Origin: Octopus vulgaris
Lineage: Eukaryota
DNA: 64,000 nucleotides
NCBI GenBank assembly: GCA_951406725.2
Contig: OX597814.1
Location: forward strand, 65,782,001-65,846,000
Direction: 5' to 3'
Part shown: one piece after another, positions 1 to 64,000 of the stretch
How positions within the stretch are numbered: the stretch's first letter is position 1
Layout: each line of letters opens with the position of its first letter
Translations under genes and position numbers: made by a program
The notes under the pieces: generated by a model
Told to the model about the DNA's origin: nothing
Database searches by the model: none
What the model saw: only the letters and a program-made list of their open reading frames with translations

Positions 1-1179
1 ATATATATATATATATATATATATGCACATATAGAGAGATGCAATACATATATAACTGTATATTTGATCCAAATTAAATGTGTATTTATAATATAAATTA
101 TTGTATATAGTGCTCAGGTGCACCACAACTTGTCAGAAAGTTGTATGTATGCATATATTTATATATATATATGCGTGTATATACACATATCGATCACATA
201 CATTATATATATATAAATATATATGTATATATATGCATATATGTGTGTGTGAGTGTGTAAGTGATTGTGTGTGTATCTGTATAAACACGAATGATTAAAT
301 TTAACTACTCCGCAAGCCCTTCTCGCAACCATCTACTATATTCATGCTCTTTTTACCTCAGTTGTATATACCTCACACTGCCTGACCCAAGAACCATCTC
401 ACTCCCAGTCTAGGTTCTCATTCCAAAGAAAGGTGGAATTTTTAAGGTACAGAGAGAATATAGGAGGTTTTGTGGTTTCTTACATCCTCCCATTTGAAAA
501 TGGCAGTGGGATTCAATCAGAGACGTATGTAAAGAGGAAAATAATAATAAAGAGTGAAAGAAAGCAATAAAAATTGCAAGGAAGACAAAGAGAGTGAATA
601 AAGGTAATGGATCAAGAGAAACTGAGAGAGAGAGAGGAATGGAGGGAGTGTGTGTGTGTGTCTGTGTGTTTGTTTTAAAATAGCAATGAAAAGATTAGGA
701 CAGAAAAACGAAGAGGTCAGTGTGTTTCATCGTAGTGCCTTACTGTCCATATATTCCTCTTTATAATGGAACATTGGTCTTGTCTCATATCAGTTGTTTC
801 TATAAATCAGAGTAATAATTACATTGTATACGACCTGCAGGAAATGTTAGCCAGCACAGTTTGCAGTTTTATACGGAAGATACGTTTAGTAATGTGCACC
901 ACGTGATAGAGATGGAACACATTTCACCATAGTTCTATGTAATCGTTGCTGATTTGAGGATAAACACATTAACGAAGATTAAATGATGTAGAAGACCTAC
1001 TAAAACTGCATACATACACACACACATACACACACAGACATACAGTGAGAGAGGAGGGAGAGAAAGAGAGAGAGAAATAGTAACGGAGATAAACACAGTT
1101 CGTATTACATTTACATGTTGCACAACAATACAGGCTAAAAGTGCAGAATAACATACGAAAATATGCAACTTCCTGACTG

Positions 1180-1660
1180 GACAGGTGTTAGGTAGTAATT
1201 ACAATCATACCCCATACAAAAATTAACCATCACGTTTGTTATTTATCTTGCAGTGAATCACTCGCTATTATTCACCATTATAATACGTCATCACACAGTA
1301 GGTTCTCTGACTTAATCTTCTTATGCAAACATATGTTTTATTCCACATTTTTTCCGCAATTTTCGCTGAATGTAAGTACCAATTTTCCTTATTCTTTTTC
1401 CCTTAACGTACTTTCCTACTCATATACCACCACCCCTAATCCTGCATTCCAAATCACAACTATTCCAATCTTCTCTCGATGAGCGGAACCGAACTTATTG
1501 TGATGACTCCATGTCACTGGTCAACGGTTACATACCCATGTGTTTTTGCACATTTCACTCTTGGGTGCTTGAAACAGCTGTCGAGTTAAGAAATTACGTA
1601 TTTCATTATCTTATTTTCTAATTTTAATTCATATATTTTCGTGCTTCGTGTAAGCAAATT
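1180..1660 (+). mobile_element. Degenerate Penelope-like element 3' end (GIY-YIG C-terminus plus HHR-like motif)
   Basis: Manual translation ..PY/KINHHVCYLSCSESLAIIHH..SRFSDLIFLCKH.. resembles the PLE C-terminal PY..CxLCxxE..II..CxH pattern. It is followed by ctc-TCGATGA(1476)..GAAA-cagctg-TC-gag(1585). Confidence 0.5.
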
Positions 1661-1841
1661 TATATCATTACTACCACCACATCAACTCCATCTGGATTCC
1701 ACTTTGAGATATTCTTGACTGAAAAATGAGGAAGTTAAGTAAGTTTAGATCATTTTGAGAACTACAATGTGTTTTCTATACAGAGCAGGCTCAATTTACA
1801 TCTATTCTGTATGTGTGTGCGTGTATATATATATATATATA

Positions 1842-1875
<34 letters not shown>

Positions 1876-1937
1876 CATACATATGTACATACATACATAC
1901 ATACATACATGCATACATACATACATATATATTTTTT

Positions 1938-2147
1938 GTTTTACTTGTTTTAATCATTTGACTGCGGCCATGCTGGAGCACGCCTTTAGTCGAACAAATC
2001 GACCCCAGGACTTATTTTTTGCAAGCCTAATACTTATTCTGTCGGTCACTTTTGCCGAACCGCTAAGATACGGGGACATAAACACACCAGCATCGGTTGT
2101 CAAGTGATATTGGGGGGACAAACACAGACACACAAACATATACACAC

Positions 2148-2205
<58 letters not shown>

Positions 2206-2369
2206 CTATACGACGGGCTTCTTTCGGTTTCTGTCTACCAAATCCACTCACACGTCTTTGGTCGGCCCTAGGCTATAGTAGAAGACACTTGCCCAAGGAG
2301 CCACGCAGTGGGTCTGAACAGGGAACCATGTGGTTGGTAAGCAAGCTATTTACGACACAGCCACTCCTA
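1938..2369 (-). mobile_element. tRNA-derived SINE family A (CORE-like), full length, with internal (TA)n/(TG)n
   Basis: Reverse strand shows A-box TGGCTGTGTCG, B-box-like TGTTCAGACCC and CORE-like CCTTGGGCAAGTG. More than 10 copies in this window. Confidence 0.85.
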
Positions 2370-2545
2370 TTCATCCAAAGTTATATTTTTCCCATATGAA
2401 AATATAATACTCTGGTCATATGAATTTAATATTTACTTAATATTTACTGAGTATTAATTGAAACAGCTGTTAGGGATGCTGATTAATTTACTGTTAATAA
2501 TATACAATTATTAACTTCCCAATATCCATTTTCTTTTTCTTCTTT

Positions 2546-2640
<95 letters not shown>

Positions 2641-2676
2641 ATATGCACACACACACATATATATACGTATGTATGC

Positions 2677-2726
<50 letters not shown>

Positions 2727-2775
2727 GCATACATACGTACGTACATACATACGTACATACATACATATATTCACT

Positions 2776-2960
2776 AAGGCGGTGAGATTCCAGAATTCCA
2801 AGCCCACCGTGCAAAAGGCTTAGCGTCCTGCTGAGGTTGATATTGCCTTTTCATCCTTACGAAGTCGATAAAATGAGTACCAATTGAACAGTGGGATGGA
2901 GGTGATCGATTTACTCCTCCCTTAAAATTGCTGGCCTTGTACCAAAATTTCAAACCAATA
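2776..2960 (+). mobile_element. SINE family B fragment (Meta-like central domain)
   Basis: gaggttgatattgccttttcatccttacgaagtcgataaaatgagtacc matches the copies at 23609, 28405 and 48765. Confidence 0.65.
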
Positions 2961-3332
2961 TTTCATTAACAGGTTATACTTCAAAGGAAGCAAATGCTCA
3001 AAAGCAGAAGTTTTAGCAAAAAGATTTATAATATATGTTGTCTCTGTACGTGTGAACTTTTGCGTGCATGTGTATACCAAGATTTCTATATCACTTTTTG
3101 TAGGTACTTATCCAGACTGTTGCCATCGTAGCAAAGCTAAAGCACGCAAAACAAAGCCGCTTGGCACAGATTGACCTCGAGCTCTGCTATGCATGCGCAC
3201 TAAGTTTCAACTTTCTAGTTCACTTCCCCTGTTTGCAGGAAGGAAGGTGTGTAGCGTGCATTCGTCACATTGACCATACAGAGAAAGTTCAGCAGACATT
3301 CTGCATCAAATTTCTCTCTCTCTCTTTATATG

Positions 3333-3416
<84 letters not shown>

Positions 3417-3624
3417 GGTTTGAATTATATTTCGTCCTTTAATTTGGATTTCTAATAACGGTTCTTCGTGTTTTGCTGGTAGCTTACAAGCATAAGTTTG
3501 CAAATATAAAAATAATATTAGTATATGATGTGTTATGTGAATTTAGGGAAAGGTATCCCATATAACTCAACAAATTTGTTTAAAGTGGAGAAGAGAAGTT
3601 AAAATTTGAAAGACTTTTAATACA

Positions 3625-3735
3625 TGCATACGACCGTTTCAAACAGCGATAATAAAACATGCAAATTCATTGTAGAATAATTAAATTAATTTGATTAAAT
3701 TAAATTAATTATATATCACTGTTCTCCTCAGTGCA
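3625..3735 (-). ncRNA. Type I hammerhead ribozyme with long helix II
   Basis: Reverse complement: tgca-CTGAGGA-gaacagtgata...tatcgctgttt-GAAA-cggtcg-TA-tgca. All three helices pair; predicted cleavage after GUA. Confidence 0.75.
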
Positions 3736-4912
3736 AGAAGTATAAGCAAAATATTATTATTACAGGAAACTTGATACAGGAAATAGCAAAGAATAATTTC
3801 GGATATACATAGTTATCCTTATGAAAATTACGAGCATCATGATAAAGAATGTGAGTCTACTTATGTATAAACCAAAACTAAGGCAACTAAGGGTTATCTG
3901 AAAATATAAGTGAAAAAGGTTTTATGAGACGTTCCCTCTATAGAAGACTAAGGAGGTAAGTAATTCAAACTCCAAATAAGTCATGTATGAAGGGAAGATT
4001 TATAAAAATGTCCAATGGAAAATTATAGTTATGTTTGAATTAGGATATGACTTGACAGTTATAAGCAATAGGTATGGCATGTATTTAAAAACGTGCGTGA
4101 GAACGAAATTAAACTAGTGAATCTAATATATAGGAGGCTGCTAGAATGCAATGAAATAATTACTAGGGGTAGAAGTGCTTAAAGAGCTAGGTAAAAGTGG
4201 GTTCTGTTAGTGTAAGAACTAATATTCATTTGTATGTTTTTAATATAAGGTAAAAACAATACAAAATAAGAAATTAGTTGTTAATATTACAGATTTAGAT
4301 AGTAAATACTTGCTGTGGCTATAAACATGAAAAAGTACGTTCAGAGGTTTAATTCGATGTAGTAAATTGAAAATAACAATGTAGAGGAGATAATATATCT
4401 GGGAAAAGAAGGGTAGAAAAACTTTCTATTATAAGTATCGCTATGAAATACATTGACTATGTTTAGGTATAAATAGAAGTATGAGTTAAGAAGCTAGCTC
4501 GGCATAAGGTGAGAGAGAAGTATATAGTAATATTATGTAAGTAATAATTATTCAAGTAATAGGTTATTGTGCATTATGAATATAAGAAAACAAAATGTTT
4601 TATGAGTAGTAGGTGCACATAAGTATACAGAATATACAAAATAATTCATACATAATGTCATATAAAACAATGTTATAAGGGAAAAAAATTAGTGTATACT
4701 AATACATTAGTAAAGGACATATCTGCAAAATAGAATACATAGATGTAGGTATTCTAGTTTTACAAGTTGTTTTATTAAAGGGTGTACATGAAGGAAAAAA
4801 CACCGCAAAAAATAAATAATTATACTCGTACCGGTGAAAAGAGAAATAAAAAAGCGAAACGGATATAGTTATAATTATAATTACCCACACATATGAAAAT
4901 GTTATTATATGT

Positions 4913-4975
<63 letters not shown>

Positions 4976-5048
4976 CAACATACTTATATGTACACACGTT
5001 CATATTAAAAATACATATTAGTGGTAACATATAGTTAATAAGCACACA

Positions 5049-5105
<57 letters not shown>

Positions 5106-5358
5106 GATATACACACAATGATAAATAGGATCTATATCTAAAAATGCGCACATTGTTGCAGGCAATTTGGACATCAAGAAGTATTATATGTGTTTGCATA
5201 CATAAGCTGTAAAATATAATTAAATATCAGGTAGATTGGCAAGTAATATAAAACATTATTAATTAAAATAGGTAAGTGGTGTGAGTTTTTGTTAAGTACA
5301 TATTATGCAAATAAAATAAATTATAAAGGAGATAGGTATATTTTATACTAAGGAAAGA

Positions 5359-5704
5359 GTTGAGGCGCAATGGCCCAGTGGTTAGGGGTGCGGACTCGCG
5401 GTCATAGGATTGCGGTTTCGATTCCCAGACCGGGCGTTGTGAGTGTTTATTGAGCGAAAAGACCTAAAAAAGCTCCACAAGGGGATGGTGGTGATCCCTG
5501 CTGTACTCTTTCACCACAACTTTCTCTCACTCTTACTTCCTGTTTCTGTTGTACCTGTATTTCAAGGGGCCGGCCTTGTCACTCTCTGTGTCACTGTGTA
5601 TATTCAGTGCTCAGCCATTTACACGTTAATTTCACGAGCAGGCTGTTCCGTTGATTCGGATAAACCGGAACCCTCATCGTCGTAACCGACGGAGTGCTTC
5701 CCCT
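5359..5704 (+). mobile_element. tRNA-derived SINE family C with 13-bp target-site duplication, nested in the PLE
   Basis: A-box TGGCCCAGTGG and B-box GTTTCGATTCC. Flanked by identical tactaaggaaaga at 5346-5358 and 5705-5717. Confidence 0.9.
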
Positions 5705-7529
5705 TACTAAGGAAAGATATAAATATATATTGAAAGAAAGGGAGGTGTAGGGAGATTTGGAGAAAAGTTTAGCCCAAGATAAGGTAGGTCATGTAATTAT
5801 TATAGAGGAGAGTTGAATAATGAATATATATACCAATATAGTGTAAGATAAAGTGATGTGCGGAGGATGTGATGATTAATAATCGAATTCCATAGAAAGA
5901 GTTAATATATAGAGATACTTTTAAAAAGATAGAGATATTAGGAAAAAAGGAAATGTTATTAAAAAAGTAAAGTAAGGGGCGAGTATTATTTAAAATTAAT
6001 AAAAATGAATTTGGTCCTGTGTTTACGAGAAAATACTTTTTCATCCCTGGAGTTAACTAAATGCCCATTAATTCTCATTATATCGTAGCTTTTTTCCAAA
6101 CATAACCGACAAATTTTGTTATTGTATCTGTAAGATGGGACAGAAGATAGGAGTTTCCAAGATATTGAGTAATCGATATTGCTTCTTTTGAGTTACCAAA
6201 TGTTTTCAGATAGACCTGTGTTATTCTCTTTTCTAGCATCATTAAAGGAAGGAGTTATGAGTAATAATGGTTGCTTGATATACTACTTCTTTCATTTTAC
6301 AATTTCTATCTACTTCACAAGTATTTGGGTTGCTGCAATCACAAGTTAAATTATTGGGTGATACTATGTTATGTCTACATTTATTAGGGATAATGGAGTT
6401 TGGGTTATTGTCATAATAGTATTTGTTAGTTATAAAATTATTGGAGTTGCTATGTATACTGGATGAAGCTTTTTTAATTATAGAATAGGTCCAGTTTCTT
6501 ATTGTTAAGAGAAGAGATTATTCTAAAAAGGTTTGGAGCGACCGAAAATCCAAATCTGGATTTTTTGTTATTAAATATTTTTGCATATTTGGAGTTTATA
6601 AAGTTTTTATGAATTATATTTCTCATAGATCTAATAAAATTCGATTTTGGTTGTTTGGCAAACGGTATTATGATCCAAGTAGTATCATTGTTGTTTTTCT
6701 TATTAGAGTGATGGGTTATGTTTTGGAGTCATCTATTCTTACACATGGCATTGATTTCTGTTTATTCTATTTTATTTCTATCGATATCAATATGATATCT
6801 GTGGTTATATGTATTGGTTTCATGTTCTCATTTTTATCTATAATTCAGTGTTTTTGGTGTTTGTTGTCAGTATTCTTGTTTTTTATATATTATTATTAGT
6901 GATTTGTGAATTCCAAAAAATAATATTATTTTTTCTTTTAGTAAAGTTTTGGTTATTGTGCTCGTATCAATTAAGTTTATTAGCATGTTTATTGTGGTTG
7001 TTAATTCTGTATCTATCGCTAATGTGTGTTGATGATTATTATTGAGAGTTTTTATTTGTTTGTCGAGGTGTACTAATTCATCAGTTAACTTAGATTCACT
7101 AATATTGTCTATGTTGTTCATATCAAGATAAATTTTGGTATTATTAGTATTGATACTGTCGTTTTTATTGTAATTCAATTCATATTTATATCCTGCCTTC
7201 TTAAATGCTAGATTATCGTAGTATTTATGTTTGTTAAAAATATTTTCGTTAGATGATAATAGATTGATTCTTCTTTCTATGTTAGTGGTCAGGTTTTTTT
7301 ATAATGTTATAAGGATGTTTACTTTGAGCGTTTATGTATGTGATATTGTTATTAGGTTAATGGTAAGGCTGATAGGAGGAAGTATTAAGATTAAAATTAA
7401 CGTCTAGGGAATTCACAGAGTTGTTATCTTTTTCAATAGTAATGGATAGTCTTTGGTTTTTGAAGAAATTGTGTAGTCTTTTTTTGTAGAGTTCGAGTTT
7501 TCTGTTGGAGTTTTTTATATGCATGTATA

Positions 7530-7796
7530 AGGCGTGGTTGTGTGGCAAAAAGCTTGCTTCCTAACTAACATAGATCCGGGTTCACTCCCACTGCGTGGCA
7601 CCTCGGGCAAGTGTCTTCTACTATAGCCTCGGGTCGACTAAAGCCTTGTGAGAGGATTTGGTAGACGGAAACTGAAATAAGCCCGTCGTATCTATTTATA
7701 TATATATGAGTGTATGTGTTATTTGTGTGTTTATGTTTTCCCCACCATTGCTTGACAACCGATGTTGGTGTGTTTACGTCCCCGTAACTTAACGGC
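7530..7796 (+). mobile_element. SINE family A, 3'-truncated
   Basis: tggttgtgtgg..gggttcactccc..cctcgggcaagtgtcttctactatagcc. Confidence 0.85.
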
Positions 7797-8522
7797 TATA
7801 TACCCTATGGCAATATATTAAAACAGCCGAATTTGAAGTAGCATTTACAAAAAGATATGCTCGCAGTGAATAGAAAGTTATAGAAAGTTATAAAACACAG
7901 TGTCCAAAATCGCAAGTAGAAGCAACTTTTGTATTAAATATACCATATTACAATCTTCTTTTACATGTCATAAAAAAATTTTACTTAAGGATTTACTTAC
8001 ATATACAGATATAATTACGCTACAATTCTTGCAATAACGATGTATACGAATGTAGATACATTCATATGTACATATACATACATACAAACATACATATATA
8101 TGTGTGTGTATATATATATACATACATATATGCATATATATATGTATGCACGTATATGTATGTATATATATATATCTATATATATGTACACATGTATTTA
8201 TATACGTGCATATACATACATACATATATATATACGTACATACATACACACACACGCATATATATATATACACATATATATAATCATAAATACATGAATA
8301 CAGGCACATACATTTATAAATATGTGTACATATATTTAAAACCAATAATACATATACATACAGACAATTGATCCATGTACACACGATGATGCATATGTAT
8401 AGGGAAACTATTTGCATATTCAATCATTATATGTGGCGAAACCGCCAGAGGAAATCAATAATTTTTCAAAAATTTGACTTAGTTTTGATTCGATCACCAT
8501 TGGTTGTTACATCACATAACTT

Positions 8523-8610
8523 CAGCAGCAGCGGTGGCAGCAACAGCAGCCGCAGCAGCAGTAGCAGCAGCAGCAGCAGTAGTAATAGTAGTAGTAGTAG
8601 TAGTAGTAGT
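8523..8610. repeat. (AGC)n/(AGT)n compound microsatellite
   Basis: Direct reading. Confidence 0.9.
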
Positions 8611-8920
8611 AACGCAAAAATGTCAGATTTTACTCCACATTTTTGCAAATAGATATTTCGCATGCTCAGTCCAATTAAAATATTCTTGAATGCAAGCGTG
8701 TCTCCACAAATGGGAATTTTAACAGAAATCAATTTGAATGTGGGTTTTGTCTGTGGGGGTGCGAATGTTTGCTTTCTGAATGTGTGTATATGTGTATATA
8801 CATATTTATTTATCTATATATATAAGATATACAGGTGCGTCTACATGTGTGATTGTGTATATCAATGTATGTATGTATATGTATATAATTTATTAATCAG
8901 GCAATGAAGTTTCAATATCC

Positions 8921-8966
<46 letters not shown>

Positions 8967-9016
8967 GAATATATACAGAATATGCGAATATATGTACGAA
9001 TGAATATATGTATATA

Positions 9017-9929
9017 TCAGGTCATCCTACAAGTTCTGTAGGATGACCTGATATCGAACTCCTCCTGGCTTGTTTAAAATTGAATGAAATTTAATAGTAT
9101 TTAGAATGTCAAATGGAATTAAAAATTATTTTTATGCATTTGTGTAATTAAATATTATTTTACAGAATAATATAATCAAAATTTTTTTGACTAAAACCCT
9201 TTCTAACACGGAAGTATCCAAAGAGCATTTGAGGCACATAATGCTTTATGAGTACAAAAAGTGAAACTTATAGGAGAGAATGCTTGAATGAAAGAACTTG
9301 CAGAAGATGGTTTGCAAATTTCAGAAGTGGAGATTTCAGCCTTGAAGATGGAGATCGAACAGGACGTCCAGTTGAGTTTGATGATAAGTTCCTCGAGACA
9401 TTACTTGAAGAAAATTCTGCATTATCAGTTGAAGAATTGACAATAAAGCTTAGTGCATGACGATGAACAACTATTCTGTTCATCGTCATCTTCAACAACT
9501 TGAAACGGTTCCTAAACTTGGAAAATGGGTGCCTCAGGAATTGTCCGAAAGCAATCGCAAATCCCGAGTTGACATCTGCTCTTCACTCCATTTTCACTAA
9601 CTCATTTCTCCCTTTTTGGATAGACTTGTGAATGGTGAAGAAAATTGGATCTTCTATCGAAGACTACCATTTGTTTCGTAGTTTACAGAATTATTTGGGG
9701 GGGGCATAACTTTCGCAAGCCAGGAGTTCGAAACTGACACTTCAGAGTTCCTCGCTTTGAAACCAAAACAAAAGTTTACATTGATGGGATTAAAAAGCTT
9801 GTAAATAGATCGAAAGAAGTCCTAGATAATCAGGGAAAGTACGTTGATGATTAAATTTCAATTAAATGTAACATTTGCGCACTTGTTTTTTTTATTCAAA
9901 ATTCGGACAGAACTTATGGGATGACCTGA
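9017..9929 (+). mobile_element. Mariner transposon, internally deleted, pseudogenised transposase
   Basis: TIRs tcaggtcatcctacaagttctgt / acagaacttatgggatgacctga with TA flanks. Peptides RRWFANFRSGDFSLEDGDRTGRP, KWVPQEL, VNGEENW, DYHLF. Confidence 0.9.
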
Positions 9930-9938
9930 TATGTGCAT

Positions 9939-10019
<81 letters not shown>

Positions 10020-10934
10020 CGTGTTGTTTCATGCTAAGCTTGCTCCTTCCCTCCTTTGGGCATGTAGATATGAAAAGAAAGATTCGACTACCATTTTTAA
10101 GAGACTACATTATGCAGGCTTTCTCGTTGGTTACTAAATACGTACAGATTTGTACTTTTATCGACAAGTATGAAATACAAAATCGATTGAAGACTGAATA
10201 CTTAAATGCATGGAAACTAAATAATTTTCCTTATTTATAACTCATTATGTTATCAATGAGGTATAAATTTTCGTCTTCTTCATCTTGGTATATTAATGGT
10301 ATATATATCCGTAATTTTAGGTTTGGTGATGCAAAAAGAAAAACAGAACTCAGAGCATGAGTATAAGTGCGTTTATTATTAATAATCAACAGAAGTTACA
10401 GATTAACTCAAGATCTGTGAATTTCGAGTGTTGCCCTTTATCAAACTTATTAGGGCCAAGCCTTTGATTTACTCTGCAACTTTTGCTGATTATTAACAAA
10501 AAAATAAACGTATTCTTTTTATTGGTCTTATGTGCACTGAAAAATCTCAGTGCAATGTGCATATATACAATGCCTCACTCTATTTCTTATCTCCACTCAG
10601 TTCATTAGTGCAGGCGTTTGTGTCGACGTATGTGCGAATATGTATGTGTATCACTAATTCTGTCCCTCTTTCCTTATATCATTCTCTCTCCTTCTCTCTC
10701 TCTCTGCCTTTGCCCCCTCTCTCTCTTCTTTCATTTACTTCTTACTTTTATTGTATAACCCCACATCATATCAGCTCCATGAGACGTATGATCAAATATA
10801 TTCCAACAATGACTTGTCTGCTTTGTTTTGACTGATATTTTACTCAAGACCTCATAATCCTTTTGCAAGATGGTGATGCGTTAAGGACACAAGTGTCTGT
10901 GGAATACTCAGCCACTCACACTCTATAATTATTT

Positions 10935-11072
10935 CTCATTTTGGCACAAGGCCAGCGATTATGAGGGCGGGTGTAAGTCGATTGCATCGGCCCCAACGCT
11001 TGACTCGTAATTTATTTTATCGGACTCAAGTGGTTCGATGCATGTTCTTACGATTCTGCTAGTTCGCCACCA
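10935..11072 (-). mobile_element. SINE family B fragment
   Basis: ttttggcacaaggccagc..ctgctagttcgccacc, similar to other family B copies. Confidence 0.55.
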
Positions 11073-11092
11073 CCTTCACACTCTCTATACTC

Positions 11093-11297
11093 GTTTACTC
11101 TTTTATTTGTTTCAGTCATTTGACTGCAGCCATGGTGAAGCACCGCCTTTAGTCGAGCAAATCGACCCCAGGATTTATTCTTTGGAAGCGTAGTATTTAT
11201 TCTATCGGTCTCTTTTGCCAAACCGCTAAGTTACGGGAATGCAAACATATTAACATCGTTTGTCAAGCGATGTTGGGGGACAAACACAGACGCACAA

Positions 11298-11370
<73 letters not shown>

Positions 11371-11541
11371 TAGATAGATAGATACATATATACGACGAGC
11401 TTCTTTCAGTTTCCGTCTACCAAATCCACTCAAAAGGCTTTGGTCGGCCCGAGGCTATAGTAGAAGACACTTGCCCAAGGTGCCACGCAGTGGGAATGAA
11501 CCCGGAACCATGTGGCTGGTAAGCAAGCTACTTACCACACT
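11093..11541 (-). mobile_element. SINE family A, full length
   Basis: Colinear with 1938-2369 and 37693-38100. Confidence 0.9.
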
Positions 11542-11853
11542 GTGCAATATAGTGTGCATATAGTCCTGTTGATCTAAAAACCGGACGATTCATAGTCAAA
11601 AGCATCTCGAGATCCCCTTATATGTACTCGCCTAGGACCCCTTTTATGTGTAAATCTGACCGAATTTTTCTTTTTAGAGTTTGGCGAAACTACATAATTA
11701 AACCAATTAACAGGAGGAATATGACCGTCACGGTTAATATCCAGTACTTTTCGCTTACTCCACTACGATTGCTTTTTCTGACGAGCAAGTACGTTTATTC
11801 ATTCATTCATTCATACATACATACATACATACATACATACATACATACATACA

Positions 11854-11887
<34 letters not shown>

Positions 11888-11889
11888 CA

Positions 11890-12480
11890 ATGTAAGCACA
11901 ACAAACCTGATATAATGATTTGGGATAGAGAAGAGAAACTGCACAGTTGTGGAAATTAGCTGCCCATCTTCATGAAGCTGAAGTTCAGTGAAAAAGGGAA
12001 TACCTACGCTGAACTATTGAGAAATCTGCAGTTACTCTATCCAGATCCAGATTACAAGTTCAGGTTTATACCTGTAATTATTGGGGCACTGGGATATGAA
12101 ACATACTGCCTAAATACTAATCATGATAAATTAGGCTTCTCAAAACCAGAAAGGAGAAAGCTGGTTCGAAGACTACGGATCCAATCGATCACTGGAACTG
12201 TAAAAATCTGTAAACTTTTCCAGTGGTTTATCACTTAGATATATATGACCATGTCTAGATATGCAACTATATCCATGAGAATACATGCAAAATACAAAAC
12301 ATACAAAACTGCACATATACACACAGACATAATACATACATACATACATACATACATACATACATACATACATACCCTGTTGTTGCTGTTAAAATTTCAA
12401 TGAAGGAGCTTTGGATCTAGGTTAGAAACCAGATCTGTCTCTATTGGCAAGAAATCTTGATATAAAACTGAGTAATGACA
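11890..12480 (+). mobile_element. 3' fragment of a restriction-like-endonuclease non-LTR retrotransposon (R4/Dong-like)
   Basis: CKHNKPDIMIWDREEK..VVEISCP..KGNTYAELLRNLQLLYP..FIPVIIGALG is a PD-(D/E)xK RLE with the IIGALG motif. Embedded in (TACA)n. Confidence 0.75.
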
Positions 12481-14353
12481 CATACAAAGATTCATACATA
12501 TACATGTACATGCATTCATTCAAAGATTCATATATATATACATACATACATTCAGTCAGTCATTCAAAGATACATACGTACATACATACATACATACATG
12601 CACACGCACACTTACATACGCGTCCACACACACATAGTTATACCGTGATGCGCAACTTCTCTTCGTCTTCAACCATCTCTGCGTTCCCGCCTATCTTTCT
12701 TGTTTTTCCCATTCTTTTCTAATCTTATTCTCTTTCTCTCCCTTGTTTCTCTATCTCCCTCTTCTCTCATTGCATATTTTCCTGAATGTCTCTTCCATTC
12801 CTTTTTAACTCTTTCATAAACTCTCTACTTTTCAAATCCCCGTTTCCCTGCTAATCTTTCTATCTCCCTGTGGCCCACTATTTCTAACACCTCCCATGGT
12901 TATTCCTCCGCTTCCCCTTCCAGTCTCAAACACACAACTAAAAAGCACTAACATGTACCAAATTTCTCCAACGCATTTTCTTTCCCTTTAATCAGTTAGG
13001 ATTTTCCTTGCCCTCGGGTCATTTCAACATCGCCCAGTTAAATCTGGTTCGTACCTTTGAGTCTTATTTAGTTGTTTAAATATATTCATTTTTCCTATTT
13101 ATCTTTAATATATTTATTCATTTATTTCTTTTTACTGGTTTGTTTTGGCTTTCAGATTCTATTTTATTTTTCGGGTTACATATTTTTATTCCATTTTATT
13201 TTTCTTCTTTCATTATCCTTCAGTAAAATAGTTTACTACTGCTGCCAAAACATTTGCACTCTGGCATCAGCAGAAAGAGAGTCAGTCGCAGGCGACATCT
13301 GCAATCCATTGAAAGACTTCCCACTTGTCTGGTTTCATAAACCAATTCCAATACTTTTTCTTCCATTTTTTTTCTATTTTTTCTCAAGATAGCATTTTCA
13401 GACAGAACGTAGATTAGACATTTTCTCGTCTGTGCTTATGCATTTCTGAATTTTAGGGGTCAATGAAATACATTGAAGCATATACCTGAGATCATGCTTT
13501 CAACTTATACTTTTAACTATGTAAATGTAAGGATTATAAAATATTTACTATAGTCTGACGGCAAATAACATCAGTCAAGAAAACACTAATTATAGTATTA
13601 TTTTGAACATATAGAACATTTTTTTTATTATCGTTGTCGATGTTTGGCGCCAGGTCAACCATGATGAAACCATTCTAATAGGAATTTCAACTGTGACCAT
13701 ATTGTCTATTCATTTTTCAAGAATTATTTCCATCGTACAGCATTATCAGAAATATTTGGCTACTATTCCTAGCAGTCTGAATGATTTATTTTGGTGTGGG
13801 TTAACGTCAACATGTCATGTGACTATTAAAAATGAGTCTGTCACAAACAAAATAGTTATAATGAATTGTATGCCCTCCGTATATTCAGAATTGCGGACTG
13901 TACAACTTCATGGCCTAATTCAAAAGCAACACTATTTTTTTTAAAATTGAGATCAACAACTATGAATGTTATATTCCATGACCTTTGGCAGTGAATATAC
14001 ATTTGAAACTAACAGCCCTGTAAAAGTAAGGCTAAATAAAGATCATACAGGTGTGATCCGTGAGATGGGAAAATTAAACAAGACCGATAATTTGTGGAGG
14101 TCAAAGGAAAGACATAGAGCAAAGTCGAACATTGGAAAGTGAGACGACTGACAGAATCAGAGCATACACTGGGTTTCGGAAGGTTAATCATTAGTGGTGA
14201 AATACATATGAGAGCCTTCAAATTAGAAAAAAAAATGTTTGGTTTAAATTTCCTACCTTCCATAAGCTAATTGTTCTACATGACAATAAGATTGAGAATA
14301 TAAGTGTTAAGTGTAGATTACTTTGGAGGTATTGAAATATTTGGGTCAGTCAG

Positions 14354-14429
<76 letters not shown>

Positions 14430-14430
<1 letters not shown>

Positions 14431-14633
14431 ACCAGCCTCCCCTCTTCACGCCACCGATGTTATCCAAGGGAAAGGTAAAAGCCGATACAGCTTGGCACCA
14501 GTGACGTCGCAGCTCATTTATTATCGTGCAAGGGGCTGTACACGTGTACCCCTAACGTAGTTCTCGGGGAGATTCATCGTGACAAAGATTGTGACAAGGC
14601 TGTTAATATGTTTGCATTCCCTTTGAAATACAG

Positions 14634-14638
<5 letters not shown>
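14430..14638 (-). mobile_element. SINE fragments (partly family C-related)
   Basis: cctttgaaatacagg and gtgacaaggc match the reverse complement of 5550-5595. Confidence 0.55.
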
Positions 14639-14673
<35 letters not shown>

Positions 14674-14829
14674 TTTAATTTCGTTTACGGAAACCGTTTG
14701 AATATGCATATAAAAATACCTATTATATTATGTCAGCTACAACTTAATGATGCCAATTGGCAATACCAATTTTGGAGGGGTTGTACTGAGCTGGGCTCAT
14801 ATAATGTAGGGTAAATATAGTAATAACAA

Positions 14830-15450
14830 GAATCTTTGGATGAAAATTGTACATATTTTAATGCATCGCTAGGCACGTTTCCATAACATAAATGTTTCTT
14901 AAGATCATAGTCCGTATCCCAGGACTGATTACAGTGCAGTCCGTAGTATCCATAGACATCGGATAGATCATGTTCATGTATTCATTTCTTTATATATATA
15001 CATTGGTTAAAGCGGAACGAGGAAGATGCGTCGCCAGGACGAGTGGTATATGAGTATACCACTGGAATGGGCAATCTACTGCCATGAATTTAACAGAGAT
15101 TTCGATTTCGAATTTTCAGAACATTACTGAAAAAGGCCAGTAGGTTCAGTAGCCGAAACCTTGAAACTGTAATAACCAAGATGAGGACACTGGTTTAGAT
15201 ATATGTTTCGAGACAGATTCTTGACCTTACCATCACTGATGAGGTCATCAGTAATTGTGCGGCCAAGAATTCGTGTGAGCCTACAAAATATTGTTGAATC
15301 TGGGTAAGAAGTAAAGAAAACATTAAACTTTAAGTTGCTGATACTGCTAATACCAGAATGGCACATAAAACTCATTTCCTGCTACCACGCATTCACCAAT
15401 ATAGTACAATCAAATATTTACAGTCTATTCTGATGGTGCTAATTCAACTG
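14830..15450 (-). mobile_element. Old LINE RT C-terminal fragment (RTE-X-like)
   Basis: ILGRTITDDLISDGKVKNLSRNIY..FQ*CSENSK resembles the YLG..I.DDL.D...R..Y...F..CS..K motif. Highly degenerate. Confidence 0.35.
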
Positions 15451-16514
15451 TTACATCTCTTCTAAGGCAGCACTCCACGCACACCCAGCACTCCACCCTC
15501 ACATCCAATGTACCCCCTCACTTTGCCCTGTAGCTGAACACCCCAAACCCGCAATAAACATTTTACTACCTTTTTATTTTCATTCACAATCGCGGGAAAA
15601 CTTATTTCATGCATACATGTACAGCAGTAATTGCCAATTATTTTGATTTCGTTAAATATTGAAAATCAATTGTAAAAAATATAAGCGTATCTCACAGGGG
15701 AAACTAAAAAACTAGAATTAAGATTTAAACTTAATAATTCAGAAACAATATTAAAAAATTTCACTACCATATTTTATTAATCAAACCTGTGTTGAACAGA
15801 ATTATAAGTAACATTTATCGAACACTTGGTGCTTTTTCTACACGCGTAGTTTATTTTTCTTGAAATTCACGATATATCTATACGTCTTTTGAGGCATAAC
15901 GTTTCTGAGTAAATTTATTTTGTAGAGTATGATAACGTTACGCAGTTTGTATCTCATTTTTTCTTAGGCGAGAGTCATATAATATATGTTTCGTTTGATA
16001 AAATACGTTCATTTCATGTTACAAAAAGATGCACCTCATCCAGTTATATTTATATTATCAAAAACCGATCTACACATAGGGATGAGTTAGATAAAACATA
16101 ATATTAATACCTCTATGACTATTTATTTAAGAGTTATCTTGCAAAAAGTGAACAGGGATGTCTAACGGTATAGTGAGATACATGCGGTTAATTAAGTAGT
16201 TATTTGACAGAATCGTTGAACATCAGTTAAGATTCTGGTTTACTAAGACTGTACTGCTATTCCAATATCCAAGGAGACAAATTCACTAAGAAGCACGTGT
16301 GCTACAAAATGACGCTCCCCACTAGTAAAATATAAGTTTTCGCATATATTTCAATTGACACAACTATACATGCAATCAGAACTCAAGGTTTAGCTTAATT
16401 CTTTAAAAAATCCATTTACGCGTCTAAAATATATGAACGTTACATTATCTGTTTCCTATAATACCAAATCAATAGAGGATTTTATTTTCGCCAAAAAGTT
16501 TTGACTTTTAATTA

Positions 16515-16760
16515 TTAACGTGCAAGTGCTTGAGTACTATACGGGCACGCGTACCTTTAACGTAGCTATCATGGAGATTCAGCGTGAAACAGAATGTAAC
16601 AAGTCGTGTAGTTCAAAATACAGGTACTACTCTATTTTGTCAGCAGAGTGGACTGACGTAACCATAACCCTTGCTCAAGGACTTAACGCACAGCAGAGAA
16701 TCGAACTTCCGGCATTATGATCGTGAAGCGAATACCCTAAACACACTACACGCATTCACA
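16515..16760 (-). mobile_element. Diverged SINE (family C-related)
   Basis: attaacgtgcaagtg..cttgctcaaggac..gaatcgaac..gcgaataccctaa; tRNA-like head on the minus strand. Confidence 0.55.
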
Positions 16761-17490
16761 GCACATCAATTAAAGTAGTTCTGGATATGCATGAAAGAAA
16801 GAAAAGGAAAAGGAAAAAGGAGGATTAACACTGCTGGAATTTTTCTGATGACAGATCGGTCCTAATATCAAACCTAGCGTGATCGACTACGGGCGAACCT
16901 AATGTAAGCTACGACCACCGTCACTACCATCATTTTAAAAGTAGCAACCAAGAACAGCAACACAACCACAACAGCATATAAACTCTATATGTTTAGAGAC
17001 AAGGAACCAACAATCTGTCCCATGTAATTCTATAATATACAGAAAATTTCTCTATTTTTAATAAATCTCCGAACGAGATACAAACAGTAACCGCACTTAG
17101 GTTTTCGAGGGAGGATGACCTCCCTTTGCAAATAACACAAGGGCACTGAAATTGTGTCTAAGGCCAGCTGGAGACGTCGATCTCCTGGGGCTAAAAGCGT
17201 CAGTAACACCCCACCCCCAGTGGCTAGCCACATTCAGATGGCTAGTACACTTTACGTTCTCTATTTTTGTTTACCTAAAAAGCGAAATCGAAACAAAGTC
17301 AAGCCATTTAAAGTTTTTGTTTAAGCACTTCCAGTGAAGTAAATGAGACACATTTTTAATTTACTAAGTGAACAAATTTGCCGAAATGACAGAGCTTCGA
17401 AAAATAAACGGGACAGTATTTGTAGTGTTTCGCTATTCTATATCCTGCTTCATTAGTTTACATAATTACATAAAATAAGTACAAGAAATA

Positions 17491-18707
17491 TCAGGTTGAG
17501 TAAAAAGCAAGCAAAATTTTGAATCACGAAGAATTTGTAGCAGATTTTTGCAGAATTTTTAATTGTTTTAAACATTTTCTTTTTTTTTTAAATTGTCTGT
17601 TAATACAGACATATACTTGCAAAAATGCAGCAATAAATTAACATTGATATTTCTTTCACCGTCGTTACAATCATCTGAAATGGAACTGTTAATGAGTGAT
17701 ATTCCAGCAATTCAATTTTGCTATTCAACTTCAAAAAATGACGTAAAGCAGCTGAAACTGTTCGCGATATCAACGAAACGTTTGGTGAGGAAATGACCAC
17801 TGAGTGGCCAGCTCGAAAATGGTTTAAACGATTTTGCAATGAATACCTGAGCCTTGAAGATGACGGTCAATTAAAAACCGTCATTGAGAAAGATCCACGT
17901 AAAACCACTCTAGAACTAGCAAAAGAACTTCAAGTCAGCCAGAAACCTGCCTACAACCATTTTGCATGCGATCGGAAAATCAAAAAACCTTCAACAAATG
18001 GGTACCACACGATTTGAATCAAAATCAGAAAATGCGCAGATATGAAATTTGCTCGTCGCTTTTTCTCCATAACCGGACCGATCCATTTCTCGACTGTATT
18101 GTAACATTGCGATGAAAAATGGATTCTGTACAATAATAAAAAACGTTCTTCGCAGTGGTTGGACCAAGGTTATGGTGACTGTTTGGTGGTGTACTGCTGG
18201 ACTCATCCACTATAATTTCTTAAGACCCGAAAAATCCATTACTGCAGAAACATATTGCCATGAAATTGCCAAAATGAATGAAAAACTGCTATTCCTCCGT
18301 CCCAGACTGGTTAACAGAAGAGGGCCAATCGTTCTTCATGACAATACTCGACCACATGTTTCAGTACTAACTCTCCACAAGTTGAGAGAACTTGGCTAAG
18401 AAGTTCTTCCCCACTCAGCTTATTCCCCAAACCTTTCTCCTATTGACTACTACATTTTCAAGCAGCTTGATGGCTTCCTGCGAGAGAAGTTAAAAAATCA
18501 AGCCAATGCTGAAAGTGTGTTCAAAGTGTTCATCAGCTCCAGATTTCCAGATTTTTATGTTACTGGAATAAACAAATTTGTAATACGTTGGCAAAAATGT
18601 GTTGATTTTAATGGTACTTAGGTTGATGAATAAAATTTCCGCATTGTTGGAATATATTGCGATAAATTTCATGCTTCAAAACTTTGCTTAGCTTTTACTC
18701 TTCCTGA
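17491..18707 (+). mobile_element. Mariner transposon, near full length, pseudogenised
   Basis: TIRs tcaggttgagtaaaaagc / gcttttactcttcctga with TA flanks. KWVPH, CDEKW, KVMVTVWW, HDNTRPH and YSPNLSPIDY motifs. Confidence 0.92.
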
Positions 18708-19012
18708 TATAATTCGATACATCCATTTAACTGACTGCCTAAATTTCCATAAATATTTTATTCAAGGACTAACAAAAATATATACAAGGTATACATTAGT
18801 AAGTGGATAATTGTAGGTCTTAAAGCTCGAAGCAGAACGATTGCATGTCCATCAGCTCTCTGTAAACAATGTTATCTTCAACGTTTTATAAAAATTAGTT
18901 CTTTTGTCACCCATTGAATAGTAGTTGTCTTTATTGTTGTTGTTGGTCAACAATAATCCTGATCTGATTGAACATGTGACATTTTTCTAACATTTTCTAA
19001 CATTTTTCTAAA

Positions 19013-19072
19013 TGGTGGTGGTAGCAGCAGCAGCAGCAGTAGCAGTAGTAGTAGTGGTGGTAGTATTAGTAT

Positions 19073-19113
<41 letters not shown>

Positions 19114-19135
19114 AGATGATGATGAGGAGGAGGTG
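19013..19135. repeat. (GTA/GCA/GGT)n trinucleotide microsatellite
   Basis: Direct reading. Confidence 0.9.
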
Positions 19136-20069
19136 GAGATATTCAAGTCAAATTTTCATACTAATTAAATTAGATTTTACAGTAGTACTATCGTTTACAC
19201 CATTTAGTTGCTTTTTAAGTCCCTATACGCTTTCAGATCTACGTGGATTAAACCATTTGAAGATGAAACTCTTAAGTTACTTAATCCTGCGTACACTAAA
19301 TCCCAACCGTGATAAAAGAAGTCGAACTACCAAAATTTCGGCTATTTCTATCCTATTTACACATCCTCTGTATTCGCTGCTTATAGGAATAGCTAGTTTG
19401 AAATCATTACAGCTCAGTAGAATTTCGTTTCCCTGCAAATGTGTTTAGAAAATCTTCATAATCAATATCTTCGTTTGGCATGTTTCATATTTCTCTTAAT
19501 TAAAACTACTGCTTCAATACATCAATTATAGCGTCTGTACTGGGAAGAATTCTTAAAATTTTATGAAGAAACTTCTAGTAAAACAGTAAATTAAATAATA
19601 GAAAAAAATATCTCGCTTATACGACATTACCCGCTGTTTTATTTCAAATTCTTGCTATATTTATTTCAGGTACAGTTTTATTTCCTGTAAAGGGAGTGTT
19701 TCGTTTATTCGTCAAAGATTTTTAAAAAAGTTTTTACATCTTTTGCATACATATTAATGACACATTCGTCACACAACCGCCACCCCTGCCGCACCCGTAC
19801 ACTACACGCTATATAAAGGACACCCAAACTCTTGGCACTACCATCGGCTTATTATCGACTGCATACCTAATTAACACTGCTATAGCCTCCCAAGACTTCC
19901 TCCACTTTATCACACACTAAGAAATTTTTTTTTTAAATTAAAATTACATTTATTTTCGCTCGAACAACCTGCTAACAAGTTCATCTCTTCCCCGGGTATT
20001 TTATGCGTGCATATAGATAATATAGATACATTTCTGCACATGTGAGTGCTTATCTGACTAATGTGTGTG

Positions 20070-20112
<43 letters not shown>

Positions 20113-20382
20113 ATATATGTACATATATATACATTTACACACACACACATACACACTGGTCATTTAAAGACACTCATATGCACAAAGGTATCTATATTAT
20201 CTATATGTACGCATAAAATACCTGGGAAGACATGAACTTGTCATATATAAATGCATGCATGCATAGTTACATACATACGTGTATGTGTGAGTACGTGTCA
20301 AGATGTATGCATATGTATATATATATGCATATGTATATATGTATATGCGTCAGCTTGCATGCGTGCGTATTTGTTTGTTTGT

Positions 20383-20418
<36 letters not shown>

Positions 20419-21233
20419 TGTGTGAATTTATGCTTTCCTTAATTCTTTTTGTAGCTTCCGTTATCGGACTGCAGTCATGGCAAGGTACCACCTTGAAGTA
20501 TTTTAGTCGATCGTATGAAACCTAGTGCCTATATCGCACTTCTAAGTTGAATCGCTTAAATTCAGGACATATATGGACACGACATAAACACACACATACA
20601 CACATTCACATGCAAAAAACACATAGATACAAATAAATAAACACACACATACGCACAAATTAGAGTGTCAGACAAAAATAAGAAAATAAAAACGGAAAAT
20701 ATCGTTGCAGTGTTTGTTCTGGTAGAACATATTCTGTATTCAGCTGATGTCAAAGTCAACTATCACTTTCATCTCTTTGGGCTCGCGAAGATAGTACCAG
20801 AGAAATACTGGAGTCGATATAATTAACTAAACTAACTCCTCCCACCTAATTAATGGCCTTCTGCCAACACAAGAAGTCATTATTATTATTATTAGCTTTT
20901 TATTTTACCAGTTTTTATATATCATTTGAGATTGACAATGTTTTTGATCCTGTGGTTTATGTCTCTTTAATTTCATTAGTCATTTATAAGTTTATTTGTA
21001 AAACCTCTCCGATATCAATAACATTTCTATTGGTCTCTAATTCCTCCCACTTTCACAAACTTCTAATTTATATTTTCCTCCTACCATACTGATTGATGAG
21101 CCGTTGCCGGCAAAACTTAAATAAAGTTAGTCACTCTGTATTTCTGTATAATAGCAGTTCTATAGATATATGCGCGCGTGCGCGTTTGAATGTGTATATA
21201 TGTGTATCTATCTATCTATATCTATATCAATAT

Positions 21234-21265
<32 letters not shown>

Positions 21266-21304
21266 ATATATATATATATCTATATCTATCTATCTATCTA
21301 TCTA

Positions 21305-21337
<33 letters not shown>

Positions 21338-21338
<1 letters not shown>

Positions 21339-21548
21339 CTTTTACTCTTTTTCTTGTTTCAGTCATGAGACTGCGGCCATGCTGGAGTACCGGCTTATAG
21401 TCGAATAAATCGACCCCAGGACTTATTCTTTTCAAGCCTAGTACTTATTCTATCGGTCTCTTAGGCCGAACCGCTAAGTTACGGGGTCGTAAACACACCA
21501 ACATCGGTTGTCACACGATGGTGGTGGGTTAAACACAGACACACAAAT

Positions 21549-21611
<63 letters not shown>

Positions 21612-21776
21612 TATATATATGACGGCATTATTTCAGTTTCCGTGTACCAAATCCACTCACAATGCTTTGGTCAGCCCGAGGCTATAGTAGAAGACACTTG
21701 CCCAAGTTGTCACACAGTGGGAGTGAACCTGGAACCATGTGGTTGGGAAGCAAGCTTTTTACTACACCGCTGCTCC
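21338..21776 (-). mobile_element. SINE family A, full length
   Basis: Colinear with other family A copies. Confidence 0.9.
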
Positions 21777-21780
21777 TGGG

Positions 21781-21817
<37 letters not shown>

Positions 21818-21818
21818 G

Positions 21819-21855
<37 letters not shown>

Positions 21856-22269
21856 CACAAACAAACAAATACGCACGCATGCAAGCTGACGCATATACAT
21901 ATATACATATGCATATATATATATATATATGCATACATCTTGACACGTACTCACACATACACGTATGTATGTAACTATGCATGCATGCATTTATGTATTA
22001 TGTATGTATGTATGTATGTATGTATGTATGTATGTATATATATGTAATGACTGTAGTTTCCAACGAAAACCACATGTAACTGCACTAGACTAGAATATAC
22101 ATAGATATTTCTGGGCGATAAAGAACATTATCCATTTAATTTTCTATTTCTTTGTATGTATATATACTTTTGAATATACATAAATAATGTCTCCCGAAAC
22201 ATCATATATGTAATTTCTATCAAATTTTACAGTATTTTCAAATATCAAAAGCTATTGATTGATACTTGC

Positions 22270-23450
22270 ATGAATTTGGAAACCTTTAACTTAATAAAAT
22301 TTCTTTTTACAGAATAATCTGCATCTGACTGAATTAATTACTAACATTAACACCTCAAAGTTTAACATGTCGAAGGAGCATTTAATGCACGTACTGCTTT
22401 GTGAATTCAAAAAGCGAAACAAGCAGCAGAAGCAACTCTGTATATAAGGAAGATTGCTTGAATAAAAGAAGTTACAGAAGAGCTCGCAATATTCAAAAAT
22501 GTCCGAAGAGAGAGAGAGAGGGGCCATGAAAAGGACACCCTGTTGAAATTGATGATGAGCTTCTTTTGTCAGAACTTGAGAAGGATAATGTTGTATCAGT
22601 TGAAAAATTGGAAAGCAAGCCATACGATTGTTCCCACTATCTTTAACAGCTTAGAAAGGTGCTCAAACTCAGAAAATGCCCCACCCCTCATAATTTGATT
22701 AAAGGTGACTGAAAATCATGAATGGATATCTGCTCCTCTCTTTACTTTCTTTAACGCATCTCACGATGTGTGGGACAAATTAGTGACTGGTGGTGAAAAG
22801 TGGAATTTTATGAAAATCTTAAGCGACTCAGGATATGGCATGATTGTGGAGAACAAGCTAAACCACAATCCCAAAATGACCTCCATGCAAAAAAAAATGT
22901 TCTTTCTGTTTGGTGGGATTGCATTGGACTCCTCCACTTTAAGCTGCTACCAACAATTACAACAATTACTGCTCACACTTACTGCCAACAATTAAGCGTT
23001 CGGATGCTGCTTTGACAGAAAAAGGCCTGCTTTGGCAAATCGTAAGGAAGTGGTGTTTCATCATGATATTGTAAGACCCTCCCCATACTACAAACATTAC
23101 ATCAGTAAAAATCAAAGAACTTAGCTGGAAAAAACCCTCTCCCTCCTTATTCCCTGACCCCCTTCCTTCTGATTACCATTTGTTTTGAAGCTTAGTGAAT
23201 CATCCAGATGGATTAATACTCAAAAGCCTAAAAATAGGTCGAAACTGACCTCTCTTCCTTCTTCTTACCAATACGAAAAGAGTTTTTACTGATAGAATTT
23301 TTTTAAAAAAGTGATAAGTAGATAGAAGAAACTCATCGATAATGATGGAAATTATATACAGCATTAAAATTTAATAAAATGTAAAATTAAATCACATTTT
23401 TCTTTACCCAAAATTCAGGCATAATTTATCTCCATGCCACATAACCTATT
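22270..23450 (+). mobile_element. Degenerate mariner transposon (ends approximate)
   Basis: LVTGGEKW, VLSVWWD, TYCQQL, VFHHD and PSDYHLF motifs with frameshifts. Confidence 0.8.
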
Positions 23451-23608
23451 TCGAAAACAATCATCACCATCGCTTACATATCAACTAACACAATTACTAC
23501 TCTCACCAGCACTGCTGCTAACTTTTACTGACACATCCACCACAAATACAATTAGTAGCAGTATTCCCATCAAGTTCACCATCACGACTATTATTACTGA
23601 CATTTCCA

Positions 23609-23808
23609 AAGGTGGTGAGTTGGCAAAATCATTAGCACACCAGCCAAAATGCTTAGTGGCATTTCGTTTGCCTTTACGTTCTGAGTTCATAATACGCTGA
23701 GGTTAACTTTGCCTTTCATCCTTTCAGGGTCGATAAAATAAGTACCAGTTGAACACTGAGGTCGATTTAATCGAACTTCCTGGTCTTCTGCCAAAACTTG
23801 AAACCAAT
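23609..23808 (+). mobile_element. SINE family B
   Basis: ggtggtgagttggc..gagttcat..gaggttaactttgcctttcatcctttcagggtcgataaaataagtaccag. Confidence 0.8.
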
Positions 23809-24398
23809 TTTACTAACCTTTCTAACATAGTCACAGTAGTCTACCACATCACGTTGCCTCCTTCTCAACATCCCCTTCACGCAATCGATATTTCTTGTTA
23901 CTAAAGCTTGTTTCTTCAGTAGTATATATCAGGACTGGTTGGTTCCTTTCTAATATGTCTCCAGGTATAACATTTTGAATCACGCATTCTCTACTTCCGT
24001 AGCTGAGAGGGCAAAAGTCTCAGCTAATTAATTTTCTGAACAGCAACTCCCACTGGGTTGCTCTTACGGAAAAATATAATTGAGTCATTTCATTAGATAT
24101 ATTTCAGAATTTTGAAATATTCAACTGGAGTTAGTTTTTAATTATAATAAATGCAACAAATAAATTAACAAAATGTCATAAGCACGCAAATGAGAATACA
24201 CACACACAAACACACACACAAGCAAAGAAACAAACAAACCTACACACGTACATATTATATTATATTATATTATATATATACATACACACACATACACGTA
24301 CATACTCATGTATATACATATATATATATATAAGTATATGTATCATTTAAACTAGTTTTATATTTGATTAAATCGTCATTTCTGTTCCATTGTAAGGA

Positions 24399-24440
24399 AG
24401 CTGTCCGACGAACGGGAACGTGAAACTCTGAGTAACAGTT
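24399..24440 (+). ncRNA. Minimal type I hammerhead ribozyme (CCGACGA core variant) in a PLE-type terminal fragment
   Basis: agctgt-CCGACGA-acg(ggaa)cgt-GAAA-ctc(t)gag-TA-acagtt. Confidence 0.7.
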
Positions 24441-24522
24441 TTTGTGATATTTCTGCTGCTTTTAATAAAGTATATAAATATGAATATATATATATATATG
24501 TGTGTGTATGTATGTGTGTATA

Positions 24523-25327
<805 letters not shown>

Positions 25328-25329
25328 GC

Positions 25330-25512
25330 ACGCATTTTTTTTCTTTCCTTGTTTCTCTCCGTGTTTCTTTTCTGTGTATCTTTCTGTTGAAGAGCGTAGG
25401 CTCGAAGCGTAAAAGACTTGTTTTATTTATATTCCTGAGCGCCATACTAATACAATTGTTTGTTTGTATTCCACCTGCCTTCGTCTTTTGTTTATCTTCA
25501 GAAAGCTTCCCG

Positions 25513-25515
<3 letters not shown>
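25330..25515 (+). mobile_element. Solo PLE terminal repeat, near-identical to 35845-36030, in (TA)n
   Basis: tctttCTGTTGAagagcgtaggctcGAAGcgTAaaaga; ORFs 25224 and 35743 share the same peptide. Confidence 0.8.
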
Positions 25516-25605
<90 letters not shown>

Positions 25606-25648
25606 TATATAAATATAAATATCGATATCTATCTATATGTGTGTATAA

Positions 25649-25679
<31 letters not shown>

Positions 25680-25695
25680 CATATACATACATACA

Positions 25696-25772
<77 letters not shown>

Positions 25773-28404
25773 CATACATGCATACATATATACATAAATA
25801 CGTGCCGGGAAATTGATTATATTTATACATATGTATGTGTTGCGGGTGTGGTGGGAATGTTTATATTAGTATGGGAAGGTGGGGTGAAAAAGAAACATCG
25901 CTACGCTTCTTTCCTAAAAGTTTTTTTTAAACCTATCTCTATCCGCTTGATAGTTTATTTCCTCAATACAAATGCTTTACGTCATTGACATTGATCGACT
26001 TTACTTGCTAGTGAATTTGAAACAGTAGATGTGGAATGGTGGTCAGTGTATTTAAAAGTCGCTGTGACGTTTTGATTAGTCATGTGATCAGTCATGTGCA
26101 CAGCCTCGAAGGGGCTTTCTGCAAGACAGAATGAGATTGCTTTAGCGTGCCCTCCGAGAAGATGTGGCGAGTCATATGATTTCTTCTTTGATCATTAAGT
26201 CCTGAACCGATGCAATGGCTGAATACCTAATAAACCCTAGTAATGTTATATATCATATAGTTAGCCGTTGTCCTAGACGTCCTTCTTGACATATATATGT
26301 GCAGTTGTCATACTTTAAAGTTAATAATTTTTTGGGAAGTGCTGTCAATGCCTTCCACACTTTTGTACAGACATCAAGAGAGGTTCTTGCTGTAAGGTTA
26401 ATTATGTGACTGGTAATTATCGTTAAGCTCTTCTCAACGTGATGTCGTTTCCCGGAAACCAATATCAAAGTAGAATCGAAGTCAGGAATCTGGCGAAAAG
26501 TACTGAAGTTACACAATCAACTATGAGAAAGTTTGCGTATCCAAAAGAACACTTACCACACCACAAAAAAAGTAATGAATTAAAAAACAGCATACATCTT
26601 CAACTATACTACAAACACAGAATTAACCAATCACGAGTCTGACCACATTACAAATATACCACCAATCAAAAGACTTCCAGCATCATTTAATATTATGGAA
26701 ATATTGATTGCCATCCCATTTCCATTATCTTAGTATCACCGACGACTTTAGGCGACACACAAAACATTTTCGTATGGACAAATATATTTCTTCTAATTGT
26801 ATACTCTATTCTCTTCGTTTGGAGTGTTTACGGCGAATTATCTTTGATGTAGAATAACTTTTTATAGATACATTCGTAAAGTGCACTCTTGTGGTGTGCA
26901 TACTACTTCGATAAGAAGAGTAACTGTGATAGTCAATTTGATAAAAAAATATTGATGATATCAAACAAATATTTACGTCCCAAAGGATTCCACCTTATAA
27001 TATAGTTAAAGAACTTAAATTCCACCGATTTCATATAAGTAGAAATTCTCATCCCAGAAAATTGCAACAAATTAGTGAAAGAATTTAGAAGTAAACCGAG
27101 AATACTTGTTCATGCAGATAAAACAGGAAACCGTTATCATTTAGAACCGGAAAGGTACTTCTTTTTAATTAAAAACCAAATTACAAATGATTATAAAATT
27201 ACCTTAAAAGAGAACTTCCTAAACATTAACTTAATTGTGTAAGACAAAACTGAAGAACCATAAGTTGGAGATCAAACTAAACCTTACACACCAAAAAACA
27301 CACAGAATTAATTTTAAAGACCACAAATCTAATTTTCATAATGGTTAGACTGATTAGCCCATCGAAATCAGATATTGGAAAGATTAGTAAATATATTATA
27401 GATAAACATATTCCTAAGCTTAAACAATATATTAATTTATCTTTATGGTCTAATTCCTTGGGGGATATTGTTTAGTTCATTAACATTAAGGGTAAAAACG
27501 TACTACATTGATTCAGCTGGATATTTCTAATTATTACTCATCTATCAAACCTATCCTACTAAATAAAGCATCAATTTCCGCTATGAAGAATTTTAGGTTG
27601 ATATTATATTAACGACTTGCAAAACCATAATTGAATTTAATAGAAAGTATTGTACTGATAGGCCTGATTATTATGACATTACTATGGGGTCCAGTGATTC
27701 AGCTCAACTAACTGATTTAGTCGGTATTTGTATTCTTAATCGTATGCATAACGAAATTCCTGAATGAGTTATATATAGATGACGCTCTATTTACTATACC
27801 TAGATCTAATATGGCTAACTTAGTAAGGTCCTGAAATTTAAAAAAAAATTCAAGCGTCCTGCTCTCACTATCGCTATAGAAAATGACTATACTAAGGTTA
27901 ACTTCCTTGATGTTACTCTTGATTTAAGTAATGAGTTATAACAACCTTATCATAAACTAAATAAAACTCAAATCATCCGAGAAGCATCATAAATTCTATC
28001 ACTAAAAATATATCTACTCGAATTTCGAGACTTTCGACTAATGAGGATATAGTTAAGCAAAATCAAAACTACTAACCACGCATTATTTGAATCTGGATAT
28101 AAAGATAATATTTACTATATCTAGAATCATAATAATAAAATTCCCGGAAATAATAGAATATTAGGAACTCAATAGGGAGCATAATAAAACTAAAAATTTA
28201 GATAGAAATAAATGCATTAAGCAATCTATTTTAGCGAAACTAAATAAAGAAAAAAGCTATAACGATATAAATGTGATCAACAATAAACTAAGTATTGAAG
28301 ATATTATTAACAAGTATATCAATAACTATAGATCTAAATCTCTAGATAATGAATATATGGTTGGTATAAATAATATCAACAACAACAATAATAATAATAA
28401 TAAC

Positions 28405-28781
28405 CTTTTCTACGCTAGGCACAAGACCCGAAATTTGTTGATTAGATCGACCCCAGTACGCAACTGGTACTTAACTTATCGACCCCGGAAGGATGAAGAG
28501 AAAGTCGATCTCGGTGGAATTTGAACTCAGAACGTAAAGACAGATGAAATACCTCTTTCTTTACAACCCACAAGGAGCTAAACACAAAGGGGAAAACAAG
28601 AACAGGCAAACGGATTAATTCGATTACATCGACCCCAGTGCGTAACTGGTACTTAATTTATCGACCCCGAAAGGATGAGAGGCAAAGTCGATCTCGGCGG
28701 AATTTGAATTCAGAACGTAACGGCAGACGAAATACCGCTAAGCCTTTCGCCAGGCGTGCTAGCGTTTCAACCAGCTCGCCG
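28405..28781 (-). mobile_element. SINE family B, partial tandem duplication
   Basis: Two copies of tcgaccccagt..ggtactt..gaccc..aaggatga..aaagtcga; head ggcgagctgg. Confidence 0.85.
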
Positions 28782-28822
<41 letters not shown>

Positions 28823-28831
28823 AACAACAAC

Positions 28832-28899
<68 letters not shown>

Positions 28900-28901
<2 letters not shown>

Positions 28902-29470
28902 CCCTGATGCAGTACCAGGCAGTGGCTCTCTTGGCTTCTGATCTTAACTGATTGGAAGTGTTATCATGTACATTGTTTTGTCTTGGTATAAAAGATGGGC
29001 TACAACAAATATTCTGCTCAATACCACAGATTTGCTTGTCAGTTATTTGACCATAACCAGTTGAGCATGTCCCTTAGTGGCTGACGATATGTGCATCTCT
29101 GATCACGAGCAGAAGTAGTGGGGGAGTATCATGGCCATGTGTTGGGGGGGATTCTTTGGGGTTTGAATAATTCACCTCTGGAAACATGGGTGGTTCTTTC
29201 AACATCCTTAAACAACCCTTATTCAGAGACCTTTTGAGCGGGATGGGCTACTCAATCTGAAGAAAATTCTAACTGGGCCCCACCTGCAAGGTCATGTGCT
29301 GTTTATCTTGATATGAGATCACCATGTCGCGCACATATGGTTGTGATGCATGTGCCTGGTGTACCTTTATCAGACGGGTAGTCATGATGGGTATATTGGG
29401 CTTCGTATATTTTACCCCAGTGTCACTTTGATGGCATGCACTGCTCTCTCACTCAATAATAATGATAATA
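28900..29470 (+). mobile_element. Retroelement 3' fragment ending in ctctctcactc(AAT)n, inserted in (AAT)n
   Basis: The same terminus occurs inverted at 51858-51945, also abutting (AAT)n. Confidence 0.65.
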
Positions 29471-31334
29471 ATAAAATAATTAAGAATAAAAATTACGGTA
29501 GGAAAAGATCCAATATTAATAAAGGCAACATTAACAAAAAAGTAAATATGAATAATAAAAAGAATAGACCAACAAATATTGTTTGGCATATTGCCTTATT
29601 CTCATTTTCAATAGCTATCACTATCCCTCTAAAATTCTTTGTTGCACTACATAGGTATTTTCCACCTTCAAGCAAATATGGGAAATCACCACAGTATGAA
29701 GTTTTCGCATTCGGCCACTAGAAATTTAGCTGAAATTATAGCAGCCCACAATAAACAGAGAATTAGGGAATATCTCAATTCTAAATCTATAAACAAAAGA
29801 GAACAGATAATGTGTATTGTGAAATTAACCCTAATGATTATCTTTCTGAACTAGTTTTCGATATTATAATTTACAACTCTGATAATATAGTTAGGTTATC
29901 ACCTAACGTTAATGTTAATTGTAATAATGATTAATTTCACTTTACCGTCTAATTTGGGGACGAGAACTAATAGAAATTCTTTTAGCTATGAGAATCAAAT
30001 ACAAGTGAATAAATACTTGTGTAATTATAAAAACAAAATTGTATACCCCCTAGAAAATCAGTGTTTAAGGGAAAATGTAGTCAATTAGAGTAAGATAATA
30101 ACAGAGGATCGTAAGTATTATTACATTGCTCCGTCTGCTACAATTTGGAAATCTAGATTTCACAATCATTCTTATTCATTTAAGTATATAAGAAAAAGTA
30201 ATTCTTCAAATCTTAGTAAATGCATTTGAGATTTAAAAGAAAAGAACATTAAGTATGATTTAAAGTCGTCCATTATTACTTATGCACCATCGTGCAATAT
30301 TAGTAATTCTACATGTTATGTTTGCCTTCAAGAAATGTTTTATATAATTACTTCTAAATTAATTTTCTGGAATTTCAATGAAAAATTTACAATAAGATGT
30401 AGCCATAAATTTCGAAAGACATTCAATTATTTCAATTCATAATTATAATAGCTTTTCATATATTATTTAATAAGGTTAAATCTTCTAAAAAGGTTTGATA
30501 TTAATTATTGTTTGATAACTAATTATTGTGACGTAAAGTCAGTAAGTTTCTAATAATCATAACATGGAATTCTTCAGTCTATTTTTATTCTTTAGTTATT
30601 CACTGGCGTCACTAGTAGTCGAGTACAAAAGTAGCCTTTTTTTAAAGATTATATTTCTCTATATTTCTAATTGTCACGAGGCAGAATTCTTATGTTTGTT
30701 TTTCATTATCTCGTTATCCACTGACGGTCATCGATAGTTGTTTTTCTTTTTTTAATATTTTCGTTATCTATTGACGTCACCATTAATTGAATACAGTAAT
30801 GTCTTAGGCTGAATTCGCTTTAAACGTTCTTTTTGTAGGCGTATATATACTGGTAATTTTTCAGATGTTCAATTCGAATTTCATTAATTTTGGATCGCCT
30901 TGATAAAGTTATATTAACATACATTTTCGGAAATATTGATATTAATTTTAATGATATTTTATGTGCATATATGTATATAGGTGGTGGGTATTAGTATGTG
31001 TGTGTGCAGGTGCATGTATGTGTCTATTTGTGTTTGTGTGTGTGTACGTTTGTGTGTGTGTACGTTTGTGTGTGTGTACGTTTGTGTGTATATGTGGTGG
31101 GGATATTATTCATTGTTATTGTGGAGCACAGGATATTCGGGATATTAAGTGGGTATGTGTGAGTATGCATGTATGTACATTAATGCTATAAAAATAATTG
31201 CTTTGTTGATATCTGCAGCTAAGATTTTCTAATCCCTTTTTTATTTATCTATTTATCTATACATGCATACATGCATACATACATATATATAAACATACAT
31301 ATACATATATATGTGTGTGTACATATATATATCA

Positions 31335-32030
31335 AAGGTAGAACAGGAAGAACACAACATACAGAAACAGTCAAAACACAACATGCAGAAAAATGACAAT
31401 CGCACGATGACCGCAAATAGGAAACAACAAGATACATAGATCATTCGTAGCCTCTTCAGTCGGAGTTCAGAATCTCTCTGTAGTTTCGCCCACTTATCTC
31501 CGATACTACTCGAAACTGGCTGAGCCAGGGACTTAAGCTAAGAGCATTAAGCTTTGGGAAAGACAGACGAATGTACATGTACAAAAACAAATAAGAAACC
31601 AATAGAAGTGTCTTTCGACTACTGAAGTAACGTAACATATGAAATAGAATTATACGTATACAGTGGACAAACGCCCTTCGGCTATAAAACAAAAGGAAAA
31701 TAATTATACAATTACAACTGAAATGAAACAAAACAAACAGAGTCTCTCGACTATCAGATGCATGTAGTAAGCTAGCGCAAGGAAAATGGAAATGGAAACA
31801 TTTTAACAAACCGAGAGGTAGGACAGAACAGTACAGTCGCGATCAGCCTCAGAGGCGGCCGGTCGAAATAGGATGACAATACCTGAATCGGACAGCGACA
31901 ACGTGGTATAGGTGGAGCTGAAGAGGTGAGACTAAGGAATAGGAGAGAGGGGAAAGAAAATCAGAGGGACCAAATATAGAGAGGGAGGGTGAGAGAGAGA
32001 AAAAGCTACAAGGGAGGTAAGTGAGAAAAG
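31335..32030 (-). mobile_element. Probable PLE-type 3'/terminal fragment (family also at 62820-63000, 63845-63985, 53350-53400)
   Basis: Shared ..gccGAAA..(a/g)ctGAAGA..CGAATG.. block and T-rich tail among copies, flanked by (TA)n. Classification is an inference. Confidence 0.4.
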
Positions 32031-32114
32031 TATATAAATTCATTCTTATAGTTATATAAAATTTCATCAATTTCTGTCATTCATCACTTTCTATATACAT
32101 ACATATACATAAAT

Positions 32115-32201
<87 letters not shown>

Positions 32202-32255
32202 TAGATAGATAGATAGATAGATAGACAGATATAGAGATAGATATACATATACATA

Positions 32256-32335
<80 letters not shown>

Positions 32336-33605
32336 CGAGGGACGTTCAATAAGTAATGCCCCTGACCCAATTGCATGTGCAATTATTTATATCTCTATAG
32401 ATTAAGTGACAAATTACAACTCTGAACTAATTGTGGTTTCTGATTTACAAGTGTTTGAACTGAGTCGAGTGTGAAATGGAGCCTGTTGAGTGTCGAGCAG
32501 TGATACGGTTTTTGTATTTGAAAGGACGCACACCACGGGAGACTTTTGATGAAATGAAAGTAACTTATGGTGATGATGCCCCTTCATATGACCTTGTAAA
32601 ACGCTGGCACCGTGAATTCAAACATGGTCGGAACGCTGTGGAAACAGCTCCCAGATCTGGTAGCCCCCCCACCTTCTACCATTGATGAGGCATCTGTCCG
32701 TTAAGTTGAGGCTGCCATTTTGGAAGATCGACGCATAACTATTCACCAAATAGCCCATGAGGTCAAGATTAGTACCGGGTCTGTGGAAACTATCATTCAT
32801 GACCATTTGCATATGCAAAAGGTGTCTGCCAGATGGATTCCCAGGCTGCTCACACCTTTCCAGAAGTAAGAACGTGTCGAGTGCTCAAGGATGAATTTGG
32901 AGATGTGCCAAGAAGATGAGTCAAAATTTTTCAAAAGACTGATTACACAGAATGAAACCTGGGTCCATCACTATGATCCAGAGACCAAAGCCTAGTCAAT
33001 GCAGTGGAAGCACTGTGACTCACCTCCTCCAGAGAAGGCAAGGGTGCAGCCCTCCGCTGGCAAGGTCATGCTCACAGTCTTCTGGGAGCAGGACGGAGTA
33101 GCGATGACAGATTTCCTGGCAAAGTGTACCACAATTACAGGAGCCTATTATGCTTCACTTCTGATGAAATTAAGAGAAGCTATCAAAATCAAGAGGCGGG
33201 GCAAGATCAGCAAAAGTATCCTCCCCCTGCAGGACAACGGTCCGGTCCACAACACGCGTGTCGCCAGATCAGAAGCACAGGCGTGCGGCTATGAACTCCT
33301 CCCCCATCCCCACTACTCTCCTGACCTTGCACCCTCTGATTTTCACCTCTTCCCAGCCATGAAGTTGTTTTTGAAAGGAAGGCGTTTCCCAGCCGATGCA
33401 GCCTTGATTTCTGAAGTCACGTCGTGGTTGGAGGACCAATCTGGGGTCTTCTACAAAAACGGTCTCAAGAACTGCATCAAATGATTGGAGAAATGCGTAA
33501 CTCCGGGTGGTTCCTATGTAGAAAAGGACTAATAACTGTGCCAAGTTTCGTTGCTCTACTTCTATGGGAAGTGGGTCAGGGGCATTACTTATTGAACGCC
33601 CCTCG
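32336..33605 (+). mobile_element. Full-length mariner (irritans-like), 1270 bp, near-perfect TIRs
   Basis: TA|cgagggacgttcaataagtaatgcccctgaccca ... tgggtcaggggcattacttattgaacgcccctcg|TA. Confidence 0.97.
32476..33532 (+). pseudogene. Mariner DD34D transposase with a frameshift near 32665 and several stops
   Basis: MEPVECRAVIRFLYLKG, WIPRLL, ITQNETW (first D lost), QDNGPVH, YSPDLAPSDFHLF, GGSYVEKD*. Confidence 0.93.
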
Positions 33606-33617
33606 TATATATATATA

Positions 33618-33839
33618 CTTTATTTAAAAGCAGCAAAAATACCATAAAAACTTACTCAGAGTTTCACGTTCCCATTCGTTTTGTTTAGAATTCTGAACAA
33701 AACTATCCGACGAACGAGAAAGTGAAAGTCTGAGTAACAGTTTTTGCGATATTTTGCTGCTTTTTAATCATTTTATTACTCTACCTCTGGTATTCGAGTA
33801 CTGTTTTCGCACCTCGTTTCGCGTTTATGTGCTTAATCT

Positions 33840-33840
<1 letters not shown>
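33618..33840. mobile_element. Small HHR foldback element (same family as 24399) abutting the mariner TIR
   Basis: Left arm aaaagcagcaaaaat..ttactcagagtttcacgttccc is the reverse complement of the right arm, which carries CCGACGA (33707)..GAAA..gagTAacag. Confidence 0.7.
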
Positions 33841-33878
<38 letters not shown>

Positions 33879-34055
33879 ACAGCCATATGCTAGAAGTAGA
33901 TCACATACGATCAAACTACAAAGGGTTTTTAGCCCTAAATATACACATGCATTGGAATTTTCTCTGATTTTTCAGATTTTTATATACTAGGCTACTGGTT
34001 TTAAATTGATATTAATTGAATTAATATACAATTTATCTTCCTCATTATTTAAATG

Positions 34056-34108
<53 letters not shown>

Positions 34109-34287
34109 CATGTTTTTAAGCCGAAAAAGATCTTCACAAACTCTTGTTAAGATCTGTGAAGATTATTTCGATTTTAATGAAAAAGCATAATACTCTACTT
34201 TTGATATTTGAGTACTATATTTTCCGCCTTGTTTTGCACTTATATACTTACATATATGTGTATGTATATGTATCACTCTTACCACCT

Positions 34288-36029
34288 CCATTTACTACAA
34301 ACACACAGACTCACACTCATACCTAAACTTCTCTTCCTCCCACCTCAAACACACCAAGCTTTCCATCCCCTATTCCCAATTCCTCCATCTATGTAGGCTC
34401 TGTAGTGACGACCATGACCTTGAGACTCAGTCTCAACTCATGGCTCGCCACTTCATCCTACGTGGATACCCCCTCACCACTATCCACACCGCCCTTGCCA
34501 GAGCACTTTCCGCAGACCGAGCATGTGCTCTCTCCCCGCGAACCCGCCCTGTAGTCTCCCGCCTCCCTTTTCCCCTCACTTACCACCCCACGACCCTACC
34601 TCTCCAACGCACCATTCTTCGAGCTTTCCGGCATCTCCAGTCCACCCGTCCACTTCACACCTCTTCCCTAACCGACCCTTCCCCTCCTCCAAACGAGCCC
34701 ATAACCTACGAGACCTCTTGGTCCGCAGCTCCTTCCCTGACCCTACCTCCCAACCTGGCTCGTTCCCCTGCTCCCGCCCACGTTGCCGCACTTGCCCTTA
34801 CCTCTCCAACACCACCCTCCTCACTGGCACCCATCACCGACCCTATCGCATCATCAACTCCTTCACCTGCATCTCCAGCAATATCATCTATTGTATTTCC
34901 TGCTCTCTCTCTGCCATTCCCTGTACATCGGACAAACGGGACGCCGCTTGGCTGACCGGTTCGCGGAACACCTCCGTGACATCCACCTTGCCAATAACAC
35001 ACCGGTCTCACGCCATTTCCGTTCCACCGGTGACTCCTTGCAACACCTGTCTGTGTTCGGATTGTCCTTGGACAGAGGCCATCCGGATTTCCGTTTGCGC
35101 CGTGAACAGGGATTAATCTTCTCTCTTCGCTCTTTTACGTCATTTGGTCTCAACTCTCCCCCCACTTCTCATCTAACCTCCCCCCGACTCCTACTTCTCT
35201 TCAATCCTTCATCTTTTCACCCCTACTCTCTTTCCCTCCTCTTCTTTCCTCTTTCTTCTTCCCTCTTCTCCTTCTCTCTTTCTCTCTGCTCCCTCACTCC
35301 CCTTCTCTCCCGCTCCCCCTCTTCCTCTCCTCTCCTTTCCCATCCCCTTCCACTTCTCCTCTCCTTCCTCCCCCTGTCCCCCTCCCCTTCCCTCTCCTCT
35401 CCTCTCCTTCCTTCTCCGCCACCTCACCCCCTCATCTCATCTCCTCTTTCCCCTCCCACTCATCTCTCCTCCCCTCTCCCTCATCTCTCTTCCCTCCTCC
35501 ACTCCTCTCTCTTCTCTCCGCCTTTCACTCTCCCCACAAACCCCACTCTACCCCAAGCCCCAGCCGAACCCACACCCCACATGGGCTTTCCCCACCTCCC
35601 CACCTCCCCACAACATCACACCACACTACACTACACCATACGACATTACACATCACATCATACATACATACACACGTCCAGACCTTTCATACGCACATAT
35701 ATACTCTCTCATACACACACGCACCCTTATGTTGGGGCGAGGTCATTTGACCCTGTTATCTCCCAAACTATCCCTCTTGCGTCTAACGTCTGATCTCTGA
35801 CTTCTGGCCGAAATCAGACCGCCATGTTGAATCGTTAGCTCCTGCGCGTATTTTTCTTCTCTCCTTGCTTCTCTCCGTGTTTCTTTTCTGTGTATCTTTC
35901 TGTTGAAGAGCGTAGGCTCGAAACGTAAAAGACTTGTTTTATTTCTATTCCTGAGCGCCATACTAATACAATTGTTTGTTTGTACTCCACCTGCCTTCGT
36001 CTTTTGTTTATTTTCGTAAAGCTTCCCAT

Positions 36030-36030
<1 letters not shown>
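34288..36030 (+). mobile_element. Neptune-like Penelope element 3' half (RT thumb, Cys linker, GIY-YIG, pyrimidine-rich 3' region, terminal repeat)
   Basis: YYKHTDSHSYLNFSSSH..KLSIPYSQFL..CS..FILRGYP; PCSRPRCRTC; FTCISSNIIYCISC/..YIGQTGRRLADRFAEHLRDI, with frameshifts. Confidence 0.9.
35895..35932 (+). ncRNA. Minimal PLE-type hammerhead-like motif with atypical core
   Basis: tcttt-CTGTTGA-a-gagc(gtag)gctc-GAAA-cg-TA-aaaga; core position A6 is U. Confidence 0.5.
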
Positions 36031-36103
<73 letters not shown>

Positions 36104-36354
36104 GATCAATAAATGGTGGGGTTGTGTTGACCGCACGTGGAGAAATGATAAGCAAGGAAAAATTGTAAAAATGCAGAATGCTAGATTGAAAGAAAATTTT
36201 AATGAAATGAGAAATTGAAAAAATATATAAATATATATTTATTCAAACCGGTTTTCGTCATAGTGTGACAAATGAAGCTAAAATGATAATTTTATAATTT
36301 TGGGTTTATTAGCAGCCTTTATTACAGGGGATTTTGTGAAACAAAAATTGAAGA

Positions 36355-36444
36355 ACTTGGGCAAGTGTCTTCTACTATAGCCTCGGGCCGACCAAAGCCT
36401 TGTGAGTAGATTTGGTAGACGGAAACTGAAAGAAGCCCGTCGTA

Positions 36445-36498
<54 letters not shown>

Positions 36499-36727
36499 CG
36501 TGTGTGTGTTTGTGTGTCTGTGTTTGTCCCCCTAGCATTGCTTGACAACCGGTACTGGTGTGCTTATGTCACCGTTACTTAGCGGTTCGGCAAAAGAGAC
36601 CGATGGAATAAGTACTGGGCTTACAAAAGAATAAGTCCCGGGGTAGAGTTGCTCGATTAAAGGCGGTGCTCCAGCATGGCTGCAGTCAAATGACTGAAAT
36701 AAGTAAAATAGTAAAAGAGTAAAAGAG
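36355..36727 (+). mobile_element. SINE family A, 5'-truncated
   Basis: cttgggcaagtgtcttctactatagcc.. to an (aaagagt)n tail. Confidence 0.9.
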
Positions 36728-36834
36728 TATATATATATATATATATATATAGGTCCCGGGTTGATTCGGGGTTAACCACAGTAAATAAGGTACTCAATAC
36801 ATAGCAGAGTAAAATTAATTTATTATATAGAAGG

Positions 36835-36885
36835 AGCTTCTACAGGACTAGAACTGTTTCATTCAAGAGAAATCATCAGGAAGCT
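36835..36885 (-). ncRNA. Type I hammerhead ribozyme
   Basis: Reverse complement: agcttc-CTGATGA-tttc(tctt)gaat-GAAA-cag(ttctagtc)ctg-TA-gaagct. Confidence 0.8.
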
Positions 36886-36980
36886 AGTTAACAAGAATTG
36901 TATTGGCATTTATACATTTAGGCAGGTTTAAAGGGGTGGTGGTGGGGGACATTTTTGGTACACATATGTATATATATATG

Positions 36981-37013
<33 letters not shown>

Positions 37014-37395
37014 GTATGTGTATATATGGACTTGTGTGTGCATGTGTGTTTGTAGATATGTGTGTGTATGTGTGTATGTATATGTGTGTGTGTGTATGTA
37101 TGTGTGTATGCATATGTGTGCGTGTGTGTGTATATATATACATATGTGTATATGTATAAGTGAGAATCTCCTTATTTACCTAAAACTCTATTCTTCTATA
37201 TATTTTTCTATATTATTTTTTATTCTTTTATTTTATTTATTCTTTTATTTATTCTTTTATCTATTTTACCACTGACTCCTTGACCACTCCCCCAAGTATG
37301 ATATTTTTGCGCTATGCCTACCCCCAAAAAGTCCCCCACCACCACCCCTTTAAACCTGCCTAAATGTATAAATGCCAATACAATTCTTGTTAACT

Positions 37396-37446
37396 AGCTT
37401 CCTGATGATTTCTCTTGAATGAAACAGTTCTAGTCCTGTAGAAGAT
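37396..37446 (+). ncRNA. Type I hammerhead ribozyme (mirror copy, one helix I mismatch)
   Basis: agcttc-CTGATGA-tttctcttgaat-GAAA-cagttctagtcctg-TA-gaagat. Confidence 0.75.
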
Positions 37447-37457
37447 CCTTCTATATA

Positions 37458-37522
<65 letters not shown>

Positions 37523-37542
37523 CATATCAAAAATCAAAAATA

Positions 37543-37576
<34 letters not shown>

Positions 37577-37577
37577 C

Positions 37578-37671
<94 letters not shown>

Positions 37672-37692
37672 ATATATATATATATATATATA

Positions 37693-38097
37693 TACTCTTT
37701 TACCTTTTTAATTTTTTTTTACTCTTTACATATTTCAGACTATTTGACTGCGCCCATGCTGGAGCACCGCCTTTAAGACCCAGGACTTATTCTTTGTAAA
37801 CCTAGTACTTATTCCATTAGTCTCTTTTGCCGAAACGCTAAGTTACGGGGACATAAACACACCCGTGTCGGTTGTCAAGTGATGTTGGAGGGATAAACAC
37901 AGTCACACAAACATATACACACACATATATATATACACGACGGGCTTCTGTCAGTTTCCGTCTACCAAATCCACTCACAAGGCTTTGGTCGGCCCGGGGC
38001 TATTTTAGAGACACTTGCCCAAGGTGCTTCGCAGTGGGTCTGAACCCAGAACCATGTGACTGGTAAGCAAGCTACTTACCATACAGCCACTCCTGCG

Positions 38098-38100
<3 letters not shown>
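37693..38100 (-). mobile_element. SINE family A, full length
   Basis: Head (reverse complement) aggcgcaggagtggctgtatgg..gggttcagaccc. Confidence 0.9.
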
Positions 38101-38146
<46 letters not shown>

Positions 38147-38265
38147 CAATCAAGGAACGGCCATAATAGGCCATTCACCCACTAGAAATAACAGCCAAAA
38201 GCTTTAACCGCAAAATAACGTCAATTCCGTAAACCAGGAAAAAATTGAAAAACATTTACCCTGTA

Positions 38266-38372
38266 ATTTCTTAGACGATGCACCGTTTCATCTTCTGTTT
38301 AATGGAAAACTAACCTGATTAAATTAAATCAAGCCAATCTACCATAGGCCCTTAGATTCATCAGTAAGAAAT
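38266..38372 (-). ncRNA. Type I hammerhead ribozyme, array copy 1
   Basis: Reverse complement: atttctta-CTGATGA-atct..agat-GAAA-cggtgcatcg-TC-taagaaat. Confidence 0.88.
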
Positions 38373-38754
38373 AGCCAAGCCAGAACAGATATTTTTCACG
38401 AGGCATTCTCGTTGCTACCTCGTCAATATCTGACCTAAAATTTTCAAATCGTCGCACTCGCGCCAAATTTATCGGCAGCAAATAAATATAAGCCGCCGAT
38501 TCCATTACGGAATTAACCAGAAAATTCATAATTAATCAATATAGGGTGGCAAAAAAATTTTGTAGAATTCTTTTGCCACCAGCGGCTAGTGGGAAGAAAT
38601 TAAATAGTCATAAACCATTTTTAAGTTCAACATCACAATCAAGGAACGGCCATAATAGGCCATTCACCCACTAGAAATAACAGCCAAAAGCTTTAACCGC
38701 AAAATAACGTCAATTCCGTAAACCAGGAGAAAATTGAAAAACATTTACCCTGTA

Positions 38755-38861
38755 ATTTCTTAGACGATGCACTGTTTCATCTTCTGTTTAATGGAAAACT
38801 AACCTGATTAAATTAAATCAAGCCAATCTACCATAGGCCCTTAGATTCATCAGTAAGAAAT
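38755..38861 (-). ncRNA. Type I hammerhead ribozyme, array copy 2 (helix III G>A variant)
   Basis: As copy 1, but GAAA-cagtgcatcg-TC. Confidence 0.8.
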
Positions 38862-39245
38862 AGCCAAGCCAGAACAGATATTTTTCACGAGGCATTCTCG
38901 TTGCTACCTCGTCAATATCTGACCTAAAATTTTCAAATCGTCGCACTCGCGCCAAATTTATCGGCAGCAAATAAATATAAGCCGCCGATTCCATTACGGA
39001 ATTAACCAGAAAATTCATAATTAATCAATATAGGGTGGCAAAAAAAATTTTGTAGAATTCTTTTGCCACCAGCGGCCTAGTGGGAAAAAATTAAATAGTC
39101 ATAAACCATTTTTAAGTTCAACATCACAATCAAGGAACGGCCATAATAGGCCATTCACCCACTAGAAATAACAGCCAAAAGCTTTAACCGCAAAATAACG
39201 TCAATTCCGTAAACCAGGAGAAAATTGAAAAACATTTACCCTGTA

Positions 39246-39352
39246 ATTTCTTAGACGATGCACCGTTTCAACTTCTGTTTAATGGAAAACTAACCTGATT
39301 AAATTAAATCAAGCCAATCTACCATAGGCCCTTAGATTCATCAGTAAGAAAT
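39246..39352 (-). ncRNA. Type I hammerhead ribozyme, array copy 3 (helix II mismatch)
   Basis: As copy 1, but agat>agtt before GAAA. Confidence 0.8.
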
Positions 39353-39781
39353 AGCCAAGCCAGAAAAGATATTTTTCACGAGGCATTCTCGTTGCTACCT
39401 CGTCAATATCTGACCTAAAATTTTCAAATCGTCGCACTCGCGCCAAATTTATCGGCAGCAAATAAATATAAGCCGCCGATTCCATTACGAAATTAACCAG
39501 AAAATTCATTGATTGTGATGTTGAACTTAAAAATGGTTTATGACTATTTAATTTTTTTCCCACTAGGCCGCTGGTGGCAAAAGAATTCTACAAAATTTTT
39601 TTTGCCACCCTATATTGATTAATTATGAATTTTCTGGTTAATTCCGTAATGGAATCGGCGGCTTATATTTATTTGCTGCCGATAAATTTGGCGCGAGTGC
39701 GACGATTTGAAAATTTTAGGTCAGATATTGACGAGGTAGCAACGAGAATGCCTCGTGAAAAATATCTATTCTGGCTTGGCT

Positions 39782-39888
39782 ATTTCTTACTGATGAATCT
39801 AAGGGCCTATGGTAGATTGGCTTGATTTAATTTAATCAGGTTAGTTTTCCATTAAACAGAAGATGAAACGGTGCATCGTCTAAGAAAT
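39782..39888 (+). ncRNA. Type I hammerhead ribozyme, array copy 4
   Basis: Helix I atttctta/taagaaat; CTGATGA 39790-39796; helix II 39797-39864; GAAA 39865-39868; predicted cleavage after GTC 39880. Confidence 0.9.
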
Positions 39889-40272
39889 TACAGGGTAAAT
39901 GTTTTTCAATTTTCTCCTGGTTTACGGAATTGACGTTATTTTGCGGTTAAAGCTTTTGGCTGTTATTTCTAGTGGGTGAATGGCCTATTATGGCCGTTCC
40001 TTGATTGTGATGTTGAACTTAAAAATGGTTTATGACTATTTAATTTTTTCCCACTAGGCCGCTGGTGGCAAAAGAATTCTACAAAATTTTTTTTGCCACC
40101 CTATATTGATTAATTATGAATTTTCTGGTTAATTCCGTAATGGAATCGGCGGCTTATATTTATTTGCTGCCGATAAATTTGGCGCGAGTGCGACGATTTG
40201 AAAATTTTAGGTCAGATATTGACGAGGTAGCAACGAGAATGCCTCGTGAAAAATATCTGTTCTGGCTTGGCT

Positions 40273-40379
40273 ATTTCTTACTGATGAATCTAAGGGCCTA
40301 TGGTAGATTGGCTTGATTTAATTTAATCAGGTTAGTTTTCCATTAAACAGAAGATGAAACGGTGCATCGTCTAAGAAAT
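40273..40379 (+). ncRNA. Type I hammerhead ribozyme, array copy 5
   Basis: CTGATGA 40281-40287; predicted cleavage after 40371. Confidence 0.9.
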
Positions 40380-40765
40380 TACAGGGTAAATGTTTTTCAA
40401 TTTTCTCCTGGTTTACGGAATTGACGTTATTTTGCGGTTAAAGCTTTTGGCTGTTATTTCTAGTGGGTGAATGGCCTATTATGGCCGTTCCTTGATTGTG
40501 ATGTTGAACTTAAAAATGGTTTATGACTATTTAATTTTTTCCCACTAGGCCGCTGGTGGCAAAAGAATTCTACAAAATTTTTTTTTTGCCACCCTATATT
40601 GATTAATTATGAATTTTCTGGTTAATTCCGTAATGGAATCGGCGGCTTATATTTATTTGCTGCCGATAAATTTGGCGCGAGTGCGACGATTTGAAAATTT
40701 TAGGTCAGATATTGACGAGGTAGCAACGAGAATGCCTCGTGAAAAATATCTGTTCTGGCTTGGCT

Positions 40766-40872
40766 ATTTCTTACTGATGAATCTAAGGGCCTATGGTAGA
40801 TTGGCTTGATTTAATTTAATCAGGTTAGTTTTCCATTAAACAGAAGATGAAACGGTGCATCGTCTAAGAAAT
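40766..40872 (+). ncRNA. Type I hammerhead ribozyme, array copy 6
   Basis: CTGATGA 40774-40780; predicted cleavage after 40864. Confidence 0.9.
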
Positions 40873-43702
40873 TACAGGGTAAATGTTTTTCAATTTTCTC
40901 CTGGTTTACGGAATTGACGTTATTTTGCGGTTAAAGCTTTTGGCTGTTATTTCTAGTGGGTGAATGGCCTATTATGGCCGTTCCTTGATTGTGATGTTGA
41001 ACTTAAAAATGGTTTATGACTATTTAATTTTTTCCCACTAGGCCGCTGGTGGCAAAAGAATTCTACAAAATTTTTTTTGCCACCCTATATTGATTAATTA
41101 TATATATATATATATATGAGTGTATGTATGTACGTATGTATATATCAAAGTCACAGATTTTTAACATCTGTAAGTAAATATCAAAGCACAATAACATTGA
41201 ATTTAGAATATATATATATAAATATCTTTGTATTAATGCTAGCTACAAGTAAGACTAGAATATTTAGTCTCTCACTAAATAGAATTACTTGTTCATTGAG
41301 TATCCTGTATATTACGTCGACATTTTACCTGTAACTAAGTCAAAGGGTGAATTAGAACAATATCGTGTGTGGTAAGTATGAACTCTTGAATTGCAGATAG
41401 AATCCAACCGACGGCATCTTGCACTGTTTCCGTCCACACAGTTTCACTAACAAGGCTGGGGGGCATTATATACAAATGGCCAAGAAATTCGCTTTGCAAC
41501 TACGAAGTCCTTTGTTCTATCCTGTTTCGGAGTATTTGACCAAATGTGTCTCTCCATTGCTTTAGGTCGTCCCCAAGTCTGACCACAATATATTACCATC
41601 AATGACTTAATTAATGGTACCCAAATATTTGAACTTACTCTTCTTTATGTTCGACAAGCTCTTAGATTTGATAACTTGCGTGTGATAAATCACAAATTTA
41701 ACTACAATAATACAGCAAGAATATATAAACAGTGGCCTAATGATTAGGCAAGCTCATTGACAGTGAATAGTAGAGAGCTTTGATAAGGCATGTTGCAAAG
41801 TAGATTTAGTGATTCTATCGCTAGTAATACATAAATTCGAAGCAATACATTTGCAAATCTTCAAAATGATTAATGGCAGCAAGGAATTTCACAAAGGCAA
41901 TGGACTAACTTGATAACATCATAACACAAAGAGTAGTGATATTAGACTGTGATGGATATGATTGAAATGTGTAGAGAATTATGATCGGAAGTGTTGATGT
42001 GAATAGGTGTACAATGTATTTCAGTTTAGATAGCTCGCCTGCGTTAAAATGGAAGCTAGAGTCAATCATTAAAATTGAAAGTGAAGACATCAATGCTTGA
42101 CGTGTAGAGCTAAGTAGGTGCTAACAAAAGAATCGTTGAAGCAGCTAACATAAGGCGAACTTCTTATTATAGAGACAACTATATATATATATATATATAA
42201 TGTAATACGGAATATATATATATATATATATATACATACACACACACACATATATATATAAATATTCCGTGTTGCATTCTAATAATACCATATATAGTCA
42301 ATGGATACTCAAGTGTGTGCTTGTTTGCATGTATGCGAAGGTGCACTGACACATATATACATATGTAATGTATATATGCTTGCTAAGGATATATATGCAT
42401 TTATACCGTATGTCTACAAGCACATATATAATCAATTCGAGTTATATATCTATGTGCCTACCATGTTTCTCAATATGATGTATCGACATATCGATCTATA
42501 TTCTATATTCAGTATTACTGCTCCTCCTTTTCTCAGTAATAACACTCTGTATGTGTGTCTATGTGTATGTGTGTATGTGTGTGTGTGTGTTTGCGTGCCT
42601 ATGTGTGTGTGTGTGACCATGACTATACCCACATACACTCACACATATACACGCGTATGCATACACTCAGATATTACATATTAACTAGAGAAATGTGGGG
42701 AAACAATTAACAGAAATAGATCGATAAATTTATGAATGCCCTTGCATGAGGGCAAACATACATTCATTCATACACACATTACACACACACATTACACACA
42801 CACACACAAGCACGCACATATACATACATACATGCATACATACATACATACATACATACATACATACATACATTCATACATACATACATACATATATACA
42901 TGCTTGTATGCATACATACAAATATACACACATCTATGCATACATACATAGAAACATACATACACACAGACATTCATGCATGCAAGGTCGTAAGAAAGGA
43001 CACATCTTCATGTACGGTAACCTGTACCAGTTTTGTATATACATCATAGAATGCATTCTTTCAGAATATATAAACATTATGAAATGCCTCAACTCAATAT
43101 GAGAGACATCGTCTCTAGTTATTTCTAACAAGGACACTTAATTGTCTGCATATCTCTTCCGAACCAGATTTGTGATTTTTATCTGATGGCATAATCAATA
43201 CATTCAAGTGTAAATGTGTCTGTCAGTCAGTGTGTGTGTGTGTGTGTGTTTGTGTCCATGTGTGTGTACTAATAGAAACAAAAAACATACATAATATACA
43301 AACACACACGCACATACATACGCACATACACACACACACGCACACACTCACACACACACACACACGCACATATTGACATAACACTTTTAAAGAAATCTTG
43401 ATTTTTTGCCCCGTTGATCTCGACTTCTTATTTGAAATTGGTACCAATCTCCACCAAGCAACTGATGTACCATTCTTGGAGCGCAGATAATTTGAATAAA
43501 TCAGGAATATATATGGCTTGCTCTTTAATACTTTTTAAAATGTATCTGTATTCGTCTTTTCTGTTCAGAATCATCCCGCTGTCTACTATGAGCTATTTCT
43601 CTTACCACATTTTCACTTTCCACTCGCGCACACACACACACACAAAATATAAGTATGTATGTATGTACGCATGTATGTGTGCGAGTACTTATATAGCGAG
43701 TG

Positions 43703-43760
<58 letters not shown>

Positions 43761-44059
43761 GTATATGCATTTTTATATATATACATGTATATAGATTTGC
43801 ATATATACACATATGCGCATGTATATATATATGAATATATTTATGTAAATCTATATCTAAATGTATATGTATATGTGTGTGTATGTATATATGTATGCAT
43901 GTATGTGAGTGTGTGCGTGCTTATATGGTGCATATATATGTGTATATATATGTGTGTATATGTATATATATATGTATATATATATACATATATATACATA
44001 TATATATGTATGTATGCATGTATGTATGTATGTATGTATGTATGTATGTATGTATATAC

Positions 44060-45099
44060 AAAATATGGGGGTTTAGTTCACAGGTCATCTAAACGACCAG
44101 GTACGCTGGGTAAGTGATGTAACGGATTACCAATATAGGTTATCCTGGGCTATAATAGATTCTGGCATCCCATATCAGGACCAGCACCTCACTTGTGAAC
44201 TCTGCCTAAAAGAAGCCCTCAAAATTTTAATCCATAACTCACCACAGTTGCTTAACAAAAACAATAAAGCCTTCACAACGTGTAAACACAAATTTTTCAG
44301 CACTTTAAAATTGTTCCATAAATCCAAATGTAAACTTACCTCCCATACATAACACTCACATGCCAACCTCCATGGTCGTTTATACATACCCTTGTATATC
44401 TTTTTTTATCATCATTTTTAAACCTTAACCTATTAAATCCCCTAATATTTAGTTATAACTCTTATTCCTAAATAACTTAATATTCAACTGGTTTTTTCTT
44501 TCACGACTACCTACACACTCATACCCCCATAGCTAAAATTATTTCTATAGCCACTGTCCTTAGCCATAAAACGGACACAAACACATTACTTTATTTCCTC
44601 TACAACCCTTACAAGCTAGAACGGCACTGGCACCTGCTATTCTCTTTCAAATTCCTTTCATATACTTTCTTTTCTATTCTTTACGTTATCTTCCTTTACC
44701 TCCTCCTCTCTCCTTATTTACCCTTATATATTTATTTATCTTCTTTTATATTTTTCTACACTATATTCCTATATACCTTATTTAATCCTTCATATCCATG
44801 GATTCACATAGAATTGCACCTAAGGACTTCTACACTATCGGAAAGTTGAACTATGAAGTTGTATGCTCCTTTTTCTTCATTTTCTTTATTCTTTTTCTCC
44901 AGTCCTCTATGTCATCGTTTTGTAAATTATCTATGCCCTTCACATTTTCCCTATTTGTCTCCGATGACAGAATATCTCATATTTTGGGATATCCCAGAAA
45001 CAGCTGTAAGACTTAAAATTTTTTCCAATAATAATAACATATATGACTTGAGATGTTTGTCTTGCGTTAGCGTTTGCTGTCCTTTTTAATAATTTTATA

Positions 45100-45100
<1 letters not shown>
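44060..45100 (+). mobile_element. Penelope-like element 3' fragment (GIY-YIG C-terminus, 3' region, HHR)
   Basis: YQYRLSWAIIDSGIPYQDQHLTCELCLKEALKIL..LLNK..TTCKHKF; ends in (TA)n. Confidence 0.8.
44957..45012 (+). ncRNA. Type I hammerhead ribozyme (CCGATGA core, palindromic helix III)
   Basis: gtct-CCGATGA-..atatctca(tattt)tgggatat..-GAAA-cagctg-TA-agac. Confidence 0.65.
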
Positions 45101-45145
<45 letters not shown>

Positions 45146-45150
45146 CATAT

Positions 45151-45195
<45 letters not shown>

Positions 45196-45237
45196 TGTAT
45201 ATATACGTGTATATATATGTATATATAAATATATATG

Positions 45238-45296
<59 letters not shown>

Positions 45297-45350
45297 TGTT
45301 CACTATATTGATCACTCTAGCACTAGTTAATCCAAGTTTCAACCACGAAA

Positions 45351-45405
<55 letters not shown>

Positions 45406-45863
45406 CATACATATATATATATATACATGTATATATATATATATGTATATATAGAGAGATAGAGAGATATATATAGATATCTGTATGTATATGTATATAT
45501 GTGCCTGTTTGTATGTATGTCTGTATGTGTATATGTGTATGCATCCATGCATTTATGTATGAAGGAAGGAAGAAAGAGGTTTAGGACTGGGTGATCGGAA
45601 AAGTAGTTACAGTAATGTGGAGGTGGCTGATGAAGAAACTAGGAGAAAAGACAGTCAATCGATTCTTATATCCGTTCTAGTGTTAGCAGTCTTTCATAGA
45701 GCAAAGTGCAGCCAAGGGAATCAGCACAGATACATCTCTCTTTTTCTTGCTTTATCTCTCTGTTTCTCTCTCTCTCTCTCTCTCTCTCACACTCTCTCTC
45801 TCACTCTCTCAATCTCTCTCTAATTTCGATTTATCGATTATTTCCCTCAATATAATACAATAT

Positions 45864-46000
45864 TTCTTCTTCTTCTTCTTCTTCTTCTTCTTCTTCTTCT
45901 TCTTCTTCTTCTTCTTCTTCTTCTTCTTCTTCTTCTTCTTCTTCTTCTTCTTCTTCTTCTTCTTCTTCTTCTTCTTCTTCTTCTTCTTCTTCTTCCTTAT
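45864..46000. repeat. (TTC)n microsatellite
   Basis: Direct reading. Confidence 0.95.
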
Positions 46001-47095
46001 TCTTCTTTTTCTTCTGTTGTTGTTCATTGTTTTTATACTCTGCCATTATCGTTGTTCTTACTTTTTGAAGTAGGTATTAAGATTGCATTGTTGCATTGTG
46101 TGTCCTAATGAAGCCCGAAAGGATTATATATATATATATATATATAATAACGCGAGTCGAACGTTTGTTATCGGCTCTGATGATGTTCATTATAAGAGTT
46201 TACACATCTTTGAATTGTTCCTTGACTTCTGAACTTCTTAACACCCGATGTTTCCAGGTCAGAGACATTCAAATTTTACATAGTACGAAAAGCACCAAGT
46301 ATGCACCGTCCACTTCAAAAGTTGTAGGCATAGCAGTCCCAATCATATTTACTGAGAGACCTTCAATGCGACCGCTCAGTTAGCTAGAAAACACAGCTAA
46401 AATTCTTTCGTATCACACTGTACTATCGTTAATGTAATGAAAGAACACAATATAATCTTGTTCTAGATACTTTATGCCTCCAAATAGATAAGATAACATT
46501 GAATATAAATCTACTCAATTACTATTGAATACAACTAAAACAATAGCAAGAACATCCAAATTTCATTTCATAACATTGGTTTCTAACACAAGAAGACTTC
46601 ACACCTGGATGTATATTATTTCACTGACTTCCCAGGATGAAATATGAAATAGACCTTGAGAATACTCAAAGTTTTAATAACCATAATCAGTAATCGTGTA
46701 GCAACACAGCTTCTGGCTATAGTCGATCATATCGACATTAATAAGTAACTGACACTTATTTAATTGATCAGAGAACAATGAAAGTCAAATGCTACCTCTG
46801 CGTGTTTCGAAATCAGACTGTTTCGAATCGGATTGTTATGGGTCACATCAAAATGCGATATAGTATTTCTATCTAATATACCAACCAATCGCCCTTTTCC
46901 ACAGTTCATAGTATTATTAACAGTAACTCTTAGGTTACTAGATGCCCAGTTGTGAATGAACCTAAAACAATTTTTGTTAGCATACCCCCACCTATACTAC
47001 AGTTTTAGTACCACTTTCCAACTTATCTAATTTCTTTTATTAAACTATAATAATCTCTGCATGGATTTATAAATGTACTCATATAACCTTATATT

Positions 47096-47345
47096 AGTTC
47101 CGGGTTCAGTGCCACTGCGAGGAACCTTGGGCAAGTGTCTTCTACTATAGTCTCGAGCAGACCAAAGTTTTGTGGCTGGATGTGGTAGACGGAAACTGAA
47201 AGGAGTTCGTTGTATGTATATATATATATACTCTTTACTCTCTCTTTTATTTGTTTCAGTCATTTTGACTGCGACCATGCTGGAACACCGCCTTTAGTCG
47301 AGAAAATCGACCCTAGAACTTATTCTTTGTAAGCCGAACCGCTTA
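47096..47345. mobile_element. Two SINE family A fragments in opposite orientation (47096-47215 plus, 47230-47345 minus)
   Basis: Matches to the head/CORE part and to the tail part respectively. Confidence 0.75.
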
Positions 47346-47359
47346 CTTGTAAGCCGAAC

Positions 47360-47572
47360 GGAATATTTTAGAAATTTCTATCGGCTTGTTTCGAGACGCA
47401 TAAATTATAATGGTTATTGACAATTTGTCTATTTTCGGCATATTTGGCATTAGAATTTTTCTTTTGTCCTTATTTTATAAGTTATTTACAAATTTAACCT
47501 TAAAAGGTATTTTTTAATATGCTGGCCATTGATAAAATTTTTTTCGAAAATTTTTTATCCTACATTAGATGT
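47360..47572 (+). mobile_element. 3' tail of the 24641-25231 foldback family
   Basis: ttttcggcatatttggcattagaattttt..aatttaacctt..ggtattttttaatatgctggc. Confidence 0.8.
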
Positions 47573-47596
47573 ATATATATATTTATTTATTTATAT

Positions 47597-47695
47597 GCGC
47601 GGCACATTGGGCAAGTGTCTTCTACTATAGCCTCGGGCCGACCAAAGCCTTGTGAGTGGATTTGGTAGTCCGGAAACGGAAAGAAGCTCGTCGTA
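47597..47695 (+). mobile_element. SINE family A fragment
   Basis: ttgggcaagtgtcttctactatagcctcgggccgacc. Confidence 0.8.
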
Positions 47696-47751
47696 TATAT
47701 ATATATGTGTGTGTGCGTGTGTGTGTGTGTGTGCAAGTATATATGTATATA

Positions 47752-47812
<61 letters not shown>

Positions 47813-47815
<3 letters not shown>

Positions 47816-48756
47816 AAGTTAGCTAAAGATCCGTTTGGAAAAGATTTCGGGTCAAGACGCACTTCGCTATGGTCGGCCTAAAATTAACAGTGACAAGATG
47901 AATGGGTTAGTCGATATCAACCCACATTACGCGACCAGGTTGATCCTTGATATTCGCCAAATATCAAGTGCTGCAAACAATCTGCATGGAATTGGTTAGG
48001 TCATCAGGCTCGTTCATTGGGTCCCACATCAACTGAATAAACTTCGCTTAACGGATTTCCTGTGGCGATTCTTTGCAGAAACTTGAAGAAAACCACGCTT
48101 TTTTTAAGTGAATGGTAACAGGGTACAAAAAAATGGGTCGTCTACAGCAACGTGAATGCAACTGATCATGTGGGAAGCACGGTGAATCATCAGAAACAGT
48201 CTCCAGAGCAGAACATTGCTCGAAGAGGGTTATGCTTTAAATTTGGTGGGATTGAATGGAGGTCGTCTTTTACGAGCTACTTCACACGAACTCGGATGTA
48301 TATTGTGTCCAGCTGGACAAACTAAAGGCAGCGATCCACCAGAAGTGTTCAGCACTTGCTAATCGTAAGAGCGTTGTTTTTTCCTCAGGATAATGCCAAA
48401 CAGCATACTTTTTTGTAGATGTGGCAGAAGTTACTGAGGCTTAGATGGGAAGTTTTCCCACACCCTCAATATTCGCCTAACATTGTGAGTTCAGATTTCC
48501 GCCAGTTTTGTCCACTTCAAAATTCATTGATTTGACAGACTTCAACTCAGTAGGGGGTGTAAAAATTTACCTGCAAGAGTTTTTCACCTGTATATTGGAA
48601 ATTCTTTTAACAGAAAGTAATGGATCTGCTCACAACATGGTAGAAGATACTAAAAGAAAACGGAAATTATATCATTTATAGGAGGAAATCATTTTGTGTT
48701 TAATGCTTGCGTCTTATTTTCTCTTAAAAACCGAACGAAATTTTTAGCCAACTCAA
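47813..48756 (+). mobile_element. 5'-truncated degenerate mariner
   Basis: HWVPHQL, VTG..KWV, IWWD, QDNAKQH, YSPNIVSSDF; right TIR aaaaccgaacgaaatttttagccaactcaa|TA. Confidence 0.85.
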
Positions 48757-48764
48757 TACATATA

Positions 48765-49160
48765 TTCTTTTCTACTTTGGGCACAAGGTGCAATTTTTGG
48801 GGGGAAAGTGGCCAGTCAATTAGATCGACCCCAGTAAACAACTGGTACTTAATTTATCGACCCCGAAAAGATGAAAGGCAATTTCGACCTCGGTGGAATT
48901 TGAACTCAGAACGCAGCGGCTGACGAAATACCTATTTCTCTACTACCCACAAGGGGCTAAACACAGAGAGGACAAACAAGGACAGACAAACGGATTAAGT
49001 CGATTATATCGACCCCAGTGCATAACTGGTACTTATTTAATCGACCCGAAAGGATAAAAGGCAAAGTCCGCCTCGGCGAAATTTGAACTCAGAATGTAAC
49101 GGCAGACGAAATACCACTAAGCATTTTGCCCAGCGTGCTAACGTTTCTGCCAGCTCGCCG
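48765..49160 (-). mobile_element. SINE family B, partial tandem duplication
   Basis: Same two-module structure as 28405-28781. Confidence 0.85.
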
Positions 49161-49689
49161 TCTTTCCAATATATATATTTACACATATATTGCATATGTA
49201 GAGAGAGAGAGAGAAAGAGAGAGACAGACAGACAGTCAGACAGGGAGAAAGAAGCGGAGAGAAAGAGGAGAGAGAGAAATTGCCAATTACCTAAACCATA
49301 AATGCCTCCTTCCTTGTTCTTTTCTTCTATTTTCCTTTTCCTTGTTTCTTACTCACCATTCATTTTCTTCCCTTTGTTTCTTCTTCCCACCCCTTCATCT
49401 TATATTCTCTTCACCTTTAAACGCCATGACAGAAAACTTTATATAGCTGTGCAAATTTCATCAATTTTCAGTTTTAACTTGCTTGCTGTTCCTCTGCACC
49501 CACTGGTGAATCTCGAAACACTGACTAGTAAGAAACTGATTCGTCTAAATAATATGTGTGATTGAGTGTGCATGTATGAGTGTTTACTACATGCACACAT
49601 ATAGAAGCGAATGTGTATTTTTATGTGTGTGTGTATTGGCATCTATGTATCTATGTATATATATATATGTATGTATATATGTATATGCA

Positions 49690-50515
49690 TACATACCACG
49701 ACTTGAAACTGTATTGACCACAGAAATGAAATATTGGACCTTATAACCCAGTTTTTTACAAACATTGGAATGAAATTTGGTGACAATAAGACGTGGAAAA
49801 GTGCCCTGCTCTGAAAACCTAACGATTAATTGCTTTACAATACAACCTCTGTAGCCAGGTAACAATTACAGGTACTCTGGACAAGAGGAGAACGTCAGAT
49901 ATGATGGACCCATAATAAAAGGAGGGGACCAGGAATGAATGTCTCAGGATATTCAGCAGAAGAAAGATACCAGAAACTATCTTGCCCAAGTTTGCTACCG
50001 TTAAATCAATAATTAGAATAACTGATGAACTTCAGAAGAGGGACGAAGCGGAAGCATGGAATAAGAAAAGTAGATTAGTTCACTGAGAAGATAGTACGTG
50101 GGTACTTGGCACGTAAAACACAAAGGATTATGTCAAAAGCTTGGCATGGAGTACGACCAAGTTTATGACATCCCATTTCGAAGAACAAGAGATCCTCACC
50201 AAGTACCTGCTGCATAAAAAGGAGAAAACTTTGACAGACAACACGAGTAGGCTTTGAAAGACCAAGATTGAAGACATCAACCACATTATTGCCAAATGCT
50301 AGAGAATGTCTTCCAGATATTATTTTCCAATGAGGCATGATAGGGCATCCAGAAGAGTTTGGAACAGGATAACCAAAACGAGAACACCTACAAACGAAGG
50401 TGACCATATAGAAAACGAATATTAGTGGGACTTAACAATTAAAATAAACACCGAGTTAAAACACAACCGGTCAGATATTGTTGTATAGGACCACAAGGAA
50501 AAGATATGTAAAAAT
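49690..50515 (+). mobile_element. Degenerate R4/Dong-like non-LTR retrotransposon (RT end, zinc knuckle, RLE start)
   Basis: IGMKFGDNK..NYRYSGQEENVRYDG; DQIEDINHIIAKC..YYFPMRHD; WDLTIK..KHNRSDIVV. Confidence 0.75.
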
Positions 50516-50814
50516 CACCTCATTTTGTATAGCATTGTTGTTAGAAAAATAAAAAGAAAGAGGGCATCTATGTCTCATACCTATTATTATTATTGGAGCA
50601 ACTGGTTACATACCAAATCAACTGGAACAGAATATGGCCGAACTTACTATGGAAAAGTTGATGGTCAAAACAAGATGCGAGATGCTTTCCTTCTCAACAT
50701 TGCTAGTAGTAGGCTGCCGGTCAAAATTTAATTATTACATAAAGAGAACACACACACAAAAAAAAAACATACATACACACATATACAGGCACATACATAC
50801 ATACATATACAAAT

Positions 50815-50880
<66 letters not shown>

Positions 50881-51504
50881 ATACTTGCATAAATATATAT
50901 ACATACGCACACATGCATATACGCATAAACACATGAATCACATACACATTCATATATCAGAAGTAAATAAATTTATATATGTTTGTGTGTGTGTGTGTAA
51001 ATGTGTGTGTGTGTGTGTGTGTGCATCTTTCTATCTATCTAGCTATAGTTATTAACTGCTTGAAACAGAATTAGTCACTTGTCACCGAAAACGGTAGAAA
51101 TGCGTCACATATCTATTCAGAAGTTCTCAGCTGGGTAAAATATATTTTCATTTATTCACAAGCACAAGTGGTACTTTTATGTGATCAGAATAAATGTTCA
51201 AATACATATGACTTGAAGGTATGAAAATATCACGTGATAATACAAAAATGTCGCATATTGTGCTCATAACAATGTGCTTGAAAATATTTCTGATACATGT
51301 ACACACGCAAAAACTTACAAAGACACACACATATGTATATATATATGTCTGTATATATGTGCATCAGTGAGTTTGCGCGCGCGTGTGTGTGTGAGTGTGT
51401 GTGCACATGTATGCGTTGTTGTGTGTGCGTATGTGTGCATGTATGTATTATCAGCTTTCTTCCCCACAAGTTTCTGAATAATCAGCAACGTGAAATTCAC
51501 TTAC

Positions 51505-51695
51505 AGTCGTTAGCACACCGGAAAAAGATCTTAGTGGCATTTCATCAGAGTCCATGTTCTGAGTTCAAATTCCGTCCTTACGGGGTCGATAAAATAAGTG
51601 CCAGTTGCATACTGGGGTCGATGTAATTGACTTAACCTCAACTCCATCCCCGGAACTACTAGCCTTGTGCCAGAATTTTAAACCAGCTGAAACTA
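51505..51695 (+). mobile_element. SINE family B with internal deletion
   Basis: gttagcacaccgg..gagttcaaattccg..ggggtcgataaaataagt. Confidence 0.7.
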
Positions 51696-51713
51696 TTATT
51701 ATTGTTGCTGTTA

Positions 51714-51765
<52 letters not shown>

Positions 51766-51794
51766 CATCATCATCATCATCATTATTATTATTA

Positions 51795-51859
<65 letters not shown>

Positions 51860-51860
51860 G
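51693..51860. repeat. (ATT)n microsatellite, partly the tail of the minus-strand fragment at 51858-51945
   Basis: Direct reading. Confidence 0.9.
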
Positions 51861-51983
51861 AGTGAGAGAGCAGTGCATGCCATCAATGACACAGGGGTAA
51901 AATATACGAAGCCCAGTATACCCATCATGACTACCCGTCTGATAGGGGTAGTTCAAATTCCGCCGACTTAGCCTTTTATCTTA

Positions 51984-52220
51984 TAGGCGTAGGAGTGACT
52001 GTGCGGTAAGTAGCTTGCTTACGAACCGCATGGTTCCGGGTTCAATCCCACTGCGTGGCACCTTGGGTGAGTGTCTTCTACTATAGCCTCGGGCCGACCA
52101 AAGACCTGTGAGTGGATTTGGTAGACGGAAACTGAAAGAAGCCCGTCGTATATATGTATATATGTATGTGCGTGTATATGCTTGTGTATCTGTTTGTCCC
52201 CCAACATCGCTTGACAACCG
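51984..52220 (+). mobile_element. SINE family A, 3'-truncated
   Basis: aggcgtaggagtgactgtgcgg..gggttcaatccc. Confidence 0.88.
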
Positions 52221-53116
52221 TATACACACATACATATACGAACAAATATTTTTTCGAATTGTAAATGTATACGCACGTATGGGCCATGTATGTGACTAAA
52301 TAAATATCGAATACATACATATATTCAAACCAAAACTGTCCGACGAATACATACATGTATGTATATTTATGTACTTCTATGTGTATGCTTAGTCAATAAG
52401 TAACGATTAGTGAAATACATTCTTATGACGCGTTGCAAATTTTATAAGCATCAGGGAATTTCTTCATTAAAAGGAATTGTTATCTGTCTATGATTCTAGT
52501 GACATCTCTCAGTTTTACACTTCTACACTATCTTACCTATTATTTATCCTTTTAATTTTGTTTTATCTTGCTCGTTCACTCTATGTGTTTGTCAATTTCT
52601 TCTATTATAGCACTGGTGAAATTAATGTTTCTCTCACGTAAGATGAAACTCACATAATGCATCTACACACTACGTATCCTGACCTCTCTGTGCCATCTCC
52701 CTTTCCTCTCTTCCACCTCTCCCCTTTCTCTCTTCTATCTCTTCCCTTTTCTCTTCCTCTCTTTCTCTCTCCGATACAATCCACTTCCTAGTCAATTATT
52801 CGGTTACCAACATGCGATCTCACTATGGTCATTTGCAAACTGTCTTGAGTTTTCTTCACAATCATAGTGACCCCAGACTTGTATATTTTTTTTAACATTT
52901 GCAATTTTCTTCTTTCTCTCTTCACAAGCAAAAGCTTGCAGTTGCCTTGATTTATCAGTGATCAGTGATACAACTTTCATCAAATTGAAGTCTGCATAGC
53001 CCAAACTTCGAAGTTCAGTCAATATTTATTCTGAATCCTTCTATTTCAATTTCAAGTCCATTTTACTACACATACAAGAAGGGTATATTTATGTGTGTGT
53101 ATGTGTACATGTTCGA

Positions 53117-53245
<129 letters not shown>

Positions 53246-53292
53246 AATATATATATCTATGTATATATAAATGTATATATATATGTATATAT

Positions 53293-53350
<58 letters not shown>

Positions 53351-53464
53351 TGATACAAAAAGGAACATCCAGATAGACGATACAAAGAAAACAAGGTGGG
53401 TATATATATATATATATATATATATGAGTGTGTATACACACAAACACAGACGCACACACACACA

Positions 53465-54793
53465 CATAGTGTGTGATGGGTAGATTTTTATAATTTTTTA
53501 TTTCGCGCATGCACATTGTCTGTTTTTGATTTTGTCGACTACACAATATGGTAGGGTCAGTTGGGCACATGTGTGACAAAAACAAGCACCATGCCGCAAT
53601 TCACTCTGCCAGAAATTTTGAATCGTCCTGCTGTACTGCTTGGCATTTGCGCCGGAAGCTCCAGTGTGAACATTTCAGAGTGCTTGGGTGTCAATATGAG
53701 GACAGTGCAATCTCAGGACATGTACCGAGAGTGATAAATATCAAACATCCAGTCAATATCATGGTGTTTGGAGTGATTACTAGTGTTGGCGACGTTGTGT
53801 CTCCATTCATCTTCCCACACGACCTCACACTCAACACGGAGGTCTACAACAATTGCCTGGATGAGGTAGTACTGCTTTAGATCAAGACGGTGGCTGCTAG
53901 GAGACACTATATCTGGCAACAGGACTCTGCACCATGCCACACAAGCAGGGGAACCTAGTCATAGCTGTCAAACAATTTCTGTGACCACATCACTCCTAAC
54001 ATCTGGCTACCTAACTTCTCAGACTTCAAACCCCTTGATTATTATGTGTGGGGCGCAGGTGAGCAAGAGGCCAACAAAACTCCTTGTAGCACTAAAGATG
54101 AATTGAAGGCAAAGATTATGGCTGCATTTACCAACTTAAACAAAGAGACCGCCCAGAAAAAATGCAGGAGATCCGAAGTCGTCTGGAGGGCGTGATTGAA
54201 GCCAAAAGCGATGTTATTGCATGTATTTACTCTTTAATATTTCAAGATATTTTATGTAATTTTGGTAAATATATCTGTTAAAATGAGATGTCAGTGATAC
54301 AGTAATCACTCGCCATATTGCGATTCTCCTATCGCGCTCTCAGTACATCGCGGATTTTTGTGACTAATATATGTAAATTTATATCGCGGACTCCTCAGTA
54401 TAGCGCGGGTTTCTGCGGCCGATAGGTATTTATATTTTTTTCGGTTTTAATTATTTCTGTAGTAAAATAAGCATTATTTATTAATGAATTAATAAATAAA
54501 AATACAGTACATTACAGCACATTAGCTAAAACATATTAAAAGAAAATACTTAGTGTGCCATGGGTGCGTAAACAAAGAATCGTACATATTGTATGAAAAC
54601 CTGTAGTCGGAAGGCAAGTGTGTGGTGTTGATTTCTAGTTATAACAATGTAGATATATACAAATACTATTTCTAGTTCGCGGATTTTCACCAATTGTGGG
54701 GTATTGTAGAACGTAACACCCGCGATAGTTGAGGGATTACTATATTTTCATTTTTGCATAATTTAGACAACAGTTTATTCATCGCACCTTGTG
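53465..54793 (+). mobile_element. Tc1/mariner DD37D (maT-like) transposon remnant, internally deleted
   Basis: KHPVNIMVFGVITSVGD..WQQDSAPCH..IWLPNFSDFKPLDYYVWG, with 37 residues counted between the last two Asp. Degenerate TIRs. Confidence 0.8.
54300..54742. mobile_element. Tigger/pogo-like MITE nested in the maT element
   Basis: TA|cagtaatcactcgccatattgcg ... cgcgatagttgagggattacta|TA. Confidence 0.75.
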
Positions 54794-54797
54794 TATG

Positions 54798-54851
<54 letters not shown>

Positions 54852-54854
<3 letters not shown>

Positions 54855-55066
54855 TTTATCTTTTACATATTTCAGTCATTAGACTGCGGCTGCGCTGGGG
54901 CATTGCCATAAAATTTTACTCCAATGATCCGACCCCAGTAATTAATTTAGCCTCATACTTATTCTGTCGGTCTCTCTTGTCGAATCTTTAAGTTATGGGA
55001 ATGCAATGACTGTCAGGCGGTGTGGGGCGGGGAACAAGCACATGCACAATGCTACAAACACACACA

Positions 55067-55070
<4 letters not shown>
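54852..55070 (-). mobile_element. Diverged SINE family A 3' half
   Basis: tttcagtcattagactgcggc..gacccca..cttattctgtcggtctc. Confidence 0.65.
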
Positions 55071-55138
<68 letters not shown>

Positions 55139-55153
55139 ATATATATATATGTA

Positions 55154-55205
<52 letters not shown>

Positions 55206-55209
55206 ATAT

Positions 55210-55325
55210 AAAGTTAATCCAAACAAGAAAACACAGAAAAAAAGAGAAAAAAAAAGAAAAAAACACAGCAACGCGGGACGTGGAACAATTAAAGTATTAT
55301 TGACGCTCAGGAAAGAAGGGAAGAT
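55210..55325 (-). mobile_element. PLE-type terminal fragment in (TA)n
   Basis: Reverse complement ttcctgagcgtcaataatac.. resembles ttcctgagcgccatactaatac at 35949. Confidence 0.5.
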
Positions 55326-55393
55326 ATATATATATATGTATATATATATATACATATACATATATATGTATATATACATATATCACTATATAA

Positions 55394-55447
<54 letters not shown>

Positions 55448-55760
55448 AAATTTAATTCATTAATTAATCAATTAATTAACAACACACATATTGTTTCGAA
55501 TTTGTGTGAATGTGTATAGAATAATGTATCAGCTGAATAAATTTAAAACATTGTCTAGTTTTCACGTTTTTTATTATGGTATTGTTAACATTAAAAAATA
55601 TCTCTAGCATATTTATATATTTAAAAGACATATATGATGGGAGCAACGTCAACTTCGCTCATCAACCAAATGTTACACATCAGAGCAGGTTTATTGGTAG
55701 TGTAGCAAAATAAATGACGGTGCCTAAGCATGGCAACAGTCCTTGGACAGATACTTAATA

Positions 55761-56383
<623 letters not shown>

Positions 56384-56454
56384 GTATATACATTAGTATA
56401 TATATATATTATATATGTGTGCGTGTGCATGTTTGTGTGTGCGCATATATATTA

Positions 56455-57724
56455 TTAGTGGGGATTGGGATATAATGGGTTTTTGTGACATAATGCGTCA
56501 TTTCCCAGATTTTTATGATTCTCTCCCGACTTCAAACCAGGAAGTATGATGAAGCAGCCACTATGAATTTCATAATTCCTCCTGCTAATATAAATGATGC
56601 ATTGTTTCTGATGACTCCTCTTCAGGTTCCTCATTCTGGATAACAGACAACGTCCACCTGACCTACATGTTTTTGAAGTGTTACAGATTTGGATTTTTTT
56701 TTACTATTTTAGAAATATTTTCTTTGCCCGTGTTATGTTGGATAAAGGAAATATCCTTGGAAATTCTGAAATTCAGGCAAATACAGAAGTAGGGCATAAT
56801 TCGTCACTTGTCAATTTGCAGCGTGGATCATAATGTGTCACTTAAGATAAAGCATATAGGTATTTATAAAGAGAAGAAAAGAAGATTTAAAGAAGTCTTT
56901 CACACGCTACAAATATGTGCCTGTACCTGAAAATGTTTTAGCAACATTGTTTCGTGCAATTATTGATATTTAAACAGGTTCAAGATTGAAGCAGAGGAAC
57001 ATGCAGCAAAACAAAAATGCACCAAAGGAGCAAGAAAAGTCTAAGAGCAAAGACGAAGGAGGGTCTTTTGCTCCAAATTGGCAGGAAACAGGGAGTGCAG
57101 AGTCTGTCCATAGTGATGGTAACCATTATAGTGCAGATGAATCGGAGGAAGAGGAATCTGAGTGCTCCACTTGCAAGAGATTCTGAAGGCGATGCAAATG
57201 CAGGTCCAACGAAATTTCGTTCCTGTATGGCATTTGTCCGAAGTTTATTCCAAGAGTTCTTTCGCGGGAATGTACAACTTAATCTGGACTCCGTGTACTA
57301 AATGGAATCTATATTAAGTTGTAAAGTTAATTAATGTGATTAATTTAAAGTTCAAAATGACAGTTTTTGTAAACAAAGTTGATTTTTGTTTTGTTTATTT
57401 TAATGAAGATTGAGTCTCTTTAATTTCGGACACCTCGCATATGTTCCTTTATTGATTGTTTTCCACAGTCACCCACAATTTACTATTTCTTTTATCCAAA
57501 TACTGCTATGCGTTTTGCTCCATTTGTAGATGAGCCATTATGCCCCACCAAATATTAAAATTTCTGATTTCTATACGAACCGAGCATCCCAAGTTGTTTC
57601 TCAATCCATCGGAAGTGATGAGAATCATTATGCACTGTTTGAGACAATAAACCCAGGTTAACTCTTACATGTTGGTTTTGATAATGGTTTCAAAATTTTG
57701 GTAAAATGCGTCACTCCACCCTAT
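56455..57724 (+). mobile_element. Probable pogo/Fot1-like DNA transposon remnant
   Basis: Weak TIRs (tagtggggattggg / cactccacccta) and a repeated (g)ggcataat motif at 56488, 56792 and inverted at 57537. Basic-then-acidic peptide ending ESEEEESECSTCKRF. Confidence 0.4.
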
Positions 57725-58277
57725 ATATATATGATATAATATATGATTTATATAAAAAGAAAGAATATATATACGTGTGTGTGTGTGTATAAGCTTATAA
57801 CCATTTTTGTTGTGGTTAGTATATACACAGAAAGTGTGAGAGTGAAAGAGAGAGAATAACAGAGAAGGGTGAAGAGAGAGAGAGAGAGAGGGGAAGAAAG
57901 AGCGATTGATAGATAAAGTGAGAGAGAGAAAGAGAGAGATTTGTTTGACTCTAATTACTTTCGTTCCATCGTTGATGTTTCATCTATCATTTCTTTGCAG
58001 ACGTTTGTGTGTAATTTTAAGGACCTTTATCGACTTTTACTTGACATTCGTTTATTAGACTACATGGGCTTTATATAGAATGGGAGGTATAGTAAGGAGA
58101 GAGGGGGGGGAGATAAATATCTTGTTTCCTGACTGCATCTAACTGTTTAACTATGGACATATTTTCTGAAGAGTCATTATTATACAGGGAATTCAATATT
58201 ATTATTATTATTTTTATTTTATCATACTGTAGTTCGTATCTTAATGGATTTGCTTATCATAGTTTATATTATATATA

Positions 58278-58532
58278 TCACTTTGATCACTTTAACCGAC
58301 CAGTCTGTCAGGCGTCCATTTGACACCGCTGGTCACAACACGCTGTCCACTCCTCTCTGGATCGCGCCTTTCTCAGCCACGTGATCCCAATCGTCCTCTT
58401 GAAATCGTCACTCCACCGTCGTGGAGGTCTTCCGGGTGGTCTTTTCCGCTCACGCGGGTACCACTCAGCAACTCCGTGCGTCCACCGATTATCGGTGAGC
58501 CGGGCGACGTGTCCAGCCCATCTATACTTGCT
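58278..58532 (-). mobile_element. RTE-clade LINE 3' end
   Basis: KYRWAGHVARLTDNRWT..WYPRERKRPPGRPPRRWSDD..W...ARSREEW; short aaagtgat tail repeat. Confidence 0.9.
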
Positions 58533-58597
58533 GGGTATTATCAGCCGTGATAAATATTCAGTACTATACATTTCGGATAATATATATATTATACATT

Positions 58598-58629
<32 letters not shown>

Positions 58630-58843
58630 TTTATATACATACACCCACACACACAAACACAAACACACACACACACACATATATATATATCGCTGTACTT
58701 ATAAGGTAATTCTAGCCGCTTGTTATAACCAATATTTATGTTACTTTAAGACTTGATATTATATAGTGAAGTAAAAGTTTACTTCATATTAGTATATCAG
58801 CGTGTCTGTTTCACTCTGATTACAGCTCCTTAGCGAAACATGT

Positions 58844-58875
<32 letters not shown>

Positions 58876-59337
58876 CCATATGCGGTTAAACGAGGTGGTT
58901 CAAATATGTGGATCCATAAAAAGAGCATTTTATTTACAGAGATTTTCAAAAATACCCAGTATGGTAAAACATCAATACTAAAGGAGTTTTCATTCTAAAG
59001 AGACTTTGAAATTGTCTTAAAGTAACATAAATATTGGTTATAACAAGCGGCTAGAATTACCTTATTTAGTAGACCAATTGTTCTGGAACAACTATAGTAT
59101 ACTTCTGATTTCAGATGACGTCGTAGGAGAAAATGTAGGGGACGTCAGTTCTGAAGACGTGTGTAGCTGTTCAACTAGATATCGTGCCTCCCTATATACC
59201 GCATAAACAATTGTTGTGGAACACCGTTGTGTTGAAATGTCTTAAGTCGATCCGATAACGCTCATTTGATTAAGTGATAACGTTGCATCATTGTTAGTAA
59301 TATGTGTACATATATATATAAATATATAAGTACAGCG

Positions 59338-59412
<75 letters not shown>

Positions 59413-59432
59413 TGTGTGTGGGTGTATGTATA

Positions 59433-59473
<41 letters not shown>

Positions 59474-60017
59474 ATGTATAATATATATATTATCCGAAAT
59501 GTATAGTACTGAATATTTATCACGGCTGATCTTACCAATCGGTTTCGCGTAAAGAATACAATGGATTATACAACTTTACGCTCATCAGAGTGTTAGCCGA
59601 TATGGAAGGGAATATGGCGATTGTCAGGAGGTTTGAGAGGTGAGCATATTTATTTAACCACTTTGCGGCCGTTTCGCAACCTTCGTCATATAATAATTTC
59701 AGTGTAAAAAAAAAAAATATTTGCATGTCTGATCTAATATGCATGTTACGCATCATAAAATATGATTGTATATATATCTCTCCGTTCGTATTTTTAGCAT
59801 TCGTGTGACAACGATTGTCTGGCGATTTGATGCACAAACTTTCTTTATCTTCACTGGTTTATATATGAATATACAATTATATTGGTTAATGCGCAGCATG
59901 CATAATAGTGCAGACATGTAAACATGAGTTACTATACACGGAAATTATTTTACATCATGAAGGCTGTAAAAGTGTAATGAATGAAAAAAGAAAAGGAAAA
60001 AAATTTTTTTGTGCGTG

Positions 60018-60055
<38 letters not shown>

Positions 60056-60622
60056 AGAGAGGGAGTGAGAGAGAGAGAGAGAGAAAGAAAGAGAGAGAGA
60101 GAGAAGGAACAGAGAAATGGAATGTAGTCACGCTGATAACGATTATCAACAATATGGCTGAGGGACAAACATGAGAAAACTTATTTATTAACTACAAATA
60201 CAGTGCAGACTAGAAGATCTTTCAATATTTTCCATTAAATATATTGCTAAATTACTTATAAACAGTGCCACAATATGTATATTTTTTTCGATTTCTCTCT
60301 CTGTATTGAAAACTGATAGTTTTCCAAATAGTAACATGTTTCGCTAAGGAGCAGTAATCAGAGTGAAACAGACACGCTGATATACTAATAAGAAGCAAAC
60401 TTTTACTTCACTTTCTGTATTTTCGACAATATTCATTTTATCGATAATATTAGAGTTTCTGGAATGTAAACATACATTCAGTAAGATATTCTCAAAAACA
60501 TGCCAGTAGATTTTCTGGCGATGAGAAGTTGCTAAATCATTGAATATGTTTGAGGATATATCTCGTATATAGTTGACAATCATCTCACTCTCTCGACAAA
60601 TATATAAATGTATGTATGTATG

Positions 60623-60701
<79 letters not shown>

Positions 60702-61462
60702 GTGCACACACGCATATACACACACACATGTATACATACATCATACATATATATATATACATAGATATATATATACATATATATGCATGTGTGTGTATGT
60801 ATATACATATATATATATATGTAAGTATGTATGTATGTATGTATACGTCGAGCTATGCACAGGTTCCACTTTCGCATTCTAACTTCAATGCTCAGTCCAT
60901 TTAGAAAAGAAGAAGCCCAAGGCTTGGCCCAAAGTATAAAGTTGCGCACACGTAACAGTAGATAGACTCAGTGCAGACATATACATGCACAAATGCATAC
61001 ATGCATACATATATACACATACATAAATACACATACACACAAACACATATGTATATATATATGTGTGTGTGTGTATGTGTATGCGTGTGTGTGTGTGTGT
61101 GTTAGTGTGTGTGTGTATGTGTGTGTGTGTGTGTACATACACATTAATGAAGGATATTAATGAGATTCATCCTTTCTCTGTTAATACAAATACACCAGTC
61201 TAACAAATGTTTTTAGATGAGTAAAGAATTCCGAGTATGTTTAAGGCGTAGGTCCGGAGTTATAATTCAACTCAATTCTATATTGCAAATCCTCAGTTAG
61301 TCTGATATTTTGCAGAGAGTGATATACAAGAGAAAGTATAAATAATGACCCTTCACATATTCCTTTATTCTTGCAAAATCGAGTAACAGGTGTAAGTCTA
61401 ATTTGCAACAGTAAAAGAATATGTAAAGACCATTATTTATACCTTGTCATATATATATATAT

Positions 61463-61517
<55 letters not shown>

Positions 61518-61832
61518 TATAGATAGATAGATATAGATAGATAGATATAGAGATAGATATATAGACAGAAAGATATACATACCTAATATATATATATATA
61601 CATATATATATACACACATATATATACACATGTATACTTATACTATATGTATACTATATGTATACTATATGTACATATATATGTGCATATATATAAATAT
61701 AGATATATACACAGACATATGTATATATATATACCTATATATATATGCGTATATGCGTATATGCGTATATATATACCTATATCTATATTTATATTTACAA
61801 TATATATATTATTATTTCATATATATATATTA

Positions 61833-61863
<31 letters not shown>

Positions 61864-61925
61864 TATATATATATATATATATATTATATACTATTCATCT
61901 ATCTATCAATATATATATATGTATG

Positions 61926-62012
<87 letters not shown>

Positions 62013-62561
62013 ATACATGGATACAGTTATATGTACGTCTATTCTATATATAAATATGGATGGATAGTTATCTGCACGAAATTAGATATATATACGTAAA
62101 TTTATATTTTATACTTATACTATATCTAACATAAAAATAATGCGTGTGTGTGTGTGTGTCCGTGTATGTATGTAAACATATATCAGATATATGTCTTTAT
62201 TTATGTATTTATTATGCATATATAAGTGATATGGAATGTTTACAGCTTGCCATTCATATACACGTTTTGAAACGCTACATGGAATTCACCATATGAAGCG
62301 TACAAAAATGAATCTGTAATCAAGCATCAAGTATTTTATTCCGTAAAATATAGCAGTGTATACTCTTTGCTACGTAAGCACGTGATATCGAAATTGTAAT
62401 GATTTTTGGTCAATGAATGATGAGGGGTTACGGTTTCCACCTTATTTTCTTTTCTTTTTTCCTGTTTGTCGTCCTCCTGAGGGAATGACAGGGAATATAG
62501 ACGCCAGAGATTCCGGTAAACTGGCCTTATGGGCCTATGAGTCGGGAAGCATCTTTGATAC

Positions 62562-62818
<257 letters not shown>

Positions 62819-63368
62819 AAATCACAAAAATGGAACAAGAATACAACAGACAACAATACAACAAGCGGACAGATAGATGATACAAAGACAGACAGGAAAA
62901 ACAACAAAAAGACGGACGACAAAATACAAGGATGGGTCATTTGTGACCGTCTCTTCTCAGTCAAGTTTTCAGATTATCCTTGAAGTCTCGGCCGGTTACA
63001 CTTATATACACACACAAAACAAATGCATATATACATGCTTGCATATATATGTGTGTGTTTGTGTGTGTGTGTGTGCGTGTACAGAAGGGAAACCACAGAG
63101 GGACAGATATATATACGTGTAGATATATGTGTGTGTTTGTGTCTGTGTGTCTATGTATGTATTAAATTTATATTATGTGTGGATATATAAATATATATAT
63201 ATATATATAAGCAAAAATGCTAGTTAACCAGCAAGAGGAGGTGTGCTCTTGGGATTAAAAAATCGCAGTACACTCCGCTCGAACGGATAGCCATGTTAAA
63301 GTGGCTACGAATATCACTTATATAAATACATTTATATATGTATACATACATATATATATGTATTTATA

Positions 63369-63412
<44 letters not shown>

Positions 63413-63415
<3 letters not shown>

Positions 63416-63720
63416 GTGACTGTGTGGTAAGTAGCTTGCTTAGCAGCAGCATGGTTCCGCGTTCATTCCAACTGCGTGGCACCTTGGGCAAGTGTCTTCT
63501 ACCCTAGCCTCGGGCCGACCAAAGCCTTGTGAGTGGAAAAAAAGCCTTGTGAGTGTGTGTGTGTGTGTGTGTGTATTAGTGTGTTTGTATGTGTGTCTTT
63601 GTCAACCCACCAGCGCTTGACAACCGATGTTGGTGTGCTTTACGTTCCTGTAACTTAGCGGTTCGACTAAAGCGTTGCTCCAGTATGGATACAGTCAGAT
63701 GCCGGAAACAAAAAATAAAA
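63413..63720 (+). mobile_element. SINE family A with internal deletions
   Basis: ggagtgactgtgtggtaagtagcttgc..accttgggcaagtgtcttct. Confidence 0.85.
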
Positions 63721-63743
63721 GTGCAAAAAGTCATGTATGTGTA

Positions 63744-63787
<44 letters not shown>

Positions 63788-63806
63788 TTTCTAACCAAAC
63801 ATTTAC

Positions 63807-63842
<36 letters not shown>

Positions 63843-64000
63843 CAAGATTAATCAGCCGAAATTACTACGATGATCCGGTTCTTGACTGAAGACTGAGGGT
63901 TTCGAATGTCCTGTCCGTGTTTATTGTATCGTCTTCTAAGAGTTATACGTTCTTGTCCATGTTGTATTTTTCTACATACCTTAATTTATATATATATATA

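Follow-up and report, generated by a model that had tools for sequence, protein, structure and literature searches.

What process leaves two head-to-head arms of one tandem repeat between (TA)n tracts, with each arm stopping where the other starts? The question is raised by positions 38141-41101 of the 64,000-nt stretch of Octopus vulgaris DNA analyzed here (the window, in which all coordinates are counted; unit position 1 is window position 40001). The initial annotation took the matching breakpoints of this locus as the mark of twin-primed reverse transcription of a circular RNA into (TA)n, and here we weigh that reading against the other copies of the family.

RESULTS

Anatomy of the locus

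The two arms consist of a 491-nt repeat (unit length, 489 to 493 nt; copies 99% alike) with a GC content of about 35%, and they join the (TA)n on either side directly, without an LTR, PBS, or PPT (Table 1). The left arm (1369 bp) runs from unit 116 (ATGAATTTTC) to unit 13 (TTGATTGTGATGT), the right arm (1593 bp) runs from unit 1 to unit 117, and both end in TA via 2 to 3 nt of AT homology. Remeasurement of the ends upheld the arm coordinates first reported, including overlaps of 13 nt and 2 nt in unit coordinates and a total near six units (6.03). The earlier statement that neither breakpoint is the ribozyme cleavage site also holds, as the predicted cut follows unit 371, away from both.

Table 1. 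Features of the inverted array and its flanks (window coordinates)
Feature	Coordinates	Strand	Description
Left target tract	38100..38141		(TA)n
Short-end arm	38141..39509	-	2.79 units; inner 5' end at unit 116; 3' end meets (TA)n at unit 11-13
Inversion junction	39505..39513		Head-to-head at 39509; 1 exact shared base
Tail-end arm	39509..41101	+	3.24 units; begins (inner end) at unit 1; 3' end meets (AT)n at unit 117
Tail	40996..41101	+	106 nt, spanning from one fixed end to the other; on the end of the tail-end arm only
Hairpin within tail	41048..41084	+	Unit 64-100; recurs in every unit
Right target tract	41100..41117		(AT)n
Predicted type I hammerhead	39783..39888	+	Cut after 39880
Predicted type I hammerhead	40274..40379	+	Cut after 40371
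Predicted type I hammerhead	40767..40872	+	Cut after 40864
Predicted type I hammerhead	38266..38371	-	Cut between 38274 and 38273
Predicted type I hammerhead	38755..38860	-	Cut between 38763 and 38762
Predicted type I hammerhead	39246..39351	-	Cut between 39254 and 39253

A type I hammerhead motif is present in each full unit, at all six positions of this locus and in the family loci. The predicted ribozyme at 40274..40379 comprises an 8-bp stem I, CUGAUGA, a 4-bp stem II base with a 60-nt insert, GAAA, a stem III of 2 to 3 bp with a near-palindromic loop, and a GUC triplet. In a sister family the stems are swapped for different stems that still pair, and the variation at core position 7 and in the triplet (GUC/GUA) is of a tolerated kind. 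No Rfam hammerhead model matched the unit at the gathering threshold or at an E value of 10, the catalytic fold lies 3.2 kcal/mol above the minimum-energy fold, and free folding of the unit did not form the catalytic core. The unit is also present in public runs that we presume to be RNA, as contigs, which cannot show ends or circles.

Outer ends are fixed across the family

Loci for comparison were picked non-randomly, by an end anchor, by likeness to the 38141-41101 copy, or by length, and the sample leaves out 15 further tail-anchored loci and five arrays. Head-to-head arms were found at 128 of these 159 loci and tail-to-tail arms at none of the 159. One tail end (near unit 117) is paired with one short end (near unit 11) at 117 of the 128 head-to-head loci; one end is unclassified at 11 of 128, and tail-tail and short-short pairings are each 0/128. 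The same pairing recurs at 34 of 36 loci in a set not anchored on an end, and genome-wide counts gave 681 exact tail ends and, for a single strand, 404 short ends. Arms reach up to 11 units, the outer ends join (TA)n, and the inner junction is the only variable joint. The initial annotation proposed a check for circularly permuted ends and regarded a single fixed end position in the other copies as contrary to its reading; the ends are not permuted, and fixed positions are what the family displays.

Arm stops and the relationship between arms

Inner stops are concentrated in unit 370-396, just 3' of the predicted cut, where 34 of 133 first passes end (hazard, 5.1x; p 3e-11). The excess is 2.1x in later passes (p 0.011), and among passes four and later 1 of 55 stops at the predicted cut, which is no excess. 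Both arms stop in this interval at 12 loci, against 3.1 expected (p 2e-7). An excess of stops at the predicted cut is not expected from a closed circle; these stops, often shared by both arms, point to sense RNA that is linear and was cut at its 5' end, while the lack of a late-pass excess suggests that long arms may come from a different template form. Inner junctions are also enriched 2.5- to 3.4-fold at the 3' half of the tail hairpin (unit 64-100).

Of 101 junctions, 44 are overlaps, 10 are blunt, and 47 carry inserts. The arms overlap in unit position at 107 of 115 two-arm loci, and at 12 loci of monomer length the same stretch was copied by both arms. At 8 of the 115, the arms share no unit sequence (clean cases L071, L106, L131, and L209), and second arms of 7 to 20 nt adjoin apparent single arms at L082, L143, L223, and L237. 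Arms without common sequence and second arms this short require two independent primings.

These observations bear on the proposal of a single priming, in which the cDNA would self-prime by fold-back and be copied back and the endonuclease would cut the element's own DNA at a second fixed site. Such a process, which we consider unlikely, accounts for one tail per insertion and for identical arms, and it explains equally well the 14 of 105 junctions that are symmetric within 4 nt (1.9 expected), several of them on short palindromes; the available text of PMC3846280 interprets palindromes at the inverted junctions of Penelope-like elements (PLEs) as self-priming, and that of PMC8557442 interprets the tail as endonuclease resolution. 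However, 80 of the 105 junctions lie more than 30 nt from symmetry, annealing of two cDNA ends also yields palindromic junctions, and neither the loci without shared sequence nor the tiny second arms fit. The antisense template proposed in the available text of PMC3846280 further clashes with stops at the sense-strand cut.

The reciprocal junction

The outer ends of the 38141-41101 locus are the family's fixed ends, so only its two inner stops were free to vary. Across the family, the two inner stops come to within 17 nt of the opposite arm's end at 8/117 and 7/117 loci, respectively, against 8.3 expected each at a uniform rate, and single adjacencies show no enrichment (hazard, 0.9 to 1.3). 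Both adjacencies occur together at 2 of 117 loci including this one (0.48 expected; Fisher p 0.07), or 1 of 116 once the prompting locus is left out. A genome-wide junction search returned 2 reciprocal junctions, against 1, 4, and 2 for three control junction pairs and 3 for the opposite, self-adjacent type. Total lengths are whole numbers of units at 8 of 117 loci (11.7 expected), and whole-number arms have a hazard of 1.1. Reciprocal breakpoints in inverted arrays and integer total lengths, both named as checks in the initial annotation, are thus respectively rare, being no commoner than control junctions, and at chance, and the matching breakpoints of this locus are likely a coincidence.

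The rival account has both strands priming on a single circular RNA, with each copy travelling around it to stop at the other's start, so that breakpoints are reciprocal and the units sum to a whole number; it is very improbable in general and largely refuted as a reading of this junction. It draws on the two loci with both adjacencies and near-whole totals (6.03 here and 4.99 at L103), on the homogeneity of arrays, in which a rare variant is fixed in both arms at 12 of 40 arrays of at least 3 units (including this one), as re-copying of one monomer would give, on the near absence of stops at the predicted cut in late passes (1 of 55), and on the circles that animal retrozymes form according to the available text of PMC7229834. 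Against it stand the junction and length counts above, and the products expected of a rolling circle (permuted ends, whole-number lengths, and no stop at the ligation site) were not found, the late passes alone being without a stop excess. Alternating unit variants at L103, L077, and L205 were considered as proof of a dimer circle and rejected: L103 alternates two unit types, but a dimer circle would require an even total rather than 5; at L077 and L205 only one arm shows the pattern, which would fit duplication after insertion; and irregular mixtures occur at L032, L035, L047, and L223.

Independent insertion of the two arms into one (TA)n tract, or later recombination, would be a scarcely credible source of the inversion. 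Repeated insertions into (TA)n tracts do occur (L121 and L210), but both arms are of one lineage at all 23 of the 23 loci with full units in each arm (unit substitutions number 1.4 within an arm, 1.7 between arms, and 20 between loci), the junction lacks TA, and polarity and end pairing are strict. An assembly or fold-back read artefact can be all but dismissed: no listed contig from four public runs (X1, X2, X3, and X5) bridges the 39509 junction, and the sole opposite-strand joint listed is an ordinary unit continuation, but this blank carries no information, as contigs break up within the repeat; the arms do not mirror each other (phase, ends, and private variants per unit differ), and 128 loci follow one asymmetric rule.

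Coding elements

The 30 of 148 GIY-YIG matches examined include no coding element with sequence in common with the unit, none linked to it turned up beside 140 family loci or at 20 sister-family loci, and tblastn gave no match to an RT + GIY-YIG ORF within the element. A coding RT + GIY-YIG element of the same genome likewise has ends that join (TA)n, and these fall at two sites separated by ~40 nt. On contig C1 it has 9 tail ends, 2 of which have a short end opposite them in head-to-head orientation no more than 2 kb away. By eye, the tails of the 491-nt repeat and of this coding element bear a faint likeness.

DISCUSSION

We consider it probable that the 38141-41101 locus is one of many hundred non-coding copies with a predicted hammerhead, likely inserted in trans by a Penelope-type RT, and that its matching inner breakpoints arose by chance. 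The enzyme would nick both strands of (TA)n, and each strand likely primes its own cDNA, one starting at unit ~117 and the other at unit ~11. The template would be a sense RNA, often a linear monomer, dimer, or trimer whose 5' end the ribozyme has cut; each cDNA would extend until halted by that cut end, by the hairpin of the tail, or at random, and the two cDNA 3' ends would then be joined through microhomology or a short insert. Long arms would call for a multimer left uncut, a circular RNA, or repeated jumping along one RNA molecule, and for some arms a gain of units after insertion is likely. Of the mechanism first proposed, priming on both (TA)n strands survives, as the arms end in TA via short AT homology, are always head-to-head, and at some loci share no sequence; the inference of a circular template from the reciprocal junction is not supported, given fixed ends, whole totals at chance, reciprocal junctions at the control rate, and stops at the predicted cut.

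An in vitro study of a PLE protein saw nicking and extension of both strands, with starts at two internal sites bounding the tail; it saw neither a strand preference of the two sites nor a requirement for ribozyme cleavage (PMC11167929), and the latter two points count against our preferred explanation. The making of PLE head-to-head inversions with a one-sided tail is called undefined in the available text of PMC8557442, and the models on offer are self-priming on antisense RNA (PMC3846280, in the text available) and two-site internal initiation (PMC11167929). A broader and more tentative proposal, which we would not favor at present, is that the Penelope-type RT acts as an asymmetric dimer with one fixed RNA start site per target strand, and that a single ribozyme-processed RNA is copied from both sites as far as its 5' end. 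This might explain the head-to-head inversion and one-sided tail of all PLEs, with long arms made by rolling round circularized RNA and, at L124 and L150, a 7- to 8-nt stretch at the RNA 5' end re-copied many times in a telomerase-like manner.

The reciprocal junction, as a coincidence, matters little in itself, and the family matters modestly. Its hundreds of young, near-identical copies amount to a population test of PLE inversion, in which start-site pairing is strict across strands. What is new here is this strict rule of one start site per strand, together with in-vivo traces of putative ribozyme-cut templates; sense templates ending at the predicted cut were not seen by the in vitro study (PMC11167929). 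Retrozyme arrays are thereby tied to PLE machinery via insertion anatomy rather than phylogeny, and the family offers a short RNA substrate for bench work.

L1 twin priming, attributed to Ostertag and Kazazian (2001), reportedly uses two opposite-strand primers to yield an inversion joined by microhomology. The octopus family is alike in both respects, but its second priming site is fixed rather than random, its arms usually overlap on the template rather than abut, and inversion is the rule. The L1-type adjacency invoked in the initial annotation, with the inverted arm's outer end abutting the other arm's inner end, is seen at 38141-41101 and is not the rule in the family.

The family resembles animal non-LTR retrozymes, as described in the available text of Cervera and de la Pena 2020 (PMC7229834) and Li et al. 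2026 (10.64898/2026.07.22.740005), in its non-coding, low-GC tandem units of a few hundred nucleotides, each with a type I hammerhead (predicted here) and without LTR, PBS, or PPT. It differs in a unit of 491 nt, slightly above the reported 150-450, in a long stem II insert, and in the predominance of copies that are short or that combine head-to-head arms with a single tail; in the available text, the word "inverted" occurs 0 times in PMC7229834 and only within a reference title in 10.64898/2026.07.22.740005. Both sources, so far as available, propose these retrozymes as non-autonomous PLE derivatives.

With endonuclease-bearing PLEs (Penelope/Poseidon and Neptune, in the available text of PMC8557442, PMC3846280, and PMC11167929), the family shares partial tandems, a 5'-truncated inverted copy head-to-head with a one-ended tail (117/128), insertion into an AT-rich microsatellite with a (TA)n preference, a hammerhead in the repeat (predicted here), and two internal start sites. 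Unlike them, the octopus repeat has no ORF, carries a tail of 106 nt versus their 30-40, reaches up to 11 units, and showed no sequence link to a coding element at the GIY-YIG, sister-family, and flanking loci searched. Our verdict is that the family is a non-autonomous Penelope-like retrozyme with the known anatomy of an inverted copy plus one tail.

Structure of the array and its surroundings

The array at window 38141-41101 consists of two head-to-head arms of a 489- to 493-nt unit, which meet at 39509 and are flanked by (TA)n tracts (unit position 1 was set at window 40001). The arm coordinates in the initial annotation, its overlaps of 13 and 2 nt between arms, and its estimate of about six units were all borne out, the arms together measuring 6.03 units. 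Among the runs listed, 19 of 24 contained at least half of the words that make up the unit; they carry three organism labels, and all are contigs. In four of these runs no listed contig bridged the junction at 39509, such contig data being uninformative either way.

Arms of the array at window 38141-41101
Feature	Unit positions	Strand	Length
Minus arm	116 to 13	-	1369 bp
Plus arm	1 to 117	+	1593 bp

The unit folds far below shuffled sequences (z -7.6), and each full unit carries a type I hammerhead motif. Its stem II bears a 60-nt insert, its stem III measures 2-3 bp and has a near-palindromic loop, and its triplet is GUC; cleavage is predicted after unit 371. The catalytic fold is less stable than the minimum-energy fold by 3.2 kcal/mol, and Rfam returned no match to the motif. 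Subfamilies differ at core position 7 and in the triplet. In a sister family, about 75% alike, stems I and II are swapped for other pairing stems. This sister family (L121 468-1049 and L181-L200; 1922 candidates) has compensated hammerhead stems, is mostly monomeric, shares the tail hairpin, and carries (TA)n within the unit at the short site.

Window 37713-38099, adjoining the array on its left, resembles a further interspersed repeat and lies between two (TA)n tracts; by eye, similar sequence flanks other loci. A hammerhead-like motif at window ~37395-37450 resembles one in the Penelope-like element (PLE) locus L177 and is probably a piece of a different PLE repeat that ends in (TA)n; window 34278-34906 contains a decayed remnant with ~30% identity to a PLE protein.

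Fixed outer ends

The weight of the finding rests on rules that hold across the family, not on the reciprocal junction. The genome (2.8 Gb, 227 contigs) yielded 952 candidates, 40 of which were scored. The 159 loci examined form a non-random sample: these 40, the first 80 not already in the set from 681 exact tail-plus-TA matches, 25 anchored on the short end, and 15 chosen longer arrays (L098, a cut copy of L234, was left out). Arms were head-to-head at 128 of the 159 loci and tail-to-tail at none. At 117 of the 128, one arm ended at unit 108-123 (the tail end) and the other at ~5-16 (the short end; a few at 470-491); 11 had one unclassified end, and none had two ends of a kind. The same pairing occurred in 34 of 36 cases in the set assembled without end anchoring, and both ends join (AT)n through AT. 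Variation is therefore confined to the inner junction; the outer ends, which the initial annotation took as free, are fixed.

Arm stops at the predicted ribozyme cut

Arm stops were enriched at unit 370-396, immediately to the 3' side of the predicted cut. In the 179 end-anchored arms, 34 of 133 first passes stopped there (hazard 5.1-fold, p = 3e-11), and later passes gave 14 stops there among all 273 arms (2.1-fold, p = 0.011; second pass 9/100, third 4/47, later 1/55). The 40 loci picked for a full unit showed no first-pass excess, an outcome dictated by their selection. Both arms stopped in this interval at 12 loci versus 3.1 expected (p = 2e-7), and the lengths of paired arms correlate (rho 0.46). 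This pattern fits a sense RNA whose 5' end had been cut and of which the same stretch was copied twice. The tail hairpin is a second stop hotspot (2.5- to 3.4-fold).

Junction structure and priming

When the 12 loci with both arms stopping at the predicted cut were left out, symmetry to within 4 nt was seen at 14 of 105 junctions, against 1.9 expected, and several of the 14 lie at palindromes; 101 simple junctions comprised 44 overlapping, 10 blunt, and 47 with inserts. Arms had no unit sequence in common at 8 of 115 loci, four of the eight being complex, and several apparent single arms have a second arm of 7-20 nt. Together these point to two separate primings and support the twin priming that had been proposed, for which L1 is the comparison system.

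Junctions at L031, L130, L048, L240, L059, and L047 lie on palindromes or on both arms of hairpins within the unit. One 6-nt palindrome, at unit 175, is used by both L031 and L130, which belong to different subfamilies. The junctions of L124, L150, L095, L115, and L129 carry inserts of up to ~100 nt in which a T5-A3-like sequence of 7-8 nt recurs. This sequence corresponds to unit 393-400, which lies ~20 nt away from the predicted 5' end of the RNA; the inserts look as if a telomerase-related reverse transcriptase (RT) had copied a short template over and over, or as if slippage had occurred during joining.

The reciprocal junction and the template

The initial annotation explained the reciprocal breakpoints by priming from both (TA)n strands on a circular RNA, with rolling-circle extension. 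Across the 117 loci, the start of the tail-end arm lay no more than 17 nt from the short end at 8, and that of the short-end arm no more than 17 nt from the tail end at 7 (8.3 expected for each). Both adjacencies occurred at two, the studied locus and L103 (0.48 expected; p = 0.07 including the prompting locus, 0.18-0.26 with wider windows). Totals within 0.05 of a whole number of units numbered 8 of 117 versus 11.7 expected, and the stop hazard was 0.9-1.3 at the other arm's site and 1.1 at an arm's own. A genome-wide search for the junction type returned five places, versus 1, 4, and 2 for three control pairs (P 0.09-0.29); two were reciprocal, again the studied locus and L103, and at the other three the short-end arm begins near its own end, the far end lying outside the locus in two. 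The reciprocal junction is coincidental, being a feature that chance would produce a few times in a genome, and it does not demonstrate a circular template. At L243, L244, and L245, the short-end arm is close to a whole number of units long and its partner begins near the tail end; a circle would give this pattern, which was not significant versus controls.

Full units within one arm are 1.4 substitutions apart, those in opposite arms 1.7, and those at different loci 20. Both arms contain full units at 23 loci, and at every one of these no other locus was closer than the opposite arm. Among 40 arrays of at least three units, 12, the studied array among them, are fixed for a rare variant in each of their arms, and 8 have variants common to some units. 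Two unit types alternate in the short-end arm of L103, L077, and L205, with no alternation in the other arm of L077 and L205, and further arrays are irregular. From these variant patterns, a monomer-to-multimer step exists, whether by circle, repeated jumps, or duplication in DNA; unit number likely also changes after insertion.

A coding PLE

Searching the genome for GIY-YIG produced 148 matches, and a 781-aa frame was present in many of them. One match, L157, codes for RT and GIY-YIG together with a CxxxxCxxC linker, and the description of this linker in PMC8557442 suggests a Neptune-like element. L157-type elements end in (TA)n at two sites ~40 nt apart, the longer end at 5 of 30 loci, and on contig C1 two of nine tail ends face a short end within 2 kb. 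L157 and the 491-nt unit have no sequence in common, and L157 thus gave no link to a helper of the unit. With L162 and relatives, it forms a young coding family with many intact copies of the 781-aa frame and two (TA)n ends of its own (633 short versus 76 tail ends by exact patterns).

Comparison with known systems

We found no published statement of one-site-per-strand pairing or of stops at a ribozyme cut, though older PLE reviews or supplements may hold such. PMC11167929 describes nicking and extension of both strands, two internal start sites bounding the tail, a predicted dimer, and a start site without strand difference; there, ribozyme cleavage was dispensable and no reads ended at the cut. 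An inverted 5'-truncated copy, a tail at one end, and (TA)n bias appear in PMC8557442, which calls the mechanism undefined, and PMC3846280 interprets head-to-head copies with palindromes as products of self-priming, antisense RNA being the template. Both linear and circular RNAs are produced by animal retrozymes (PMC7229834), and PLEs are presented as the origin of retrozymes in 10.64898/2026.07.22.740005. The family described here is a retrozyme with full PLE insertion anatomy.
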